DNA from: a virus
Length of the DNA: 13,797 nt
Direction: 5' to 3' (one strand)
Virus genome (UHGV): UHGV-0117953
The notes beneath the pieces are model-generated. The model saw nothing but the letters and a program-made list of their open reading frames with translations. It had not been told where the DNA came from and searched no databases. This document shows, one piece after another, positions 1 through 13,797 of the stretch. A program made the translations under genes and the position numbers. Within the stretch, counting starts at the first letter, position 1, and each line of letters opens with the position of its first letter.

Positions 1-44
1 GATGGTTGAGAGGGTTGCAGGGTAGTAGATAAGTTTTAGATAAC

Positions 45-70
45 AAAAAACCCATTTATGTAAACGGGTT
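45..70 (-). terminator. possible intrinsic terminator, minus-strand orientation
   Basis: Plus strand 45-68 is aaaaaa-cccatttatgtaaacggg. On the minus-strand RNA this folds as CCCGUUUA / UAAAUGGG (one G-U pair) followed by UUUUUU; it does not fold as well in plus orientation. Confidence 0.3.
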
Positions 71-74
71 AATG

Positions 75-108
75 AAAACAATAAGTTAGATTAAAAACAA
101 TAAGTTAG
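75..108. repeat. perfect 15-bp direct repeat aaaacaataagttag (75-89 and 94-108)
   Basis: Two identical 15-mers 19 bp apart in an AT-rich non-coding leader; a related agataagtt is at about 28-36. Possible recombinase arm-type or regulator binding sites. Confidence 0.4.
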
Positions 109-514
109 GTTGGTGGTCAGTGGTGGTTATTACGGGGTAATGCCAACCGCTGCCGCCACTTTGTCGCCACTGTGTTATCGTTCTGGCCTTACTTTGAAGG
201 TAATGGGCCTTTCTCCTCTAACTTACTCTGTGTTCCGTATATCTTTAACTCCTTCAAAAGGACTATGCCATATTACTGTTGCTGGGTGCGGGGAGCTTTT
301 TTAACCTACCTCCAAGAATCGGGGCACATGAACGCACATGTAGAACAACCGCTAAGTACCGCGAGTGGTCATCTTGCTATTTTTTTTGTAGCTCAAAAGG
401 TCTAAAATGGCTCCTTAACTATTATGAGATTGCGCGTGATATATAATAGTAAATCAGAGAATTTTAAAGTCTTAGGTTACATTATATTAACTTTTTTTGA
501 ATGGAATGATATAA

Positions 515-1267
515 ATGGCTGAATACGATAATCACCCATGTTTTCCTCAACCTAGTTCAGATGATATTTCCCTGTGGAAATATATGGATTTTACTAAATT
601 CATGGCATTAGTCACGTATCAAAAAATTTTTCTATGTCGATCTGATCTCTTTGATGATCCTTATGAAGGAACATTCCCAAGAAAAATTATAGAATATGTA
701 CATAATATGAATGAAAGCGACATTGATGAAACTATCTCTGAGTACATCAAGCAGGTGTATAATTTCAACAAGTATGTAAGAAAACATACTTATATAAGTT
801 GTTGGCATGCAAATGAGTTTGAGTCAGCAGCGATGTGGGATCTCTATAGTAAGAATGATGCTTCCGTTGCAATCGAAACCACTTATGCAGAAATAAAAAA
901 TCTATTACCGCCGGAAGCTATGATTGGCTTGGTTAAGTACATTGATTATGATAAGGATGTATTCCCGCTTGATAATACATTTTATCCTTTTACTCATAAA
1001 AGAAAATCATTCGAGCATGAGAGAGAAGTAAGGTTTTTAATTCAAAACTTACCTATCACTGCTGAGGGTACTAGCTTGGATTTTAATAATGCTGTAGCGC
1101 CAAATGTTATTCCGATTGATGTTGATGTTAGTTCATTTGTTAAAAAAGTCCATCTGTCTCCCCGCGCACCTGAATGGATGCTGAATTTGTTAAAAGACAT
1201 TGTGACTAAGTATTCAATAAATGTTGAGGTTAGGCGTTCTAATTTATACATTTCCCCAATTTACTAA
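515..1267 (+). CDS. hypothetical protein, DUF2971-like N-terminal signature
   Basis: 250-aa ORF with ATG start, roughly 35% GC. N-terminal LWKYMDFTKFMALVTYQKIFLCRSDLFDDPYEG resembles the DUF2971 pattern (aromatic-K/H-Y ... hydrophobic ... F/N-D-P-F/Y-E-G) as I recall it. Converges on the integrase 3' end. Confidence 0.6.
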   Translation: MAEYDNHPCFPQPSSDDISLWKYMDFTKFMALVTYQKIFLCRSDLFDDPYEGTFPRKIIEYVHNMNESDIDETISEYIKQVYNFNKYVRKHTYISCWHANEFESAAMWDLYSKNDASVAIETTYAEIKNLLPPEAMIGLVKYIDYDKDVFPLDNTFYPFTHKRKSFEHEREVRFLIQNLPITAEGTSLDFNNAVAPNVIPIDVDVSSFVKKVHLSPRAPEWMLNLLKDIVTKYSINVEVRRSNLYISPIY

Positions 1268-1437
1268 ACGGTAACCATAATTAAGTGATTATAGTGCTGG
1301 AGGATATTCTCTTTTAAAGGGAATGTCATCCGGTCTGTAATATTTGCAAATTAACACAATATGGTTGGAAAAGGCCAAATAATTCTCGGGTAGTTGCATA
1401 GTGAAGTATTGAATCCCATAAACGGCCCACAATTTAC

Positions 1438-2487
1438 TTAATCGGGGAGCATATCATTAGCTTCGGTATGCTGTGTGGGCATTGTAGATAATGGATTGTA
1501 GTGTAGCGCTGTATTAAGGTGATCCGGTGCAAGATGAGCGTAACGCATTGTCATTTTTATATCGTGATGTCCGAGGATTTTTTGCAAAGCAAGGATATTT
1601 CCACCCGACATCATGAAGTGCGCCGCAAACGTATGGCGCAGAACGTGTGTCAGTTGACCGCGAGGGAGCACGATAGACGTTTTTTCCATCACGGATAAAA
1701 ATTGAAAATAGCAGTCTGTGAAGAAATTGAACCCATCAAGCGCCATGATCTCTTCGTAAAGCTCTTTACTGATAGGGATGCTTCTGTTTTTCTTCCCCTT
1801 CGTTCTTACAAAGGTAATTCGGTATTTGGTCACCTGTGATCGGGTAAGGTTTATTGCTTCTCGCCAGCGTGCGCCTGTGCTTAAGCATATCTTGACTACC
1901 AGTGCCAGAATTGGGTCCTGACGTTTGCAATCAGCCAGCAATTCAACAATCTGCTCATGGGTAAGCCATGCCATCTCTTTTTCTGCGATGGTGAATTTTC
2001 GCATGTTCTCCAGTGGGTTTGGATACGACCATTCGCCCAGGCGGGATAGTTCGCTAAAAACACTACTTAGATAGCTTTGCTCCAGGTTAATAGTGACCGG
2101 GCTTGCTCCTTTCTTCCATTTCTCGCTGAAGTAGATCTCTCCTGTCAGGCGTTTATCTCGATAGTGGGCAAACATTTTAGAGGTGAGATCGGTTGCAAGG
2201 GGATTGCCAAGAGCGTCAACCATCAACAGCAATTTGTCATAAACATGCTGCCCAGCAGTCAGAGATTTACCATGTAGTTTGAACCATAGCTCAACCACGT
2301 CTTTCAATGTCCGACGATCCACTGATTCGCCCAGCCAGGGCTTTGCTTCTATTTCCCCCATGGTGTATCGCTCGAAGGCCAGTGCTTCGCCTTTGGTGGC
2401 GAATTGTTTACGCACACGACGCCCACTTCGTCCGGCGGGGTAACATTCGCAAAGCCATTTCCCTGTGGTGAGTTTTCGTACTGCCAT
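1438..2487 (-). CDS. int: tyrosine integrase (phage integrase family)
   Basis: N-terminus MAVRKLTTGKWLCECYPAGRSGRRVRKQFATKGEALAFE is typical of P2/186-type integrase arm-binding domains. C-terminal HVLRHTFA and LGHHDIKMTMRYAHL give the R..H..RH and catalytic Tyr boxes. Start moved to ATG 2487, which has GGAGGG 8 nt upstream; the track start at 2643 has no RBS. Confidence 0.9.
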   Translation of the reverse strand: MAVRKLTTGKWLCECYPAGRSGRRVRKQFATKGEALAFERYTMGEIEAKPWLGESVDRRTLKDVVELWFKLHGKSLTAGQHVYDKLLLMVDALGNPLATDLTSKMFAHYRDKRLTGEIYFSEKWKKGASPVTINLEQSYLSSVFSELSRLGEWSYPNPLENMRKFTIAEKEMAWLTHEQIVELLADCKRQDPILALVVKICLSTGARWREAINLTRSQVTKYRITFVRTKGKKNRSIPISKELYEEIMALDGFNFFTDCYFQFLSVMEKTSIVLPRGQLTHVLRHTFAAHFMMSGGNILALQKILGHHDIKMTMRYAHLAPDHLNTALHYNPLSTMPTQHTEANDMLPD

Positions 2488-2675
2488 AAAAAATGCCCTC
2501 CAGTAGAGAGCATTTTCACTGTATGTATAACCAGTGTCAATGTATGAAATCCTACGACCATACATCTCACTGAAGCCATAATTAAGTTGGCTATTCTTTT
2601 TGCTATGTGAGCATGTAACTTTTGCGGTTAACCTGCGGCTCATTTTTATTTTAGGCGCAGATATAAAAGCAAAAG

Positions 2676-2867
2676 TTATCGTGAGTTTTTAGTACAGATT
2701 TTTTTGGATTTACTAATAGTTCCATCATTGCAAACGAATTTGCCATCTGAGGTACAGTGAGAAACACCTCCCTTTTTCCCTGAACAGGGATAATTTCTAG
2801 CATAGGTAGTTAGTGGGTTTAATAACAAAGAACATGACAAAACCACAAAAAATACCTTACCAAGCAT
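2676..2867 (-). CDS. small secreted Cys-rich protein (signal peptide plus 4-Cys mature peptide)
   Basis: 63 aa. [23 protein letters not shown] looks like a Sec signal peptide; the mature part has 4 Cys and many Lys. Strong RBS GGGAGG 5 nt upstream of ATG on the minus strand (plus 2874-2879 cctccc). Confidence 0.45.
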
Positions 2868-2882
2868 AGTTTCCTCCCGGTA

Positions 2883-3452
2883 CTATTTAACATACTTGAC
2901 TGTTAAACTTATAATTTTACCAATTATTTCAATGTCTTCTATCTTGCATTCGAAGGCTCTGTTTCCACCCTCGACGAAGATTCTTCCACCGGGTAAACGA
3001 GTAATGTCACGGATCGTTATTTCGCCATCAATACTTATTACCCATTTACCATCACGTATATCATCAAATTCCTTATCACAAATAAATTCAGAATTATTAT
3101 CTGTGATTACAAAAAGATTCTTGAATGCCGACGGTAGAAATTCTCTATCGAAAATATAAAAACCGTCTTCACACAAAGCCCCATCAGATAATACATATTT
3201 AGCAACTTCCATAGTATTTGTATTACCTGAAGTTTGCTTTGAACCATGCCCGGTTGTGAGCCAATTAAGCGAAGTGCCTGTTTCAAGGGCGCACTGGATT
3301 ACCCATTCTGCTGGGAATGAGTCACGCATGTAGCGTGTGGCGAGTGTACTTTTAGAGATTCCTAAATGATCGCACAACGCCTGTCGAGTCTTGAATCCAT
3401 AAGCTTCTACCATGCGCTCTATAGCGCCTCGTCCGCCTTTCTCCAAATTCAT
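2883..3452 (-). CDS. cI: CI-type immunity repressor (186/P2-like prophage repressor)
   Basis: N-terminal HTH-like segment TRQALCDHLGISKSTLATRYMRDSFPAEWVIQCALETGTSLNWLTTG. Sits at the immunity position, divergent from the early operon and co-directional with int. ATG at 3452 has GGAG 5 nt upstream; the track start at 3458 is GTG. Confidence 0.75.
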   Translation of the reverse strand: MNLEKGGRGAIERMVEAYGFKTRQALCDHLGISKSTLATRYMRDSFPAEWVIQCALETGTSLNWLTTGHGSKQTSGNTNTMEVAKYVLSDGALCEDGFYIFDREFLPSAFKNLFVITDNNSEFICDKEFDDIRDGKWVISIDGEITIRDITRLPGGRIFVEGGNRAFECKIEDIEIIGKIISLTVKYVK

Positions 3453-3476
3453 GGTCACTCCAAGTGAACTTTTGTC

Positions 3477-3505
3477 TTGATGATTTCACTGTGCGATCGT
3501 ATGTT
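3477..3505 (+). promoter_or_regulatory. candidate rightward early promoter (-35 TTGATG, 17-bp spacer, -10 TATGTT)
   Basis: Hexamers at 3477-3482 and 3500-3505 in the divergent cI/early intergenic region. Inverted hexamers gtgaac (about 3465) and gttcac (about 3512) flank it, and a perfect 10-bp palindrome tgattaatca lies at 3544-3553. Confidence 0.3.
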
Positions 3506-3577
3506 TATGGTGTTCACAAAATACAAACGATCCGTATTCGTCCTGATTAATCATCATTAAACGAGGAATGTTGCATC

Positions 3578-3799
3578 ATGAGACCTAACATTTCAATCAC
3601 TCTTACCACGCCTCATGTGACTATTGAACGCTATAGCGAGCTGACAGGGCTGTCCATCGATACTATCAATGACATGTTGGCTGATGGACGCCTTATCCGT
3701 CACCGTTTGCGCAAAGATAAAAAACGCGAAAAAGTGATGATCAACATAGCAGCCATGACCGTTGATGCGCTTTCAGAATGCAATCTAAACCTTAATTAG
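3578..3799 (+). CDS. Cox/Apl-like early regulator or excisionase (called by position)
   Basis: 73-aa first ORF of the rightward operon, immediately opposite the repressor. GAGGAA RBS 9 nt upstream. Basic HTH-like segment TIERYSELTGLSIDTINDMLADGRL. Confidence 0.5.
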   Translation: MRPNISITLTTPHVTIERYSELTGLSIDTINDMLADGRLIRHRLRKDKKREKVMINIAAMTVDALSECNLNLN

Positions 3800-3831
3800 T
3801 TCGATTCTGAAATACATCAGAGGCATTGACT

Positions 3832-4341
3832 ATGTTTGATTACCAAGTTTCCAAACATCCACATTTTGATGAAGCCTGTCGTGCATTCGCACTGCGCCAC
3901 AACCTGGTGCAACTGGCAGAACGTGCAGGCATGAATGTGCAGATTCTGCGGAACAAGCTGAACCCAGCTCAACCTCATTTATTAACCGCACCAGAAATCT
4001 GGCTGCTTACCGATCTGACTGAAGATTCAACGCTGGTAGATGGTTTTCTGGCACAGATTCATTGTCTGCCATGTGTACCGATTAATGAGGTGGCAAAAGA
4101 GAAACTGCCACATTACGTCATGAGTGCAACCGCAGAGATCGGGCGTGTTGCTGCAGGTGCGGTATCTGGCGATGTAAAAACCAGTGCAGGCCGTCGTGAT
4201 GCTATCAGCAGCATTAACTCTGTAACACGACTGATGGCGTTGGCTGCTGTTTCATTGCAGGCCCGTTTACAGGCTAACCCTGCGATGGCGAGTGCAGTTG
4301 ATACTGTGACTGGCCTCGGTGCTTCATTCGGTTTGCTGTGA
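3832..4341 (+). CDS. cII: phage regulatory protein CII (186 CII family)
   Basis: 169 aa from ATG 3832 (AGAGG 9 nt upstream; the track start at 3826 is TTG). [25 protein letters not shown]...[24 protein letters not shown] matches my memory of the CII/CP76 family, and the length equals 186 CII. Confidence 0.8.
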
Positions 4342-4348
4342 GGTGCTT

Positions 4349-4645
4349 ATGCTGACGAAAGAACCATCATTTGCATCGCTGCTGGTAAAACAAAGCCCGG
4401 CAATGCACTACGGTCACGGCTGGATCACGGGTGAGGATGGAAAACGCTGGCATCCATGTCATTCACAAGATGAATTGCTGTCTGAATTGACCACGAGGAA
4501 ACGGAGAAAGTCCAAATGTATGCGGCAGAAAGTGAAGTGGTTTATCAGTTTCGTTACAGAGGGGAGAGTTATTCAGTACCTGAAGATGATTTGCTCTGTT
4601 GCTATCCGTCGTTGTCGGGCGATGGTAGCTACTTTTTCACGCTAA
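4349..4645 (+). CDS. hypothetical early protein (real 3' end uncertain)
   Basis: ATG 4349 with GAGGTG RBS directly after the cII stop. The N-terminal roughly 55 aa look protein-like; the C-terminal part overlaps the next ORF in another frame and looks less protein-like. Confidence 0.35.
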   Translation: MLTKEPSFASLLVKQSPAMHYGHGWITGEDGKRWHPCHSQDELLSELTTRKRRKSKCMRQKVKWFISFVTEGRVIQYLKMICSVAIRRCRAMVATFSR

Positions 4646-4740
4646 AGGATGGAACCTTTATACGTGGTGAAAAAGTACAAGAAGTGATGCGTATAAAGAC
4701 ATCACCTCTTGAACGTTATCGGCGAAGTATTTATCGGTAA
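4516..4740 (+). CDS. hypothetical early protein
   Basis: 74-aa ORF, ATG with GGAG about 9 nt upstream, balanced composition (MYAAESEVVYQFRYRGESYSVPEDDLL...). Confidence 0.45.
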   Translation: MYAAESEVVYQFRYRGESYSVPEDDLLCCYPSLSGDGSYFFTLKDGTFIRGEKVQEVMRIKTSPLERYRRSIYR

Positions 4741-4979
4741 CGATCTATCAGTGTCTGTATCAGATGAGTGAATTCTTGTTGTTTAACCGAACCTAAAGGA
4801 AGTTTGTTTAATTCTTCGCGGAGGAGCTCAAAAAATGCAGATTGATTTGCTGAGTCAGTTCGAAATAAGGAGTGGATCAGACCTGAAACAAGAATTCGTT
4901 GAACAGCAACCTCATCGCGAAGACTGGAGATCTCGTTTTCAAGTTGCTCTAAACGCTCTCTTTCAACCGGGTTCAACAT
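4731..4979 (-). CDS. hypothetical helical protein encoded antisense to the early operon
   Basis: 82-aa ORF, ATG with AAGGAA 6-7 nt upstream on the minus strand, protein-like charged helical sequence (MLNPVERERLEQLENEISSLRDEV...). An AT-rich stretch lies upstream (5000-5060). Competes with the less protein-like plus ORF 4835-5071. Confidence 0.4.
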   Translation of the reverse strand: MLNPVERERLEQLENEISSLRDEVAVQRILVSGLIHSLFRTDSANQSAFFELLREELNKLPLGSVKQQEFTHLIQTLIDRYR

Positions 4980-5060
4980 TGATGATTCCTTCTAGCTATC
5001 AATATGTTGGTAATGGATCATATCAAAAATTTTTTAGTAGATGTGTTGTGGGATGCATAA

Positions 5061-5402
5061 ATGGCTATTGAAGGCGCTGCGGCGACTGTTCCATTAAGTC
5101 CCGGTGAACGCCTGAATGGACTTAATCACATAGCGGAATTAAGGGCGAAAGTATTTGGCCTGAATATTGAGTCAGAGCTTGAGCGGTTTATTAAAGATAT
5201 GCGTGATCCACGGGATATCAATAATGAACAAAATAAACGGGCACTGGCTGCCATATTCTTTATGGCAAAAATTCCAGCTGAACGTCATAGCATCAGCATT
5301 AATGAGCTGACCACTGACGAAAAGCGGGAGTTGATTAAAGCAATGAATCATTTTCGTGCAGTGGTGAGCTTATTTCCCAGACGGCTAACCATGCCGAATT
5401 AA
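5061..5402 (+). CDS. hypothetical early-operon protein
   Basis: 113-aa ORF with ATG start and protein-like composition, upstream of the replication genes. Confidence 0.55.
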   Translation: MAIEGAAATVPLSPGERLNGLNHIAELRAKVFGLNIESELERFIKDMRDPRDINNEQNKRALAAIFFMAKIPAERHSISINELTTDEKRELIKAMNHFRAVVSLFPRRLTMPN

Positions 5403-5469
5403 CCAAATAATGAAATTAATGGCGTAAACCCGCCGGGCATCCCTTTATCTAAATTCAGGAGAATTGATT

Positions 5470-5703
5470 ATGCGTAATATTGAAACCCGCACCACTCAAA
5501 CCGGACCGGATGACGCAGGGCTTAATATTTTACTGACAGAGGCTCGTCTGGAAGAACGCCGGGCAAGGGCTGAAGCAATGGCCGCTCGCCTTGATAGCCT
5601 GGCGTGTCATATCTCATCCCGCCAGCTAAACCACGTCGAAGCGGCAGAACTGCTGCGTGTGACTGCTGAAGCAATCCAGAACGAAGCGCAGGAGATCCAC
5701 TAA
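5470..5703 (+). CDS. hypothetical early-operon protein
   Basis: ATG 5470 with AGGAG 8 nt upstream (the track start at 5464 is TTG). Its stop overlaps the next start as TAATG. Confidence 0.55.
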   Translation: MRNIETRTTQTGPDDAGLNILLTEARLEERRARAEAMAARLDSLACHISSRQLNHVEAAELLRVTAEAIQNEAQEIH

Positions 5704-5930
5704 TGGCTGATGCAATGGATCTCGTACAGCAGCGCGTTGAAGAAGAACGCCAGCGCCATATCCGTGCTGCCCGTGCCAAAACGCCGGGCGTGTCCCGCGT
5801 GCTTTGTATTGAGTGTGAAGCACCAATTCCGCCAGCACGACGCCGCGCCATTCCGGGAGTGCAGCTTTGCATTACCTGTCAGGAAATCGCAGAGCTGAAA
5901 GGCAAACATTACAACGGAGGTGCTGTATGA
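5703..5930 (+). CDS. TraR/DksA-family C4 zinc-finger protein
   Basis: 75 aa with CIECEAPIPPARRRAIPGVQLCITCQ (C-x2-C...C-x2-C) after a helical N-terminus, as in phage TraR-like proteins. Translationally coupled on both sides. Confidence 0.75.
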   Translation: MADAMDLVQQRVEEERQRHIRAARAKTPGVSRVLCIECEAPIPPARRRAIPGVQLCITCQEIAELKGKHYNGGAV

Positions 5931-6784
5931 GCACCATCCTGAAATGGGCGGGAAATAAAACCACCATAATGTCCGAACTGAAAAAACATCTTCCTGCTGG
6001 CCCGCGACTGGTTGAACCTTTCGCGGGTTCCTGTGCTGTGATGATGGAGACGGATTATCCCAGCTATCTGGTTGCGGATATTAATCCTGATTTAATCAAC
6101 CTCTATAAAAAGGTTGCCGCTGATTGTGAATCGTTTATATCTCGCGCCAGAGTTTTATTTGAGATCGCAAACAGGGAGGTGGCTTATTACAACATAAGGC
6201 AGGAGTTTAATTACTCAACTGAAATTACTGATTTCATGAAAGCGGTATATTTCCTGTATCTCAATCGTCACGGTTACCGTGGTTTATGTCGCTATAACAA
6301 GAGCGGGCATTTCAACATTCCCTACGGTAATTATAAAAATCCGTATTTCCCTGAAAAAGAAATTCGCGCATTTGCAGAAAAGGCCCAGCGAGCAACGTTT
6401 ATCTGCGCCAGCTTTGATGAAACGCTGGCGATGTTGAAGGCGGGGGATGTGGTGTATTGCGATCCGCCGTATGACGGTACGTTTTCCGGCTATCACACTG
6501 ACGGCTTCACTGAAGATGACCAGTATCACCTGGCATCTGTTCTTGAACATCGGTCATCAGAAGGACATCCGGTCATTGTTTCTAACAGTGACACATCCCT
6601 GATCCGTTCGCTGTATCGCAATTTTACTCACCACTACATCAAGGCAAAACGCAGCATCGGTGTGGCAGCTGGCGAGGGTAAATCAGCAACAGAAATCATT
6701 GCTGTTTCCGGGCCGCGCTGCTGGGTGGGATTTGATTATTCGCGTGGCGTGGATAGTTCTGCCGTGTACGGAGTACGTGCATGA
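5927..6784 (+). CDS. dam: DNA adenine methyltransferase (Dam family)
   Basis: [12 protein letters not shown]-terminus, FAGSCAV AdoMet motif and catalytic DPPY at 6461-6472. Start set to ATG 5927 (GGAGG 6 nt upstream; overlaps the upstream stop). The track start at 5867 is an upstream extension. Confidence 0.9.
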
Positions 6785-9195
6785 GTCATGCCGATATGAA
6801 CAACTGCTGCGGCTTTAACGAAGCTGCCGCATCGTTCTCATGGAACAGCCCGAAAAAGGCCATTAACCCTTATCTGGACCCGGTGGAAGTTGCGCCGGTT
6901 TCTACGCTTTCAAACCTGATCACTCTGTACGCTGCCGATAACGAGCAGGAACAGCTGCGCCGTGAGGCGCTGAGTGATCAGGTCTGGGAGCGTTATTTCT
7001 TTAATGAATCCCGTGATCCTGTCCAGCGCGAAATGGAACAGGATAAGCTCATTAGTCGGGCAAAGCTGGCGCATGAGCAGCAGCGTTTTAATCCGGATAT
7101 GGTCATTCTGGCGGACGTCAACGCCCAGCCTTCCCATATCAGCAAGCCGCTAATGCAACGTATTGAATACTTCAGCAGCCTGGGCAGGCCAAAGGCTTAT
7201 TCCCGCTATTTACGTGAGACGATTAAGCCATGTCTGGAACGACTGGAGCATGTACGCGACAGTCAGCTATCTGCATCTTTTCGCTTTATGGCAAGCCATG
7301 AAGGGCTGGACGGCCTGCTGATCCTGCCTGAAATGAGTCAGGATCAGGTGAAACGCCTGTCCACCCTGGTAGCTGCGCATATGAGTATGTGCCTTGATGC
7401 CGCTTGTGGCGATTTGTATGCCACCGATGACGTTAAGCCAGAAGAAATCCGCAATACATGGGAAAGGGTGGCAGCGGAAACCCTGCGTCTGGATGTCATC
7501 CCGCCTGCGTTTGAGCAACTCCGTCGGAAAAGAAACCGCCGTAAACCCGTGCCCTATCAACTCATTCCGGGTTCGCTGGCGCGTATGTTGTGCGCCGACT
7601 GGTGGTATCGGAAATTATGGAAGATGCGTTGCGAATGGCGGGAAGAGCAGTTGCGTGCTGTCTGCCTTGTCAGCAAAAAAGTATCTCCCTATGTCAGCTA
7701 TGAAGCCGTGTTGCATAAACGTGAGCAGCGCCGTAAGTCGCTGGAGTTTTTCCGTTCTCATGAACTGGTGAACGAAGACGGCGACACGCTGGACATGGAG
7801 GATGTGGTAAACGCCAGCAGCAGCAACCCTGCGCATCGCCGCAATGAGATGATGGCCTGTGTTAAAGGTCTGGAGCTTATCGCGGAAATGCGCGGTGACT
7901 GCGCCGTTTTCTACACCATCACCTGTCCGTCACGTTTCCATTCCACGCTAAATAACGGCAGACCAAACCCGACCTGGACAAACGCGACGGTAAGACAAAG
8001 CAGTGATTATCTGGTCGGCATGTTTGCTGCATTTCGTAAAGCGATGCACAAAGCCGGATTGCGCTGGTATGGCGTGCGGGTGGCTGAGCCGCATCATGAC
8101 GGTACAGTTCACTGGCACCTGTTGTGTTTTATGCGCAAAAAAGAGCGCCGAGCCATTACTGCTTTGTTGCGTAAGTTTGCCATTCGTGAAGACCGCGAGG
8201 AGCTGGGTAATAACACGGGACCACGCTTTAAGTCTGAGCTGATAAACCCGCGCAAAGGTACGCCAACAAGCTACATCGCGAAATACATCAGTAAGAACAT
8301 TGACGGGCGTGGTCTGGCTGGTGAGATCAGCAAGGAAACGGGTAAATCCCTGCGTGATAACGCTGAATACGTTAATGCCTGGGCGTCTCTACATCGTGTT
8401 CAGCAATTCCGCTTCTTTGGCATTCCGGGGCGTCAGGCTTACCGTGAACTGCGATTGCTGGCTGGTCAGGCGGCAAGGCAACAGGGGGACAAAAAAGCAG
8501 GTGCGCCGGTACTGGATAACCCGCGCCTTGATGCCATCCTGGCTGCTGCTGATGCTGGTTGTTTTGCCTCCTACATCATGAAGCAGGGCGGCGTACTGGT
8601 TCCCCGTAAATATCACCTCATCAGAACCGCTTATGAAATCAACGAAGAGCCGACCGCCTATGGCGATCACGGCATTCGTATTTATGGCATCTGGTCACCC
8701 ATTGCAGAGGGCAAGATCTGCACTCATGCAGTGAAGTGGAAAATGGTTCGTAAAGCCGTTGACGTTCAGGAGGCGGCAGCCGACCAGGGCGCTTGCGCCC
8801 CTTGGACTCGTGGCAATAACTGTCCCCTTGCTGAAAATTTGTACCAACAAGGGAAAGACAAATCAGCTGATGGAGATACCAGAACGGATATCACCCGTAT
8901 GGATGACAAGGAGTTGCACGATTACCTGCACAGTATGAGCAAAAAAGAGCGCCGGGAACTGGCAGCAAGGTTACGCCTGGTGAAACCGAAACGGCGTAAA
9001 GACTACAAACAGCGAATTACAGACCATCAACGACAGCAGCTCGTCTATGAACTGAAGTCCAGAGGATTTGATGGCAGCGAGAAAGAGGTCGATTTACTCC
9101 TTCGCGGCGGCAGCATTCCGTCAGGAGCAGGCCTGCGTATCTTCTATCGGAACCAGCGTTTGCAGGAAGATGATAAGTGGCGGAACCTGTATTAA
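6781..9195 (+). CDS. A: replication initiation endonuclease (P2 gpA-like HUH rolling-circle initiator)
   Basis: 804 aa. HUH-type motif H-W-H at 8110-8118 and two-tyrosine motif Y-I-A-K-Y at 8272-8286, comparable to phiX174 gpA Y-V-A-K-Y. Position after dam as in P2/186 early operons. ATG overlaps the dam stop (ATGA). Confidence 0.85.
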
Positions 9196-9289
9196 TTACG
9201 CGGATTAACAATTCGTGCTCTTAATAATACCAGGCATATCAGGCTGATGAACGTAAAAAAACGTTTTACATCAGTAAGATTATTATATA

Positions 9290-9305
9290 CTGTAAATATA
9301 AACAG
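9290..9305 (+). promoter_or_regulatory. LexA box (SOS operator) CTGTAAATATAAACAG
   Basis: Matches CTGT-N8-ACAG with an AT-rich centre. It lies in an AT-rich promoter-like stretch about 45 bp upstream of the RBS and ATG at 9349. Confidence 0.6.
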
Positions 9306-9348
9306 TGGTTATGCATACAGCATTGCTTGTGGTGTTATAGGAGGAAAG

Positions 9349-9537
9349 ATGCAGGACTATTTTTTGGAGTCTTTGAAGCTCCAGCGCATTGATTTTTTTC
9401 TTAAGCTTGTAGCGGCTAGTGAGTGTAGTGATGAAGAGAAGGGGCTGGCTCTGCAGTGGGTTTCTGAATTGACTGATGAACTCATGGCAAAAATCAGAAC
9501 CCACGAATACAACCGCTCAATGGATGTCATCAGCTGA
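9349..9537 (+). CDS. small SOS-operon protein (possible Tum-like N-terminal module)
   Basis: 62 aa from ATG 9349 with AGGAGG at 9339-9344. The track start at 9247 would run through the promoter and LexA box. Immediately followed by the DinI-like gene. Confidence 0.45.
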   Translation: MQDYFLESLKLQRIDFFLKLVAASECSDEEKGLALQWVSELTDELMAKIRTHEYNRSMDVIS

Positions 9538-9547
9538 GGTGACTTTT

Positions 9548-9781
9548 ATGCGCATTGAAATAATGATCGATAAAGAGCAGAAGATTAGCCAGTCTACACT
9601 GGACGCCCTTGAATCCGAGCTTTACCGCAATCTGCGCCCCCTGTATCCCAAAACGGTAATTCGTATCCGCAAAGGTAGCTCTAACGGTGTGGAACTGACC
9701 GGACTGCAACAGGACGAAGAAAGAAAACAAGTGATGAAAATTATGCAGAAGGTGTGGGAAGACGACAGCTGGCTGCATTAA
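9548..9781 (+). CDS. DinI-like protein (phage Tum/DinI family)
   Basis: 77 aa: MRIEIMIDKEQ...LDALESELYRNLRPLYP...IRIRKGSSNGVELTG...KQVMKIMQKVWEDDSWLH parallels E. coli DinI (MRIEVTIAK...ETWESADDWF). GAGGTG RBS 5 nt upstream of ATG 9548. Confidence 0.75.
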   Translation: MRIEIMIDKEQKISQSTLDALESELYRNLRPLYPKTVIRIRKGSSNGVELTGLQQDEERKQVMKIMQKVWEDDSWLH

Positions 9782-10051
9782 GAAACGTTGCTGGCGTCTG
9801 AACTTGCTTCTGGCGTCAGCAAGGTTGAACAACGAGCTATGCGAGGCGTTAGTGTCAATTTGTTACCTTAACCACTATATATGCCAGGAAATTAACAGTT
9901 CTTAAGAAACCGCTTGCATGATCGAGCGCATTGAACTTAAGTTTAAGTAACGAAATCAACAGATGATATTGTTGTCTAAATTTTAAAGATAATCTGTTGA
10001 GGTTGTAGGCGTCGGAGTGTAGACTTCCGCGCCATGTGAAAAGGGGGAGTT

Positions 10052-10267
10052 ATGTCAAGCATCGCCGCATTTAGCCTGGGTAACCCAGTTGAACGTCTGG
10101 CAAGGGTTCTTAAAGAGAACCAGGACAAACTCAATCTTAGTAAAGATGGTTTTGTGTCCGTAGACTTGTCTAACAAAAGAGCAATGGATGCCATCAAGGC
10201 ACAGATGGATAAGCTTGAAGGCATCAAAACGAGCACTGTAAAAGAGAAAACTAATAGAACCAGATAA
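10052..10267 (+). CDS. small soluble protein, first gene of a coupled two-gene cargo operon
   Basis: 71 aa, ATG with GGGGGAG RBS. Helical and charged. Its stop overlaps the start of the next gene (TAATG). Confidence 0.5.
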   Translation: MSSIAAFSLGNPVERLARVLKENQDKLNLSKDGFVSVDLSNKRAMDAIKAQMDKLEGIKTSTVKEKTNRTR

Positions 10268-11109
10268 TGGCAACATTACTTTTAGCAGTGATTTTGGTTA
10301 GTGGTTTTATTTATGTAAACCTATCACTTTCAACAAGATACCGATATAAGCGTTCCAACGGCTGGGACGCTTATTTTTTTGTGGCTGCCTGGGGTATCGT
10401 TTTTTTTCTCCTTGGCGGTTTTTTCACCTTTATTTTGAACGTCAGCGGAGGGTTTCGTTGGCTGGCTAATGCCTTGAATCTAACACCTGACAGTTTTAAT
10501 GGCATGTTGTCTTCATCGAAAGACAAACTTCAAAGAATAAATGAAATCAAACAGATAGCATGGGTTATGATTTCAATTGTCCTCGCTGCGATTTCAGGTT
10601 TTGGAAATAAGTTACGCACATCACGTGGAGATCGTCGCTGGGATGCCTTAGCTAAAGCTGTGGGTAATAACGCTTTCGAATCATTACTTATGGAAGCGTC
10701 CGCAAGACAGTTTCCGATCATAGCAACTCTGTCGTCTCGCAAAATCTATGTTGGCCTTGTTACTTGTCCGGCGTTAGAAAACGGGCTTTCAGAGCACCTT
10801 GAACTTCTCCCGATGTTAAGCGGATATCGGGATAAAGATGATCTAACGATTAGTATCACGACTAACTATCACCAACATTATCTTGATAGTGGTGTGATAA
10901 GTGGAATGTCTCGGCTTAATATCGAAGATTTCCGTGTGCTCATACCAAAAGATGAGGTTGAAACAATTTCGTTTTTTGATACTGAGACATATAACAAATT
11001 TAAAGAAAATGAAGCCAGGGATAGAAAGAACTGTCGAAAGATTGGTAGTAAAAGTGCATCTTCGCGCAGCAAGCGTGCAGCAGATGCTGAGTCAAATGAT
11101 CGTGCATGA
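10267..11109 (+). CDS. membrane protein (3 predicted TM helices plus about 170-aa C-terminal domain), function unknown
   Basis: 280 aa. Hydrophobic segments at about residues 4-21, 35-57 and 96-112, followed by a soluble charged domain. Lower GC than the flanking phage core. Translationally coupled to the 71-aa ORF. Confidence 0.65.
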   Translation: MATLLLAVILVSGFIYVNLSLSTRYRYKRSNGWDAYFFVAAWGIVFFLLGGFFTFILNVSGGFRWLANALNLTPDSFNGMLSSSKDKLQRINEIKQIAWVMISIVLAAISGFGNKLRTSRGDRRWDALAKAVGNNAFESLLMEASARQFPIIATLSSRKIYVGLVTCPALENGLSEHLELLPMLSGYRDKDDLTISITTNYHQHYLDSGVISGMSRLNIEDFRVLIPKDEVETISFFDTETYNKFKENEARDRKNCRKIGSKSASSRSKRAADAESNDRA

Positions 11110-11157
11110 CTATGCTGCATGAGATCGCATGATCGTTTGAGGATCATTTTTGCTGAG

Positions 11158-11181
11158 GCCCGCCAGAACTGGCGGGCTTTT
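11158..11181 (+). terminator. rho-independent terminator
   Basis: gcccgccag-aa-ctggcgggc (9-bp GC-rich stem) followed by tttt at 11178-11181, 50 bp after the membrane-protein stop. Confidence 0.6.
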
Positions 11182-11226
11182 GCGTAGATCATGCAACTGC
11201 ATGAAAACCACTACATAAAGCGGGCA

Positions 11227-11245
11227 GGCGTGGCGGGGATACGAG
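11227..11245. other. cos-like G/C-rich motif GGCGTGGCGGGGATACGAG
   Basis: The first 13 nt match what I recall of the 19-nt cohesive ends of 186/P2 (GGCG[A/T]GGCGGGGA...). Located between the early-region cargo and the packaging genes, where cos sits in a P2/186 prophage. Confidence 0.35.
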
Positions 11246-11362
11246 CGCGCGCAAAACCTGTTGTTTAAGTGGTTTAGATCGGATAATTTATATGTTGTCC
11301 ACTTGAATTAAAATTATGCAATGTTTTATATCTGATTCATTTATATAAGTTAGGTAAGATAG

Positions 11363-12367
11363 ATGACAGACGAAGAATTAAAAGAACAGCATTCAATTTA
11401 CGGCTCAGTTGCGGAATTGTTCAGACGAGTTATGGTTGAGCAAATTGATGTTATTTTGTCGGAGAATAAATTGTCTTTAGGGGTTCCAATTGAAAGCCGT
11501 GTCAAAACATTAAGTTCTATTATTAATAAGGATAACCGAAAACCTCTAAAGATTGAGTCAATAGTTGACTTGGATGATTATGTTGGAATCCGATTAATAA
11601 TGCTATTTAAGCGAGATGTTGAAAAGGTTATATCTTGTCTGAAAGAACATTTCATTATTTTGAAGCAAGAGAATAAACTTGATGAACTGGATGAGGATAG
11701 ATTTGGGTACCAATCTCATCATTATGTAATACAACCTCCAGAAGAATGGCTAAGAGTTCCATCCTTTAGTGATTTTAAAAATATGAAAGTGGAGGTGCAA
11801 ATACGAACGCTTTCTCAGCATATTTGGGCTGCAGCATCTCATAAACTGCAATACAAAAAAGAGCAAAGTGTTCCACTTCCTCTTAGGCGAGCAATTAATA
11901 GAGTATCTGCTTTGCTTGAAGTCGTTGATTTCGAATTTGAAAGAGTGTTATCAGAGCGTGAGGGGTATGTTGAGACAAGCAGACTAGATAGAGGAACTAT
12001 GCTTGACGTAGAATTGCTGAAAATGATAGCTGCAAGTGAATTACCACCTGATAATAAATCTGATGATGAAAATTATGATGATTTGCTTTCTGAATTAATT
12101 AAAAATAAAATTATAACTGTAGGTGAGTGTATTGACGCTTTAAAGAGTGGGCTACCTTCGGCTATTGACGAAGATAAGGCAATGGTTAGAAGAATTATAA
12201 GTAATGAAGATGACTATGATGATGAGTCTGAGTTAAAGCGTGCTAGGTTAGGGGTGTTTTTCACTCATGTAGGGTTAATTCGGACTGCGATTGCTAATTC
12301 TATGGGGGCTTCTTATATTAGAAATCAGACCGAAGGAATGGATGTTTATGATGATTCAGAAGAATAA
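11363..12367 (+). CDS. RelA/SpoT-homolog nucleotidyltransferase (toxSAS-like) with an acidic C-terminal domain
   Basis: 334 aa, about 30-38% GC. Synthetase-fold motifs: R46-x-K48...S...K, D-x-x-G75-x-R77 (11585-11593), G-Y-Q-S-H-H (115-120), E-V-Q-I-R-T (11792-11809) and H-I-W-A-A-A-S-H-K-L-Q-Y-K. C-terminal roughly 150 aa are strongly acidic with no Cys cluster. Own AT-rich promoter region and AGGT RBS. Confidence 0.8.
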   Translation: MTDEELKEQHSIYGSVAELFRRVMVEQIDVILSENKLSLGVPIESRVKTLSSIINKDNRKPLKIESIVDLDDYVGIRLIMLFKRDVEKVISCLKEHFIILKQENKLDELDEDRFGYQSHHYVIQPPEEWLRVPSFSDFKNMKVEVQIRTLSQHIWAAASHKLQYKKEQSVPLPLRRAINRVSALLEVVDFEFERVLSEREGYVETSRLDRGTMLDVELLKMIAASELPPDNKSDDENYDDLLSELIKNKIITVGECIDALKSGLPSAIDEDKAMVRRIISNEDDYDDESELKRARLGVFFTHVGLIRTAIANSMGASYIRNQTEGMDVYDDSEE

Positions 12368-12380
12368 TTTCATTTTTTGA

Positions 12381-12410
12381 TTACAGACACTTTCACGAAA
12401 GTGTCTGTAA
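12381..12410. terminator. strong hairpin between convergent genes (possible bidirectional terminator)
   Basis: ttacagacacttt-cacg-aaagtgtctgtaa: perfect 11-13 bp stem with a 4-nt loop, between the RelA/SpoT-like stop (12367) and the portal stop (12416). A T-run sits 5' of it on the plus strand; there is no clean U-tract after the stem in either orientation. Confidence 0.45.
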
Positions 12411-12415
12411 TAGTA

Positions 12416-13438
12416 TTAATCTAAGTTGTATGGCTGGAAAGTAATGACATTTTCTCCTAGCCATACATTTATCTCGAATAATCTCTTCTGCAGCGGGATC
12501 AGTTCATTTCTCACAAAAACTTTACTCGCTTTCTCCACATCCCCAAATCCACCAACATTATTCGGCATAATCCCCATCATTTGCGGCGGCACTCGGTGTG
12601 CTGCCATCATGTCGTCCCGGCTCACGTTCTTGATATTCAGAAACTCATCCTTCGCTGCGACTTCTGATAACGGGATAATCTGAAGCCCGTCTTTTTTGCC
12701 GTTAGGCGAGTACATAAACAGATTACGGAAGTTGCCTGGACCTTTGGCGCTTTTCATCGCGTTACGGAGGTTGTTTACATCCTCCTGGTTCTGCGCGGCG
12801 TCGGTCATGTACATGATGAAGCCTGCATGACTGCCGTTGATGTAATACTTGCGGCGGAACAGCGTGGCGGATTCGTTGAGCAGAGCTGACGGAATGGCAG
12901 AAAGGTAACCCGGCAGACCATAAATCTCCTGGTTGATATCCGGCTCCATCAGGTGGAAGACATTACCTTTTGTGAACTGATACGGCTGTGTCGTCAGGCT
13001 GTATTGCACAAACCAGTATGTTTCAAGGTCAAGTCCGCGCCGGGTGTATTTTGCCAGTGCAGGTTCCAGCGAAATAACTTCACCAAAGCGGTTCGTGCGT
13101 TTCTCCAGGTAGGCGTTACCAAAAACCAGATAGTCCTGCACAAAACGGGTAAATGCCTGCTGGCTGAGAAGGCGATGTGGAATATAGGTACTGCTGATAA
13201 TGTCACGCTTAACACTGATCGGGGAGCTGTGGTGCACGGCGGCGCGGAAGGTGCGCGCCAGTCCGTCAAAGCTGACGGGCGGCTCATACCAGCGATCCAT
13301 CTGTACGCATTCCACATAGTCCAGCAGTTCGCGGCGGTCCAGTACAGGAATGGGATCACCAAAGCTGAAAGCCTCCGCAACGGATTTTTTAGTTTCTTCT
13401 GCAGTTACGGTTTCGTCTGGCGCGATATGTTCTTTCAT
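12416..13438 (-). CDS. portal vertex protein (P2 gpQ-like)
   Basis: 340 aa from ATG 13438 (the track start at 13441 is TTG). Length, and a start sharing one base with the upstream terminase stop, match the P2 Q/P arrangement as I recall it. Confidence 0.85.
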   Translation of the reverse strand: MKEHIAPDETVTAEETKKSVAEAFSFGDPIPVLDRRELLDYVECVQMDRWYEPPVSFDGLARTFRAAVHHSSPISVKRDIISSTYIPHRLLSQQAFTRFVQDYLVFGNAYLEKRTNRFGEVISLEPALAKYTRRGLDLETYWFVQYSLTTQPYQFTKGNVFHLMEPDINQEIYGLPGYLSAIPSALLNESATLFRRKYYINGSHAGFIMYMTDAAQNQEDVNNLRNAMKSAKGPGNFRNLFMYSPNGKKDGLQIIPLSEVAAKDEFLNIKNVSRDDMMAAHRVPPQMMGIMPNNVGGFGDVEKASKVFVRNELIPLQKRLFEINVWLGENVITFQPYNLD

Positions 13439-13797
13439 CAAAAAATCTCCACAATATTGCTGGTATTGGCGGATTCGCCCTGCAGCGGTTCGTTAAACAG
13501 AGCGTGCATCGTTGCCCAGGCCAGATCGGCGTGGCTGGCTTCTTCGCTGCGGCTGGCTTCATAGGTCGGGCGGTTGCCGCTGGCGGTGGTGGCGCGACGG
13601 ATTGCCATAAATGACTGCGCTATGTCGGTGTGTCCGGCGTCAAACTCCAGACGGCGGTGGCTGATAATGTCGTAGGCCTTGAGTACCAGGGCGTTTTTAA
13701 CGTTGGGGTTATACCCAGGGCGGCGGAGCGATGAGTTCTAACGGGATCGTGGTTGATGCGCATCAGCATACTGGCGTCCTGAAAGGCGGCGATACAA
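13438..13797 (-). CDS. terminase large (ATPase) subunit, 3' end only; truncated by the window, with an apparent frame change
   Basis: The minus-strand frame ending at TGA 13438-13440 is open only up to a TAG at 13738-13740 (...LAWATMHALFNEPLQGESANTSNIVEIF*). Upstream, a different minus frame is open from 13797 down to 13623 (...IAAFQDASMLMRINHDP...). Confidence 0.5.

Follow-up and report, generated by a model that had tools for sequence, protein, structure and literature searches.

An AT-rich cassette inserted into the integrase gene of a rybB-site P2/186-like prophage carries a solitary gene for a predicted DarT-like ADP-ribosyltransferase, a candidate anti-phage defence protein

The window analyzed in this study, by which we mean the whole stretch of 13,797 nucleotides from a virus (UHGV-0117953), is the left part of a P2/186-like (Peduoviridae) prophage of Escherichia coli. 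Its prophage genes encode an integrase, the CI repressor, CII, Fil, a Dam-type methylase, the gpA replication endonuclease, DinI and a portal protein, and the prophage of strain J2, which has the same left end as the window and served as our reference for attR, adds other late genes. The prophage RelA/SpoT cargo gene was considered as a CapRel and rejected, only small alarmone synthetases being matched in the PDB. Positions 1–55 of the window are 100% identical to E. coli K-12 downstream of rcdA, and this identity ends at 55/56, a junction that falls within the 3′ end of the sRNA gene rybB, the attB of this phage. The attL core, the 14 bp AACAAAAAACCCAT at positions 42–55, has host DNA on its left (the 3′ end of rcdA and then the 3′ tip of rybB) and phage DNA on its right. 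The same 14-mer recurs at attR in strain J2, where it comes after ogr and is followed by an intact rybB and by ybjL, and the annotation of Klebsiella phage 4LV2017 has attL at the corresponding position. Strain B-1109 was dropped as an attR reference: an IS1 element cuts its prophage short, and the host genes on the flanks are present in duplicate. No tRNA was found as the integration site, attB being the 3′ end of rybB.

The phage P′ arm of attL occupies positions 56–171 and is 99% identical to that of cassette-free prophages at the same site and of Klebsiella phage 4LV2017. It contains tandem 18-bp repeats (75–92 and 94–111) and a 22-bp motif (148–169) that is found again in the P arm at attR, which makes the repeats and the motif candidate arm-type sites for Int. 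A gene for a protein of 250 amino acids, the subject of this report, lies to the right of the P′ arm, between the att site and int, and therefore inside the prophage as delimited by the 14-bp core. An earlier, sequence-only reading of this locus had offered two alternatives, prophage cargo at the attachment-site end or a piece of an adjoining island, and had named a direct repeat shared by attL and attR as the feature that would decide. The repeat exists as described above, and the end of K-12 identity at position 55, the P′ arm beyond it and the copy of the core at attR bear out the first alternative; the second falls, the att-bounded position placing the gene within the prophage.

The gene stands in a cargo cassette of 1,305 bp (172–1476; 35.7% GC) that is absent from cassette-free relatives, which carry 16 bp in its place. 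In one of these, the cassette-free prophage L002, int comes directly after the P′ arm, and its last 13 codons and stop codon lie within the arm. The window retains them as a relic of the ancestral int 3′ end on the minus strand (130–171), encoding SGDKVAAAVGITP and a stop, identical to the last 13 residues and stop of the L002 Int. The present integrase gene, of the P2/186 tyrosine type, runs from 2487 to 1438 on the minus strand and encodes 349 amino acids according to the RefSeq annotation, while the mechanical ORF extends to 2643; its product matches the Pfam families Int_N (3e-32) and Phage_integrase (1.4e-21). The last 12 codons and the stop of this gene (1438–1476) are supplied by the cassette. 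The window Int and the cassette-free Int are the same as far as ...NPL(S/A)T(M/L)P; from there the window Int ends in TQHTEANDMLPD and a stop, the cassette-free one in SGDKVAAAVGITP and a stop.

The cassette was found in 13 of 5,426 complete E. coli genomes, every time at the same site and with 99.5–99.9% identity, so that its gene is not the conserved host core gene that the sequence-only reading had named as grounds for refutation. The 13 carriers are isolates from human, mutton, chicken, pig, monkey, river-water and wastewater sources, and their prophages vary in other cargo, which suggests that the cassette has persisted through recombination. Cassette DNA gave no match in 50,697 phage records, and in 72,556 plasmid records it gave only two matches of ∼110 bp at 72–75% identity, both inside Bacillus homologues of the ORF, and none for the flanks. 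A transposon origin is unsupported: no terminal inverted repeats were found, and the sole sequence shared by the two junctions is the 6-bp CTGTGT (169–174 and 1467–1472), which could be there by chance. We read the arrangement as one recent illegitimate insertion that appears to have spared the att arm, replaced a dispensable C-terminal tail of Int and later travelled with the phage.

One real ORF is present in the cassette. The 343 bp ahead of it (172–514, plus strand) form a non-coding leader with a terminator-like hairpin and T-run at 361–377 and a perfect TATAAT at 442–447; a promoter and terminator scan called no consensus promoter there. Small leader ORFs of 55–77 amino acids (110–304, 172–405 and 279–446) were rejected as genes, having no Pfam match and no conservation with other copies of the cassette gene. 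Behind the gene, just past its stop codon, the plus strand contains a stable imperfect hairpin (1284–1340). The RNA fold of positions 1262–1400 on this strand reaches −35.6 kcal/mol (z = −3.26), and none of 200 shuffled sequences was as stable. A consensus terminator scan did not call this hairpin, which is possibly a terminator or a transcript stabiliser.

The ORF itself (515–1267, plus strand) encodes 250 amino acids beginning with MAEYDNHPCF, with the motifs LWKYMDF at residues 20–26 and LFDDPYEG at residues 45–52. Its GC content is 34.3%, and 29.6% at third codon positions, whereas int has 47%, gpA 53% and the window as a whole 45%. The stop codon at 1265–1267 and that of int at 1438–1440 (minus strand) face each other across a spacer of 170 bp, the two genes being convergent. 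Coordinates and composition computed here thus agree with the AT-rich ORF, its N-terminal signature and its distance from the integrase stop as first described from sequence. The dN/dS ratio is 0.077 against a homologue with 83% amino acid identity and 0.14 against one with 72%. A word-indexed search with the protein returned 524 homologues, and a profile built from 55 homologues matches 13,865 clusters at 50% identity among 1.84 billion representatives, 4,775 of them at E ≤ 1e-30. With such low dN/dS values and so many homologues, this is a genuine gene and no chance ORF, and it is under strong purifying selection across the family. The identical protein, WP_000852814.1, is present in both carrier genomes whose annotation was read.

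RefSeq names WP_000852814.1 a ‘DUF2971 domain-containing protein’. Against Pfam DUF2971 (PF11185) it scores 21.6 bits (E 5.9e-4) and misses the gathering threshold of 22.0 by 0.4 bits; the same weak match is seen in 52 of the 55 family members. There is no other Pfam match at E ≤ 0.01 and no match in NCBIfam. BLASTP aligns residues 17–245 with a Klebsiella plasmid protein, WP_004902235.1 (E 8e-12), which clears the PF11185 threshold at 32.2 bits and has the motifs DDPYE, CW, AMW and KRxxFxHExExR in common with the window protein. The DUF2971 assignment of the sequence-only reading therefore stands as full-length homology to a protein that passes the threshold, but not on the Pfam score of the window protein itself. 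The PADLOC PDC-S31 model PDLC04993 matches at E 3.6e-23 over residues 15–247 of 250 and profile positions 12–236 of 245, three sibling PADLOC models match more weakly, and phrog_34615 matches at 1.4e-59. No match to DarT (PF14487/DUF4433) was found at E ≤ 1 among the commonest families of the 55 homologues.

The same reading had called DUF2971 uncharacterised, which is out of date: the family is predicted to consist of ADP-ribosyltransferases (ARTs) and has been classed as a new ART family near DarT, AbiGi and Tox-ART-HYD1 (PMC12522546). That study describes the Lsan_0116 family, found in bacteria and archaea, by an active-site logo with R/K as motif I, [SC]WH as motif II and ExE as motif III, and keeps it apart from canonical DUF2971 (modified H-Y-E type), although distant homologues of the two overlap (PMC12522546). 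The window protein and the 55 homologues carry the R/K - [SC]WH - ExE logo, and their family has the same taxonomic spread as Lsan_0116. By sequence, we place the protein in a peripheral R-[SC]WH-ExE subfamily at the edge of Pfam DUF2971 rather than in its core, a position that would account for the borderline Pfam score. On the same basis we count it as a member of PDC-S31, a candidate defence family, and of the wider DUF2971/Lsan_0116 ART-like assemblage.

A sequence-profile search of the PDB returned only two chance-level matches (E 0.24 and E 1), neither of them DarT; since it found nothing meaningful, the fold was assigned through a predicted structure. The AlphaFold2 model built from the 55-sequence alignment is compact and globular, with a pLDDT of 90.4 and a pTM of 0.87. 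When it was used as a Foldseek query, six DarT entries came out on top (best E 3e-4, probability 1.0, TM 0.38–0.49) at sequence identities of 3–10%, and the best structural matches by two methods are DarT and Tpt1. The model thus assigns an ART core fold to the window protein, in agreement with the classification of DUF2971 as an ART family (PMC12522546) and with the ART fold reported for the Aristaios protein (PMC11381338).

Residues R42, D44, D48, E51, G52, W97, H98, E103, S104, W108 and Y111, together with K162, R163, S165, F166, H168 and E169, are invariant in the alignment of 55 homologues and are all intact in the window protein, while at least 90% of the homologues keep C96, E171 and R173. 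ART active sites are recognized by three motifs: R or H at the end of a strand (I), S-x-S/Y at the end of a strand that is followed by a helix (II) and (Q/E)xE at the start of a strand (III). In the model, strand 37–42 ends at R42, strand 92–99 ends with C96-W97-H98 and is followed by helix 105–111, and E169-x-E171 runs into strand 171–177. From these secondary-structure positions and the published logo, we propose R42, C96-W97-H98 and E169-x-E171 as motifs I, II and III, respectively. R42 may be dispensable, because position 42 is R, Q, N or H in relatives fused to AP2 domains and Q in the Klebsiella DUF2971 protein WP_004902235.1.

DarT (PF14487), the toxin of DarTG, is the closest fold to the window protein, and the two differ in several respects. 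They have no detectable sequence similarity and the window protein has no Pfam DarT match; all TM-scores are below 0.5; and the window protein has large helical inserts (residues 56–91) and an extra C-terminal alpha/beta module (∼195–250). DarT also has a motif set of its own, probably different from the R/CWH/ExE of the window protein. The conserved N-terminal segment (HPCFxQP) and the ∼55-residue C-terminal module both lie outside the DarT core and, as a speculation, are candidate regulatory parts.

Several features point to nucleic acid, probably DNA, as the target of the predicted enzyme. Of the two nearest folds, DarT modifies DNA (it is an ADP-ribosyltransferase of thymidine or guanosine in ssDNA) and Tpt1 modifies RNA. 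Among the best 150 profile matches, nine proteins have N-terminal extensions and all nine of these contain AP2 DNA-binding domains, with the catalytic domain keeping the CWH, ESAAMW and KRxSFxHExE motifs. Directly before the ExE lies a conserved basic patch, K162-R163-K164, a region that by analogy with other ARTs may form the target-recognition loop.

The explanation towards which we lean, with some reserve, is that the gene encodes a stand-alone, DarT-like, antitoxin-free ART that defends by abortive infection and is carried as a cassette in a P2/186-like prophage at the rybB site. A single recent insertion would have placed the 1.3-kb AT-rich cassette between the attP P′ arm and int of a temperate phage with the 3′ end of the sRNA gene rybB as its integration site, a position from which the cassette would travel with the phage genome. 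In the lysogen the predicted enzyme would be produced but do no damage as long as no second phage entered the cell; upon such an infection it would transfer ADP-ribose from NAD+ to a nucleic acid, most probably DNA, the substrate of DarT, and thereby stop the phage from replicating or being transcribed, an abortive-infection response that would need no additional antitoxin. The gene, its place and the anatomy of its insertion are observed directly, as are its conserved residues, its occurrence as lone cargo of mobile elements and the AP2 fusions of relatives, and the model gives the fold, while the enzymatic activity, the DNA target, expression in the lysogen and an anti-phage phenotype are what these features lead us to expect. 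The low TM-scores and identities count against the DarT-like part of the explanation, the lack of a called consensus promoter in the leader, its perfect TATAAT notwithstanding, counts against expression in the lysogen, and an antitoxin-free enzyme of this kind would have to avoid self-intoxication in some way.

An abortive-infection ART could also work by another chemistry, either ADP-ribosylation of a protein (for example, of an arginine in a host or phage factor for replication, transcription or translation) or hydrolysis and depletion of NAD+. R-S-ExE ARTs classically modify protein arginine, and because the ExE signature classically marks arginine-specific protein ARTs, a protein target stays a serious rival. 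We nonetheless find this chemistry unlikely, given that the top structural matches by both methods target nucleic acids, that the recurrent fusion partner binds DNA and that the basic KRK patch precedes the catalytic ExE.

Close homologues of the gene are found in several kinds of mobile elements. A lambdoid prophage carries a copy with 83% identity beside a pair made up of an RNase-A-like toxin and CdiI immunity, and a Dickeya ICE carries one with 72% alongside type IV secretion genes. In a Serratia P2-like prophage, a copy with 70% identity separates gpS from gpV and has an AbiJ/Abi_C gene as its neighbour; a P4-like satellite has one with 66% in its int-side hotspot, adjacent to a HEPN_Toprim_N gene. 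The Shewanella MR-1 copy adjoins IS transposases. More distant relatives occur on 245 plasmids; Lactococcus is absent from the ten commonest organisms and from the matches listed in this plasmid tblastn search. Of 185,579 species genomes, at least 468 contain a member of the family, with a range that extends from E. coli to methane-cycling archaea. Many of the genes found near it in distant genomes are housekeeping genes, with type III RM, TIR, caspase, SIR2, PD-Lambda-1 and BstA scattered among them. Roughly a dozen of 144 distant neighbours are defence genes, in a rough tally of the top-25 family lists in which one protein may match several models; this signal is weak and we do not build the defence argument on it. 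The neighbourhood analysis proposed in the sequence-only reading finds close homologues beside Abi_C and HEPN_Toprim_N genes, and only scattered defence genes in distant genomes.

Known systems also bear on the defence reading. PADLOC lists 145 predicted PDC candidates, obtained through ‘guilt by embedding’ of genes within loci of the BREX, DISARM or type I RM kind. The window protein resembles PDC-S31 in its HMM match over nearly the full length and in being a single-gene candidate, whereas its gene is embedded in a prophage att-int junction and not in a BREX, DISARM or type I RM locus. Aristaios, a DUF2971 protein of 316 amino acids from Lactococcus plasmid pUCCL641_199, has been shown experimentally to be a single-gene Abi-like anti-phage system that affects phage transcription, and is predicted to have an ART fold (PMC11381338). 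Like the window gene, it consists of a single gene of the DUF2971 type with a predicted ART fold and is carried by a mobile element; compared by description only, it differs in coming from another phylum, in length (316 versus 250 amino acids) and in being a canonical Pfam DUF2971 protein where the window protein is below threshold. As for location, a 2026 survey places 3% of P2 defence systems in the int-att interval of P2-like phages, which it lists among the minor hotspots for defence genes (PMC13586616). Close homologues of the window gene occupy the P4 int-side hotspot and the P2 tail-gene hotspot, as described above. The site in the present lineage differs from the P2-like hotspot in showing no recurrent exchange, with one cassette in 13 genomes from a single event, and the cassette is inserted inside the int reading frame rather than in an intergenic gap. 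The link to defence that the sequence-only reading had suggested without conviction gains backing from the PDC-S31 match, from Aristaios (PMC11381338), from the int-att hotspot (PMC13586616) and from the Abi_C and HEPN_Toprim_N neighbours.

The presence of the gene on phages, a satellite, an ICE and plasmids would suit a gene that serves the phage or element directly, either as an ART for host takeover or anti-defence or as a DNA modification enzyme that shields the element from restriction. The ARTs Alt, ModA and ModB of phage T4 act on RNA polymerase, BFVD contains ten uncharacterised phage proteins with the same fold at E < 1e-3, and the AP2 fusions fit a sequence-directed marking of DNA. 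We consider such a direct benefit improbable: the gene sits at the att end and is transcribed away from the early and late operons of the phage, it has a moron-like AT-rich composition and a hairpin of its own, a sequence homologue turned up in just one of the 50,697 phage genomes deposited, and hundreds of homologues occupy ordinary chromosomal contexts in bacteria and archaea. The PADLOC family to which it belongs was, moreover, drawn from genes embedded in defence systems.

DarT being a toxin-antitoxin (TA) toxin, the protein might alternatively act as the toxin in an addiction module through which the prophage is stabilised; the antitoxin would be encoded by the 343-bp leader or the 170-bp spacer, as a small ORF or an RNA. 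The small ORFs of the leader and the structured region 3′ of the gene are what such a module could use, yet DNA homology with the gene copies in other elements starts at about 486–495, ∼25 bp before the start codon, and stops at the stop codon, so that neither leader nor spacer is conserved with any other copy. A scan of positions 1–3000 for an RNA antitoxin or regulator gave no Rfam match at E ≤ 1. All-against-all clustering of four genes per side at 77 other loci from different species found no neighbour family in more than six of them, and a conserved partner gene was rejected on this count. No macrodomain or NADAR was found by Pfam among the 25 commonest neighbour families, and none is encoded in the window, which sets the gene apart from DarTG with its DarG antitoxin. 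The gene is thus solitary, partner-free cargo of mobile elements, and we hold an addiction module to be decidedly improbable. Having no DarT sequence signature and no antitoxin, the protein is not a member of DarTG, even if by analogy we propose that it works like DarT or Aristaios.

That the cassette is an inert passenger, acquired horizontally, silenced (for example, by H-NS on AT-rich DNA) and without a current function in E. coli, would fit the lack of a called promoter, the 34% GC of the gene and the rarity of the cassette among complete genomes. This seems very remote to us in view of the identical protein in the two annotated carriers, the near-identity of the cassette in all 13 genomes from diverse hosts, the intact invariant residues of the family, the strong purifying selection across it and the apparent retention of the cassette through recombination in prophages that differ in other cargo. 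Least credible of all is a virulence effector secreted to ADP-ribosylate a target in a eukaryotic host. A bulk prediction in Legionella counts 80% of Lsan_0116 and 18% of DUF2971 proteins as effectors (PMC12522546) and the Dickeya copy adjoins type IV secretion genes, but those genes belong to a conjugative element, and other close homologues are carried by prophages and a satellite. Free-living Dehalococcoidia, Acidobacteria, cyanobacteria and methane-cycling archaea also have relatives of the protein, which is compact and globular in the AlphaFold2 model and has no signal peptide or obvious translocation domain. The contexts found here do not support for this family the mostly secreted role described for Lsan_0116.

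Part of this picture was already in the literature and databases, namely the fold prediction, the candidate-defence label and the location in a minor hotspot. Our analysis adds the exact anatomy of the insertion into int, the proof that the cassette lies inside an att-delimited prophage, the single-gene, partner-free distribution of the subfamily over multiple elements, and the AP2 fusions, which hint at a DNA substrate. More generally, and with distinctly less assurance than for the locus itself, we suggest as a possibility that the whole family (∼250 residues, R-[SC]WH-ExE, PDC-S31) may consist of widespread antitoxin-free DNA ADP-ribosyltransferases in which one protein would be both immune sensor and effector, with the AP2-fused variants sent to specific DNA sequences; DarT-like chemistry would then exist outside the toxin-antitoxin format, spread by phages, satellites, ICEs and plasmids in bacteria and archaea. 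If this were true, a very common gene family, with its 13,865 clusters, would gain a biochemical activity and a biological role, and ADP-ribosylation of DNA or RNA would prove able to act as immunity with no dedicated enzyme to reverse it, whereupon one would have to ask how cells escape harm from it themselves. Through the AP2-fused relatives, the choice of substrate could be tested directly. The locus also shows a temperate phage gaining cargo at its att-int junction, with the C-terminal tail of Int lost and substituted and the att arm left intact.

The window carries two cargo genes in its gpA-portal (old/tin) hotspot, a predicted membrane protein of 280 aa (10267-11109, plus strand; phrog_3630) and a RelA/SpoT-type nucleotidyltransferase of 334 aa (11363-12367, plus strand). 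The latter matches Pfam RelA_SpoT (7.6e-20) and the PADLOC candidate defense system PDC-S33 (1.8e-16), the PDC entries being predictions only. Small alarmone synthetases are its top PDB matches, and the PDB search at E ≤ 0.01 returned no match to CapRel. Only one of 5426 complete E. coli genomes has the two genes together, and it is not among the 13 that have the int-side cassette (172-1476), which carries the gene for the ART-like protein (515-1267, plus strand). The window therefore unites two rare cargo modules. The int-side cassette is kept in E. coli B-1109 (locus L006, NZ_CP117971.1 3515090-3529156) although most of the phage has been lost. The prophage in this strain is interrupted by IS1 inside the methylase gene, and the host block rcdA-ybjJ-ybjI-ybjH is present in two copies, one on either side of the prophage remnant.

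In place of a tRNA, the phage uses an sRNA gene, rybB, whose 3′ end is its attB. The attB/rybB region is equivalent to 36-123 in the window, and is located at 2480-2558 in the K-12 locus (L005) and at 10525-10620 in the locus of strain J2 (L103), the E. coli reference for attR. Because the 14-bp att core spans the end of the rybB terminator that forms the U-tail, integration leaves an intact rybB at attR. The terminator-like hairpin at attL (49-70, minus strand) is the phage's own.

In the 170-bp spacer (1268-1437) between the convergent ART-like and int genes, our scan called a canonical intrinsic terminator on neither strand, and a strong hairpin was found on the plus strand only, at about 1284-1340. 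Given that no canonical terminator was called, antisense read-through between cI-int and the ART-like gene is possible: the leftward cI-int transcript could extend into the ART-like gene in antisense orientation, and transcription of the ART-like gene could likewise continue into the int side. Between int and the CI repressor gene lies a minus-strand ORF of 63 aa (2676-2867; RefSeq hypothetical protein WP_000900883.1) with a signal-peptide-like N-terminus. Related phages carry different cargo in this gap; in vB_EcoM-813R9, for instance, it is a ‘chromosome segregation ATPase’ of 558 aa.

In a Serratia marcescens P2-like prophage (loci L010-L012, about 6100-9700), three successive cargo genes occupy the gpS-gpV interval and form a compact multi-gene island within the tail gene block. 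They encode an AbiJ_NTD5/Abi_C protein, a homolog sharing 70% identity with the window protein, and a protein of 254 aa that has no match in Pfam. WP_004902235.1, a canonical DUF2971 protein with 23% identity to the window protein, is encoded on a Klebsiella pneumoniae IncFIB/IncL-M plasmid (locus L104, 4947-5702), with a DUF1778/GNAT toxin-antitoxin pair close by and an EcsC-family gene immediately downstream. Most of the 178 hits on Klebsiella plasmids are probably due to this one protein, as the alignment span was identical in every Klebsiella row sampled. Nine diverse homologs of 377-456 aa (P0146, P0153, P0181, P0189, P0197, P0208, P0256, P0261 and P0264 in our profile search) have a complete ART-like domain preceded by one or two fused AP2 DNA-binding domains at the N-terminus. 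Some of them carry Q, N or H at position 42, where the window family has R.

Follow-up and report, generated by a model that had tools for sequence, protein, structure and literature searches.

A YdcA-family gene between repressor and integrase of a 186/P2-like prophage is predicted to encode an exported, cysteine-rich mini-protein

The window analysed here is a stretch of 13,797 nucleotides from the virus genome UHGV-0117953. It starts in the last few bases of the host gene rcdA and continues into a 186/P2-like prophage. Between the repressor and integrase genes of this prophage lies an open reading frame of 63 codons plus stop, with an ATG start, which can be read directly from the sequence at 2676..2867 on the minus strand. 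We are almost certain that this ORF is a real gene and a member of the YdcA family. Both the gene and the family are already catalogued, and no new kind of element is revealed. For its role we tentatively propose, from sequence comparisons, that it encodes an exported polycationic binding module that is co-expressed with the repressor and acts in lysogenic conversion.

Family membership and conservation

Profile and homologue matches identify the CDS at 2676..2867 (minus strand) as a prophage member of the YdcA family. The protein matches the NCBIfam family NF007463 (PRK10040.1-2) over residues 5–63 with 115.8 bits, against a curated cut-off of 93, and phrog_6000 with E=1.9e-34. Precomputed hits of the Pfam family PF27300.1 ('YdcA') are present on close homologues, and the link of the window protein to PF27300 goes via these homologues, not via a direct score of its own. 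In near-identical E. coli genomes, RefSeq labels the same ORF 'YdcA family protein', and the exact protein sequence is found in at least 1000 public contigs, within a 355-member cluster. Every invariant column of the family motif, PCSG.KGG...C....F.C.DG..S.SK..C, is present, and four cysteines are found in 261 of the 266 unique YdcA domains. The family comprises 1608 clusters at 90% identity and 458 representatives at 50% identity; most members are 55–130 amino acids long.

Among 82 near-identical prophage copies there are nine nucleotide alleles with 17 variable sites, 15 of which are synonymous. The two non-synonymous changes, T20A and R24K, both fall in the signal-peptide/cleavage region. 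Compared with diverged homologues from Yersinia, Buttiauxella, Citrobacter, Neisseria and phage HP2, the mature part has a dN of 0.10–0.28, and the signal part a dN of about 0.5 to 1.8. Since dS is saturated in these comparisons, the dN/dS values of about 0.05–0.12 are only upper bounds. An exported protein would be expected to show just this, a constrained mature domain behind a drifting signal peptide. The initial annotation had named conservation of the reading frame and its cysteines as a check, and this came out in favour of a gene: the frame is under purifying selection and the four cysteines are invariant among the homologues.

The initial annotation also allowed for a chance ORF. A related reading is that the ORF is a spacer frame that couples the translation of cI and int, with an irrelevant product. 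The ORF is indeed short, it lies between two operon genes, and some phage records, that of HP2 among them, leave it without annotation. However, the strong purifying selection acts on the mature peptide while the signal region drifts, and the 1608 clusters are found in many contexts without cI or int. Further, 188 nt (spacer 2487..2675) separate the stop of the ydcA-like gene from the start of int, so the ORF cannot couple translation to int. An irrelevant product is hardly credible. On the evidence of the sequence comparisons, the chance or spacer reading is refuted by the NF007463 score above its cut-off and by the selection pattern, with 15 synonymous against 2 non-synonymous sites.

Some other similarities were rejected. 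A similarity to DUF3761 was considered, but when 27 family members were scanned against Pfam at E<=10, DUF3761 was not matched; one UniRef label in the family does, however, read 'DUF3761'. The PBCV basic adaptor, considered likewise, matched only a separate C-terminal 'CTGPRGG.YC' extension of members of about 105 amino acids, outside the YdcA domain. In the family representative P0153, a YdcA domain followed by the C-terminal sequence 'CTGPRGG.YC..G.K.Y', the match is above the threshold of Pfam PBCV_basic_adap. Pfam matches to GULLO2-like_3rd and EGF were all sub-threshold, consistent with a cysteine-rich composition.

Comparison with E. coli YdcA

The YdcA protein of E. coli K-12 (57 aa; NCBIfam PRK10040/NF007462; PF27300) likewise has a signal peptide and one four-cysteine domain of 35 amino acids, and the two proteins have in common a motif beginning PCSG.KGG..HC. 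A chromosomal YdcA of the K-12 type (locus L060) is 57% identical to the window protein over residues 10–59 in a tblastn alignment. However, the gene in the window is not chromosomal but a prophage paralogue, placed in a cI-int operon. Its score against the K-12 equivalog model NF007462 is 68.5 bits, under the cut-off of 118. Neither a score reaching this cut-off nor the cybB-ydcA-hokB context, which mark an orthologue of K-12 YdcA, was found for the window gene.

On the E. coli chromosome, the gene order of the ydcA region is gapC-cybB-ydcA-hokB-trg (PMC5072838). The literature assigns no function to YdcA. Its gene is reported to be induced by acid under the control of YdcI, and E. coli W becomes more sensitive to 3-hydroxypropionate (3-HP) when ydcA is deleted (PMC7642389). 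The gene is also up-regulated in a time course of persister formation (bioRxiv 10.1101/310961). The 'ydcA' of ColV/F-type plasmids is a namesake only, as pS88 lists a putative adenine methylase. The 'ydcA' of the gonococcal island, within a region of unknown-function genes, is presumably another namesake.

Export and the mature peptide

The signal peptide was judged by heuristics, i.e. a charged N-terminus, a hydrophobic core on the Kyte-Doolittle scale and the residues at the cleavage site. The window protein has Lys4, a best 10-residue Kyte-Doolittle mean of 2.73 and T-Y-A at positions -3 to -1, and cleavage is predicted after Ala23. Codons 1–23 (2799..2867, minus strand) are therefore the predicted Sec/SPase I signal peptide. 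The pattern is shared by the whole family: the residue at -1 is small in 246 of 247 members (Ala in 227), a Lys or Arg is found within the first eight residues in 231 of 246, and the median hydrophobic-core score is 2.76. The YdcA domain begins at residues 20–29 in 229 of the 283 single-domain proteins, and in the window protein too the heuristics place a Sec signal peptide directly before the domain. The signal peptide proposed by the initial annotation is borne out by these features, and export to the periplasm is highly probable.

The signal peptide also contains a cysteine, and a lipoprotein was considered. Cys12 sits in the hydrophobic core and is missing from most homologues, including those of HP2 and K-12. 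Because this cysteine is not conserved, we conclude that the window protein is not a lipoprotein. The conserved cleavage site across the homologues is A-x-A, of the SPase I type.

Codons 24–63 (2679..2798, minus strand) encode the predicted 40-aa mature peptide, which includes the 35-aa YdcA domain with its four invariant cysteines. It holds 4 Cys, 7 Lys, 2 Arg and 2 Asp, with a net charge of about +7, in agreement with the cysteine- and lysine-rich mature region first described. On a 39-residue mature version without Arg24, the computed pI is 9.5 and the mass 4.1 kDa. An AlphaFold2 model built from 27 sequences, with a mean pLDDT of 77 and values of 81–89 over residues 31–60, consists of a signal-peptide helix and a small beta-hairpin.

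A peptide of about 4 kDa with four cysteines and a net charge of +7, carried by phages and small plasmids, could also be a secreted cationic antimicrobial or toxin-like peptide of the lysogen, such as a bacteriocin or a defensin analogue. However, with a Sec signal alone a protein of a Gram-negative cell gets no further than the periplasm, no neighbouring gene for immunity or export was seen, and the YdcA domain is also the N-terminal module of larger enzymes. Moreover, E. coli and related enterobacteria have chromosomal copies of the family, beside which no such gene was seen either, and this makes a toxin role unlikely. We regard the antimicrobial reading as very improbable.

Prophage context and expression

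Upstream of the ydcA-like ATG, the Shine-Dalgarno sequence GGGAGG can be read at 2873..2878 (minus strand), 5 nt 5' of the start codon. The stop codon TAG of the repressor gene lies at 2885..2883, which leaves a gap of 15 nt to the ydcA-like ATG. The 63-aa ORF with a strong ribosome-binding site and its position between cI and int had both been described correctly at the outset.

The repressor gene, cI of the 186/HP2 type (PF07022 and PF16452), extends over 2883..3458 on the minus strand, with the RefSeq start at ATG 3452. The divergent cI/cox intergenic region (3459..3577) is expected to contain the lysogenic promoter pL and the lytic promoter pR, by analogy with the annotated HP2 record. It is followed on the plus strand by a Cox/Apl-like excisionase-repressor at 3578..3799 (phrog_575, E=6e-31), the first gene of the lytic operon, and, 3' of Cox/Apl, by CII at 3826..4341. 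After CII come a Fil-like gene, assigned by correspondence with the near-identical prophage of strain UC4224, a Dam methylase and the replication protein A, and further downstream a DinI-like gene, two accessory genes and the portal gene. On the other side of the ydcA-like gene lies a tyrosine integrase of 349 aa (1438..2487, minus strand). Its mechanical ORF reaches 2643 (401 aa), but homology and the RefSeq start place the start at 2487. A promoter-like TTGACA-17-GAAAAT in the spacer before int (2512..2540, minus strand) is a consensus match only; the promoter scan found four such sites, fewer than the mean of 6.2 in the shuffled control.

A scan for terminator-like sites on the minus strand between cI, the ydcA-like ORF and int found none. 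Given the short gap of 15 nt, the GGGAGG and the lack of a terminator-like site, the ydcA-like gene is probably expressed in lysogens as part of the repressor mRNA. A single transcript that spans cI, ydcA-like and int in the lysogen is the simplest reading, and we infer that expression of the gene with cI in lysogens is likely. The earlier suggestion of a lysogen-expressed accessory gene fits this placement behind the repressor, which recurs in distant P2-like prophages.

The stretch of cI and the ydcA-like gene (about 2500..3200) is AT-rich, with a GC content of 0.32–0.37 compared with 0.47–0.53 in int. In the phage collection, megablast matched the flanks, int and cox-cII, but not this stretch, and tblastn found no ydcA-like homologue in any enterobacterial phage record of this collection. 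The suggested picture is that cI and the ydcA-like gene form an exchangeable immunity module. The ydcA-like gene is accessory, absent from the enterobacterial phages of this collection and placed for expression in the lysogen, as a moron would be. The module of cI and the ORF is found in 658 of 5426 complete E. coli genomes, and 629 of the 658 cover at least 80% of the query.

Two other regions of the prophage carry possible cargo. A DUF2971 gene (515..1267, plus strand; phrog_34615) lies between the rcdA end and int, and its protein matches the PADLOC candidate family PDC-S31 with E=3.6e-23. This gene, at the end of the prophage, may be anti-phage cargo; strain UC4224 has a different small gene in its place. 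Between the DinI-like gene and the portal gene sits a pair consisting of a 280-aa protein without family match (10267..11109, plus strand) and a 334-aa RelA_SpoT-domain protein (11363..12367, plus strand; PF04607 E=7.6e-20, PADLOC PDC-S33 E=1.8e-16). We take this interval to be the P2 accessory/defence hotspot, and the RelA_SpoT protein is presumably a defence gene of the toxic small alarmone synthetase type.

Recurrence beside repressors and in other habitats

The position behind a repressor is found again in Haemophilus phages. HP2 and S2 both have an unannotated ydcA homologue of 60 aa, whose ATG overlaps the stop of cI. In HP2 it lies upstream of orf1 and int, downstream of pL and on the same strand as this promoter, which is an annotation of the GenBank record.

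A species-level survey covered 80 genome loci of the YdcA family. In 6 of the 80, a cI of the 186/HP2 type lies directly upstream on the same strand, and in five of these six int lies downstream. In the prophages of Yersinia and Buttiauxella, the order cI-ydcA is kept though their cI is only 37–39% identical, and in the Yersinia prophages an int that is 48% identical follows the ydcA-like gene. At another eight loci, the repressor upstream on the same strand is of the unrelated S24/LexA type. An overlapping set of ten loci has P2 gpD nearby, and in some of them gpU or ogr. The hosts of this S24/gpD set are Comamonas, Iodobacter, Hydrogenophaga, Acinetobacter lwoffii, Aquabacterium, Oceanisphaera and Kingella. 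Taking the cI-type and S24/gpD-type counts together, P2-like prophages account for about one fifth of the species-level loci, with the gene on the side of the repressor.

The remaining habitats are diverse. Among chromosomal loci, that of E. coli is close to trg and those of Atlantibacter and Citrobacter are close to trmD-rplS; further carriers are phages of Moraxella and Acinetobacter and plasmids of Rhizobium and Acinetobacter. Since chromosomes and plasmids also carry the family, the YdcA protein is not specific to phages. In a contig of an Atlantibacter metagenome-assembled genome (L019), the YdcA gene has the chromosomal neighbourhood also found at other Atlantibacter and Citrobacter loci, except for a P2-like cI-int pair about 0.8 kb upstream; here a prophage may have integrated beside the chromosomal YdcA copy.

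The YdcA gene is also found on MOBQ plasmids of 3.9–4.1 kb with only five or six genes, and it is an unusual cargo for such small replicons. In the Acinetobacter plasmids pApiMCR53a (3916 bp; L005, 728..904) and pGFJ6 (4066 bp; L006, 640..816) it lies directly after 'TraD'. The UniRef name of the exact-sequence cluster, 'Conjugal transfer protein', is unsupported and may stem from these small plasmids with the gene after 'TraD'.

The YdcA domain as a module

Fusion partners were searched for by a Pfam scan of 30 of the longest family representatives. The YdcA domain is fused to SNase (P0117), to Endonuclease_NS (P0163, P0180 and P0195) and to PLDc_2 (P0174), and the set of 90% clusters adds a further Endonuclease_NS fusion, P0249. 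Precomputed architectures confirm these fusions of YdcA and nucleases. Nucleases, from three unrelated folds, are the only enzyme partners found in the fusions scanned. P0206 has a sub-threshold HNH match. In P0112 the partner is the C-terminal domain of the type VI secretion (T6SS) protein VasL (66 bits), while P0079-P0083 have two or three YdcA domains in tandem, with three in P0079.

In the nuclease fusions, as in the window protein, the same N-terminal domain follows straight after the signal peptide; unlike them, the window protein has no catalytic domain. The gene of the YdcA-SNase fusion P0117 lies in the moron region of a P2-like phage, beside gpD, gpU and the tape measure gene, which is the same neighbourhood as that of the free-standing gene in the S24-type prophage set. 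The mean net charge of the YdcA domain is +4 over 35 aa. Together, the fusions and the charge suggest that the YdcA domain is a small periplasmic binding or targeting module. As three separate nuclease folds have recruited the domain, a nucleic-acid ligand would be the simplest choice. That the ligand of the YdcA mini-protein is DNA can, however, only be put forward with reserve. The VasL fusion counts against it, as does the probable kinship with Dis2; both favour an envelope or protein ligand.

Relationship to Dis2 of the Dot/Icm system

In a search of the PDB with the YdcA family profile, the top match is 7muc_AN, i.e. Dis2 (Lpg0823), an outer-membrane-cap subunit of the Legionella Dot/Icm type IVB secretion system, with E=1.2e-4, part of this score coming from the signal peptide. 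With a domain-only profile Dis2 is still first, at E=0.021, close to LDL-receptor repeats at 0.026. The top Foldseek match is the same Dis2 chain (E=0.34, probability 0.80, 38% identity over 37 columns). An hhalign comparison of the domain profile with a Dis2 orthologue gives a probability of 80%, and this orthologue itself carries a precomputed PF27300 hit. Other PDB matches, to LDL-receptor class A and lysozyme (E 0.03–0.4), were treated as compositional.

Dis2 (PDB 7MUC/7MUD) is exported and rich in disulfides, as is predicted for the window protein, and each Dis2 lobe carries GG[IV]..C...G..VCN[ND]G..S. However, Dis2 has two tandem lobes with five disulfides (PMC8486379), has extra cysteines and is not basic, while the window protein has one lobe with four cysteines. 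Dis2 is a stoichiometric part of a type IV secretion system (T4SS; PMC8486379), and no T4SS genes are found among the window ORFs examined. The YdcA domain is probably a remote relative of the Dis2 lobes and not an orthologue. In the two reports on Dis2, it lies on the face of the cap toward the outer membrane and contacts the lipoproteins DotC, DotD and DotK, deleting it causes no more than subtle effects, and it is called specific to Legionellales and without homologues; YdcA is not mentioned (PMC8486379, PMC12716638).

Together with the VasL fusion, this relationship supports another reading, in which the peptide is an envelope adaptor or stress factor. It would dock near the outer membrane, on the anionic inner leaflet, peptidoglycan, lipoproteins or a trans-envelope machine, and either stabilise the lysogen envelope, giving for example tolerance to acid or organic acids as with chromosomal ydcA, or block the receptor or machine of competitors. 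In the nuclease fusions, the YdcA domain would then be a localisation anchor and not the substrate binder. That Dis2 tops both the sequence-profile and the fold searches of the PDB agrees with this reading, as do the hhalign match to a Dis2 orthologue with its own PF27300 hit, the place of Dis2 facing the outer membrane at DotC, DotD and DotK (PMC8486379, PMC12716638) and the YdcA-VasL fusion P0112. So do the reported acid induction of ydcA under YdcI and the 3-HP sensitivity of its deletion, which also count against a role with DNA (PMC7642389). On the other hand, without the signal peptide the link to Dis2 is moderate, with an E-value next to that of LDL-receptor repeats, the lobes of Dis2 lack the basic character and contain additional cysteines, and nucleases are the only enzyme partners found. 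We judge the envelope reading to be rather unlikely.

A proposed role in lysogenic conversion

From the layout, we suggest that the lysogen would transcribe a repressor operon of cI, ydcA-like and int, with the ydcA-like gene in second place, and that its own strong ribosome-binding site would drive its translation. Judging from the sequence features and the family pattern, the product would be exported by Sec and cleaved after Ala23. In the periplasm it would fold into a beta-hairpin domain of about 35 residues, with two disulfides presumed from the four invariant cysteines. The mature peptide of 4 kDa and a net charge of about +7 would be a free-standing copy of the module found on secreted nucleases. 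Given the nuclease fusions and the positive charge, a polyanionic ligand in the periplasm is proposed, with DNA as first choice and an envelope component near the outer membrane as second. More speculatively, the conversion phenotype might concern foreign DNA or the machines by which it crosses the envelope, i.e. those of superinfecting phages, conjugation or DNA uptake.

Small exported proteins for superinfection exclusion are known in phages, namely Sp of T4, Llp of T5 and Cor of phi80 and N15. By analogy, the window protein may belong with these small, envelope-targeted proteins of resident phages that act outside the cytoplasm. However, it is not a lipoprotein, unlike Llp and Cor, and no sequence relationship to Sp, Llp or Cor was detected. 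In a comparison of the ydcA-like protein with the defence models of PADLOC-DB 2.0, no family was matched at E<=0.01. Phage DNA presumably passes through the periplasm within a channel, in which case a soluble periplasmic DNA binder may never come into contact with it. Exclusion of incoming DNA as the phenotype is an unlikely proposal.

In its general form, this idea is that free-standing YdcA proteins are periplasmic DNA binders in the immunity or maintenance operons of mobile elements, where they would exclude transforming, conjugative or superinfecting DNA. Such carriers may include the repressor operons of P2-like prophages and, in Acinetobacter, the 4-kb MOBQ plasmids. We find this quite improbable, but if true it would define a previously unrecognised class of exclusion factor that is linked to repressors, and E. 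coli YdcA and the Dis2 lobes of Dot/Icm would thereby gain a function as well.

Conclusion

The value of the ydcA-like gene is as a lead into a widespread family of tiny proteins without assigned function, with its 1608 clusters. The family is tractable through its wiring into the repressor operons of P2-like prophages in Haemophilus, E. coli and Comamonas, its reuse by nucleases and its probable structural relative Dis2. Should the peptide bind DNA or a machine of the envelope in the periplasm, it might account for a lysogenic-conversion trait in about 12% of the complete E. coli genomes.

Follow-up and report, generated by a model that had tools for sequence, protein, structure and literature searches.

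The window, by which we mean the whole 13,797-nt stretch of viral DNA analyzed here, contains a module of two small genes led by a LexA box. The module lies 3′ of the replicase gene gpA and 5′ of the portal gene Q in a P2-family genome that also carries CI, Apl and CII genes of the 186 type (Table 1). The original prediction had placed a LexA box with the core CTGTAAATATAAACAG at 9290–9305, upstream of a 62-aa ORF (ORF1) with an AGGAGG ribosome-binding site and of a 77-aa ORF (ORF2) starting 10 nt past the ORF1 stop. Inspection of the sequence revealed that the box matched base for base and that both ORFs, as well as the Shine-Dalgarno (SD) sequence of ORF1, were present as described.

Table 1 Positions of the SOS module, its parts and the surrounding genes in the window
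Feature	Position	Strand	Basis or remark
Integrase	1438–2643	−	
CI immunity repressor, 186-type	2883–3458	−	Matches phrog_4 transcriptional repressor; presumed TumA target
Apl/Cox	3578–3799		PHROG match
CII	3826–4341		PHROG match
Fil-like cell-division inhibitor	4319–4645		
Dam methylase	5867–6784		
gpA replicase	6781–9195		Pfam Phage_GPA, E 1.8e-126
SOS module (whole)	9265–9822		
−35-like hexamer TTTACA of the putative SOS promoter (186 p95 equivalent)	9265–9270	+	Positional homology only
−10-like hexamer TACTGT (putative), left half of LexA box 1	9288–9293	+	From the layout in the 186 record
LexA box 1 (strong), TACTGTAAATATAAACAGTG	9288–9307	+	22.8 bits
LexA box 2 (weak), CAGTGGTTATGCATACAGCA	9303–9322	+	12.3 bits; 5-nt overlap with box 1, centres 15 bp apart
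SD AGGAGG of tumA	9339–9344	+	Read from sequence; 4 nt ahead of ATG 9349
tumA (ORF1), 62 aa	9349–9537	+	ATG 9349, TGA 9535–9537; homologue, by profile methods, of the 186 Tum N-terminal part
Small stem-loop over tumA stop and tumB SD, then TTTTAT	9526–9543	+	Terminator-like scan; 6 pairs, loop 6
SD GAGGTGA of tumB	9536–9542	+	Read from sequence; overlaps tumA stop TGA; GAGG to ATG 9548, 8 nt
tumB (ORF2), 77 aa, DinI-like	9548–9781	+	ATG 9548; homologue of the 186 Tum C-terminal part and of its internally initiated 76-aa product
GC-rich hairpin directly 3′ of tumB	9788–9822	+	RNA fold −29.1 kcal/mol, z −2.07
Variable cargo	10052–12367		
Portal Q	12416–13441	−	

The CI repressor of the window shares 33% identity with 186 CI along its entire length (E 9e-38) and is 100% identical, over 188 aa, to the CI of DuoHS, a prophage of E. 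coli HS. The 651-bp region at 9200–9850 is 100% identical to the chromosome of E. coli strain GF130, and matches to this region were found in 1125 of 5426 complete E. coli genomes. Among the potential RNA structures of the module, the small stem-loop over the tumA stop represents a single call at about the level of shuffled sequence (0.8 expected); translational coupling and weak attenuation are possibilities for it. The GC-rich hairpin 3′ of tumB occupies the place of the partial terminator t95a in 186, and was rejected as a canonical intrinsic terminator, being without a U-run and reaching a z of only −2.07. A downstream ORF of 280 aa was also rejected as a third gene of the SOS operon, since it showed no similarity to either 186 orf97 or Fels-2 STM2726.

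Operator and promoter of the module

The core sequence alone is not remarkable, because CTGTAAATATAAACAG, although the sole CTGT-N8-ACAG in the 13.8-kb window, compares with an expectation of 0.16, and at least one such core appeared in 28 of 200 shuffles. We then scored the window with a LexA weight matrix trained on a set of 26 E. coli operators; the matrix is approximate, as the ColE1 operator was the only one confirmed against a database record. The full site TACTGTAAATATAAACAGTG (box 1) scored 22.8 bits and was the top LexA site of the window. It exceeded 21 of the 26 training sites, and 100 shuffles of the window reached no more than 18.4 bits, so that the predicted box passed matrix scoring. 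Box 1 is located 42 nt 5′ of the tumA ATG. Its sequence is identical in Fels-2, DuoHS and 813R9, and an equivalent box is also found in 186, PSP3, and the Yersinia and ESSI-2-type phages. In total, all nine relatives examined carried a LexA box of 22–29 bits at 19–49 nt 5′ of the tumA-like start. These relatives represent several Peduoviridae genera and their upstream sequences have diverged apart from the LexA box; this retention of the box within otherwise diverged sequence argues that box 1 is more than a chance match.

Comparison with the annotated p95 promoter of 186 revealed a similar arrangement: the window contains TTTACA-17 nt-TACTGT, which resembles TTCACA-18 nt-TACTGT of p95, and in the 186 record the six bases of the p95 −10 hexamer form the beginning of the LexA site. 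The 22.8-bit box of tumA is likewise situated in the predicted promoter, in the same layout as the annotated p95/LexA site. Note that a sigma-70 consensus scan of positions 9100–10100 called no promoter; the hexamers given for the window thus rest on the analogy with p95, and their exact positions are putative.

The original prediction named one LexA box; a second, weaker box, CAGTGGTTATGCATACAGCA, overlaps it. Box 2 ranked third in the window with 12.3 bits, under the weakest training site (13.4 bits) and inside the range of the shuffles (up to 18.4 bits). Its counterparts score 15.0 bits in Fels-2, 16.9 bits in DuoHS and 16.7 bits in the Klebsiella phage ST512-KPC3phi13.6, in which the flanks have diverged, and a counterpart is missing in 186, PSP3, and the Yersinia and ESSI-2-type phages. 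Box 2 may be occupied by LexA as well. Elsewhere in the window, a strong LexA-like box was observed at 2517–2536, in the spacer of a promoter-like site (TTGACA-17-GAAAAT) approximately 30 nt 5′ of the position where the integrase gene likely starts.

Relationship of the two ORFs to Tum and DinI

ORF2 matched the DinI family of Pfam (PF06183) with an E-value of 3.1e-23 and 82.3 bits (cut-off 24.2), its residues 14–76 covering profile positions 1–63 of 63, and it matched positions 71–148 of the 151 positions of phrog_189. Alignment bore out the predicted relationship of ORF2 to both 186 Tum and E. coli DinI: the match to Tum was gapless over Tum residues 71–145 with 41% identity (E 8e-25), and the match to DinI showed 29% identity (E 2e-13). 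ORF2 also matched the DinI structure 1GHH in the PDB (E 1.6e-6) and is 77% identical to PSP3 TumB. A 76-aa ‘truncated Tum’, to which the 186 record assigns modulation of SOS induction, is initiated internally at the GTG for Tum residue 71. The score of ORF2 against the NCBIfam DinI equivalog NF007893 was below the cut-off (43.8 vs 111 bits), and for this reason biochemical equivalence of TumB to DinI is not assured; as judged by sequence, TumB is DinI-like and not an orthologue of the chromosomal DinI. Its homology to DinI, together with the 186 annotation ‘modulates SOS induction’, suggests that TumB may modulate the activity of RecA filaments.

ORF1 had no match in Pfam, NCBIfam or PADLOC, and belongs to phrog_698 (E 3.6e-38), a well-populated family of proteins of approximately 63 aa. 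The expected similarity of ORF1 to 186 Tum was upheld by profile methods (hhalign and PHROG); pairwise BLASTP gave no match. With a family profile made from a 27-sequence alignment of diverged ORF1 relatives, drawn from an exhaustive search, hhalign aligned residues 5–45 with residues 5–45 of Tum (probability 94.5%, E 7.6e-8). In the PHROG comparison, residues 1–70 of Tum matched phrog_698 (E 6.7e-6), and ORF1 matched phrog_8554 and phrog_1993, both of which are also matched by 186 Tum and PSP3 TumA. A stand-alone 60-aa ‘tum protein’ of a Yersinia phage matched both phrog_698 (E 1.2e-9) and the Tum family phrog_189 (E 1.6e-6), and was detected by BLASTP with ORF1 (E 9e-8). By these profile methods, ORF1 is judged to be homologous to the N-terminal part of Tum. 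The AlphaFold2 model of ORF1 is a two-helix hairpin (helices 2–23 and 28–61; mean pLDDT 85.8), and by analogy with Tum, TumA would be an antirepressor binding CI directly. In most records, homologues of ORF1 are annotated as ‘hypothetical protein’ or, wrongly, as ‘levan regulatory protein’.

Both genes have been described before in related phages. In the PSP3 record, tumA codes for 60 aa and is labelled ‘similar to 5′ end 186 tum; UV induction of prophage’, and its partner tumB carries the description ‘similar to dinI and 3′ end of 186 tum’; the Fels-2 record contains the same gene pair. The statement that PSP3 TumA is an antirepressor reportedly originates in a personal communication that Bunny et al. 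2002, the original source for the divided tum of Fels-2, cited. Lemire et al. 2011 described tum of Fels-2 and PSP3 as “split into two halves”, with the upstream PSP3 gene as the antirepressor (PMC3121763), and the same paper cites Shearwin et al. 1998 for the binding of 186 Tum to CI, which blocks operator binding. ORF1 shares 98% identity with both Fels-2 STM2728 and ECHS_RS04495 of DuoHS, differing from the latter by one residue. In DuoHS, either deletion of tum (ECHS_RS04495) or a lexA(Ind-) mutation resulted in no mitomycin-C lysis (PMC12055606); ECHS_RS04495 is a 62-aa gene directly 5′ of a DinI-like gene (ECHS_RS04500). In Salmonella TA100, which carries Fels-2, STM2726-STM2727-STM2728 act as one operon, and STM2727 was induced 5.5- to 14.8-fold with the mutagen MX (PMC2225428). 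The requirement of both the 62-aa gene and cleavable LexA for induction, as well as the damage induction of the operon, has been shown in these near-identical orthologues. The module is an already described DNA-damage switch, and its split-tum arrangement has long been known.

These results bear on which of the two proteins is the inducer. The Pfam domain is found only in ORF2, and the name ‘levan regulatory’ is attached to some ORF1 homologues, as would be expected if the DinI-like ORF2 were the inducer and ORF1 an unrelated small gene. We consider this assignment very unlikely: ORF1 and the Tum N-terminal part are homologous, deletion of the 62-aa gene alone ends DuoHS induction, and the 186 record credits inhibition of CI DNA binding to full-length Tum only, with the DinI-like truncated products modulating SOS induction. 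Furthermore, Yersinia, ESSI-2-type and Cronobacter phages possess the LexA box and a tumA-like gene without a DinI gene. A role of TumA as the inducer and of TumB as an accessory would fit these distant, DinI-less Peduoviridae.

Two separate genes or one interrupted tum

The original prediction offered two readings of the split, a true two-protein arrangement or a frameshifted tum. Analysis of substitutions against a Klebsiella phage at a pS of approximately 0.6 gave pN/pS values of 0.14 for ORF1 and 0.16 for ORF2, showing purifying selection on both. Among 66 representatives of the ORF1 family, almost all were 35–133 aa long, and none had the ORF1 domain at the N-terminus of a Tum-like protein of approximately 146 aa. 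The spacer between the ORFs measures 10 nt in the window and 11 nt in the Klebsiella phage ST512-KPC3phi13.6; that of PSP3 is 3 nt long, and the PSP3 genes are in frame and separated by one stop codon. Because of this conservation and selection, the evidence favours a genuine, functional and conserved two-gene state, so that the first of the two readings held and the second did not.

Upstream of its ATG, the frame of ORF2 continues without a stop as far as 9473, across the last 21 ORF1 codons, and a 1-nt deletion at 64 positions within 9471–9537 would produce a protein of 143 aa, nearly the size of Tum (146 aa); the anticipated fusion by a single-base change is therefore possible. The same open frame would allow ribosomes to undergo a programmed +1 frameshift close to where ORF1 ends, by which a Tum-sized fusion would be made beside the two separate proteins. 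However, the frame relation varies among relatives along with the spacer (10, 11 and 3 nt), which argues against a conserved programmed frameshift, no conserved slippery motif was seen, and several relatives have tumA without any DinI gene; we therefore assign this mechanism only a very slight chance. Least probable is a single fused tum as in 186 that was frameshifted recently and is now decaying: although ORF1 and ORF2 are in different frames and would be fused into 143 aa by a 1-nt deletion, relatives usually have two ORFs (PSP3, Fels-2, DuoHS, 813R9 and Klebsiella phages), the module is found in 1125 of 5426 complete E. coli genomes, family representatives are approximately 60 aa, both ORFs are under purifying selection at a pS of approximately 0.6, ORF2 has its own SD and ATG, and the 62-aa gene works in DuoHS.

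Proposed induction switch and comparison with known systems

We conclude, with a probability of about 0.92, that the module is the tumA–tumB SOS operon of a Fels-2/DuoHS-type, 186-like P2-family E. coli prophage. Homology, the 186-type context and the near-identical orthologues all support the predicted SOS induction switch consisting of a LexA box and Tum/DinI-like ORFs. In the undamaged lysogen, LexA would be bound to box 1, overlapping the −10 region of the promoter, and the operon would be silent; LexA probably also binds the weaker box 2 in colicin style, and both boxes together would silence the operon. Upon DNA damage, active RecA would promote self-cleavage of LexA, and tumA–tumB would be transcribed. 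TumA, as a predicted two-helix hairpin, would bind the 186-type CI and stop its operator binding; with CI off, the early lytic promoter would fire and the prophage would be induced. TumB, translated from its own SD, would most likely bind to RecA filaments and adjust how strong the SOS signal is or how long it lasts, and would be the counterpart of the internally initiated C-terminal Tum products of 186.

The sequence also raises the possibility, which we regard as tentative, that in the DuoHS-type sublineage LexA controls induction at two points, the double operator of tumA–tumB and the int-proximal box. A colicin-style double operator on tumA–tumB, if true, would lead to very tight repression and late firing, and if both LexA points work, the SOS response would directly govern derepression as well as excision. 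We found no description of either the double operator or the int-proximal LexA box in the searchable literature, which did not cover Bunny et al. 2002, and a search of the literature for integrase promoters under LexA control in P2-like prophages also found nothing. The locus provides no new biology beyond the published work on 186, PSP3, Fels-2 and DuoHS; only the putative colicin-like double operator and the LexA-like box upstream of the integrase may be mildly new. The main value lies in annotation, as the 62-aa gene deserves the name tumA and its partner the name tumB, and this 62-aa antirepressor would make approximately one-fifth of complete E. coli genomes carriers of an SOS-inducible P2-like prophage. 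Both extra LexA boxes are small, testable additions to the model of prophage induction timing.

Among known systems, PSP3, Fels-2 (STM2728/STM2726.1) and DuoHS have the same LexA-box-led two-gene operon, located after gpA and before a variable region and portal Q. The promoter/operator of Fels-2 and DuoHS is approximately 98% identical to that of the window, but box 2 of the window contains changes that lower its score relative to both. PSP3 TumA is far diverged from ORF1 (hhalign E 0.005, probability 7%), and because this direct profile match is weak, homology between the two is only transitive via 186 Tum. The genes of PSP3 are separated by an in-frame stop and 3 nt, whereas those of the window are 10 nt apart and out of frame, and the downstream cargo genes in the window differ from those of PSP3, Fels-2 and DuoHS.

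The module also resembles the p95 operon of 186 in its LexA-repressed promoter, with a −10 region overlapping the box, and in the 186-type CI as the presumed target. The N-terminal antirepressor part of 186 Tum corresponds to ORF1 and the C-terminal DinI-like part to ORF2, and in 186 the DinI-like part is also translated alone, from an internal GTG with its own SD. In contrast to the one fused polypeptide with nested products in 186, the window has two separate genes; it has two overlapping LexA boxes instead of a single one, and no counterpart of orf97.

The Gifsy operons of Salmonella, dinI-gfoA and dinI-gftA, similarly combine a LexA-controlled DinI homologue with a small antirepressor acting against the prophage repressor (PMC3121763). 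Their order is reversed, with dinI first, and their antirepressors and repressors are those of lambdoid prophages. E. coli DinI (1GHH) has the same length as ORF2, and both match PF06183; unlike DinI, ORF2 is phage-borne and co-transcribed with an antirepressor, and its RecA binding is putative.

As for the operator, the double-SOS-box architecture of colicin genes has been described (PMC2994835), and for ColE1 we confirmed in the plasmid record that the operator immediately precedes the coding sequence of colicin E1. The double box of the window would control a prophage antirepressor and not a colicin, its box 2 is weaker (12.3 bits), and its occupancy by two LexA dimers is putative. The geometry is nevertheless the same, as the cea operator of ColE1 has two LexA boxes with a 5-nt overlap and centres 15 bp apart, and by our own count the operators of Fels-2 and ColE1 agree at 31 of 35 positions.

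A LexA-like box upstream of the integrase gene

Scanning of the window with an approximate LexA weight matrix revealed a strong LexA-like box near int, the integrase gene, scoring 21.4 bits against a maximum of 18.4 bits in shuffled sequences. The box lies inside the spacer of a promoter-like element (TTGACA-17 nt-GAAAAT), about 30 nt from the likely integrase start downstream. It is kept at 21–24 bits in the E. coli HS prophage DuoHS, Klebsiella phage 4LV2017 and phage 813R9, where the flanking sequence has diverged more. The box is missing in Fels-2 and 186, in which int directly follows the repressor gene cI. The arrangement suggests SOS control of integrase expression through this candidate operator.

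The true integrase start is likely the ATG at 2487 on the minus strand, which is preceded by GGAGGG. The 401-aa ORF called from 2643 is probably overlong, since the integrase PHROG match begins only at residue 54. A 63-aa ORF sets int apart from the cI transcription unit, and DuoHS carries an equally sized ORF at this position. By eye, its product begins with a hydrophobic stretch, contains several cysteines and resembles a moron of the secreted or lipoprotein kind.

Predicted sites and ORFs in the window, with their coordinates
Feature	Position	Strand	Remarks
250-aa ORF	515-1267	+	past the prophage's integrase end
LexA-like box, strong	2517-2536	−	read on this strand as CACTGGTTATACATACAGTG
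63-aa ORF	2676-2867	−	between cI and int
LexA box 2, weaker	9303-9322		overlaps box 1 by 5 nt
71-aa ORF	10052-10267	+	phrog_9843, unknown function
280-aa ORF	10267-11109	+	phrog_3630, unknown function
334-aa protein	11363-12367	+	variable region between tumB and portal gene Q

Cargo and candidate defence genes

The 71-aa and 280-aa ORFs lie directly 3' of the SOS module (tumA and tumB) with overlapping stop and start codons. Co-transcription with tumAB is possible. Neither ORF is related to 186 orf97 or Fels-2 STM2726, the genes that fill this position in those two phages.

The 334-aa protein carries a RelA/SpoT small-alarmone-synthetase domain at its N-terminus (Pfam, 7.6e-20; YjbM structures, 2e-16) and also matches PDC-S33, a candidate defence family in PADLOC (1.8e-16); it may be a toxic defence or toxin gene of the alarmone-synthetase type. 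The 250-aa ORF matches another PADLOC candidate defence family, PDC-S31 (3.6e-23), as well as phrog_34615.

TumA, TumB and the tumA operator

Many database entries start the tumA ORF at an upstream ATG (9247-9537; 96 aa) or name it 'levan regulatory protein'. These are probably mis-annotations, since the family alignment begins at the Met of the 62-aa form and the start of the 96-aa version falls 5' of both promoter and operator. Comparison with PSP3 showed that the DinI-like TumB is well conserved (77% identity to the window protein), but that TumA is barely recognisable; this pattern fits divergence of the antirepressor in step with the immunity repressor, its DinI-like partner remaining constant.

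The weaker box 2 scores higher in Fels-2, DuoHS and one Klebsiella phage than in the window copy. Together with box 1, the strong tumA operator, it forms a pair of predicted sites resembling the double operator of ColE1 colicin.

Follow-up and report, generated by a model that had tools for sequence, protein, structure and literature searches.

We identified a two-gene cassette in the anti-phage hotspot of a 186/P2-like prophage, encoding a small soluble protein (A) and a larger inner-membrane protein (B). The likeliest function of the cassette is phage exclusion, in the manner of inner-membrane superinfection exclusion, or abortive infection. We put the probability of this reading at about 0.4. 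The families of A and B, together with the predicted B architecture of three transmembrane (TM) helices followed by an Sm-like domain, are previously undescribed.

The window (the whole 13,797-nucleotide stretch of DNA that was analyzed) covers the left and early part of the prophage and is laid out as follows:

1438-2643, minus strand: integrase
2883-3458, minus strand: CI repressor
Between CI and replication protein A: CII/CP76, Fil, DUF5347, a TraR/DksA-like protein, and a Dam methylase
6781-9195: replication protein A (Phage_GPA), with a small ORF next to it
9476-9781: DinI-like gene
9853-11101, plus strand: A-B cassette, 1249 bp, inserted as a discrete block when compared with P2-like prophages without the pair
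11102-11254, plus strand: conserved backbone spacer, 153 bp, between slot 1 and slot 2, with 90-96% identity in prophages that lack the pair
11363-12367, plus strand: RelA/SpoT-like protein, 334 aa, slot-2 cargo outside the pair (Pfam RelA_SpoT, 7.6e-20; PADLOC PDC-S33, 1.8e-16)
12416-13441, minus strand: portal gene

In a nearly identical E. coli SCU-485 prophage, these genes are arranged alike and lead into terminase, capsid, lysis, and tail genes; the order of replication protein A, DinI, and portal is also that of the annotated relative L001. An earlier note, made from the letters of the window, had assigned the pair to the variable site that P2-like phages carry between the replication gene and cos, and this is where the pair sits, from gpA/DinI to portal; the gpA-Q interval of P2 is a documented hotspot of anti-phage systems (PMC9122126).

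The limits of the cassette at 9853 and 11101 follow from a related prophage without the pair (L094), in which a mere 7 nt separate window position 9852 from 11102. The cassette has a GC content of 0.407, lower than that of gpA (0.528) or portal (0.499), so that, like a moron, it is a discrete insertion of deviant base composition; the terminator of its own that a moron would carry was not found. The final codons and the stop of B are provided by the spacer, which also holds a hairpin at 11158-11181 (-27.3 kcal/mol, z = -4.7 against shuffles). Of the clean intrinsic terminator that had been read at this position, the strong hairpin is real, but its U-tract consists of just 4 U, hence its absence from a stricter terminator scan, and the element belongs to the backbone rather than to the cassette, since the spacer is also present in prophages that lack the pair. 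The pair occurs in 52 (~1%) of 5426 complete E. coli genomes, and the flanks find matches in 1281, of which ~1230 lack the pair. This is the pattern of sporadic cargo, as the earlier note had supposed, and not the core-genome distribution that it had set against that idea.

Comparison of gene order among these prophages shows that the hotspot is made of two independently exchangeable slots, split by the conserved terminator-bearing spacer. Slot 1, which extends from DinI to the 153-bp spacer, holds elsewhere in E. coli prophages PD-T4-7 (PADLOC E = 2.8e-144), a ShosT-like PRTase with a hypothetical protein, a DUF4145 protein, a 111-aa protein, or nothing; the PD-T4-7 gene in related prophages bears out the proposal that the site hosts anti-phage systems. 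Slot 2, occupied here by the RelA/SpoT-like gene, elsewhere receives SEFIR, a retron, a DUF262 protein, or others. In 51 of the 52 E. coli genomes that carry the pair, homology stops at ~11252-11254, just past the spacer, which indicates that the slot-2 genes differ there, and Table S5A of PMC9122126 gives the RefSeq proteins of the pair, WP_000094764 and WP_021556032, alongside SieB, PIN_12, and other partners. Such varied partners argue that A-B is independent of its slot-2 neighbor.

The pair and the leader that precedes it divide as follows:

9853-10051, plus strand: cassette leader, 199 bp, conserved across genera, with a palindrome at 9931-9946 and an inverted repeat at 9956-9970/9986-10000
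10052-10267, plus strand: ORF A, 71 aa, soluble, net charge +5, phrog_9843
10267-11109, plus strand: ORF B, 280 aa, three TM helices and a cytoplasmic Sm-like domain (both predicted), phrog_3630

The two reading frames overlap as TAATG at 10265-10269, just as had been claimed, with the TAA stop of ORF A (10265-10267) running into the ATG start of ORF B (10267-10269). The strong ribosome-binding site that had been attributed to ORF A is correct as to the purine-rich Shine-Dalgarno sequence, AAGGGGGAG at 10041-10049, but less so as to its placement, the spacing to the ATG being short (about 2-4 nt). Because homologues of A and B are kept across phyla and are always paired, we regard both ORFs as real genes. 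Aligned with the leaders of Serratia, Buttiauxella, Citrobacter, and other cassettes, the leader has a mean identity of 75% with invariant blocks, and it may hold a candidate promoter or operator; promoter scans of the leader gave weak sigma-70-like matches and no strong sigma-70 promoter. Upstream of the pair, gpA-orf-DinI read in the same direction and are not set off from it by a terminator, so that expression by read-through is possible. A type III RNA antitoxin is unlikely, given that Rfam has no RNA family within the window and that no tandem or ToxI-like repeats were found.

Neither protein could be placed in a named family, in agreement with the first reading of the window. Pfam, NCBIfam, and PADLOC scans and a PDB sequence search gave nothing significant for A or B, with zero matches of A to the HMMs of PADLOC-DB 2.0 and a chance-level match of B (E = 0.14); the B family has no Pfam, NCBIfam, or PADLOC model. 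In a PHROGs search, the two proteins matched families of unknown function only, phrog_9843 for A and phrog_3630 for B. The database name of A, 'multidrug ABC transporter ATPase', is spurious, as is the name 'HrcA' on one B homologue.

ORF A is without a hydrophobic segment, and its product is predicted to fold as a helix, a beta-hairpin, and a long helix. In loci taken from one genome per species, its homologues measure 53-95 aa and end at or overlap the start of B; in most of the loci that a profile of A (below) does not recognize, inspection reveals the same hairpin-helix arrangement, with a …GRGxLxVD… pattern.

Protein B is divided into a membrane part and a predicted barrel:

10267-10602, plus strand: membrane part of B, drawn from hydropathy, charge distribution, and region-wise conservation
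aa 1-23, TM1; aa 24-34, conserved basic loop RYRYKRSNGWD; aa 34-63, TM2
aa 61-93, variable, indel-rich loop (predicted periplasmic); aa 94-112, TM3
10672-10980, plus strand: predicted Sm/Hfq-like beta-barrel domain, aa ~136-238, with invariant LSGYRDKD and Y201/H204/Y205

The three hydrophobic segments (aa 1-23, 34-63, and 94-112) come from a Kyte-Doolittle analysis and agree with an AF2 model that has helices at 2-29, 33-60, and 87-119, so that both methods recover the three N-terminal hydrophobic helices first ascribed to B; the charged C-terminal domain, then put at about 170 aa, corresponds to a soluble part of ~165 aa after TM3. The loop behind TM1 carries a charge of +3 and the stretch behind TM3 a charge of +4, a distribution from which an N-out/C-in topology is predicted, the last ~165 residues being cytoplasmic. 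Conservation reaches 0.74 in the cytoplasmic loop versus 0.40 in the periplasmic loop, and 0.70-0.74 elsewhere; the latter loop, at aa 61-93, is the least conserved part of the protein and takes up most of the insertions in the alignment. Invariant residues are found in the cytoplasmic loop and at the start of TM2 (R29, Y36, and G43) and throughout the barrel region (K159, Y161, G163, S185-G186-Y-R188-D-K-D, Y201, H204, Y205, F222, F237, and Y242). The C-terminal domain is predicted to have an Sm/Hfq-like fold, according to an AF2 model whose confidence is moderate (pLDDT 76.5). It also resembles the ligand-sensing WYL domains of the defense regulators BrxR and CapW, with scores below that of Hfq.

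At E <= 1e-3, an exhaustive profile search for B returned representatives of 2887 clusters (50% identity), and at E <= 1e-10 it returned 2022; the members are nearly all 240-290 aa long with one full-length architecture. A profile scan of one genome per species yielded 80 loci from Enterobacterales, Vibrionaceae, Shewanella, Pasteurellaceae, Neisseria, Snodgrassella, Advenella, Pseudomonas, Xanthomonas, and Acidobacteria MAGs. In at least 78 of 81 loci, B is directly preceded by an A-like ORF; an iterated A profile finds A in 54 loci and matches no other ORF of those loci, and the remaining A-like calls were mostly made by inspection for the pattern given above. Sequence identities of A and B co-vary across loci (r = 0.81), with A diverging slightly faster. 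From this pairing and co-variation we conclude that A-B, as far as sequence comparison reaches, is a discrete two-gene unit, both ancient and obligate.

The 80 loci fall into ~50 different synteny groups, and their comparison shows A-B, in terms of gene neighborhoods, to be a horizontally mobile accessory module. The nearest relatives occupy the same P2-like hotspot (L002-L015) and include those of phages SEN4/SEN5 and ST15-OXA48phi14.1. A search for the same pair in other P2/186 prophages, recommended in the earlier note, was thus successful, and it extended to non-P2 phages, plasmids, and chromosomal islets. Among lambdoid phages, the pair occurs in a tail module, between gpK and gpI/J, and in a nin region, where the E. 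coli variant adjoins hok/gef. Further copies lie directly upstream of the tape measure gene in an Aeromonas prophage, between int and attP in Cronobacter phage phiES15, at the margin of a Shewanella P2-like prophage, in a DinI-A-B islet of Pectobacterium, and on Salmonella IncC plasmids, adjoining a RecD-like ATPase. In Enterobacterales, the pair is found almost solely at prophage accessory sites. Distant copies are flanked by housekeeping genes, and long-lived syntenic copies are present in Photorhabdus and in the P. fluorescens group. In 14 Pseudomonas species the pair is syntenic, its neighbors being an FMN oxidoreductase or an HTH-cupin regulator on one side and an OMP gene on the other. 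In a Pfam and PADLOC census of neighbors, which pools hits over non-redundant loci with no background rate alongside, mobile-element genes within three genes of the pair comprise eight integrases, GPA, TraG, FtsK, phage tail, and terminase genes, and strong defense matches comprise HsdR, a SLATT 2TM effector, SspH, PDC-M41, PDC-M30, PDC-M55C, and PD-T4-5; the neighbors in distant loci are mostly metabolic or transport genes.

We favor the reading of A-B as an exclusion or abortive-infection module because it is an accessory module in a slot that demonstrably hosts defense genes. The location, the low-GC cassette, its mobility, the defense neighbors, the integrity of the pair, and the architecture of B also suggest such a role. 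In the mechanism that we propose, B would enter the inner membrane with its N-terminus out and its C-terminus in and would oligomerize into a ring through the cytoplasmic Sm/Hfq-like domain, which would assemble the three TM helices of each subunit together. The Sm-like pocket (LSGYRDKD and Y201/H204/Y205) and the basic cytoplasmic loop may bind a nucleic-acid or nucleotide cue, or A itself, and the variable periplasmic loop could determine specificity. A, translationally coupled to B and co-diverging with it, would be the cognate small partner that keeps B inactive or adapts it. Upon infection, B would either stop genome entry or open and depolarize the membrane. The roles suggested in the earlier note, a regulator or antitoxin for A and an abortive-infection membrane disruptor for B, are likewise hypothetical. 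Against a defense role stand the lack of PADLOC, Pfam, NCBIfam, or PDB homology of either protein, the synteny in the 14 Pseudomonas species, which looks vertical rather than hotspot-like, the many distant homologues amid housekeeping genes, and the failure to find a convincing promoter of its own, which leaves expression in the lysogen putative. It is conceivable, though unlikely, that A-B represents a new, phylum-spanning class of immunity in which a membrane-anchored Sm/Hfq-like ring on the cytoplasmic face of the inner membrane senses incoming or early phage nucleic acid, or a nucleotide signal. Such a ring would plug genome entry, or its bundle of three TM helices per subunit would open and collapse the membrane potential, and the 55-90-aa hairpin-helix protein A would act as a dedicated inhibitor or adaptor.

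The breadth of the family also invites a non-defense membrane function, whereby the pair would act as a lysogenic-conversion or fitness gene, such as an ion or solute channel or an envelope-stress device on the plan of a small MscS, or a membrane tether for RNA, with A as a small regulatory subunit. We consider this rather unlikely. Three TM helices with an Sm-like beta domain in N-out/C-in topology correspond to the plan of MscS, the family, at 2887 clusters, is very large and reaches across phyla, and both the long-lived syntenic copies of the P. fluorescens group and Photorhabdus and the metabolic or transport neighbors of distant loci fit a physiological task. However, Pfam MS_channel gives no match to B even at E <= 1, copies in Enterobacterales are almost all in prophage accessory sites, and a patchy presence at 1% of E. 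coli is unlike a general physiological role. Quite unlikely, in our estimate, is a toxin-antitoxin (TA)-like addiction module in which a labile proteic antitoxin, A, would be synthesized ahead of a membrane toxin, B, from a shared mRNA; the pair would stabilize its carrier and have no dedicated anti-phage role. A and B are indeed adjacent, co-oriented small genes with coupled translation, as type II TA genes are, and a small upstream gene overlaps the larger one here and abuts it elsewhere. The distribution over prophages, IncC plasmids, and tiny islets is that of TA loci, hok/gef adjoins the E. coli variant, and A evolves slightly faster than B. Yet no DNA-binding fold typical of type II antitoxins is recognizable in A, no known toxin or other TA family was matched, and conservation in B is highest in an elaborate cytoplasmic domain, which is unlike a simple membrane-damaging peptide. 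B is disrupted next to an intact A in seven loci (L015, L018, L022, L034, L040, L048, and L057), and the converse, loss of A with an intact B, is rare; B being four times longer than A, this excess equals the chance expectation, and we set it aside as evidence of toxicity.

If the pair served the cycle of its own phage, for instance in the timing of lysis, in the entry or exit of DNA, or as a help in tail formation or assembly, it would be expressed by read-through from early or late operons. The position of the pair after gpA-orf-DinI, with no terminator ahead and the backbone terminator behind, would allow this, and copies lie inside the late tail operons of other phages; nevertheless, we judge such a role highly improbable, since most related prophages lack the pair while having an identical backbone and since the same pair is found on plasmids and in phage-free chromosomal sites. 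Homology to lysis or structural proteins, which the earlier note had named as the finding that would speak against cargo, was sought in Pfam and PHROGs and not found. The holin, endolysin, and spanin set of L001 are elsewhere, with its holin, lysozyme, and LysB/LysC genes away from the position of the pair. A holin or spanin reading was rejected on these grounds.

The pair has no functional description in the literature, as searched in full text by RefSeq ids, PHROG ids, and phage name, and the DefensePredictor supplements do not contain it. PMC9122126 enters it in its Table S5A as 'hypothetical + hypothetical', neither named nor tested. The locus is therefore catalogued but unnamed, and it is of a known kind, a pair of hotspot or moron cargo genes with one membrane protein among its products. 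About one-fifth of P2-like prophages carry hotspot genes without a recognized defense function (PMC13586616), and A-B is one such unrecognized cargo. If A-B excludes phages, it would constitute a new family, with an unprecedented membrane-anchored Sm-like domain and a tiny partner, for which an annotation model would be needed; if the broader immunity reading were true, B would be the first defense effector built on an Sm fold. Regardless of function, the analysis defines an unnamed family pair that merits Pfam or DUF entries, corrects the two misleading database names noted above, and reveals a two-slot hotspot with a terminator-bearing spacer.

Several known systems resemble A-B in part. B shares its predicted Sm fold with Hfq and bacterial Sm-like (LSm) proteins, from which it differs in having three TM helices and an insertion of ~20 residues between strands 4 and 5. 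Homology to Hfq at the sequence level was rejected, since hhalign between the alignment of B and E. coli Hfq gave a probability of 0.1%, and no Pfam LSM or Hfq match points to homology at the level of the Sm1/Sm2 motifs. The WYL sensors BrxR, CapW, and DriD are transcription factors, whereas B is membrane-anchored and has neither HTH nor WCX domains. MscS-type channels have three TM helices, an N-out/C-in topology, and a ring formed in the cytoplasm by their Sm-like beta domains, an overall plan like that predicted for B; membership of B among them was rejected on the MS_channel result. In the type IV TA system CptA/CptB (YgfX/SdhE), the gene of a small soluble protein lies upstream of that of an inner-membrane protein, an arrangement like that of A-B, but the families are unrelated, and YgfX lacks an Sm-like domain and crosses the membrane with two TM helices. 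In the two-component Abi system RexAB, the soluble partner RexA has ~280 aa as compared with 71 aa in A. PD-T4-7, the ShosT-like PRTase, and the other slot-1 cargo share the exact position of A-B, though their proteins are unrelated and mostly encoded on the opposite strand. HK97 gp15, SieA, and RexAB have no sequence similarity to A-B, whose only matches are PHROGs families of unknown function, and gp15 and SieA act singly, unlike the paired A-B. HK97 gp15 and P22 SieA are likewise prophage-carried inner-membrane proteins at accessory sites. HK97 gene 15 is flanked by the tape measure gene and that of the tail assembly chaperone (PMC3594210), and the Aeromonas copy of A-B, upstream of tape measure, takes the very position of this exclusion moron (PMC3594210).

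The hotspot between gpA and Q comprises two slots, each exchangeable independently of the other and parted by a spacer that is conserved:

11102-11254: the conserved spacer, 153 bp, which bears a terminator hairpin and divides the gpA-Q hotspot
11363-12367, plus strand: RelA/SpoT-like protein of 334 aa, in slot 2

Slot 1, which in the window holds the 71-aa soluble protein A and the membrane protein B, is occupied in other E. coli prophages by PD-T4-7, a ShosT-like PRTase or a DUF4145 protein, or stands empty; slot 2 of such prophages contains a retron, SEFIR or a DUF262 protein. The slot-2 product of the window matches Pfam RelA_SpoT (7.6e-20), the PADLOC candidate PDC-S33 (1.8e-16) and phrog_9640, and could represent a single-gene defence of the toxSAS or CapRel type. 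The annotation of E. coli SCU-485 presents a homologue of this gene as two pieces, a 'GTP pyrophosphokinase' and a hypothetical protein. A further candidate accessory gene lies at the prophage's left end:

515-1267, plus strand: DUF2971-like protein of 250 aa, adjoining the integrase

Its PADLOC match is to the candidate PDC-S31 (3.6e-23), and the element appears to have here a second site for accessory or defence genes. In a related prophage of E. coli 503440 that lacks A-B, IS100 (IS21 family) interrupts the gpA replication gene (L094, 911-2712), and this prophage is therefore defective.

Within the A-B cassette, two stretches contain repeats that could bear on expression:

within 9931-10000: perfect palindrome ACTTAAGT inside GAACTTAAGTT, in the leader upstream of A
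10346-10384, plus strand: hairpin of 12 pairs and, after it, TTTTTTT, within the coding sequence of B (terminator scan)

The leader block GAACTTAAGTT, which holds ACTTAAGT, is invariant in seven cassettes from different genera, and an inverted repeat, TCAACAGAT…ATCTGTTGA, overlaps a GATAAT hexamer in the same interval (9931-10000), which is a possible promoter or operator region. The hairpin in B covers codons ~27-40, which encode the conserved KRSNGWDAYFF motif, and could be either a chance occurrence or an intragenic attenuator.

Public database names of A and B homologues are misleading: 'multidrug ABC transporter ATPase' is the common label for the 71-aa A (homologues P0059-P0076), one Shewanella homologue of A is called '50S ribosomal protein L33', and one homologue of B (P0019) bears the UniRef label 'Heat-inducible transcription repressor HrcA'. 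In seven species (L015, L018, L022, L034, L040, L048 and L057), B is frameshifted or truncated downstream of an intact A-like ORF, and the converse is rare; this ratio fits the 4:1 gene lengths and is thus not by itself evidence of toxicity.

The pair also occurs outside the hotspot:

L098, 5791-6789: distant A-B pair, 68 and 262 aa, on IncC plasmid pSTY1-2010K-1587
L093, 7785-8765: A-B pair in an Aeromonas prophage, immediately upstream of the tape measure gene

The plasmid-borne B is 23% identical to that of the window, and pairs of this type are found on ~25 Salmonella plasmids. In pSTY1-2010K-1587, the one examined among them, which is conjugative, the pair has a mer transposon on one side and, on the other, a gene for a RecD-like AAA ATPase (PADLOC typeIV_RecD, 2.3e-50; PDC-S68, 1e-44). 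The Aeromonas pair occupies the position expected for the tail assembly chaperone genes, the same site as that of the HK97 superinfection-exclusion moron gp15 (PMC3594210).
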